NCBI GenBank assembly: GCA_016840085.1
Contig: JAEOTA010000063.1
Span: 1-28,297 of the forward strand
DNA: 28,297 nucleotides
From: Promethearchaeota archaeon
GTDB lineage: Archaea; Asgardarchaeota; Lokiarchaeia; Sigyniarchaeales; SOKP01
Direction: 5' to 3'
In this document: in pieces, positions 1-28,297 of the stretch
How positions within the stretch are numbered: position 1 is the first letter of the stretch
How the letters are laid out: each line of letters begins with the position of its first letter
Translations under genes and position numbers: made by a program
The notes under the pieces: generated by a model
What the model saw: the letters and a program-made list of their open reading frames with translations, nothing else
Told to the model about the DNA's origin: nothing
Databases searched by the model: none

Positions 1-96
1 GGCATGCGAACACTCCAAAACTTAAGAATGCGAATCTCCAATAGGCTAAAGTGTCCGATTATTGTTTCACCAACTTTATTAGCAAAAGTAAATTAA
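1..96 (+). CDS. Possible 3' end of an upstream gene (GMRTLQNLRMRISNRLKCPIIVSPTLLAKVN*), product unknown
   Basis: Frame 1 is open from the window edge to TAA at 94-96 and converges on corA. The fragment is too short to assign. Confidence 0.3.
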   Translation, partial: GMRTLQNLRMRISNRLKCPIIVSPTLLAKVN

Positions 97-170
97 CAAA
101 CTAAAAATTAGTGATCATACTCTTCTTTAGGTAAAATAAAAATATTTGAAATTTATTACGAATTTTAATT

Positions 171-1271
171 TTATATCCATTTTCTTCTTCTAAAAAACAT
201 AATCATAATCATAATAATCAAAATCATTACTACAATAAGCAGTGGATACGATATAGGAGACTTAAATTCGGGCATGTAGAGAAAATTCATTCCATAAAAT
301 CCAGCTAAAAAAGACAATGGGATAAATATTGTAGAAATGATTGTGAGAACTTTCATAATTTCATTCATTCTATTACTAACACTTGAAAGATACATATCTA
401 ACATTCCAAAAATTATATCTCTATAGTTTTCTAATAGATCACTGATACGAAAAACGTGATCATAAAGATCTCTGGTGTAAATTTGTAATTCGTCAGAAAT
501 TAAATTTGATTGCACTCTTAGCAACTTATTAATAACTTCTCTTAAAGGCCAAATTGATTTTCTTACATCTATACTATTCCTTTTCAGTTGATAAATAGAT
601 TGTAAGACTTCAGGTTCAGGATTCTTAATTAATTTATCTTCAATCTCCTCAATATTTTCTCCTATAATTTCCAAAATTATAAAATAATCGTCTACTATCA
701 CATCTATTAATGCATAAATTAAGTAATCAGCGTTCATTCCTCTGATCCGTCCTTTTTTAAATTGTATTCTTTCAATTATTGGGTTAAAAATATTGCTCTC
801 TTGCTCTAAAAATGATATTACAAAATTTATACCTAAGATAAAACTTATTTGTTCAGTTTCAAAAATTTCATCTTCTTGATTCCAAATGAGTATTTTTAAT
901 ACAATAAATATGTAATCTTCATAGTCTTCGAATTTTGGACGTTGATTAGGATTTAAAATATCCTCCAACACAAGGGGATGGAGATTGAATAATTCTCCAA
1001 TTTTTTCTATAATATTTATCTCCGATAATCCTGTAATATTTATCCATCTAACTTTATTTTTGCCAATTTTTAATAAATTATTATTTAAATCTTTAATTTC
1101 TTCAATAGAAAAATTTTCTGAATCATAATCTATTATTTTTATTTTAGTTTTTATCTTTGGTTTTTCTCCAGTATATACTAGAGTTCCTGGAGGTGACCCT
1201 ACTTTTTTTTTTTTTTTAATTTTTAGAATTCGTCTTGATATAGATGTAATAAGAATATCACCATAATCCAT
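171..1271 (-). CDS. corA: Magnesium/cobalt transporter CorA
   Basis: N-terminal GSPPGTLVYTG, LHPLVLEDILNPNQRPKFEDY, the YGMNF signature, an MPEF loop and two C-terminal TM helices. Confidence 0.96.
   Translation of the reverse strand: MDYGDILITSISRRILKIKKKKKVGSPPGTLVYTGEKPKIKTKIKIIDYDSENFSIEEIKDLNNNLLKIGKNKVRWINITGLSEINIIEKIGELFNLHPLVLEDILNPNQRPKFEDYEDYIFIVLKILIWNQEDEIFETEQISFILGINFVISFLEQESNIFNPIIERIQFKKGRIRGMNADYLIYALIDVIVDDYFIILEIIGENIEEIEDKLIKNPEPEVLQSIYQLKRNSIDVRKSIWPLREVINKLLRVQSNLISDELQIYTRDLYDHVFRISDLLENYRDIIFGMLDMYLSSVSNRMNEIMKVLTIISTIFIPLSFLAGFYGMNFLYMPEFKSPISYPLLIVVMILIIMIMIMFFRRRKWI
1203..1217 (-). repeat. A15 homopolymer within the 5' end of corA (encodes KKKKK)
   Basis: 15 consecutive T on the + strand at 1203-1217, currently in frame. 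Confidence 0.9.
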
Positions 1272-1656
1272 TATTTTATTGTAGTTCTAAATTCAAAAGA
1301 TAAATTACAATAATAATTTCAATTACTGCTTAGTCTATTAATAGATATATTGATTATGAATTATAAAAAAATTATTGTTCAAGTCTTTTAACAACTTAGC
1401 AACAGTTTTAAGAATGCCTTGTTATAAATTGATTTCTAATAACAGAATTAATTCGGTATCTTTTATATAAACAAATAGAATAAGTTCAAATATAAAATTT
1501 GAAAAATTAAATTTTTAATAAAAAAAAATCAAATAAAAAAGTTTTAAATATTAAAAAATCCTAAATTTAAAAGGAATTTAAGATTAACTTATAATTTATC
1601 CAACTTAAATTCCCTTAGATCCAATAATATACAACTTACATAAGAGGTAATTATGT

Positions 1657-2313
1657 ATGGAAGAGGTTAAAAACGTTGAAAGATTAGCTAATGAAAACTC
1701 AAATATAGCGAAGGATGAAAAGTTAAAAGCAGGAGAAATGAAAAATTTAGCTAAACAAGAAGTAAAACGAGCTAAAGCAAGAGAAATGTTAGTTAAAAAT
1801 GAAATTGAATTAGCGAAAATACGTGAAAGATTGGCAGAGAAGAGCAAGAAATTAGTAGAGAGAAAAGAAAAAGTAAAGGATATTTTGAAATTTTCTGGAG
1901 AAAATTTAAAAGCTGAGAAAAATCAAGCAGTTTACAATGAAAAAGTTGCTGAGATTCAAATAAAAACAGCTGAAATTCAACGAAAGATTGCGAATGTTGA
2001 AACTGAGATTGCTGAAGTAAAGATAAAACTTGCTAATAAAAAACTTGATGAGGCAAAAGAAAGAGCAGATTTATCAAAAAAACAATTTAATTACGTTAAA
2101 CTAGTTAAGAGTAATGCTCCTGGCGAAAAAGTTACAAAGGCTGAAGAAACATACCTTAAACAACAGAAAGGCTTAACTGAATTTGAAACTGATGCAATGG
2201 AAATCAATAAAGAGATTGCGGAAAAACAGAATAAATTAGCTGATCTTAAAAAAGAACTCTCGGAAAAATTAGCAGAAAGAGAAAAAATTAGACCAGCAGG
2301 AATTAGTTCTTAA
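1657..2313 (+). CDS. E/K-rich coiled-coil protein, three long helices, unknown function
   Basis: Strong heptad pattern (VAEIQIK TAEIQRK IANVETE IAEVKIK LANKKLD), helix breaks at FSGE and SNAPGE, GAGGT Shine-Dalgarno-like motif upstream. Confidence 0.85.
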   Translation: MEEVKNVERLANENSNIAKDEKLKAGEMKNLAKQEVKRAKAREMLVKNEIELAKIRERLAEKSKKLVERKEKVKDILKFSGENLKAEKNQAVYNEKVAEIQIKTAEIQRKIANVETEIAEVKIKLANKKLDEAKERADLSKKQFNYVKLVKSNAPGEKVTKAEETYLKQQKGLTEFETDAMEINKEIAEKQNKLADLKKELSEKLAEREKIRPAGISS

Positions 2314-2324
2314 ATATGATTTAA

Positions 2325-2335
2325 TTTTTTTTTTT
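2325..2335 (+). terminator. Archaeal-type oligo(T) terminator
   Basis: T11 run just after the stop of 1657..2313, between convergent genes. Confidence 0.5.
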
Positions 2336-2380
2336 ATATTAAAGACTTTCTGCTAAAAATTTTATTTTTTTTAATAAATT

Positions 2381-3295
2381 TTACCTATCTCTATATTTAT
2401 AGATAATATTATAAACTTCTTTAGCAAATATCGGTTGATATTCAAAAAGCTTTTGAGGAGTAAATGTTAAAATACGGAATTTTACTGTTATTTTAAAGCC
2501 AAAATCAACTATATCAAAACGTGGTTTAAGTCGAAAAACACCTTTATTCTTATATTCTGTACATAAATCATCTACTTTGTCCATTATTAATCGAAACCTT
2601 TTATAAGGGAAAGTCATGCGAAATGTGTAGTTATAGAGGTTGGGATAAAGCTTTGATTGAAGTTTATAATATGCTTCTTTTAACTCACTTTCAAATTCTT
2701 TATCACCAAGACTCTCTTCAATTTTTAAAATACCCTTATCTTGAGGGGCAAGGATTTTTTTTTTAAAATCCTCAAAACTTTTTCTTCTACCAAGTTTAAC
2801 GGTATAATTTACTATAATGGAAGAAATTATTAAAGAATTTGATTTTTCAATTAATATATTATCAAAAGTTTCTAATATGATTTTTGTTAAACCTATTGAT
2901 CTGATTATTCCTTTATCATTTTGAATTTTAACTAGATCTCCTACATCAAAGGGGCGTATAATCATTAAGACTATTCCTGATATTAAATTAGCAAAAATCC
3001 CACTAGATGCGAAAGCAATTGCAATACTAATTGAACTTGCTAAAACCGCTGTAAATTCTGGTGGTATGAAATCAAAAAGTGAAAAAGCCTCTATTATAAA
3101 GAATACAATAATAAAAGTAGAAATTAATTTTAATGAAAAATTAATAATCATTTTTTGTTTTAATGGAATTTTCTTAGAATGTTCTAATATTGAAGAAACA
3201 ATCTTATTTGTTAAAAATATGGCAATTATTATTATAATGAATATTATTATAATGAAATAAATTATAGCCTCTAAATCCGTATTAAATAAAGCCAA
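2381..3295 (-). CDS. MscS-family mechanosensitive channel with divergent C-terminal domain
   Basis: AFASSGIFANLISGIVLMIIRPFDVGDLVKI...GIIRSIGLTKIILETFDN is the MscS TM3/beta-domain signature. TTG start. Confidence 0.85.
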   Translation of the reverse strand: MALFNTDLEAIIYFIIIIFIIIIIAIFLTNKIVSSILEHSKKIPLKQKMIINFSLKLISTFIIVFFIIEAFSLFDFIPPEFTAVLASSISIAIAFASSGIFANLISGIVLMIIRPFDVGDLVKIQNDKGIIRSIGLTKIILETFDNILIEKSNSLIISSIIVNYTVKLGRRKSFEDFKKKILAPQDKGILKIEESLGDKEFESELKEAYYKLQSKLYPNLYNYTFRMTFPYKRFRLIMDKVDDLCTEYKNKGVFRLKPRFDIVDFGFKITVKFRILTFTPQKLFEYQPIFAKEVYNIIYKYRDR

Positions 3296-3302
3296 TTGTA
3301 TA

Positions 3303-4193
3303 TCACCTTAATTGCGTTTTTGTGTTGTTATTCCAATCAAAATTAATTTCATCTTGATATATCTGAAAAAGAACTTCTTTTAGAAAAGGGTCAAAAAATT
3401 CTAAAATTAATTTTGGATCTTTTGATAAAATTTGAAGTGTAATACTTAAACGATCAGCAATAGTATAATTAACGTAAAAGTAAGGTTTAATTCCAAATAT
3501 TGGTTCATATTTTTTTAAGACAGGTTCTAAAAGTTCATCAATTCTTTCACCATTTACTGATCCTAAAAGTTCTACAACTTTAATATACCGCGTTAATTTC
3601 TTTTTCCCAATAAAAGCTTTTTTTACTTTTTTAATAACATTTGTTAAGTCTAGTTTATCAAATTTATTCAATTCAATATGAGAATATCTAGTTATTGATG
3701 AGTTAAACACAACGCGATTTGGAATATATGTGATGCTTCCATCAAAATCCATTAATTTTATATGATTTAATGTTATTTCTTTTATAATTCCATCAATATT
3801 ATTGGTTTGAATTAAATCTCCTACTTCAAATCCTCCCGAAGATAACAATAATATACCACTTACTATATTATTTATAATCCCTTGAAAAGTCAAGGAGATC
3901 GCAACTATTAAAAATGACAAAATAGTAATAGAATATATTGGATCCAATTCGAATAACAATAGAAAAACAAATACGATCCATATAATATTCACTATAATAA
4001 TAAAAATATAACGTGATAAGAGATTTTTAACTAGGGAGTTTAAAACTTCAATCAAAATAGTTCTTAAAACATATACGATGATATTAATTAATATTAAATC
4101 AAGTAATAACTGATCTAACCTGGAGAAAAAATAGATCCAAACCCCAATAGTAATAATAAAAATCCAAAAAATTATTTTAAAAACTCTTTTCAT
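3303..4193 (-). CDS. MscS-family mechanosensitive channel with extra N-terminal TM and divergent C-terminus
   Basis: LTFQGIINNIVSGILLLSSGGFEVGDLIQ...DGIIKEITLNHIKLMDFDGSITYIPN. Confidence 0.85.
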   Translation of the reverse strand: MKRVFKIIFWIFIITIGVWIYFFSRLDQLLLDLILINIIVYVLRTILIEVLNSLVKNLLSRYIFIIIVNIIWIVFVFLLLFELDPIYSITILSFLIVAISLTFQGIINNIVSGILLLSSGGFEVGDLIQTNNIDGIIKEITLNHIKLMDFDGSITYIPNRVVFNSSITRYSHIELNKFDKLDLTNVIKKVKKAFIGKKKLTRYIKVVELLGSVNGERIDELLEPVLKKYEPIFGIKPYFYVNYTIADRLSITLQILSKDPKLILEFFDPFLKEVLFQIYQDEINFDWNNNTKTQLR

Positions 4194-4358
4194 AATAGAG
4201 TGTATTATAAAAATTTATTTATACTTTTCATTCTATGATTTTGATAAATAAATACTATAGAATACTCCCTCCTAATACTAACAATGATTTTTTTTGCTCT
4301 CATCATTTAATCTTTCTTTAGGAAAAAAAAGATGGATATGATATAAAAACAAAAAATA

Positions 4359-5165
4359 TCATTCTTTAATTTGTTTATGCAAAAGTGGAGTTCTGATATC
4401 TATATTATATTCTTTACAAGTATCTAAAACTGCTTTATGTAAATTAGATTCAATTAAAGGCAAGTTTTTAATATCGCTTATAAAAACATATAATCTATAT
4501 TCAACAGCATAGCTTTGAAAGCTATTTATCCAAACATATGGTTGAGGATCTTCTAATACTTCAGGTATTTTTTTTGCAGCGATAAGCAAAGTATCTTCCA
4601 CTTTTTTTCTATCTTCCTCGAATCCAGGTGTTACAGATACATGTCTTCTAATGATATTTTTTTTTCCTAAATCTATAATTTCTTGTTCTAATAATTTTTG
4701 ATTTGGAATGGAAATCTTAACATTATCGAGGTCAACCATAATAGTATAAATTAATTTAATTTCAGTTATATCAGCAATTCTTCCCCCTATTAATATTCTA
4801 TCCCCTACGTTAAACGGTCTACTTAACATGATAATAAAACCTGCAATCATATTCCCTAATGTATTCATAGCTGCAAAACCAATTATCGTACCCCCTACTA
4901 GTGTAAATAGAGCTGTTATTAAACCAAGACTTTCAGCAAATTGTACAAGAATTGCAGATATTATTATTAAAAAAATCAGATATTTAATTACTTTAGTAAT
5001 ATTAAGGGCTGTACTACTTTCTAACCTCTCGCGTTTAGCAAGATTTAGAATTTGTTTCTTAATTATAAAGTATAGTATATAACCTATGATTATAGCGAGA
5101 ATAGAAATTAAAATAGGAATTAAATATGAAGAAAACCACTCCAAGATTATTTCAAAAATATTCAT
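4359..5165 (-). CDS. mscS: Small-conductance mechanosensitive channel MscS (canonical architecture)
   Basis: GFAAMNTLGNMIAGFIIMLSRPFNVGDRI, ISIPNQ, and a C-terminal VLEDPQPYVWINSFQSYAVEYRL domain. Confidence 0.92.
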   Translation of the reverse strand: MNIFEIILEWFSSYLIPILISILAIIIGYILYFIIKKQILNLAKRERLESSTALNITKVIKYLIFLIIISAILVQFAESLGLITALFTLVGGTIIGFAAMNTLGNMIAGFIIMLSRPFNVGDRILIGGRIADITEIKLIYTIMVDLDNVKISIPNQKLLEQEIIDLGKKNIIRRHVSVTPGFEEDRKKVEDTLLIAAKKIPEVLEDPQPYVWINSFQSYAVEYRLYVFISDIKNLPLIESNLHKAVLDTCKEYNIDIRTPLLHKQIKE

Positions 5166-5426
5166 GAAAATTAACCTCTTATTCCTTTTATTTAAAAATA
5201 TATATTTTAATTATTTTAAATAAAAAGAAAACATATTAATATATTTATAATAAATCTAAATTCTAAGAATAAATTCTAATAATTCTCTCTTTTTTAACTT
5301 ATGTTATTAGAACTTTAATCAAATTAATTATAAAGTCAAAATTTATATTTTAAAAGAAAAATATTTTAACTACTATTAAGAAATTCTTTATATTCACAAT
5401 TAATTTTCTTTTATGTGTGAAATTAA

Positions 5427-6140
5427 ATGGAAAAGAAAAAAGTATTATGAATTTCCGGAATTGTAGCTATTATTATTTTTATAGCTGTTTTAATCAATAT
5501 AACTATAGTATTCCCTTTAAAAGTTGAAAATGCATGGATTTACGGTATTTTTATCATAGTAGGGGGTTTAATTGTTTATTTTTCTGGATTATTTTTAATT
5601 GAGGGTTATCGTTTAGAAACAATAGGAGCGATAATTATTATTGTTGGTGAATTCTTTATAATAGCATTTTTTGCCATTTTACTAGAAACGATATGGATAA
5701 GCGTATTTATCATATTTCCTGTAATTACTTTTTCAGTTTTGCTAATTATAGCTTATTATTATAGTAAAGAAATTTTACCTAATCGAAATGCATATAACGT
5801 TTCGTTGATGTTAATAACCGGATCTCTCTTCATTCTAATGGTTGAAGCTGCTATCACGGTTCCAGATTTCTTTCATGAAACAAATATACCGATATGGGCA
5901 TTCATTATAATTACAGGAGGAATATTGCTTTATGCTTTTACAACTTGGAAAATATTGGAAAAACCCAGTTATATAATGGCCTTATCAGGTGCTTTTATTA
6001 TAAATATTGGGCTACTGATGATTGAACTTTATTATCGATTGCATGAGATTACAGGAATTTTTATGATAATATTTTTGCCTCCAGCGGTCGTTTTCTTTTT
6101 ATTAATCTATGTTAATTATAAAATATCTCCGTATGAGTAA
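5427..6140 (+). pseudogene. Polytopic membrane protein gene (about 237 codons, roughly 8 TM) with an in-frame TGA at codon 8; pseudogene, sequencing error or recoded
   Basis: ATG at 5427 reads MEKKKVL-TGA(5448-5450)-ISGIVAIIIFIAVLINITIVFPLK... and is otherwise open and in frame with the 5739..6140 ORF. The track shows only the C-terminal part. Confidence 0.75.
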
Positions 6141-6428
6141 TTGTAACTAGATATAAAGTCTTACATAGTTAGAAATGGTTCGTTAGAGCACATAATTATA
6201 CTTTTTCTATTTAGATTTATTTTAATTCTTTTTATATCAATTTTTAGGCTTTATTCATAAAAATTATTTGGAAATTGAAAAATTAAGTAAAAATAAGAGA
6301 AAAATTGAAATTAAGAGACAATATTTGTCATCTCTAAACTTATTTTTAATATGAAAAATATTTAAAAACAAAAGAAGGAAGTTTATAATTAGCAAATATT
6401 TAAAGATCTAAATAAAAAGGTTATTTCA

Positions 6429-6992
6429 ATGAGTAAAAAATCAATAGAAAAAGGTCTTAACGCATCAAATATTGGATATGGGATCTTAGTGATGATTCTC
6501 GCTGTTACAATATTCTTCTTTTCTAGTGCAGCAATAATGACGCTTATTATCTTATTTTCAGCAATTTTGATATTATCTGGAATGGCAAGAATAATTAATG
6601 CTTTCTCTAATGAAGAATTAAGTAATATTGGTGTAGTTGTAAAATTTATTTCAGGGATTATTTTAATTATAACTTCAATATTCATTATAATAGCCGTACT
6701 AGCAGATCCTTCCTTCTCAGTTGCTCTTGTAATTTTCGTGTATTCAGTAGCATTATTGATTATTGGAATTGCGAGAGTAGTTATCGGATTAGCAGGTTCT
6801 AAATATGTTAAGTGGTATCGAATTTTTCTCATTATTATAGGAATCATGGTCATTATATTATCTGTTATAGTTCTTTTTGCACCGACATTAAGTTATTCAA
6901 CAGTATTTACTATTTTCTCGATTTGTATTTTTTTAAGCGGATTTGCTAGGTTTTTGCTTGGTTTTACTGGAAAAGAAAAGTACAAAGAATAA
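6429..6992 (+). CDS. HdeD/DUF308-family membrane protein
   Basis: Six hydrophobic helices in three repeated hairpins (LILSGMARIINAF, LLIIGIARVVIGL, IFLSGFARFLLGF), typical of DUF308 repeats. Confidence 0.7.
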   Translation: MSKKSIEKGLNASNIGYGILVMILAVTIFFFSSAAIMTLIILFSAILILSGMARIINAFSNEELSNIGVVVKFISGIILIITSIFIIIAVLADPSFSVALVIFVYSVALLIIGIARVVIGLAGSKYVKWYRIFLIIIGIMVIILSVIVLFAPTLSYSTVFTIFSICIFLSGFARFLLGFTGKEKYKE

Positions 6993-7146
6993 TTTAAATC
7001 ATTTTTATTTTTTTTAATTACAATCTATATTTTTATTTGATAAGGTTTATCAGTTAGAAGAAAAAACACTCCAAAAGTATGGTGGTTATTAATTCTCAAA
7101 CAAATTCATTATTTAAAGATATTAATCAGAACTCTATGAAAACTAA

Positions 7147-7962
7147 TTAAATTATTACCTTCTCAGGATGAGTATAAATATTCATTCTACTCCCCCTAAC
7201 AAATCCAATTAATGTAATCCCGTAAGCAAAAGCCAATTTAATACCAGATTCAATTGCAGCAGAAAGAGACGCAACTATAGGAATTTTAGCCCTAATCGCT
7301 TTTAAGACAGAATCTCCTGTTAATCTTCCTGAAGAAGTTAGAAATACATTTTCAAAACCTTTTTCTTTTAAAATCAATTCACCTATGACCTTATCGATTG
7401 CATTATGTCTTCCAATATCTTCTTTAACACTTAATAAATTTCCATCAAAATCAAAAATTGCAGCACCATGACAACCTCCAGTTTCTCGATAAATTGGAGT
7501 TGAGATTTGCATTTTTTTTATAGAAGAAAAAATGAGATCTGAGTTCAATTTTACATTAGTCTCAGATTTAATAGCATTATTAATCTTAGCCTCATCCAAC
7601 TTTTTTTTAATCATATTGCGCCAAGCTGATGGGATACCACAAGTAGTATCAATAACACGACTTATTGAGTTAAGATTAAGGTTTTCAATATCAAATTCAA
7701 TATTATCGTTTAATTTGACATGTACAGAATACTCTAATTCATTAACGTCAATTTCCTCTATATCATTAATAGAATTAATAACTCCTATTGAAAATAAGAA
7801 TCCTACGGAAAGTTCTTTTAAGTCCTTTGGTAGACATATAATATTCACAAGTGGCTCAGAATTAACAAATAAATCAATTGCACTTTCATAAAGAATAACA
7901 TCGACTATTTCTTCTTTTTTTGTTTTGTTTATTCTTGTAATATTTATCTTTCGCTTAAACAA
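7147..7962 (-). CDS. fdhD: Formate dehydrogenase accessory sulfurtransferase FdhD
   Basis: PKDLKELSVGFLFSIG, ETGGCHGAA, EDIGRHNAIDK, LTSSGRL, TLIGFVRGSRMNIYTHP. Confidence 0.95.
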   Translation of the reverse strand: MFKRKINITRINKTKKEEIVDVILYESAIDLFVNSEPLVNIICLPKDLKELSVGFLFSIGVINSINDIEEIDVNELEYSVHVKLNDNIEFDIENLNLNSISRVIDTTCGIPSAWRNMIKKKLDEAKINNAIKSETNVKLNSDLIFSSIKKMQISTPIYRETGGCHGAAIFDFDGNLLSVKEDIGRHNAIDKVIGELILKEKGFENVFLTSSGRLTGDSVLKAIRAKIPIVASLSAAIESGIKLAFAYGITLIGFVRGSRMNIYTHPEKVII

Positions 7963-8121
7963 TTTTAATCCTTGAAATAAATTTAATTGATTTTTATTAA
8001 TATAATATTAATTTAATTTTTACTCTGAAAATGTTAAATTAGTATTAAATAATATTATAAAAAAGGAAAGTAAATAGCTATTTATATTTATAAGCTAAAA
8101 ATAGGATAATAAAAAATATTT

Positions 8122-8931
8122 TTATACAGCAATAAATAATCTGCCATTGGTTTCTTTACTTACAGAATGATCTCCTGAATACTCAATAAATTTACCGTTT
8201 ATTTTATCCCCATTAGGCAATTCAACAATGTTTACTTCTCCAACTTTCGTATAGGATGGAAGTCTCCTTGATACTTCACCTTTTATAACAATATTTCCCC
8301 ATGCTTGATCTGCGCCAGTGCATCGATCACAGTCACCTTCTACTATAATTGTTCCACCATGATTATGCATTCCTAAAAATGAAGCTGCACTCCCACATAT
8401 TAACTTAGGCCATTTATTAGCTCCTTTTGAATTTCGAGCCCATAACATAGATTCATTTCCAACTTTTCCTTTAACTTTTATAACTCCATCTTCCATACCT
8501 TGCCAATAACCGCGATAAGCAGCTCCAACATAATGCCCTGCATCTCCATTAATTTCTAATTCCCCTCCTTTTAGCATTGCACCAGCCCAATCATCTGCGT
8601 TTCCATTGACTGTGATTTTTCCTCCTGTCATATTGTTCCCAACATGCATCCCTACATTTCCATTAATGATAATTGCACCACCACTCATTTTTTCTCCGAT
8701 ACGTTTAACAGATGATAAATTTCCTTCGATAATAATAGTTAGGTCATTTATATCACCCGATTTTCCTGACACTTCAAAAAAATCACCTATTGTTTTTTCC
8801 TCGTTTCCATGATAAATTATCAATTTTTTAATATCTGCTTGAGTTTTACCAGCGAAATTATCAGGCGTTATAGTTTCAGCTTCTAATGGAAATTCTGGTT
8901 CCTTTTTTAATTTTAATTTGATTTCAGCCAT
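8122..8931 (-). CDS. fwdC: Formylmethanofuran dehydrogenase subunit C
   Basis: PLEAETITPD N-terminus, GXGXG beta-helix repeats, GAAYRGYWQGMEDG. Coupled to fwdB by a TAATG overlap. Confidence 0.93.
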   Translation of the reverse strand: MAEIKLKLKKEPEFPLEAETITPDNFAGKTQADIKKLIIYHGNEEKTIGDFFEVSGKSGDINDLTIIIEGNLSSVKRIGEKMSGGAIIINGNVGMHVGNNMTGGKITVNGNADDWAGAMLKGGELEINGDAGHYVGAAYRGYWQGMEDGVIKVKGKVGNESMLWARNSKGANKWPKLICGSAASFLGMHNHGGTIIVEGDCDRCTGADQAWGNIVIKGEVSRRLPSYTKVGEVNIVELPNGDKINGKFIEYSGDHSVSKETNGRLFIAV

Positions 8932-10262
8932 TATTTACTCCCCATTTTCTTTTTAACTACTTCTATTAATTTTTCTAAGATCTCATTATCAGTTAAACAC
9001 TCTCCTGGCGCATCTTTAACCTTTCTTAATCTTAAAGGAACATTGTCCATACGATATGCGGTTCCTTCACATTCTATTCCTGCAATAGCAGGTGGTAAGA
9101 TTATATCTGCATTTACGGATGTTGGAGTGTGATGAGGTTCAATAGATATAAGAGGATGTGTAAACATATTTTTTACAGCTGCTGCAGGAAAATTACTTGC
9201 TGGATCAGATGCTACAATTAATGAAGCATCTGCTTCATCCCTCATTAATACATCTACGGAAGAGAATTCTCCTGGATTATAGCGTGGATACCCTTTAGAA
9301 AAATCTATAGAATAATTATATCCTGTTTGCCATGTAAAGACTTGGTTTGCACCTGCAACATTATAATGACCTCGCATAGGAGTTAATAAAAATTTTGTAT
9401 GATCATTCAGTTCCCGTACTAAACAAATAGCAGCATCAATATTTCGATGATGGGATAATGATTGGGTTAATCCCATACCAAAAAAGATGACACCAAAATT
9501 ACAAGACTTTAATATTTCTACTAATTCTTTAATTTTCTCTATTGGAATTCCTGATATTTCTTCTTCGTCTACATCCACGCCTCGCAACATTGCTCTAATT
9601 GCGTTAATTAACTCATAATCTTCGTTAGGGTTAACTTGAATAAATAAATCAGCGATTTGAGCAGTATGGGTGTTTCTTGGATCCACCACTACAATAAATC
9701 TATCATTTCGACCATCTTTTCTAAAATATCCACGTACAAATTCACTATACCTTCCAAGATGTCGTGGATGAGCATGAACTGGATTAGAACCCCAAAATAT
9801 AACGAGATCAGCTCTATTTTTATACTCGCCTAAGGTTGAAGTTGGAGCTCCAACATCTTGAATTGCTAATAATGATGGACCATGACATACAGAAGATGTA
9901 TTATCTAAAATCCCCCCTAATAATTCTGCTAGTTCTACACCTTTACCTTGAGCTTCACATTCTGTACTTGAAAAGCCATATAACAAAGACCTCTTAGCTT
10001 TTACAAGAATATCCGCAGCTTTATCTAAAGCTTCATCCCATGATACTTCCTTATAAGAACCATTATCTTTAATTAAGGGTTTTTCATATCGATGTTCGCT
10101 AGGATTTGATGAAAAAAATTTTTTAGTTCCAATCTGACATCCATTTCTTACTTCTACTACTTTCTGCTCATTTACATCGACATCTACTTCAAGATCGTCG
10201 CATAACGTCCCACAGAAAGGACAAACTACATCAGTTATAGTTTTAATATTCTTTGTTACCAT
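8931..10262 (-). CDS. fwdB: Formylmethanofuran dehydrogenase subunit B (W/Mo-bis-pterin, Cys-ligated form)
   Basis: CPFCGTLCDD...C [4Fe-4S] motif, DNTSSVCHGPS metal-ligand Cys, WGSNPVHAHPRH, PMRGHYNVAG, GTAYRMDNVP. Confidence 0.96.
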   Translation of the reverse strand: MVTKNIKTITDVVCPFCGTLCDDLEVDVDVNEQKVVEVRNGCQIGTKKFFSSNPSEHRYEKPLIKDNGSYKEVSWDEALDKAADILVKAKRSLLYGFSSTECEAQGKGVELAELLGGILDNTSSVCHGPSLLAIQDVGAPTSTLGEYKNRADLVIFWGSNPVHAHPRHLGRYSEFVRGYFRKDGRNDRFIVVVDPRNTHTAQIADLFIQVNPNEDYELINAIRAMLRGVDVDEEEISGIPIEKIKELVEILKSCNFGVIFFGMGLTQSLSHHRNIDAAICLVRELNDHTKFLLTPMRGHYNVAGANQVFTWQTGYNYSIDFSKGYPRYNPGEFSSVDVLMRDEADASLIVASDPASNFPAAAVKNMFTHPLISIEPHHTPTSVNADIILPPAIAGIECEGTAYRMDNVPLRLRKVKDAPGECLTDNEILEKLIEVVKKKMGSK

Positions 10263-10264
10263 TT

Positions 10265-10660
10265 TTATGCCCCCTTTAAAGTGCTAATTAGTTCTACTGC
10301 ATCCAGTACTTTACCATTTGGAACAGCTTCTACACTTGCTTTCATCCCTTTATATGTAGGTGTGCCGCAGGATTGAGAATCTGGATTAACTACTTGGTTT
10401 GCCCAAGGGCCCATGGGAATAAAAATAATTCCAGGATGAGGTCCTTCTTCTGAAATGGTTGAATACACCATTACTTCACCATGATCTGTATAAACCTTAA
10501 CTGGGGTTCCAACAAGATAATCTAGCTTTTTAAAATCATCTTTATCAAATGCACATATGGCTGCTGCCCGAACATTTTCACGAGTGTTTTTTCCTCCTTC
10601 AAGAGCAATACCCTGGTTAATGGTTCGACAAGTTATTAGTATTAAATTATTTATACTCAT
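10265..10660 (-). CDS. fwdD: Formylmethanofuran dehydrogenase subunit D (molybdopterin dinucleotide-binding)
   Basis: LITCRTINQG, GIIFIPMGPWAN, GTPTYKG. ATG at 10660 chosen to avoid overlap with the upstream gene. Confidence 0.93.
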   Translation of the reverse strand: MSINNLILITCRTINQGIALEGGKNTRENVRAAAICAFDKDDFKKLDYLVGTPVKVYTDHGEVMVYSTISEEGPHPGIIFIPMGPWANQVVNPDSQSCGTPTYKGMKASVEAVPNGKVLDAVELISTLKGA

Positions 10661-10664
10661 CTTA

Positions 10665-11384
10665 TTATTCCTCCTTTGATTCACTCCACCTTAAAGTCTT
10701 TAATCTTTCTGTAAGTGGTTCCCAGAACATCTCACTAAACTCACCTGAAGACTTAACTTCAGTAATTTTTAACTTTACAGCCCCAGTAGGACAAGTATTA
10801 TCACAGGATCCACAAAAAATGCATTTTTCAGGGTCGACAACTACATTAGGGACAGTTTCCCATCCTTTATCGGATCTTTCTGGAATTGTTATCGCTCCGC
10901 TTGGACAAACATCTGCACATGCGTCACAACCTCCAGCACATTCCTCATCAACAATGCTAATTTCTCCCTCAGAATATTGCTTAACAACTCTTTCTACTCC
11001 CGTAATATCAGTTATTTTTTTTGCTTCAAATTCGAGTTTAGGAACAACCTTTTCCTTAACAATTTGAATATCTTCTAACTCTATTACTTGACCATCTTTT
11101 TTAAGCGTTAAAGCGCTAAAAGGGCACATAACTACACAAGTTCCACAAAAAACACATTTTTCTGGATCATATATTTCTGGAATGATATCTTCTAAAGATG
11201 GGAACCTACGAGCTGCTGCGACTGGCCCGCGCGAAATTGCTTCCTTTGGACAAACTCTTGCGCATGTACCACATCCTACACATTTAGTTCTATCTAAAAG
11301 GAGTTCCAAACTTTCAGTAAGGAATTGAACTTTTACATGTTCGAGATCTTTACTTATTGAACGTGATATTTTTGGAAATGACAT
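10665..11384 (-). CDS. fwdF: Short FwdF-like polyferredoxin (four [4Fe-4S] motifs)
   Basis: CVGCGTCARVCP, CVFCGTCVVMCP, CAGGCDACADVCP, CIFCGSCDNTCP; position in the fwd operon. ATG at 11384. Confidence 0.75.
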   Translation of the reverse strand: MSFPKISRSISKDLEHVKVQFLTESLELLLDRTKCVGCGTCARVCPKEAISRGPVAAARRFPSLEDIIPEIYDPEKCVFCGTCVVMCPFSALTLKKDGQVIELEDIQIVKEKVVPKLEFEAKKITDITGVERVVKQYSEGEISIVDEECAGGCDACADVCPSGAITIPERSDKGWETVPNVVVDPEKCIFCGSCDNTCPTGAVKLKITEVKSSGEFSEMFWEPLTERLKTLRWSESKEE

Positions 11385-11394
11385 ATTTTCTACC

Positions 11395-11652
11395 TCATTT
11401 AACTTCAATTAATTGTAATTCTATAGCAGAAACGGGACAATATTTCAGACAAACCCCACAGCCATCACAATTTACATCTCTACCCTCAACATATATATCG
11501 TACGCCATTCCATTTTTAACCAAGACTACTGCGTTTTCTTCAGTTAAATAACCTTTCTCTTTTAATTGTTGGAAATTCAATGGACAACTAACGACGCAAT
11601 CATTACAACCGATACAATTGTTCTTGTTTATTTTTAATCGGTATATTTGCAT
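11395..11652 (-). CDS. fwdG: FwdG-like 2x[4Fe-4S] ferredoxin
   Basis: 85 aa, with CIGCNDCVVSCPLN and CDGCGVCLKYCPVSAI spaced as in methanogen FwdG. Confidence 0.78.
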   Translation of the reverse strand: MQIYRLKINKNNCIGCNDCVVSCPLNFQQLKEKGYLTEENAVVLVKNGMAYDIYVEGRDVNCDGCGVCLKYCPVSAIELQLIEVK

Positions 11653-11984
11653 TTTATTTCCTCGTTATTAATTGGAATCAATTAAAACATATACATAAGC
11701 GTAAAAAATCTGCTATTCTATAATGTTTTGATATTATCTTTCATAACTTAAATGTTAGAAAGGTTGTTTTTATAAAAAATTTGTTGTATAATAATATAAA
11801 GAGGGATATAAATTTAGCAAATCAAAATTAAGCTTTTAGTCTTTATAATGATAAAGGTTCTAAGAATCCAGAAATTTTAAATTGATATCTGAATCTAGCT
11901 TATCCTTAAACTTATTAACTTTTATACAAATTTTATATTAAATGTAGTTATAATTTAACAACACTTTAACTCTCACTAATTAAC

Positions 11985-13100
11985 ATGGAATCTACGAAGA
12001 GTGAAGACTGTCTTATTTTTTATGGGTTCACACCAGAAATTATTAAATTAAAACAAGTCTATCACGCGATAGAAGATTTTATAAAAAGTAAGCAAGCTAA
12101 TGATCCTTCTGATAGATTTAATCTAATAATATTTCAAAAAGATGGCCCAAATTATTTGGATCATTTTACTTTTGAACCAGATCATATTTTAAAAACTTTG
12201 AAATCATTAAAGAATAATATTGTTCGAGCTAATGTCGCTGGTGGGATTTTTATAGCTATTACATTTATAATTGAAGTATTCAAGAAAATTTCTGAAAAGA
12301 TATTTCGATTAGTAATATTAATCGATGAAGGCACTTATGAAATTCCTGAAGAATATATTCATCCTATAGAAGAATTAATTAAAGTAGTAAAGAATATGCC
12401 ATTTTTTATTGATATTGTGAGGATTAGTGAGGAAAATTCTGAAGAAAGCATAAAATTAATGAAATTAACACACTTATGTAATGGCGAGTTCTATGAAATT
12501 GATAATCTTCGCGATCTAACTCCTTTATTAAATAGACTTTCTGAAAAAAAATACATTTCTGAACCTACATTTATTAAACAAAAAATAAGGATGATCCTGA
12601 AGGAAAATCAACCATTTTATATTAATTTAGCTGATGAGCCTAAAATTATAAAAGAGAGGGCAACATGTTCAATTTGCTTTCATGAGGATGATTCTGGTAT
12701 ATTACAATGCCCCTCATGTGAAACATTAGCACATAACATTTGTTGGGCACAATGGGCTAAAACATCAAATATTGGTATTCCCCATGTATTTAGATGCCAT
12801 AATTGTTTTAATATACTAAAACTTGACAGTGATTTTGTTTTTGATGTTCAAGCAGGAAAGATTCCTTCAATAGCTGAATTAAAAAAAGTGAAGAAAAGAA
12901 ATATTGTTGAATATTTACACGAATTAGAAGCTAAAGAAAAGCCTAAAATAATTCATGCTAAGGTCCCAATGGGCGTCGAGATTAAAGAGACTAGCCAAAA
13001 AAAGTTATTGCAGAAAAAGATCATTATTTGTCCCAATTGTAGCCGAATTATTATCGGAGATAAGAAGAAATGCCCATCCTGCAATTTTATTTTGTTTTAG
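11985..13100 (+). CDS. vWA-domain (Rpn10/Ssl1-like) protein with C4HC3 RING/PHD-like finger and C-terminal Zn ribbon
   Basis: FIKSKQANDPSDRFNLIIF...RLVILID...FFIDIVRI...LTHLCNGEFY fits a vWA fold. The finger is CSIC-x10-CPSC-x4-H-x2-C-WAQW...CHNC. The ribbon is CPNC-x10-CPSC. Confidence 0.75.
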   Translation: MESTKSEDCLIFYGFTPEIIKLKQVYHAIEDFIKSKQANDPSDRFNLIIFQKDGPNYLDHFTFEPDHILKTLKSLKNNIVRANVAGGIFIAITFIIEVFKKISEKIFRLVILIDEGTYEIPEEYIHPIEELIKVVKNMPFFIDIVRISEENSEESIKLMKLTHLCNGEFYEIDNLRDLTPLLNRLSEKKYISEPTFIKQKIRMILKENQPFYINLADEPKIIKERATCSICFHEDDSGILQCPSCETLAHNICWAQWAKTSNIGIPHVFRCHNCFNILKLDSDFVFDVQAGKIPSIAELKKVKKRNIVEYLHELEAKEKPKIIHAKVPMGVEIKETSQKKLLQKKIIICPNCSRIIIGDKKKCPSCNFILF

Positions 13101-13227
13101 AGATTGTTTGAAAAGTGCACCTTAAACTTTTATTAATACAAATTCTATATCCTATTTGAAAAGATTTTTATTAAAAACTTGGATCATTAATATTAGTATT
13201 TGTAATTATCTTGAAATCCCTTTTTCA

Positions 13228-14352
13228 ATGTCAAATATAAAATATCAATTATCTCATATCTTTAAACATAAATGTGCTGTATGGGAGTTTACTCTAAAAT
13301 GTAATAGTAAATGTATTCATTGTGGCTCATCGGCAGGTAAACCTCGATTAAATGAACTCAATACTGAAGAGGCTTTAACATTAGTAAAGGATCTAAATTC
13401 TTGCGGTTATGATGGAATAGCATTAATGGGAGGGGAACCATTTTTACGAGATGATTGGTATGAAGTTGCTCAGGAAATTAAAAAAAATCAAATGAAACTT
13501 ACACTTGTTTCTAATGGATTAGATATTATAAGTCAAATTCAAAAATTAAAAAGTTTGCAAACAGATTGCGTTTCTTTAAGTTTAGATGGTGGAACTCCTA
13601 AAACTCATGATTACATAAGAGGAATTAAAGGTGCATTTGATAAAGTATTACATGTTATAAACGTTTTAAGAAAAGAAAAGTTACCTGTTAGTGTCATTAC
13701 TACAGTTAGTAAGATTAATTTTAAAGAATTAAATCTGATTCGAGATTTATTAATTAATAAAAAAATCGCATGGCAAATTCAAATAGCTTTACCTATAGGA
13801 CGCTCTTCAAGGGATTTAGTGATTACTAGAGAGCAATTTTATGCTGTAGCGATGTTTATCGCAATAAATCTTAAAAAATATTCGTCGAAAGAATTACCTT
13901 TAATAGGAGCTCATTGTTTTGGTTATTTTTCTAATCTTTTACCGGAATTAGGTTTAGATCCTTGGATTGGTTGTCAAGCAGGTAGATCAGTTTTAGGTAT
14001 TCAAAGTAATGGAAATATTAAAGGGTGTTTAACTCTACCAGATGATTTTATCATCGGAAATATCAGAGTTAACAATTTACATAATATAATAAATTCAAAA
14101 ATTAATTCTAAAAATTTTCAATTCTTTCATAAGAATAATTCAGAAAATTACTGTAGCAAATGTATAATGTTAAAAAGATGTAGAGGTGGTTGTTTAGGTA
14201 CTGCAATTGCTTTTAATTCGTTTGATAATCCATATTGTTTAAGAGCAATTGAAAAAGAAATATTTAAAAATAATTATTTGCCATTTAGGTGGAAAATGAA
14301 TTCTAAAATTTTAGAATATAAATATTTATTCAATAAAATACTTTTTAAATGA
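13228..14352 (+). CDS. Radical SAM/SPASM-domain enzyme (PqqE/peptide-maturase-like)
   Basis: AVWEFTLKCNSKCIHCGSSAG (CxxxCxxC), GGEPFLR, SLSLDG, and SPASM CQAG...GNIKGC...CSKC-x5-CRGGC...C. ATG at 13228 preferred over TTG at 13156. Confidence 0.92.
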   Translation: MSNIKYQLSHIFKHKCAVWEFTLKCNSKCIHCGSSAGKPRLNELNTEEALTLVKDLNSCGYDGIALMGGEPFLRDDWYEVAQEIKKNQMKLTLVSNGLDIISQIQKLKSLQTDCVSLSLDGGTPKTHDYIRGIKGAFDKVLHVINVLRKEKLPVSVITTVSKINFKELNLIRDLLINKKIAWQIQIALPIGRSSRDLVITREQFYAVAMFIAINLKKYSSKELPLIGAHCFGYFSNLLPELGLDPWIGCQAGRSVLGIQSNGNIKGCLTLPDDFIIGNIRVNNLHNIINSKINSKNFQFFHKNNSENYCSKCIMLKRCRGGCLGTAIAFNSFDNPYCLRAIEKEIFKNNYLPFRWKMNSKILEYKYLFNKILFK

Positions 14353-14381
14353 ATTAAAATCAAAAATAGGGTGATCAAAAT

Positions 14382-14642
14382 ATGATATTCAAGGAAATAT
14401 TTCAGTTTTATAAGATTGGGAAAGAATTAGGATTGACTCGAAAAGAAATCGATAGTGTTCTTTTATTTAAAAATAGATCCCCATTGATTCTTACTTTAAT
14501 GCTTATTATAATTCTAGCCGTCTTTGCATTTCTCTTCTGGAATATGGCTTTACTTTTTTACATGAGAACAACTGAACCAGTTTATCCTCGAGGAGGTCTA
14601 TATTCAAGTATTAGTATAAAAGATTTTAAAGATAAAAAATGA
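14382..14642 (+). CDS. Small single-TM protein (86 aa), candidate substrate or partner of the radical SAM enzyme
   Basis: GGTGA SD-like motif upstream, ATGA overlap with the next gene, one TM helix, C-terminal tail RTTEPVYPRGGLYSSISIKDFKDKK. Confidence 0.75.
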   Translation: MIFKEIFQFYKIGKELGLTRKEIDSVLLFKNRSPLILTLMLIIILAVFAFLFWNMALLFYMRTTEPVYPRGGLYSSISIKDFKDKK

Positions 14643-15982
14643 AGTTGAATATTGGTTGCGGAAAAAAATTTGAACCCGATTATTATAATATCGATTTATA
14701 TGATAATTTGGTTGCTGACAAGAAAATGTCAGCTTTAGATCTAGATTTTGCTGATAATTCTTGTCAAGAGGTAAAAGCAATCCATCTAATTGAACATTTA
14801 GGATTTTATCAATCAATTTATGCCCTAAGTGAGTTTTTTAGGGTGTTAGAACCAAAAGGAAAATTAATTTTAGAAACTCCAGATTTAGAAAAGGCTTTTC
14901 GAATTTATTTAAACTCCAATTATGAGCAAAAAAAAGATATACTAAGTTGGATTTATGGACTTCCTCATGAAGGTTTACAGCATAAATTCTGTTTTCCTTC
15001 TCAATTAATGATTGAGATATTAGAAAAGATTGGATTTGATGATATTATTCAAACCAATTTTTATAATCAAGAGTCAATCCCTACTATAAGATTCGTTTGT
15101 AATAAACCCATAAATGATGAATATCTGGGAGTATTTCAAATTTTCTCGTCTATTCGTAAAAAATTGTTGTCTAAAAAAATAATTGATTTCAAGAATTTGT
15201 TTTTAACTAAAGAACAAGAAGATCTATTAAATCTTTTGCTAATTGAAACGATAAAAATCATAAAAAATGAAAAAAAAAGTCTTAAATTTATTGAAAAAGC
15301 TTTAATTTGTTCTCCTCAAATTGTTCAAATCTATCTAACTGAAATGATTAATAGAGGTTACATTTCAAATCTTGAAGGAGATTATATTTTAGAAATTATC
15401 AAATATCTAATTAAATTTAAATTTCAAAATATTTTGTATAGTTCACTTAAAAATGCACCAATTATTCCTGGAAGTCAGAAAATTATATTTTCTTCTATTG
15501 AATCTTTTGGGTTAACATTGATTAATAGATTTTTATATATTAAAGCTGAAAAATCAAAAATAATCAATAATTTAAAGCAATTATCTGAAAGCCTTAAACC
15601 TCGAGAAATTCCCTTTTTTTCTCCTGAAATTATAAAAAGAGACTCTTTAGACTATTTCTATCAAGGGATTAAAGAATTTCATAAACAGGATTATAATAAC
15701 TCATTAGACAAATTTTTAACGGCAATAAAACTGTATAGAGATGATTTTTTATATTATTGGAATTTAGCAAGGGTTTTAGTAAAGTTAAATTTTAAGCAAA
15801 AGGCGATTCGATATTATAAAAGATCATTAAAATTATTAAGTATTACAAAACTTCAAAGTAAGGTCCAAGTTAGAAAAGATATTAAAAGAGAATTAGATTG
15901 GATAAAAAAACAAAAAAGAACACTACCAAAATTGGAACCGATTCAATCTCTTGAGAAATATCAGCCTAAAAATTTATTTTAA
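14639..15982 (+). CDS. Class I SAM-dependent methyltransferase fused to a C-terminal TPR domain
   Basis: KLNIGCG motif I, HLIEHL, EFFRVLEPKGKLILETPD; TPR-like YFYQGIKEFHKQDYNNSLDKFLTAIKL / YYWNLARVLVKLNFKQKAIRYYKRSL. Confidence 0.87.
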   Translation: MKLNIGCGKKFEPDYYNIDLYDNLVADKKMSALDLDFADNSCQEVKAIHLIEHLGFYQSIYALSEFFRVLEPKGKLILETPDLEKAFRIYLNSNYEQKKDILSWIYGLPHEGLQHKFCFPSQLMIEILEKIGFDDIIQTNFYNQESIPTIRFVCNKPINDEYLGVFQIFSSIRKKLLSKKIIDFKNLFLTKEQEDLLNLLLIETIKIIKNEKKSLKFIEKALICSPQIVQIYLTEMINRGYISNLEGDYILEIIKYLIKFKFQNILYSSLKNAPIIPGSQKIIFSSIESFGLTLINRFLYIKAEKSKIINNLKQLSESLKPREIPFFSPEIIKRDSLDYFYQGIKEFHKQDYNNSLDKFLTAIKLYRDDFLYYWNLARVLVKLNFKQKAIRYYKRSLKLLSITKLQSKVQVRKDIKRELDWIKKQKRTLPKLEPIQSLEKYQPKNLF

Positions 15983-15993
15983 GAGGTGTTAAT

Positions 15994-17016
15994 ATGAAAG
16001 AAGAGAGAAATGAAAATAGAGGCAATAAAGTGGGTTTTATTATTTTAGGGATAATTTCCCTTTTTCTGTTAATAATAAACTTTATACCTGTATTTATAAT
16101 TGATGCTGGTTTAGAAAGTAGTTTTACAGGTGATACTGATCCCGATGCCATAATATATGTTAATAAAACAAATCCAGATAAAAATTATGTTGATAATGAG
16201 GATTTATATATTGGAGAGTTTTGTGAAGTTTATTTATATTTCAATCTTGGATCGTTACCAAAGAGAACAGAACAACTATACTTCTTTCTTGAAGAAGACT
16301 TTTCCTATAATTTTTATGATTTTCCTGTAAAAGATATGGAAATAAACGTAATTCTAGTTAACTCAGACTGGGATGCTTCCGAAATAAACTGGAATAATAA
16401 ACCTAAACATGAAAGAATAATTAATACTGTTAAAATTTCCGATATTACTCAAGATCTATTCTTTGAAGGATATAATTTTAAAAGAGCTGTTGATTTAACA
16501 ACGATGTTAAAAGAAAATGAGCCTACAGAAATTAGCTTTTGTTTGAATATCACAGAAAAGAACGAAAAATTAAATAGCAGTGTAAAATTATTTTTGCCTG
16601 GTTTCATATGGAATTATGAAAAAGTTACTCTTTCTTACACTACAATTATTTCAACCCTTGTAGTTTTCTCATGTTTTGTAGGAGCAATCTTTTTCTTGCG
16701 GAAAGATTTATTCTTATGCTCTAATTGTGAGGTTAAAAGAATTCTTGAAGATCAATTCTGCCGTTCGTGTGGGACAAAATTTAACGACAATGTTTTAATT
16801 AAAGGGTGTGATTACCAATTAATATTGGCTCTATTGTGGCTTTTTATACCGATAGAAGTTTCAATCTTGTTTGGAATTTTAACCTTTACGTCTTTAGGAT
16901 TTTTTGGATTTTTTTTGGGGATTTTTATTTTACTTTTAGACATATTTTGCTTGAAACAAATGAGGATAAAAATAAAAAATTATAAAAAATTAAAAAGTAA
17001 TTTAAAACAAACTTAG
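15994..17016 (+). CDS. Membrane protein with extracellular DNRLRE/CBM96-like domain, cytoplasmic Zn ribbon and C-terminal TMs
   Basis: N-terminal TM; YVNKTNPDKNY...LYIG...YLYFNL...DWDASEINWNNKP (DNRLRE-like pattern); TM; CSNC-x10-CRSC; two further TMs. Confidence 0.65.
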   Translation: MKEERNENRGNKVGFIILGIISLFLLIINFIPVFIIDAGLESSFTGDTDPDAIIYVNKTNPDKNYVDNEDLYIGEFCEVYLYFNLGSLPKRTEQLYFFLEEDFSYNFYDFPVKDMEINVILVNSDWDASEINWNNKPKHERIINTVKISDITQDLFFEGYNFKRAVDLTTMLKENEPTEISFCLNITEKNEKLNSSVKLFLPGFIWNYEKVTLSYTTIISTLVVFSCFVGAIFFLRKDLFLCSNCEVKRILEDQFCRSCGTKFNDNVLIKGCDYQLILALLWLFIPIEVSILFGILTFTSLGFFGFFLGIFILLLDIFCLKQMRIKIKNYKKLKSNLKQT

Positions 17017-17070
17017 AAGAGGTAAAATGTGTAAGTAAAGAAAAGAAATTGCCCTATTATTTTTAATGTT

Positions 17071-17598
17071 TTACAACTGGATCTTCAAAATTTTTGGTTC
17101 TTTCCATTCTTCTCTTAGAATACTGAAAAGTATACAATCTCTCCAATCACCTCTATTAAACATCATCTTACGAACAATACCTTCTTTTATAAATCCTGCT
17201 TTTTCAAGCACTTTTTGAGAACCCAAATTCTTTTCATTTGTGACTGCTTGTATACGCACTATTTGTTTTGAAAGAAATAAGAAATCCACAAAAATCTTGA
17301 CTGCTTCTGTACAGAAACCTTTTTTGCGTTCAGATGGAATTAAAAAATATCCTATTTCTAATAGTTCATAGAGTCTAGCCTTAACAATAACTCCTATCCT
17401 TGTTTTGTTTTTTTTCTCTATAATAAATGCTTGAAGATCAGGAGATGATTCTTTAATGATTCTCTGAACCATTTCTTTTGAGATTTGTACCAATGGATTA
17501 TACATCCCAAAAATCTCTGGAGTATTAATCTATTTATGATAAAGTTGAATATCTTCTTGTTCTAATGCTCTTAAATTAACATTTATTCCTTCAAGCAT
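17071..17598 (-). pseudogene. RimJ/RimL-type GNAT acetyltransferase interrupted by an in-frame TAG at codon 23
   Basis: ATG at 17598 reads MLEGINVNLRALEQEDIQLYHK-TAG(17532-17530)-INTPEIFG-MYNPL..., in frame with the ORF carrying LEIGYFL, NLGSQKVLEKAGFIKEG and DCILFSILREEW. Confidence 0.85.
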
Positions 17599-17727
17599 AT
17601 TATTTAATACTCCTCTATTTATATTAAGAATTTATAAAACATACATTTAAATAATTTAGGGCAAAATCAAATATTAATTCGGATTTTATAGTATTTTTAA
17701 TATTCACTAAGAGAGGTTTATAAATAA

Positions 17728-19389
17728 ATGGCTCTGGATGTATTTACATTTCTAGTTGGAGGTAAAGCAGGAGAAGGTGTTAAAAAAGCGGGTTCAGTAG
17801 CAGCACATATATTTTCAAGTCTGGGACGTCATGTGTTTCAAATGGATGATTATATGAGTTTAATAAGAGGAGGCCATAACTTTTCTGTTATAAGTACAGC
17901 ACCTAGATGGATTAGTAGTCACTATATGAAAGCAAATCTTGTAGTAAATTTTGACAAAAGAAGTTGTGAAACCCATATGAATGATATTACAGAAAATGGA
18001 ATTTTAGTGTTTAATTCTGACGAACAAGAAGTTGAGAATGGAATTGGTATTCCATTAACTTCGGAGGCAGAAAAGTATCCAATGAAAAGTTTAATGTATG
18101 GAGTAGGTGCTGTTGCAATATTATCTTCCACAATTGGACTCGAAAAAGACTTTATGAATCAAATTATTAAAAATGAATATCCGAGAGGAATAGAGGAGAA
18201 TATTGCTTTCGCAAATACAATTTATGATATGGTACATCATGATTGTGGAAATAAATATCCTTTAGATAAAGGAGATAATAAAAGACCAATTATAACCGGA
18301 AATGAGGCAATTAGTTTGGGAGCTATAGCAGGTGGATTAAATGTTTATTATGGATATCCCATGACTCCCGCATCAACAATCTTACACACTCTCGCTCGTG
18401 AAGCTGAGAATTTTGGCTTGGCTGTTGTTCATGCTGAAAGTGAAATAGCAGTTATTAATATGGCAATCGGGTCAGCTTTTACAGGGGCAAGAGCTATGGT
18501 TGGTACTAGTGGAGGTGGTTTTGCTCTTATGACAGAAGGTTTCTCTTTAGCAGGTATTACGGAAGCACCAGTATTAGTTATATTATCTCAAAGACCAGGA
18601 CCAGCGACAGGAGTTCCCACTTACACAGAACAAGCTGATTTAGCTTTTGCTTTGACTGCAGGTCATGGGGATTTCTTAAGAATAGTTGTTTCCCCTAGAA
18701 CAGTTAGAGAAGCATTTTATCTCACCGCCGAAATGCTAAATTTAGTATGGAAATTTCAAACACCAGGAATATTACTAACTGAAAAACACCTTTCAGAGAG
18801 CAGTATGACAGTTGAAATTGATTTAGCAAAATCCAAATGGGCAGAGCCAAAAATGCATATGGATGGTGATTATAAACGATATCTAGATACTGATGATGGA
18901 ATTTCTCCTATGTTATTTCCACCATCAAAACAGATAATAAAATGGAATAGTTATGAACATGATGAACTAGGTATTACGACGGAAAATGCTGAGAAGATAT
19001 CATTTATGCACGATAAAAGAAATAAAAAGTTAAAAACGCTTATAGAATACTTGAAGGGATTAGATACCGTTAGAATAATTCGAGGAGTGAATCCCTCTAA
19101 TATTTTTACCTATGGCTCCACTTATATGAGTGTTTTAGAAGCTCTTCAATATGGGAATCTAAATCCTACAATTGTTGCACCTATATATTTGAGTCCATTA
19201 CCTATCTGGAACTTAGAAGAGTTTAAAGATCAGGATAATATTGTTATCGAACAAAGCTCTACAGGGCAGTTTACAAAACTTTTAAATGAAAAAGCAGGAT
19301 TAAAGATTAGAAGTACAATTAAACAATATGATGGACGTCCATTTGATCCAATTGAATTATCACAAAAGATAAAAGAGGTGCTTTATTAA
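17728..19389 (+). CDS. korA: 2-oxoacid:ferredoxin oxidoreductase alpha subunit (with fused gamma domain)
   Basis: GGKAGEG, YMSLIRGGHN, YPMTPAS, ESEIA, TSGGGFALMTE, QRPGPATGVPT, YDGRPF. Confidence 0.92.
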   Translation: MALDVFTFLVGGKAGEGVKKAGSVAAHIFSSLGRHVFQMDDYMSLIRGGHNFSVISTAPRWISSHYMKANLVVNFDKRSCETHMNDITENGILVFNSDEQEVENGIGIPLTSEAEKYPMKSLMYGVGAVAILSSTIGLEKDFMNQIIKNEYPRGIEENIAFANTIYDMVHHDCGNKYPLDKGDNKRPIITGNEAISLGAIAGGLNVYYGYPMTPASTILHTLAREAENFGLAVVHAESEIAVINMAIGSAFTGARAMVGTSGGGFALMTEGFSLAGITEAPVLVILSQRPGPATGVPTYTEQADLAFALTAGHGDFLRIVVSPRTVREAFYLTAEMLNLVWKFQTPGILLTEKHLSESSMTVEIDLAKSKWAEPKMHMDGDYKRYLDTDDGISPMLFPPSKQIIKWNSYEHDELGITTENAEKISFMHDKRNKKLKTLIEYLKGLDTVRIIRGVNPSNIFTYGSTYMSVLEALQYGNLNPTIVAPIYLSPLPIWNLEEFKDQDNIVIEQSSTGQFTKLLNEKAGLKIRSTIKQYDGRPFDPIELSQKIKEVLY

Positions 19390-19390
19390 G

Positions 19391-20230
19391 ATGGAAGATC
19401 TTAAAACAAATGCAGAAATAACGTGGTGCCCTGGTTGTGGAAATTTTGGTATCTTTACAGCTATAAAAAATGCAATTCCAATATTAGAGCAGAAAGGTAT
19501 TAAAAGAGAAAATATAGTTATGACTTCTGGAATAGGTTGTCATGCTAAAATTTTTGATTATCTCAATTTAAGTGGGATTTATTCATTACATGGGAGAGAA
19601 ATAACAACTGCTTCTGGGTTCAAAATTTCTAACCCTAATTTAAAAGTACTTACTTTTTCTGGTGATGGGAGTGGATTAGGAGAAGGTTTAGCCCATACTC
19701 TCTTTGCAGCAAAACGCAACATGGATATCACAATGATATTGCATAATAATGGAGTTTATGCTCTCACGACAGGTCAGTTTTCTCCTCTAACCCAAGAGGG
19801 TTGGAAAGGTCCATCAACTCCAAAGGGAAGTTTTGAGATTCCTTTCAATCCCATTTCATTACTTATTGAGGTCGGTGCAACATTTGTGGCGAGGTGCTAT
19901 GCTGGTAAAATTAATCATTTGACTGAAACTTTAGTTAAAGCTATAGAGCATGAGGGCTTTTCCTTCATCGAAGTTTTGCAACCCGCTATGCCGTATCATA
20001 AATGGGAGGAATTTAAGGATAAAATTGAATATATTGATAAAGAATCGAAGACAATGGAAGAAGCTTTAACTACAGCTAGAAATTTACATAGGTTTACTCT
20101 AGGTGTTTTTTATAGAACTAATCGACCAGTTTATCATAAAGAGTTATATAGAGAGCATAATCCAATTACAAAAAAATTACCTAAGGAAACTAGATTAGAA
20201 AAGATACGCAAAATGCTTGAATCTAAATAA
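19391..20230 (+). CDS. korB: 2-oxoacid:ferredoxin oxidoreductase beta subunit (TPP-binding)
   Basis: WCPGCGNFG, SGIGC, LHGR, GDG...HNNGVYALTTGQFSP. Confidence 0.92.
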   Translation: MEDLKTNAEITWCPGCGNFGIFTAIKNAIPILEQKGIKRENIVMTSGIGCHAKIFDYLNLSGIYSLHGREITTASGFKISNPNLKVLTFSGDGSGLGEGLAHTLFAAKRNMDITMILHNNGVYALTTGQFSPLTQEGWKGPSTPKGSFEIPFNPISLLIEVGATFVARCYAGKINHLTETLVKAIEHEGFSFIEVLQPAMPYHKWEEFKDKIEYIDKESKTMEEALTTARNLHRFTLGVFYRTNRPVYHKELYREHNPITKKLPKETRLEKIRKMLESK

Positions 20231-20542
20231 TAAATTCAACTATTCCTAAAACTAATTACATATCCATCTCCTTCTAACTGAAGAAAAAAAAGATATCAAA
20301 AAAGAGTTGGTTAAAGACGAAAAAAAATCTTTATCAATAGAAAATATTAAAGTATTATAAATAGAGCCGGCAAAAAGAACGAATGATATAAAAAAATAGA
20401 GCAAATATACAGATAATTAGAGAAATACTTAATGATATAGTTATAACTCAAAATGATTTATGGTTTTTTGTTATATATTATAGTAAAAACAACTAAATAA
20501 CAATAAAAATTTTGATAAAAATAAAAAGAAATTATTTGGAGC

Positions 20543-20899
20543 GTGGAAGATTTGTATAATTCTAAAACATTAGTTGGTGAACTGTTAGGTGCAGTTATAG
20601 CAGTTGTTTGGATAGCTTGGGCATTAATCTGGCCGGAGAATTTTGTAGGTCTCGTTATTGCCATTGACCTTACTATATTGTTGGGTACATTATCGGGAGG
20701 ACTTATTGCGCTAAGTAAAAAGGAAAAAGCGTTTAGAGAAGTAGTTGGCTGGCTGTTTGGCGCAGCGATAGCAGTTGCTTGGGTAACTTGGGCATTACTA
20801 TACCCGGGGGATATGGTAGGTCTCGTTGTTGCCATTTCACTTACTATATTGTTTGGGGTATTATCGGGAGGACTTATTAAACTAAGTAAAAAATATTAA
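20543..20899 (+). CDS. Small 4-TM membrane protein made of two tandem helical-hairpin repeats
   Basis: GTG start after GGAG; two 57-aa units each ending SGGLI.LSKK. Confidence 0.8.
   Translation: MEDLYNSKTLVGELLGAVIAVVWIAWALIWPENFVGLVIAIDLTILLGTLSGGLIALSKKEKAFREVVGWLFGAAIAVAWVTWALLYPGDMVGLVVAISLTILFGVLSGGLIKLSKKY
20570..20893 (+). repeat. Intragenic tandem duplication, 171-bp period, two copies
   Basis: gtaggtctcgtt(a/g)ttgccatt...cttactatattgtt...ttatcgggaggacttatt...ctaagtaaaaa starts at 20645 and at 20816. Confidence 0.9.
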
Positions 20900-20941
20900 G
20901 GAAAATGTTGAAAATTAAGAAAGTTAGGAACTTCAAATCCA

Positions 20942-20951
20942 TTTTTTTTTT
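20942..20951 (+). terminator. Oligo(T) terminator-like tract
   Basis: T10 run after 20543..20899. Similar runs follow other genes at 21804-21813 and 24393-24401. Confidence 0.4.
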
Positions 20952-20992
20952 ATCAAAAATAACCAACAAAATTTTTGGAGGAGTTTTAAGAT

Positions 20993-21799
20993 ATGTTGAT
21001 AAATGTTAAGGATATCGAGATGTATTATGAAATTCATGGGAAAGGAACACCGCTCATCATGATCCCAGGATATGCTGTAAGTTCGGAATTATGGAGTCCT
21101 TTCTGGAAGCAGCTTCTAGACCGCTATCAAGTAATTCTATTAGATAATCGTGGAACTGGGAGAAGTAGTGCCCCAAACTTTGAGTATTCTATAAAAATGA
21201 TGGCAGAGGATATTGTGGAGTTAATGGACGCAATCAACATCCGAAAGGCTCATATACTAGGGGGTTCGATGGGTGGAATGATTGCTCAAGAGCTCGTCTT
21301 AAATTATCCTGAAAAAGTAATGAGCCTTATTTTAGGTATGACTTCCTGTGGTGGCCCGCACAGCATTCAAATTTCAGAGGAGGTACAGAAGAAAATGCAA
21401 ACGACAGCAAATCCACCTCCGGACGTGTCAATGGAAGAAGTGATGGAACTCACCTGGAGTATGTTTTATTCCCCTAGTTATGTCGAAAAGAATCGGGAAA
21501 TTTTAAAAAAAGAGGCGATGTCTATAAAATATCCAACCCCTCTTATTGGTAAATGGCGACAAGCCCAAGCCGTTCAAAATTGGGAGGGTAGTTATGATAG
21601 ATTGTCCGATATTAAGGTTCCAACTCTTGTTATGGGTGGGGAAAACGATGTCATATTCCCTCCTGAGAACTTCAGAATCCTTGCTGAAAAGATTCCTAGT
21701 GCCAATTTACATGTATTCAAAGATGCTCCTCATGCATTCACGAGAGAGAAAGAAGACCAAGTTGTCGCTGTGATACTAAAATTTCTTGAAAAAATCTAA
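20993..21799 (+). CDS. Alpha/beta-fold hydrolase
   Basis: DNRGTGRS, nucleophile elbow GGSMGG, acid in GENDVIFP, His in APHAF. Confidence 0.92.
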   Translation: MLINVKDIEMYYEIHGKGTPLIMIPGYAVSSELWSPFWKQLLDRYQVILLDNRGTGRSSAPNFEYSIKMMAEDIVELMDAINIRKAHILGGSMGGMIAQELVLNYPEKVMSLILGMTSCGGPHSIQISEEVQKKMQTTANPPPDVSMEEVMELTWSMFYSPSYVEKNREILKKEAMSIKYPTPLIGKWRQAQAVQNWEGSYDRLSDIKVPTLVMGGENDVIFPPENFRILAEKIPSANLHVFKDAPHAFTREKEDQVVAVILKFLEKI

Positions 21800-21873
21800 C
21801 CAATTTTTTTTTTAATATTTAAATAAAATAAAAAAGTTAAAAAAACAATATTCAAAAAACTATGGTTTAAAAA

Positions 21874-22692
21874 ATGTCAAAATCAGATAATATGGAAAAA
21901 TCTAGTAATGAACTAACATTTGGTTCTGATAATCCAAACGCTATTGAAGTTATGGATTTGACAAAGATTTTCACCGGTAAGAAAGTCATTGAGGAAGTTA
22001 GAGCTGTTGACGGAATATCGTTTACGGTAAACAAAGGTGAGATTTTTGGTCTTTTAGGACCAAACGGAGCGGGCAAAACCACTACTATAAACATCTTAGT
22101 TGGCTTGCTAAACCAGACCGAGGGAGATGTATTTGTTGGAGGTTATAATGTTAAGAAAAACCTTAATAAAATCAAAGAATTAATTGGCGTGTGTCCTCAA
22201 CAAGCATCCGTTTATCAATATCTCAATGCTAGAGAAAATATAGAGCTTTTCGGGAATTTACATCTCTTGAAAAAAGAAGTAATAAAAGAACGAATGGAGA
22301 AGTTCCTGAATTTATTAGGATTGACAAAAGCCGCTAATAGATCAGCAAAGAAATACAGCGGTGGAATGTTAAGACAATTAAATCTTATTGTGGCTTTAAT
22401 AAGCGATCCTCCCATGTTGTTTTTGGACGAACCAACGGTTGGAATGGACGCACGAGTTAGGCGTGCAACCTGGGAATTCATTAATTCTTTAAAGGAGACG
22501 AATAAAACTGTAATCTTGACAACACATTATATTGAAGAAGCAGAAGCTCTCTGCGATCGAGTTGCTATTATTGATTTTGGCAAATTAGTCGCATTAGGAC
22601 CACCAAAAGATTTGATCGCTAAGCATAGTGCAAAAGATTTGGAGGAAGTCTTTTTAAAAATAACAGGAAGAAGAATTATGGAGGGGATCTAA
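21874..22692 (+). CDS. ABC-2 (DrrA-like) exporter ATP-binding subunit
   Basis: Walker A GPNGAGKT, signature YSGGM, Walker B LFLDEPT, switch TTHY. Confidence 0.95.
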   Translation: MSKSDNMEKSSNELTFGSDNPNAIEVMDLTKIFTGKKVIEEVRAVDGISFTVNKGEIFGLLGPNGAGKTTTINILVGLLNQTEGDVFVGGYNVKKNLNKIKELIGVCPQQASVYQYLNARENIELFGNLHLLKKEVIKERMEKFLNLLGLTKAANRSAKKYSGGMLRQLNLIVALISDPPMLFLDEPTVGMDARVRRATWEFINSLKETNKTVILTTHYIEEAEALCDRVAIIDFGKLVALGPPKDLIAKHSAKDLEEVFLKITGRRIMEGI

Positions 22693-22694
22693 AA

Positions 22695-23465
22695 ATGAAA
22701 CGACAAAGAATTTTTGCTTTCGTGAAAATACAATTTAAAAGTCTTATTAAGGTTCCTACAGCACTGTTTATAATACTAATACTTCCCGTAGCACTAATAT
22801 TGATATTTGGCTTTGCGTTTGGATCTATATACGTAGAAGACTACGGTTGGACATCTCAATCCGGATACTTATTCGAATTCATGGTTCCCGGATTCATAGC
22901 CATTAGCGGACTGTTCATGGCAATACCCGTTGCCTTATCGTTTTCTGAAGATCGAGAACAGGGTTTGTTAAAAAGAGTTAACACAACGCCAACAACCGCA
23001 GCAGAATTCATGGTAAGTCACATAATATCCAACATGTGCATGGCGATCATTCAAGTGGCAATAATTTTCATTCTCACTTTTCTAATGGGTGGGATGAGGC
23101 ACATAACACCTGTGGGGATAATCCTTTCATTTGTGATTATGGTGATTTTTACATTATCCACCATTGGTTTTGGATTGATTACAGCAACTGTCTCAAAAAG
23201 CGCCAAAGCTGCTGGAGGAATTGTTTGGATTTTTCTCTTACCACAACAGCTGCTTGCAGCTAATTTATACCCTCTACCCCCGGAGACCCAAATAGTAAGT
23301 ATGTTTATGCCATTGCATTACGCGTCAGACGCTTTAACGCTTCTCTTCTACGGTGTTGATTTAAGTAATTTAAGAATTTGGTGGGATTTGATAATTCTTA
23401 TAGCTTTCAGCCTTGTATTAATTATCGCAGGAATCTTGTTGTTCAAGAAATACGGCAGGGCTTAG
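22695..23465 (+). CDS. ABC-2 type permease
   Basis: Six TMs, FMVPG, EDREQGLLKRVNTTP, MPLHYASDAL; 2 bp from the ATPase gene. Confidence 0.92.
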   Translation: MKRQRIFAFVKIQFKSLIKVPTALFIILILPVALILIFGFAFGSIYVEDYGWTSQSGYLFEFMVPGFIAISGLFMAIPVALSFSEDREQGLLKRVNTTPTTAAEFMVSHIISNMCMAIIQVAIIFILTFLMGGMRHITPVGIILSFVIMVIFTLSTIGFGLITATVSKSAKAAGGIVWIFLLPQQLLAANLYPLPPETQIVSMFMPLHYASDALTLLFYGVDLSNLRIWWDLIILIAFSLVLIIAGILLFKKYGRA

Positions 23466-23504
23466 AAATTAATTTGAATAAACAAACCAAAGAGATGATA
23501 AAAT

Positions 23505-24380
23505 ATGAACAAAATGAAAAGTTTAACGTTGATAACTCTTTTAGTTCTCCTATTCATACCTTCTATAAGAATTTCGAATGCACAAGGTTCTTATGTTGGA
23601 ATACAAAATGGTGATGAATATGAATGGGCGCTGAGTGTATATACCGAGAACTGGGACACATATATAGCTGATGATTTAGGAGCTACATTAGAAAATCTCG
23701 TACCGTTAGGAGCATCTAACTTAACACGAGTTTTCAATGACTGGAACAGCTTTGCTCCACCACAATCCTATTGGCCCCTCAAAGTTACTTCCATAGGCGT
23801 CGAGGAAACTGGGCTATTGTTTTCTCCTAATGATAACACGACAATTACATATACGCCTGTAAATGGGACTTTTGGATGGATACTTTCATTATTTGATAGT
23901 CTTGAATGGGATGAAATGTGGTACATAGTGAATGATACGTCAAGTTTCTTACGACAGACCATAAATTTAAGTCGCACATTTAGTTTCTATACTATGTTTA
24001 GTGTTTTTTTTGCCCCAATAACTATTAGCTGGTCATCACTTGTAAGCGAGTTCCTTGCAGAAATGACTGTTAAGGGAGGATTGTACACAAATATTGCTGC
24101 TACAGCACAATCAGATGGATTTTTAATAGACATCCCTGCTTTAGGTTTTGAAAACAACAGTGCTGCTATTAATATAAATGTAAAATATAATTCTAAGGGT
24201 GTTCTTTCCTACTATAAGTTTTCATATGGGGGAAAAACGCTTGTTGACTTTAATCCAGGGAAATACATTCCAGATCATGAACGCGTTCCAGACCAATATA
24301 TTTTTGTGTTTTTTGGGTTAACCGCTATTTTACTCGTGGAAATAATATTCTATTTTTATATGCGGAAGGGAAGAAAATAG
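23505..24380 (+). CDS. Exported, C-terminally membrane-anchored surface (glyco)protein
   Basis: Signal peptide ending ...ISNA-QG, six NxS/T sequons (NLT, NTT, NGT, NDT, NLS, NNS), and a C-terminal TM followed by MRKGRK. Confidence 0.8.
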   Translation: MNKMKSLTLITLLVLLFIPSIRISNAQGSYVGIQNGDEYEWALSVYTENWDTYIADDLGATLENLVPLGASNLTRVFNDWNSFAPPQSYWPLKVTSIGVEETGLLFSPNDNTTITYTPVNGTFGWILSLFDSLEWDEMWYIVNDTSSFLRQTINLSRTFSFYTMFSVFFAPITISWSSLVSEFLAEMTVKGGLYTNIAATAQSDGFLIDIPALGFENNSAAININVKYNSKGVLSYYKFSYGGKTLVDFNPGKYIPDHERVPDQYIFVFFGLTAILLVEIIFYFYMRKGRK

Positions 24381-24482
24381 AAATTTAAATCCTTTTTTTT
24401 TATTATTTTACTATTTTTTTATTAAAGTTAAAATTGAAAAATGATAATAGAAGATTTTAGAATATGGAAGAACAAAAGATAA

Positions 24483-24968
24483 TTGAAACCGACTCCCATA
24501 ACCTCTGGAGAAGTAATAGTAGGTCAAATGTTATCATATACAATTGTAACACTTATCCAAACGGCTATAATATTAATAACTGCGCTTCTCATGGCTTTTA
24601 ATCCAAGATTTACTGTTGAGGGGGTAGTAATGGTATTTGTTTTTATGATCTTTCTGTCATTTTGCTCGATCGGGCTTGGATTGATTACTGCTACTCTTGC
24701 AAAAGATGTTAAAGCTGCAGGCGTTTTAGCTTTTATCTTTATCGTGCCACAACAGTTGTTTGGTTCATTCATATACATGGGCGAGGAAATAAAAGTAATT
24801 GGGTATGCTATGCCAAGTCAATATGTTACTGACGCTTTGTACCGAATTTCTTATGGAACCACTTTAACTGATGTGAATATTTGGATTGACCTTGTAGCAA
24901 TTATAATTATTAGCTTTATAATATATGTTATTGGGTTAATCTTATATGAAAGGTCTAAAAGTACCTAA
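24483..24968 (+). pseudogene. 5'-truncated second ABC-2 permease (C-terminal part only)
   Basis: It begins at the mid-protein xTP motif (LKPTPIT) immediately after an in-frame TAA. It aligns with the C-terminal part of 22695..23465 (GLITAT, PQQL, MPxxYxxDAL, IWxDL). Confidence 0.72.
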
Positions 24969-25097
24969 ATTATAATTATATGCTTAAATCTATTAATTTC
25001 TTATTTTTTTATTACTATTTTCTTTAACTTTCTATATTCTTAAAAAATAACAATCAAATGATGTAAATTTAAAAGAGGGGATTTTATTTTTAATAAT

Positions 25098-25248
25098 ATC
25101 GATGAAATTGACTTATTTCTTCTGAAAAAAACTTTCAGATAATTCATGTTTGACTTATTGAGAATTGGCAGATTTAACACTAGAATATAAAACTCCTGAG
25201 TTAGTTAAAGAATACTTAATTGATATCCTTGAATATTGTGTAAAATAA
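25098..25248 (+). pseudogene. Decayed Lrp/AsnC-family HTH regulator remnant
   Basis: IDEIDLFLLKK, a +1 shift in an A7 run, then LSDNSCLTY*ELADLT, matching the Lrp/AsnC N-terminus pattern (MDEIDxxILxxLxxNSRxxYRELA). It ends LEYKTPELVKEYLIDILEYCVK*. Confidence 0.65.
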
Positions 25249-25355
25249 ATAAAAAATAATAAAAAAGAATTTAAAGGTTACAATGATACTCAAAAAAGGT
25301 GATAGGGTGTTACTCAAAATAGAATTAAAATTATAAAAACATGTGATAAAAAATT

Positions 25356-26285
25356 ATGAAAGCGATGGTATATACTAGATATGGAGGACCAGATGTTTTT
25401 GAATTAAAAGAGGTCGAAAAATCTATTCCCAAAGACAATGAAATACTAGTAAAAGTATATTCGACAACGGTAAATGCAGCGGTGAGGAATGTTCGAAGAG
25501 GTATACACCCAGATTCTAAACTTTTTACTCTCGCGACGCGACTAATGTATGGTCTCAGAAAGCCAAAAAGACCTATATTAGGGTATGAACTAGCTGGTGA
25601 AATTGAATCAGTAGGCAAAGATGTAAAACAATTTAAGAAAGGTGACCAAGTTTTTGGTAGTACAACCGGGTTGAAGAAAGGTGCTTATGCGGAGTACGTG
25701 TGTCTGCCAGAAGAATGGAAAGCAGGGATGGTGGCACTAAAACCGACCAATATGACCTATGAAGAAGCCGCTGCCGTTCCTACTGGAGCATCTACAGCGT
25801 TGTGTTTTCTTAGAAAAGGAAATATCCAGAACGGACAAAAAGTGCTTATCTATGGAGCTTCTGGAAGTAATGGTACTTTTGCGGTACAGCTTGCCAAATA
25901 CTTTGGGGCAGAAGTTACCGGAGTATGCAGTACTACGAATTTAGAAATAGTGAAATCTCTGGGAGCTGATAAGGTAATTGATTACACCAAAGAAAATTTT
26001 ACAGAAAGTGGAGAGCTTTATGATCTCGTTTTTGATGCTGTTGGAAAAAGCTCACCTTCACAGTGTAAGAAGGTGTTAGCTCCAAACGGGAATTTCGTGA
26101 CAGTTAAAAAGGGATATTATAAGGAAACGAATGAACTTTTAATTTTCCTCAAAGAGATTATTGAGGAGGGAAAGTTGAAATCAGCTATAGATAGGAGCTA
26201 TCCCTTGGAACAGATGGTCGAGGCTCATACCTACGTTGATAAGGGGCACAAGAAGGGAAATGTAATAATAACTATCGCGGAATGA
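25356..26285 (+). CDS. NAD(P)-dependent MDR oxidoreductase (zinc-independent, quinone-reductase-like)
   Basis: [59 protein letters not shown]. Confidence 0.92.
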
Positions 26286-26292
26286 TTACATT

Positions 26293-26655
26293 ATGGATGA
26301 TGTGAAGATAATACTCTCAATCATATGGGTAGCTTGTATGTTAATTTATTTGTTAGGTGATGTGCTCCGAATTTTTTCTGGGGATTTTACACCAGGAGAA
26401 ATAGAAGGTAAGCCAGTGACTCAGAAAGTGTGGCTTGGAATGGCAATAATAATGGTGATTCCGATAGTAATGGTTGTCCTGTCCCTGATATTGGATTATC
26501 CCATGAATAGCTGGATAAACATCATCGTAGCCATTTTATTTTTCGGGTTTAACCTCATTGGAATGAAGGGTATGAAGGTTTTTGATAAATTTTTGATCAT
26601 TATAAGTTTTGGGTTTAATGCACTGACTGTTTTGTATGCATGGACTCGATTGTAA
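26293..26655 (+). CDS. DUF6326-like small membrane protein
   Basis: LSIIWVACMLIYLLGDVL...IPIVMVVLSLIL...WINII pattern, four TMs. Confidence 0.65.
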   Translation: MDDVKIILSIIWVACMLIYLLGDVLRIFSGDFTPGEIEGKPVTQKVWLGMAIIMVIPIVMVVLSLILDYPMNSWINIIVAILFFGFNLIGMKGMKVFDKFLIIISFGFNALTVLYAWTRL

Positions 26656-26674
26656 TGACTTTGGAGAAATAATT

Positions 26675-26725
26675 ATGAAAGCGATTGTATGCACAAAATA
26701 CGGTAAATTGGAGGATTCCCCTTGA
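26675..26725 (+). pseudogene. Stub of an MDR dehydrogenase N-terminus ([16 protein letters not shown])
   Basis: GGAG SD-like motif then aattATGAAAGCGATTGTA, near-identical to the starts of the two flanking MDR genes. It stops after 16 codons and overlaps the TTG of the next gene. Confidence 0.65.
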
Positions 26726-27387
26726 TTATCTTAATGAGGTTATGTGGTTTTCTCTTTCTGTTTATAATAATTACAAACATTGCAAGTAATATTTTTGGTT
26801 ATAAAACATTCGGTGATTGGGACTCAGACGCTCAACTACAAAAGATTAAAAATGATCCAATAAAATTTAAAATAAGCGTAGTATTAATTCTCATAGAGCA
26901 CCTTAGCATAATTTCTCTTGCTGTAACGTTGTTTATTACTTTTAGTCCATATAACATAATACTTGGAATTGTCTGGTGTATCTTTCGAATAGGAGAAGCC
27001 TTGATCCAAATTTATGATAAAAATAACTATTGGGGACTTCTTAATATAGCAAAACAATACTCAGATACTAGTGGTGTTGAAAAAGATGTGTTAATTGATT
27101 TAGGTCGTAGCATTCTCAAAACAAAAGAGTTTAGATTCGTATTTGCACAGATATTATTCTCCATTGGTACGCTCGCATATTCAACCCTGTTTGTTACCTA
27201 TGGAGTTGTACCAACAATTATCGGATGGTTTGGAATTATTGCCAGCATCCTCTATGGCTTCGGTAACGGGATATTCCTTATAAAACCTAACTTTAAAGTC
27301 CTGTGGAGCATCGGGGGTCTGTTAATTTTTCTTTTTGAAGTAGTCTTGGGAGGATGGCTATTGTTGTATTCAGTCGTCATCCCATAG
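26722..27387 (+). CDS. DUF4386-like membrane protein
   Basis: Six TMs; [45 protein letters not shown]. Confidence 0.7.
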
Positions 27388-27449
27388 CTAATATTTTTCA
27401 ATTCTTAATGATTAGTAACTCACAATATAAAACTAAAATGGTGAAAAAA

Positions 27450-28297
27450 ATGGAAAATAATAGTAAAAAAATGAAAGCAATTGTATATGAGAGATACGGT
27501 CCTCCTGAAGTCTTGAAGATGAAAGAGGTAGAAGAACCCATTCCCAAGGACAATGAGATACTCGTGAAGATTCATGCGACAACAGTAACAAAAGGAGACG
27601 TAACATTTCGAGATGGCTTTAAAAGATTCAATCCCTTGATACGGTTCTTTGCGCGATTGATTTTTGGTCTTAGAGGACCTAAAAAAGTAACCATACTAGG
27701 TCTTGAGTTAGCCGGAGAAGTTGAAGCAGTAGGTAAAGATGTAAAACTATTCAGGAAAGGTGACCCTATTTTCGCTTCTCCTGGTTTTCGTTATGGTGCT
27801 TATGCTGAGTATATATGTCTACCTGAAGAGACTGGTAAAGGAAGATTCCCAAAAGATGGGATGGTGGCACTAAAACCAGCTAATATGACCTTTGAGGAAG
27901 CCGCCCCTGTTGCTGGTGGGGGAATAACAGCATTAGTTGTAATTAGAAAGGCAAACATCCAGAGTGGACAAAAAGTTTTAATCTATGGTGCTTCTGGAAG
28001 TGTAGGTACCTTTTCGGTACAGCTTGCCAAGCACTTTGGGGCAGAAGTTACCGGAGTATGCAGTACAACTAATTTAGAAATGGTGAAATCTCTGGGAGCC
28101 AACAAGGTAATTGATTACACTAAAGAGGATTTTACTCAAAGTGGTGAGCTTTATGACGTTATTTTTGATGCAGTAGACAAGATTCCGGCTTCACAATGTA
28201 AAAAAGCTCTAAAGGAGACAGGAATCTATCTTAACGTTAACAAAGATTCGGGTAATGGAAAGGACTTAAAAAATGAAGATCTAATCTTCCTCAAAGA
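27450..28297 (+). CDS. Second NAD(P)-dependent MDR oxidoreductase, cut by the window end
   Basis: Not in the ORF track because it has no stop in the window. It reads [40 protein letters not shown]...[10 protein letters not shown]...[13 protein letters not shown]...IDYTKEDF. Confidence 0.92.

Follow-up and report, generated by a model that had tools for sequence, protein, structure and literature searches.

The described proteins that lie closest to the one reported here are the p44 (GTF2H2; Ssl1 in yeast) and p34 (Tfb4) subunits of TFIIH and the proteasomal ubiquitin receptor Rpn10 (PSMD4), which to our knowledge are all regarded as eukaryote-specific. Within the TFIIH core, p44 uses its RING-like domain to bind protein, this C-terminal RING being attached to the vWA domain of p34; the p34 vWA domain itself lacks a MIDAS. 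XPD is widespread among archaea. A vWA docking domain and a RING finger are also joined in one cytoplasmic protein in plant RGLG and WAV3 and in fungal Ste5 and Far1. Our literature search returned no paper that describes the vWA-RING family reported here or links Asgard archaea to Ssl1/p44-like proteins.

The gene described here occupies positions 11985-13100 (+) of the window (the whole stretch of DNA that was analyzed, 28,297 nucleotides). It is an uninterrupted open reading frame of 371 codons plus a stop in AT-rich DNA (∼29% G+C) and encodes the 371-residue protein P0001. The start codon is fixed because orthologues align from Met1, and the gene call is supported further by full-length orthologues and by an AF2 model built on a 62-row alignment (pLDDT 91.5, pTM 0.85). 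At 90% identity the homologues form at least 271 clusters, and at 50% identity there are 174 representatives. The best 120 of the 90% clusters were 57-92% identical to P0001 over essentially the full length, and the full-length orthologues, at 60-92% identity, point to strong purifying selection on the gene. In an exhaustive HMMER search of 1.84 billion representatives, just 174 proteins reached E <= 0.001; the vWA-RING family is therefore narrow. All source names given for the homologue clusters carried Asgard labels (Promethearchaeota, Lokiarchaeota, and others). The DNA sequencing runs that contained the gene were marine-sediment and mangrove metagenomes, no RNA runs were listed, and the PADLOC defence models matched neither P0001 nor its Ssl1-type paralogue. 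The gene is genuine, and Loki-type Asgard archaea conserve it strongly. What the preliminary description had read from the letters, namely a vWA domain with no obvious DxSxS, a C4HC3 finger with a Trp placed as in RING-variant E3s, and a terminal zinc ribbon, was borne out throughout and goes well beyond chance.

The N-terminal domain (residues 1-192; 11985-12560, +) is of the Rpn10/p44-like (VWA_2) kind and adopts the Rossmann-like α/β fold of the vWA superfamily, but it lacks the MIDAS (DxSxS ... T ... D), with G14-F-T-P-E18 standing at the position of the DxSxS motif. Across 62 diverse members, the first position of this motif is Asp in 37, and the only MIDAS residue that is invariant is D114, the last Asp and the one kept in P0001. 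The full set of invariant columns, in members down to ∼17% identity, comprises D114, G167, C228, C231, C242, C245, H250, C271, and C274. P0001 scored 16.7 bits with Pfam VWA_2 (cut-off 27) and gave no match to Pfam Ssl1 (PF04056) even at E <= 10; over the 62 members, VWA_2 matched 4 (best 4.8e-10) and Ssl1 matched 1 at E <= 0.01. When the family profile was compared with all PDB sequences, the best match was human Rpn10/PSMD4 (E 1e-7, 144 profile positions), followed by S. pombe Rpn10 (3e-4), a bacterial vWA protein (9e-4), MERIT40/BABAM1 (1e-3), and p44 (3e-3). The two motifs that the preliminary description had likened to Rpn10 were paired by HMMER in the family-profile alignment (E 1e-7), the family '...KSKQANDPSDRFNLIIF' region aligning with human Rpn10 'SKTRSNPENNVGLITL' and the family 'FIDIVRI...' with Rpn10 'VDIINFGEE'. 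Foldseek searches of the PDB with the full-length model were led by TFIIH Ssl1/p44 and Tfb4/p34 chains (E 2e-10 to 1e-8, 290-350 columns), and isolated Rpn10 vWA domains came after them (∼3e-6). The vWA domain was structurally most similar to p44/Ssl1, with a modest margin of ∼3 Z units over ordinary vWA domains. By ESM Atlas features, the top ranks went to Lokiarchaeial clusters and the ranks below them to eukaryotic GTF2H2/Ssl1 clusters (0.86-0.89), which, at <0.9, is a lead only.

A linker (residues 193-225; 12561-12659, +), in which the AF2 pLDDT dips around residues 190-200 and is high again afterwards, contributes one conserved helix (206-215) leading to a C4HC3 cross-brace zinc finger of the RING/PHD type (residues 226-280; 12660-12824, +), for which two zinc ions are expected. 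The ligands follow the pattern C228-x2-C231-x10-C242-x2-C245-x4-H250-x2-C253-x17-C271-x2-C274. Seven of the eight are invariant among the 62 members and the eighth, C253, is Cys in 56 and His in 6, so the pattern is real and under selection. Trp257 stands four residues after the sixth ligand, at a position that is aromatic (W, Y, or F) in 52/62. In the model the eight ligands have cross-brace spacing and the domain folds as a RING-type cross-brace; its top 50 structural matches are without exception RING, U-box, or PHD domains, of which RING and U-box dominate and PHD accounts for one. The closest finger structures are mostly RINGs of active E3s (FANCL, Deltex, ZNRF1, Ltn1, RNF4, and Arkadia/RNF12). 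With the C-terminal model alone, Foldseek gave no match at E <= 0.001, and the best were the RINGs of Ark2C and RNF12 (E 0.03-0.05). P0001 reached no curated Pfam or NCBIfam threshold, including those of Ssl1, C1_4, UIM, and RING; its best Pfam score was with Prok-RING_1 (18.9 bits, cut-off 29.1), and zf-C3HC4_3 and zf-RING_16 gave E > 5. Over the 62 members at E <= 0.01, Prok-RING_1 matched 23 and zf-RING_2 matched 5.

The finger is followed by a helical Lys/Glu-rich connector (residues 281-345; 12825-13019, +) that varies in length among orthologues through insertions and deletions. Residues 282-289 and 307-317 are helical in the AF2 model, which is of low confidence in parts of the connector (pLDDT 66-77 near residues 290-300 and 330-345). 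The protein ends in a C4 zinc ribbon (residues 346-371; 13020-13097, +) with the ligands C349-x2-C352-x10-C363-x2-C366, modeled by AF2 as two β-hairpins. These Cys residues are kept in 41-45 of the 62 members, and Pfam matched the segment below threshold (DZR, 17.5 bits, E 0.0046; Zn_ribbon_9, E 0.026).

The 4.68-Mb genome (98.8% complete) carries five members of the family, including the P0001 gene. Two of them (404 and 441 residues) form a tandem pair at C49:132388-134740 (loci L002 and L003); both combine a vWA domain of degenerate MIDAS (YLDLTKD, YLDLIGD) with a C4HC3 finger and an acidic tail. A divergent ORF of 440 residues, coiled-coil-like and with no Pfam match, lies upstream of this pair, and the tandem arrangement recurs across many Lokiarchaeial genomes. 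The remaining two, of 393 and 401 residues (C68:19817-20620 and C70:105616-106479), are Ssl1-type proteins that possess a canonical MIDAS (DTSRSM, DSSRSM) and two fingers and that score above the Pfam cut-offs of VWA_2 (55-60 bits), VWA, and Ssl1 (33-39.7 bits, cut-off 27). BLASTP aligned P0001 with the 401-residue paralogue across the vWA domain, linker, and RING (E 5e-13, 23% identity), the linker of P0001 pairing with the equivalent segment. The gene for the 401-residue protein is arranged head-to-head with a gene whose product has a small GTPase domain like those of Gtr1/RagA and Arf (locus L005:1246-2451, -, and 2677-3864, +; Gtr1_RagA E 7.7e-20).

Eighty members were placed in a quick maximum-likelihood tree, in which a long, fully supported branch divides the Ssl1-type proteins from two MIDAS-degenerate clades. 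One of these clades holds the P0001 gene together with forms of ∼1100 residues, and the other holds the tandem proteins of 430-490 residues. Orthologues of P0001 often occur as duplicates, in tandem or a short way apart (L043, L044, and L051, in G279:C16, G207:C13, and G183:C74). In G183, a form of 1088 residues directly upstream of a 388-residue copy begins with the same vWA-RING-ribbon arrangement and continues for ∼600 residues of no recognizable family; nothing informative in Pfam, the PDB, or the Atlas matched the C-terminal 600 residues of the ∼1100-residue members. P0001 belongs to an unnamed vWA-RING superfamily of Lokiarchaeia, as one of its diverged, MIDAS-less members. The family was found in 76 of 77 sampled Lokiarchaeia genomes and in 0 of 223 other Asgard genomes, where, the genomes being a sample, absence means not found in those searched. 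Among the 301 Asgard genomes searched, relatives of P0001 were present in 68/68, 7/7, and 1/1 genomes of the three families of its own class, Pfam Ssl1 matched in 67/68, 6/7, and 1/1 genomes of the same families with one sub-threshold match elsewhere, and close orthologues (E below ∼1e-60) were confined to the gene's own taxonomic family. Each genome holds 2-7 vWA-RING paralogues, often as tandem pairs.

The surroundings of the gene were compared over 16 orthologous loci. Upstream on the opposite strand lies a formylmethanofuran-dehydrogenase-type (fwd) operon (7147-11652, -), and downstream a radical-SAM/SPASM cluster is followed by a 2-oxoacid:ferredoxin oxidoreductase. The fwd set, divergent from the vWA-RING gene, comprises a GXGXG subunit, a molybdopterin oxidoreductase, a molybdopterin dinucleotide-binding subunit, and polyferredoxins. 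The fwd genes adjoin in 9/16 loci and the oxidoreductase in 8/16, in close relatives only and with varying position of the vWA-RING gene; more distant genera share no neighbours. We considered a functional operon and rejected it because only close relatives share these neighbours and the position of the gene varies among them; the shared neighbourhood is read as inherited synteny. At 13156-17016 (+), genes for a radical-SAM/SPASM protein, an 86-residue membrane protein, a methyltransferase-TPR protein, and a CBM96-like membrane protein form a cassette; because it stands beside the vWA-RING gene in only 3/16 loci, it has the look of a segment inserted amid conserved neighbours.

E2 genes (UQ_con) were present in all 21 relatives searched, mostly 2-3 per genome, and the genome that encodes P0001 also has ubiquitin-like and E1-like genes. 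In its sole strong E2 gene, an in-frame stop codon breaks the coding sequence. This gene (C78:52530-52988, +; locus L035:1441-2010) and the E1-like (ThiF) gene (C78:55673-56923, -; locus L063) each contain, relative to congeneric orthologues, a 30-nt in-frame insertion that holds a TAA stop (...MMHIE[LCEYLA*RVK]PPFF... in the E2 and GVGALG[IL*TIIFVKG]CEIAK in the E1), and the E2 gene has no ATG, GTG, or TTG at the orthologous start. A hairpin that pairs both flanks is predicted for the E2 insertion with its surroundings (-24.1 kcal/mol, z -3.0), and the folding of the E1 insertion is weaker (z -1.5). These insertions may reflect small spliced elements, decay into pseudogenes, or artefacts of assembly.

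On this evidence from sequence and models we tentatively favor, at a level of confidence a little short of even, a ubiquitin-ligase-like function for P0001, in which it would serve as an adaptor or as an E3-like ligase of the RING type. P0001 would be soluble, cytoplasmic, and specific to Lokiarchaeia; its MIDAS-less vWA domain may dock a protein partner or substrate without metal, as in p34 and Rpn10, and its finger may recruit a ubiquitin-type E2 encoded by Lokiarchaeia; through this recruitment it is proposed to act as an E3-like ligase or adaptor. The terminal ribbon might add a protein contact or an intramolecular brace. We do not read P0001 as a TFIIH or proteasome subunit. The E3-like reading is favored because the E2-contact-like positions are hydrophobic, the closest fingers belong to active ligases, and E2s are universal in the clade. 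We mapped onto the finger the E2-contact positions of canonical RING E3s, which we take to be those of c-Cbl and the RING-H2 ligases: the residue two after the first ligand is I, L, or V in 53/62 members, and the Trp257 position is the aromatic one described above, which is compatible with E2 binding. In a complex prediction, the RING segment (residues 196-300) and a congeneric E2 gave a score of 0.61, and one control gave 0.47, an outcome to which we attach no weight in either direction. Our confidence is held below even because the ligand spacing is PHD-like, the Pro and basic residues expected at ligands 7 and 8 are missing, and no ubiquitin-system gene is a conserved neighbour in the 16 loci. 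The residue after the seventh ligand is Pro in 23/62 members and His in 14/62, P0001 having His, and the eighth ligand of P0001 is followed by F275 and N276 and not by a basic residue. Also counting against an E3 are the scores of P0001 below every curated Pfam RING threshold, the in-frame stop in the one strong E2 gene of the genome, and the close structural match of the finger to the RING-like domain of p44.

That last match leads to the main rival, which we consider unlikely, if the nearest competitor: a non-catalytic scaffold in which the RING-like finger and the ribbon serve purely for protein binding, and the 2-7 paralogues of each genome assemble head-to-tail as hetero-oligomers with no transfer of ubiquitin. 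The p44/Ssl1 and p34/Tfb4 chains that lead the full-length Foldseek search (E 2e-10), the number of paralogues and their frequent tandem pairing, the p34-like absence of a MIDAS, and the lack of an adjacent ubiquitin-system gene would all suit such an assembly, but the conservation of hydrophobic E2-contact-like positions and the predominance of active E3s among the closest fingers argue for the E3-like reading.

A finger that binds a modified tail or chromatin protein, with a ribbon that binds nucleic acid, would make P0001 a PHD-like reader or nucleic-acid-associated regulator. PHD fingers are not ligases, and the spacing of the third to fifth ligands (C3-x2-C4-x4-H), indeed the whole pattern C-x2-C-x10-C-x2-C-x4-H-x2-C-x17-C-x2-C, is that of PHD fingers. 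Pfam PHD gave E 0.23 for P0001 and matched 16/62 members at E <= 0.01, with C1_1 matching 10/62, and the finger region of the family profile retrieved both PHD and RING sequences from the PDB (MTF2 and Jade-1 PHD fingers, Arkadia, Nse1, Doa10, and FANCL). We judge this reading improbable, since RING and U-box folds outnumber the single PHD among the 50 structural matches, no aromatic-cage pattern is evident, and the Pfam scan detected no DNA-binding domain.

The preliminary description had further proposed a relative of the Rpn10/p44 family that could link ubiquitin ligation to the proteasome or act in transcription or repair. Of that interpretation, the RING-type cross-brace, the Trp, and the ribbon stood, whereas the link to the proteasome, XPD, or transcription found no support: P0001 has no conserved neighbour, and the XPD-like DEAD_2 helicase genes of the genome lie on contigs C4 and C50, unlinked to the P0001 gene. 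A true counterpart of TFIIH p44/Ssl1, whose vWA domain binds and stimulates archaeal XPD in repair or transcription, would fit the top rank of p44/Ssl1 in the full-length and vWA structural comparisons, the presence of these helicases, and the passage of the Pfam Ssl1 threshold by the paralogues. Nevertheless, we hold it to be very unlikely. P0001 matches neither Ssl1 nor C1_4 (PF07975), the C-terminal C4C4 RING-like domain of p44, the domain order differs in that the RING precedes the ribbon, and the family was found in Lokiarchaeia only while XPD is widespread in archaea. No homologue of p34/Tfb4 or p52/Tfb2 was found in the genome: Tfb4 (PF03850) gave a single sub-threshold match of 18.6 bits, on a paralogue, Tfb2 (PF03849) gave none, and C1_4 gave none above its cut-off, which for a genome that is 98.8% complete means not found with these models and is not proof of absence. 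The least likely reading, with scarcely any weight in our view, is an Rpn10-like receptor whose vWA domain would attach it to the proteasome/PAN of archaea or to a JAB/MPN complex, because a Pfam scan at E <= 10 listed no UIM (a short model that a weak motif may escape), no proteasome or JAB neighbour was seen, and archaea are not known to have the lid subunits (Rpn8/9/11 context) by which Rpn10 is held. P0001 is thus a member of neither the p44 nor the Rpn10 family, because it failed the defining sequence tests and the partner subunits were not found.

This conserved, multi-paralogue Asgard family, in which such a vWA domain is joined to a RING finger of eukaryotic style, is a candidate for an E3 that natively recruits substrates to the Asgard ubiquitin system, a system in which little is known of the E3s, and it is also a candidate prokaryotic relative of the eukaryotic p44/p34/Rpn10 adaptors. 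A bolder proposal, to which we give only an outside chance, is that the superfamily, made up of the MIDAS-less branch and the Ssl1-type double-RING proteins, is the surviving archaeal sister of the eukaryotic intracellular vWA clade of Rpn10, p44, p34, and MERIT40, and that the TFIIH vWA-zinc core and the proteasomal ubiquitin receptor descend from archaeal RING E3-like adaptors. If true, neither that vWA-plus-zinc-finger core nor that receptor would be a eukaryotic invention. All these claims are limited by the place of the P0001 gene on the more diverged MIDAS-less branch, below every curated family threshold, and by the restriction of the family to Lokiarchaeia among the Asgard lineages sampled. 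The profile of the Ssl1-type paralogues matched S. pombe Rpn10 (4e-12), a bacterial BatA-like vWA protein (4e-11), and p44 (7e-10); with the BatA-like score so near that of Rpn10, the eukaryotic affinity of the superfamily is not clearly above its affinity to prokaryotic VWA_2. Descent of the eukaryotic proteins from the vWA-RING family is possible, but since the family is seen in Lokiarchaeia only, a simple reading of it as their ancestor is not favored.

Comparison with known systems places P0001 as follows. The RING E3s FANCL, Arkadia/RNF12, and Deltex and the Prok-RING_1 family (PF14446) differ from it in that P0001 falls below all curated RING cut-offs, has PHD-like spacing of ligands 3-4-5, and lacks the Pro after ligand 7 and the basic residue after ligand 8. 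RGLG shares the vWA-then-RING order of P0001 but has a copine-type vWA domain with a MIDAS, whereas in WAV3, Ste5, and Far1 the RING precedes the vWA domain; RGLG, WAV3, Ste5, and Far1 were absent from the top structural and sequence matches of P0001. Rpn10/PSMD4 has UIM motifs, keeps D-x-S, and has no RING or zinc ribbon, and its proteasome context is not seen around P0001. The Ssl1-type paralogues have a homologous vWA domain, linker, and first RING and are likewise restricted to Lokiarchaeia, but they retain DxSxS, pass the VWA_2, VWA, and Ssl1 cut-offs, and end in a second RING/C1-like finger where P0001 has its zinc ribbon. From p44, P0001 is set apart by an identity of just 12-15%, the loss of DxSxS, a C4HC3 in place of a C4C4 finger, and the order vWA-RING-ribbon in place of vWA-ribbon-RING. 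Both start with an intracellular vWA domain, after which come zinc modules with a RING-like cross-brace among them, and the likeness extends to paralogues in the same genome that pass Pfam Ssl1 and to the rank of GTF2H2 directly after the Lokiarchaeial clusters in ESM features. By layout and fold, the described protein nearest to P0001 is p44/Ssl1, and by the sequence of the vWA domain it is Rpn10.

Follow-up and report, generated by a model that had tools for sequence, protein, structure and literature searches.

Which molecule do a radical SAM/SPASM enzyme and a methyltransferase modify when a short membrane protein is encoded between them? The question is raised by a locus in the window, by which we mean the whole stretch of 28,297 nucleotides that was analyzed. 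The original prediction read four co-oriented genes as one operon for peptide or protein modification, with an 86-aa protein as the precursor and a membrane protein at the end that might sense the product. Its gene spacings are exact according to the ORF coordinates: a 29-bp gap from the stop of the radical SAM gene (rSAM) to the small ORF (sm86), an ATGA overlap between sm86 and the methyltransferase gene (MT-TPR), and 11 bp from there to the DNRLRE gene. The features of the locus are listed here with the evidence for each.

11985..13100, forward strand: vWA-like and RING-like Zn-finger protein, upstream neighbour (Pfam, locus comparison)
13228..14352, forward strand: rSAM, radical SAM/SPASM enzyme of 374 aa (Pfam, NCBIfam, Cys alignment, orthologues, trees)
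14382..14642, forward strand: sm86, small membrane protein of 86 aa, proposed substrate (homologues, tail motif, alignment, Shine-Dalgarno-like GGTGA)
14583..14627, forward strand: tail motif of sm86, Y68-P-R-G71-G-L-Y74-S75-S-I-S-I-K-D81-F82 (motif counts, alignment columns)
14639..15982, forward strand: MT-TPR, class I SAM methyltransferase with an all-helical/TPR domain (Pfam, alignment, model, Foldseek, co-occurrence)
15994..17016, forward strand: DNRLRE/CBM96-domain membrane protein with a Zn ribbon (Pfam and NCBIfam matches)

The longest ORF for rSAM opens at a TTG at 13156; we place the start at ATG 13228 because the homologues are 374 aa long. The Shine-Dalgarno-like GGTGA lies 8 nt upstream of the sm86 ATG, and the ATGA overlap indicates that MT-TPR is translationally coupled to sm86.

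A peptide-maturase-type enzyme and its methyltransferase

The enzyme belongs to the Radical SAM/SPASM superfamily. Both Pfam domains score above their gathering cut-offs (Radical_SAM PF04055, 85.2 bits against 29.5; SPASM PF13186, 34.8 against 21.5), and an alignment of 48 orthologues showed that C25, C29 and C32 of the CX3CX2C cluster motif are invariant. The C-terminal half has seven more invariant Cys (C249, C267, C309, C312, C318, C322 and C337), which confirms the full SPASM set that had been read from the window enzyme. Across Asgard lineages the orthologues share 44-85% identity with rSAM.

A likeness to Nif11-class and GDL-associated maturases had been proposed in the original prediction, and the profiles bear it out. 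The top matches of rSAM are TIGR04103 (nif11-class peptide radical SAM maturase 3, presumably the same family as IPR026482) with 195.5 bits and TIGR03913 (GDL-motif peptide-associated maturase) with 162.7 bits, both falling far short of the curated thresholds (725 and 591.75, respectively). The same two are the top NCBIfam families for 48/48 archaeal members scanned; the best TIGR04103 E-value is 1.4e-68, at a score far under the curated cut-off, and TIGR03913 matches all 48 with a best value of 8.9e-70. A TIGR04103 enzyme from Nostoc is 32.6% identical to rSAM over 91% of the query. In trees, where this enzyme was the only TIGR04103 member, the archaeal sequences and those from Nostoc and the GDL family form two separate groups, each supported 100/99, and rSAM did not fall inside the named-splicease clade as represented by that one member. 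Deep branching among the SPASM families was not settled by these trees, in which long-branch outgroups shifted position, and because of this instability we do not claim a sister relation between rSAM and the spliceases. By sequence, rSAM belongs to an archaeal clade of its own, with TIGR04103 (splicease) and TIGR03913 (GDL) as the nearest curated families.

Identity with the heme-type SPASM enzymes (AhbC/AhbD/NirJ) was rejected. The AhbD model reaches 135 bits on rSAM and covers the core only (residues 18-202), whereas TIGR04103 and TIGR03913 match over the full length, and only 27 of the 48 members reach 1e-40 with AhbD. This agrees with the prediction of a peptide-maturase-type enzyme rather than an AhbC/AhbD-like one. 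A sequence search of the PDB with rSAM returned only SkfB (4.6e-16), cytosylglucuronate decarboxylase and PqqE, all over the radical SAM core and none specific. A predicted complex of rSAM (three 4Fe-4S clusters and SAM) with sm86 scored 0.10 against a mark of 0.32 and was counted neither way.

MT-TPR is a class I SAM-dependent methyltransferase, as seen from the motif I glycines, the acidic residue (G6, G8 and D19, invariant in the alignment) and the fold. The methyltransferase domain (aa 1-155) is followed by an all-helical/TPR domain (aa 163-424); TPR_2 scores 28.7, at or above its cut-off, and Methyltransf_11 reaches 21.2, exactly its cut-off. With the structure model (pLDDT 91.5), Foldseek gave probability 1.00 to many methyltransferases, and the helical domain has TPR matches in the PDB. 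All the methyltransferases found are of the generic class I type and point to no particular methyl acceptor.

A conserved unit of three parts

Comparison of loci showed that the conserved unit has three parts and not four: the radical SAM/SPASM enzyme, small membrane proteins in one to five copies, and MT-TPR. Among 151 genomes of the phylum, rSAM is present in 24, MT-TPR in 24 and both in 23, so that the predicted association of the two enzymes holds in 23 of the 25 genomes with either gene; the two exceptions are 85-87% complete and their contigs are cut at the gene. rSAM lies together with MT-TPR in 18/20 rSAM-seeded loci. It is likewise present in 52/58 archaeal loci seeded with MT-TPR, five of the remaining six being cut by a contig end. 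Nearly all loci have one to five paralogous small ORFs, placed between the two enzyme genes or next to them. Small-protein matches were found in 17 of the 151 genomes, every one of them rSAM-positive, and rSAM never occurs without family small ORFs where the contig permits a look. The cassette also extends to Thermoplasmata-type MAGs (MT-TPR in 15/201 genomes sampled). Its distribution is patchy and accessory-like, and a genome of the same genus has an empty site at the position of the cassette block.

The DNRLRE gene (NF033679 DNRLRE_dom, 36.1 against a cut-off of 34; CBM96 PF24517, 34.2 against 26) is a lineage-specific add-on. Its homologues occur only in loci L026, L046-L049, L052, L053 and L089, and none was found in more distant loci. 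The vWA/RING-like gene is a same-strand upstream neighbour in the closest clade only; neither L026 nor any of the more distant loci has it. DNRLRE, vWA-RING and GNAT proteins were rejected as core components, as an iterative search of the 20 rSAM-seeded loci found only L026. Clustering of the same 20 loci revealed no other gene family that recurs beside the cassette, and across 80 loci no protease or transporter is conserved next to it, in keeping with the lack of a protease or exporter noted earlier for the operon. Judged as a RiPP cluster, the cassette has putative precursors with leader and core beside a maturase, and no leader protease or exporter recurs in the 20 clustered loci. Of the original reading, the SPASM enzyme of peptide-maturase type, the small ORF in the role of likely substrate and the linked methyltransferase are supported by these comparisons. 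The DNRLRE protein drops out of the conserved unit, and its presence in the closest clade only leaves sensing of the product by this protein without comparative support. We do not favour the other proposal made then, modification of surface glycans, since MT-TPR strictly follows rSAM and the small proteins.

The small membrane proteins and the proposed reaction

The 86-aa ORF is a real gene, with 135 distinct homologues from 58 archaeal loci and the GGTGA in front of its start. Neither sm86 nor ten divergent small proteins match a family (sm86 in Pfam or NCBIfam, the ten in NCBIfam), and a search of the ESM Atlas with sm86 gave sub-threshold matches only (best 0.80). In sm86 an N-terminal helix (aa 1-32, with G13 and L16-G17-L18) is followed by a TM segment at about aa 33-60 and a 26-aa tail. 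The family shares this plan: a helix with L-G-x-x-x-G-L-x-x-x-E-I, a TM segment that varies and a tail some 23 residues long (median 23), which carries the motif Y-x-x-G-x-x-Y-[S/G]-x-[I/V]-x-x-x-D-F. Among the 122 proteins of types A and B, the motif is present in 117 (79 and 38 of the respective types); in these Y0, G3 and Y6 are invariant, D13-F14 are invariant or nearly so, and the residue following Y6 is S, G or A. Both Y68 and Y74 of sm86 fall in invariant alignment columns. The tail also reads Y60-X10-G-G-L; Y60 is not conserved. Type A has Y-S in 77/79 proteins (L-Y-S in the window), type B has Y-G in 30, Y-A in 7 and Y-N in 1 (n=38), and type C is mostly Y-G. Multiplication to as many as five copies around an invariant tail motif is the pattern expected of substrates, in line with the precursor role first proposed for the 86-aa protein.

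Taken together, these data lead us to favour, with moderate confidence, the reading that the window contains a single copy of a three-component cassette for protein modification that is conserved in archaea, RiPP-like in its logic and acting on Tyr74 (L-Y-S). The small membrane protein would be the substrate, its conserved N-terminal helix a leader-like docking element and its short C-terminal tail the core. rSAM would abstract a hydrogen from the invariant Tyr74 or from a position beside it (the more distant relatives have x-Y-G), and since its nearest characterized relatives are spliceases, the likeliest chemistry would be a splicease-type excision of tyramine. MT-TPR would add a second modification to the same protein, and because no PqqD-like RRE is encoded, its helical domain may be the part that binds the peptide. 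With no protease or exporter linked and a tail of only about 23 residues after the last TM segment, the product probably stays on the membrane protein and is not released.

The same components and substrate could instead serve a crosslinking reaction, in which rSAM forms a Tyr-centred C-C or C-O bridge between or around Y68 and Y74. Crosslinks of this kind include the triceptide cyclophanes, the Glu-Tyr bond made by PqqE and the Val-Tyr bond made by MftC. Two invariant Tyr that enclose five residues, an invariant Gly among them, would suit such a bridge, as would the Y-S of the window clade in place of the splicease Y-G; the WgkB, MftC and PqqE models match rSAM significantly, and in a clade separate from the spliceases the chemistry may have diverged. 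However, the two families that rank first for all 48 members are not crosslinking families, and in type-C proteins with two TM segments a TM segment separates the Y-P-[FY] element from the x-Y-G-V tail, so that a bridge of the Y68-Y74 type is unlikely as the conserved reaction. We regard crosslinking as possible but doubtful. Thioether (sacti/ranthi) chemistry is excluded, since only 4/132 proteins have a Cys in the tail.

It is improbable that the small proteins are membrane anchors or scaffolds for the two enzymes, the real target being elsewhere, for example a lipid, cofactor or surface glycan. The TM segment that nearly all small proteins have, the lack of a linked protease or exporter, the generic KLNIGCG-type methyltransferase and the CBM96/DNRLRE protein downstream in the window's clade are compatible with this role. 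Multiplied paralogues in which the TM segment varies and the short tail motif is invariant suit substrates better, the nearest enzyme families are peptide maturases, and most cassettes lack the DNRLRE gene. Moreover, locus L079 encodes TM-less versions of 63-69 aa in which leader and core are kept.

We know of no released RiPP with a TM segment between leader and core, as found here. Very unlikely, then, is a diffusible peptide (a protease inhibitor or antimicrobial, for example) cut from the modified tail by an unlinked protease: the RiPP-like architecture of leader, core, maturase and tailoring enzyme, the accessory-like distribution with its empty site and the protease inhibition by known spliceotides (PMC11626197) would fit it, but the 80 loci have no conserved protease or transporter, and motif analysis found neither a GG nor another conserved motif for cleavage from the TM segment to the core.

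Likeness to known systems and possible meaning

Spliceases excise tyramine at X-Y-G, and in binary systems a leader helix replaces the Y protein (PMC11414181, PMC11626197). PlpX belongs to IPR026482, an uncharacterized SPASM subclass found with precursors that have Nif11 or nitrile-hydratase leaders (PMC11002830). With the spliceases (type I, PlpX/PcpX; binary type II, RhaX/RcsX/RasX) the archaeal cassette has in common the rSAM/SPASM enzyme, for which TIGR04103 ranks first or second among the curated profiles in 48/48 members, and small neighbouring precursors, often multicopy, with x-Y-[small residue] near the C-terminus. The Nif11 precursor of the Nostoc enzyme, for instance, ends in ...IALYGLPPELF. 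Like the archaeal cassette, the binary systems have no PqqD-like partner (PMC11414181). Several differences stand against the preferred reading: rSAM scores about a quarter of the family cut-off, far below both curated thresholds, and lies in a separate clade; the window clade has Y-S where spliceases have X-Y-G; and the leader shows no relation to Nif11, NHLP or DUF1843 in Pfam/NCBIfam scans, whereas splicease precursors have a Nif11/NHLP leader and no TM segment set between leader and core. The archaeal cassette further differs in its hosts and in its obligate MT-TPR partner.

The GDL (TIGR03913) maturases are about 30% identical to rSAM and some 100-140 aa longer. Their peptides are small, helical and in tandem copies with a Y-G/A site, and carry P-Y-G, but they are soluble DUF1843 proteins without a TM segment, which most of the archaeal small proteins have; Pfam gave no DUF1843 match in the window small protein, and our literature search found nothing on modification of DUF1843. 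An Aureibacter GDL locus has a class I methyltransferase after the radical SAM gene, as in the archaeal cassette, although this methyltransferase has no significant similarity to MT-TPR.

No paper describing the three-gene set was found in the searchable literature, outside which lies Scott et al. 2022 (Chem), reportedly a survey of splicease types. New with respect to that literature are the enzyme clade, the proposed substrate family (present in about 1 in 6 sampled Asgard genomes and 1 in 13 genomes of a second phylum) and the obligate methyltransferase-TPR partner. As the substrate would be a membrane protein and release machinery is not linked, the system could modify protein of the archaeal cell envelope post-translationally instead of making a secreted compound. 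In its most specific form, which we consider rather unlikely, Asgard and Thermoplasmata-type archaea would excise tyramine from the backbone of tail-anchored membrane proteins with a splicease-related radical SAM enzyme, methylate the tail and display an electrophilic alpha-keto-beta-amino acid, a ketoamide serving as protease-inhibitor warhead, on their own surface. If true, archaea would have a 'spliceotide' that stays bound to the cell and is not released; to our knowledge, radical SAM modifications that alter the backbone are described almost exclusively for peptide natural products of bacteria.

Topology also counts against the preferred reading. With a single TM segment, the N-terminus lies on one side of the membrane and the tail on the other, so an enzyme in the cytoplasm would need to work ahead of insertion, and the small proteins have no more than a modest positive-inside signal. 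Tail-anchored membrane proteins likewise have their last TM segment near the C-terminus, a resemblance of geometry only; this geometry would allow modification in the cytoplasm before post-translational insertion, and some of the archaeal members have two hydrophobic segments.

Genes of the cassette and their conservation

An ORF map of the window confirmed that the four genes of the original prediction are co-oriented on the plus strand, with the predicted positions and tight spacing:

13228–14352, plus strand: radical SAM/SPASM enzyme (rSAM); ORF with Pfam and NCBIfam domains
14382–14642, plus strand: 86-aa small membrane protein (sm86); ORF, 29-bp gap after rSAM
14639–15982, plus strand: class I SAM methyltransferase fused to a helical/TPR domain (MT-TPR); ORF with an ATGA overlap with sm86, Pfam and NCBIfam domains
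15994–17016, plus strand: DNRLRE/CBM96 membrane protein; ORF, 11-bp gap after MT-TPR, Pfam and NCBIfam domains

The longest rSAM frame opens at a TTG at 13156; since the homologues are 374 aa, the likely start is the ATG at 13228. An SD-like GGTGA is found 8 nt before the sm86 ATG. The full SPASM Cys set ascribed to rSAM was borne out by an alignment of 48 orthologues, where CX3CX2C and seven C-terminal Cys are invariant. Past the last SPASM Cys, residues about 337–374 (window 14236–14349) are basic, hydrophobic and poorly conserved (…FRWKMNSKILEYKYLFNKILFK), and this stretch could form an amphipathic membrane-association helix.

Orthologues of rSAM, 44–85% identical, were found in Promethearchaeota/Loki, Thor, Hod, Hermod, Odin, Heimdall, Atabeyarchaeia and Asgardarchaeum. 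To map the neighbourhood, the window proteins were placed onto 20 rSAM-seeded and 60 MT-TPR-seeded loci. Of the 20 loci seeded on rSAM, 18 have rSAM and MT-TPR close together, with the genes 5 kb apart in one locus and a contig edge ending another. rSAM was present in 52 of the 58 archaeal MT-TPR-seeded loci, and a contig end truncates five of the other six. At L103 (5977–9158), four type-C small ORFs (small proteins are classed by tail motif, see below) come after MT-TPR, and no rSAM lies in the 6 kb upstream or the 4 kb downstream; this is the one locus without the enzyme beside the cassette. A small-protein profile matched 17 Asgard genomes, all of them rSAM-positive (17/17), in agreement with the anticipated co-conservation of enzyme and small ORF. 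Of 151 genomes sampled evenly across the phylum, 24 have rSAM, 24 have MT-TPR and 23 have both; the single-gene genomes (G125 and G068) are 85–87% complete with the contig broken at the gene. Beyond Asgard archaea, the cassette is carried by Thermoplasmata, Thermoplasmatales and 'Methanobacteriota' MAGs (L078, L079, L098, L101, L102), and MT-TPR was present in 15 of 201 genomes sampled from the phylum of one such non-Asgard MAG.

When the neighbouring ORFs of the 20 rSAM-seeded loci were clustered all against all, no further widely recurring gene family emerged. Neither a protease nor a transporter recurs there, in line with the original prediction, which saw no protease or exporter in the operon. 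The DNRLRE/CBM96 protein, which had been counted as an operon member, is conserved as the downstream gene in the closest clade alone (L026, L046–L049, L052, L053, L089), and the core cassette is thus reduced to rSAM, small protein(s) and MT-TPR.

Small proteins as candidate substrates

Each of the 58 archaeal loci encodes between one and five small proteins, 135 distinct ones in all, for which searches of Pfam, NCBIfam and Atlas returned no fitting family. They have in common an N-terminal helix motif, [LI]-G-x-x-[LV]-G-[LV]-x-x-x-[ED]-[IV], followed by a hydrophobic segment of variable sequence and a short tail (median 23 residues after the last TM). The type A tail (n = 79, the type of sm86) reads Y-[PA]-x-G-[TAS]-x-Y-S-[TS]-[VI]-x-x-[KN]-D-F and the type B tail (n = 38, mostly Thorarchaeota) Y-x-P-G-T-x-Y-[GA]-x-I-x-P-x-D-F, while type C (Heimdall, Thermoplasmata) has two hydrophobic segments and the C-terminal end x-Y-G-V-[FY]. 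In sm86 the motif is Y68-P-R-G71-G-L-Y74-S75-S-I-S-I-K-D81-F82, and G13, Y68 and Y74 are invariant in a 56-row alignment. The L079 small proteins are 63–69 aa without a TM and keep leader and core (...PPSYGGGYYGTISINEL). A tail Cys is found in only 4 of 132 small proteins. Because a variable TM segment is combined with an invariant 15-residue tail, in multiplied copies beside two enzymes, the small proteins are by pattern predicted to be substrates and not scaffolds.

The short tail after the last TM is reminiscent of tail anchors. K/R are richer before than after the last TM in 52 of 76 type-A proteins, and a weak case can be made for a non-cytoplasmic tail; if so, modification would have to precede membrane insertion.

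Residues 60–72 of sm86 (window 14559–14597) form Y60-X10-G-G-L, resembling the Y-X10-GDL of TIGR03913 peptides. Since Y60 is not conserved in the homologues, this likeness is probably due to chance.

Relation of rSAM to known maturases and proposed chemistry

The likeness of rSAM to GDL/Nif11 peptide maturases was upheld in part. TIGR04103 (nif11-class maturase 3, splicease family, which we take to be the same as IPR026482) and TIGR03913 (GDL-motif peptide (DUF1843) maturase) were the top two NCBIfam models for 48 of 48 archaeal enzymes, with best E-values of 1.4e-68 and 8.9e-70 as compared to 5.3e-53 for the next family, but the scores lie under the cut-offs. The window rSAM reached 195.5 bits with TIGR04103 (cut-off 725) and 162.7 bits with TIGR03913 (cut-off 592), and is a relative rather than a member. 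Reference enzymes were obtained by tblastn against plasmids. A Nostoc TIGR04103 enzyme (32.6% identity, 91% of query) adjoins a Nif11 precursor whose C-terminus is ...IALYGLPPELF, with a further small ORF downstream, and GDL maturases (about 30% identity) have DUF1843 peptides with P-Y-G as neighbours. The trees put the archaeal enzymes together (100/99 support) and unite the Nostoc and GDL enzymes in a second group (100/99); they do not fix the order of the deep branches, and long-branch outgroups shift position. PlpX is a member of IPR026482, a SPASM subclass that has not been characterised and occurs beside Nif11/nitrile-hydratase leader precursors (PMC11002830).

On the Aureibacter tunicatorum plasmid pAT1 (L109, 1650–4420), a GDL-type rSAM/SPASM enzyme is grouped with three DUF1843 peptides in tandem and a class I methyltransferase of 187 aa. 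This bacterial gene set parallels the archaeal cassette; its methyltransferase has no detectable relationship to MT-TPR. Two tandem rSAM paralogues precede MT-TPR at L078 (3856–6004) and L079 (1249–3353), from Thermoplasmatales / 'Methanobacteriota' MAGs; the tree places them in different sub-clades of the archaeal family, and those of L079 are accompanied by the TM-less 63–69-aa precursors.

In the archaeal proteins the conserved Tyr is followed by a small residue (G, S or A), and the same mostly holds for peptides from the two closest bacterial families (G or A, once M). This points to chemistry directed at Tyr, for which splicing is the leading candidate. A Tyr crosslink made by rSAM is a serious rival, since the window clade has Y-S instead of Y-G and the enzyme clade is distinct. 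The most likely target of rSAM would be the invariant Tyr74 in the sm86 tail. In binary systems without a Y protein a helix of the leader activates the enzyme (PMC11002830, PMC11414181, PMC11626197, PMC10533398). No PqqD-like gene is present in the cassette, so the leader helix would have to be bound by the helical/TPR domain or by rSAM itself. The structure model of MT-TPR (pLDDT 91.5, pTM 0.87) has a compact class I methyltransferase (aa 1–155) and an all-helical solenoid (aa 163–424); Foldseek matched generic methyltransferases only.

Among the papers searched, none described the cassette; a survey of splicease types may already list the family. The cassette is of a known kind, an rSAM/SPASM peptide-maturase system. 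What seems new is that the enzymes form a clade of their own, that the proposed substrates are a membrane-anchored family, that a methyltransferase-TPR partner is obligate and that the hosts are archaea.

The cassette site in the window's genus

In most of the closest clade a vWA-RING gene lies upstream (absent from L026), and the block is flanked by the fwd and 2-oxoacid:ferredoxin oxidoreductase operons. The three core genes are all missing from four further genomes of the window's genus. In one of these, G008 (99% complete), the flanking operons are 970 bp apart, as measured from the ferredoxin gene (fd85) to the oxidoreductase alpha gene when window 11653–17727 was compared with L119 (G008:C26:27000-33000), and the sole ORF in the interval is 199 aa on the minus strand. 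Since the 5.5-kb block (vWA-RING to GNAT) is missing without remnants, G008 holds an empty site. The cassette is thus an accessory block that is present or absent at one fixed site.

The window's own assembly is 4.68 Mb with 7.6% contamination, and the four same-genus genomes lacking the cassette are 3.5–3.6 Mb. Part of the bin may come from a second, related archaeon, and the window's contig could be among that DNA.

Further downstream, a 118-aa ORF (20543–20899, plus strand) is built of two halves, each about 55 aa, that resemble each other and both have hydrophobic segments. It is overlapped by an antisense 125-aa ORF with an internal repeat (20458–20835, minus strand), and likely at most one of the two is a gene.
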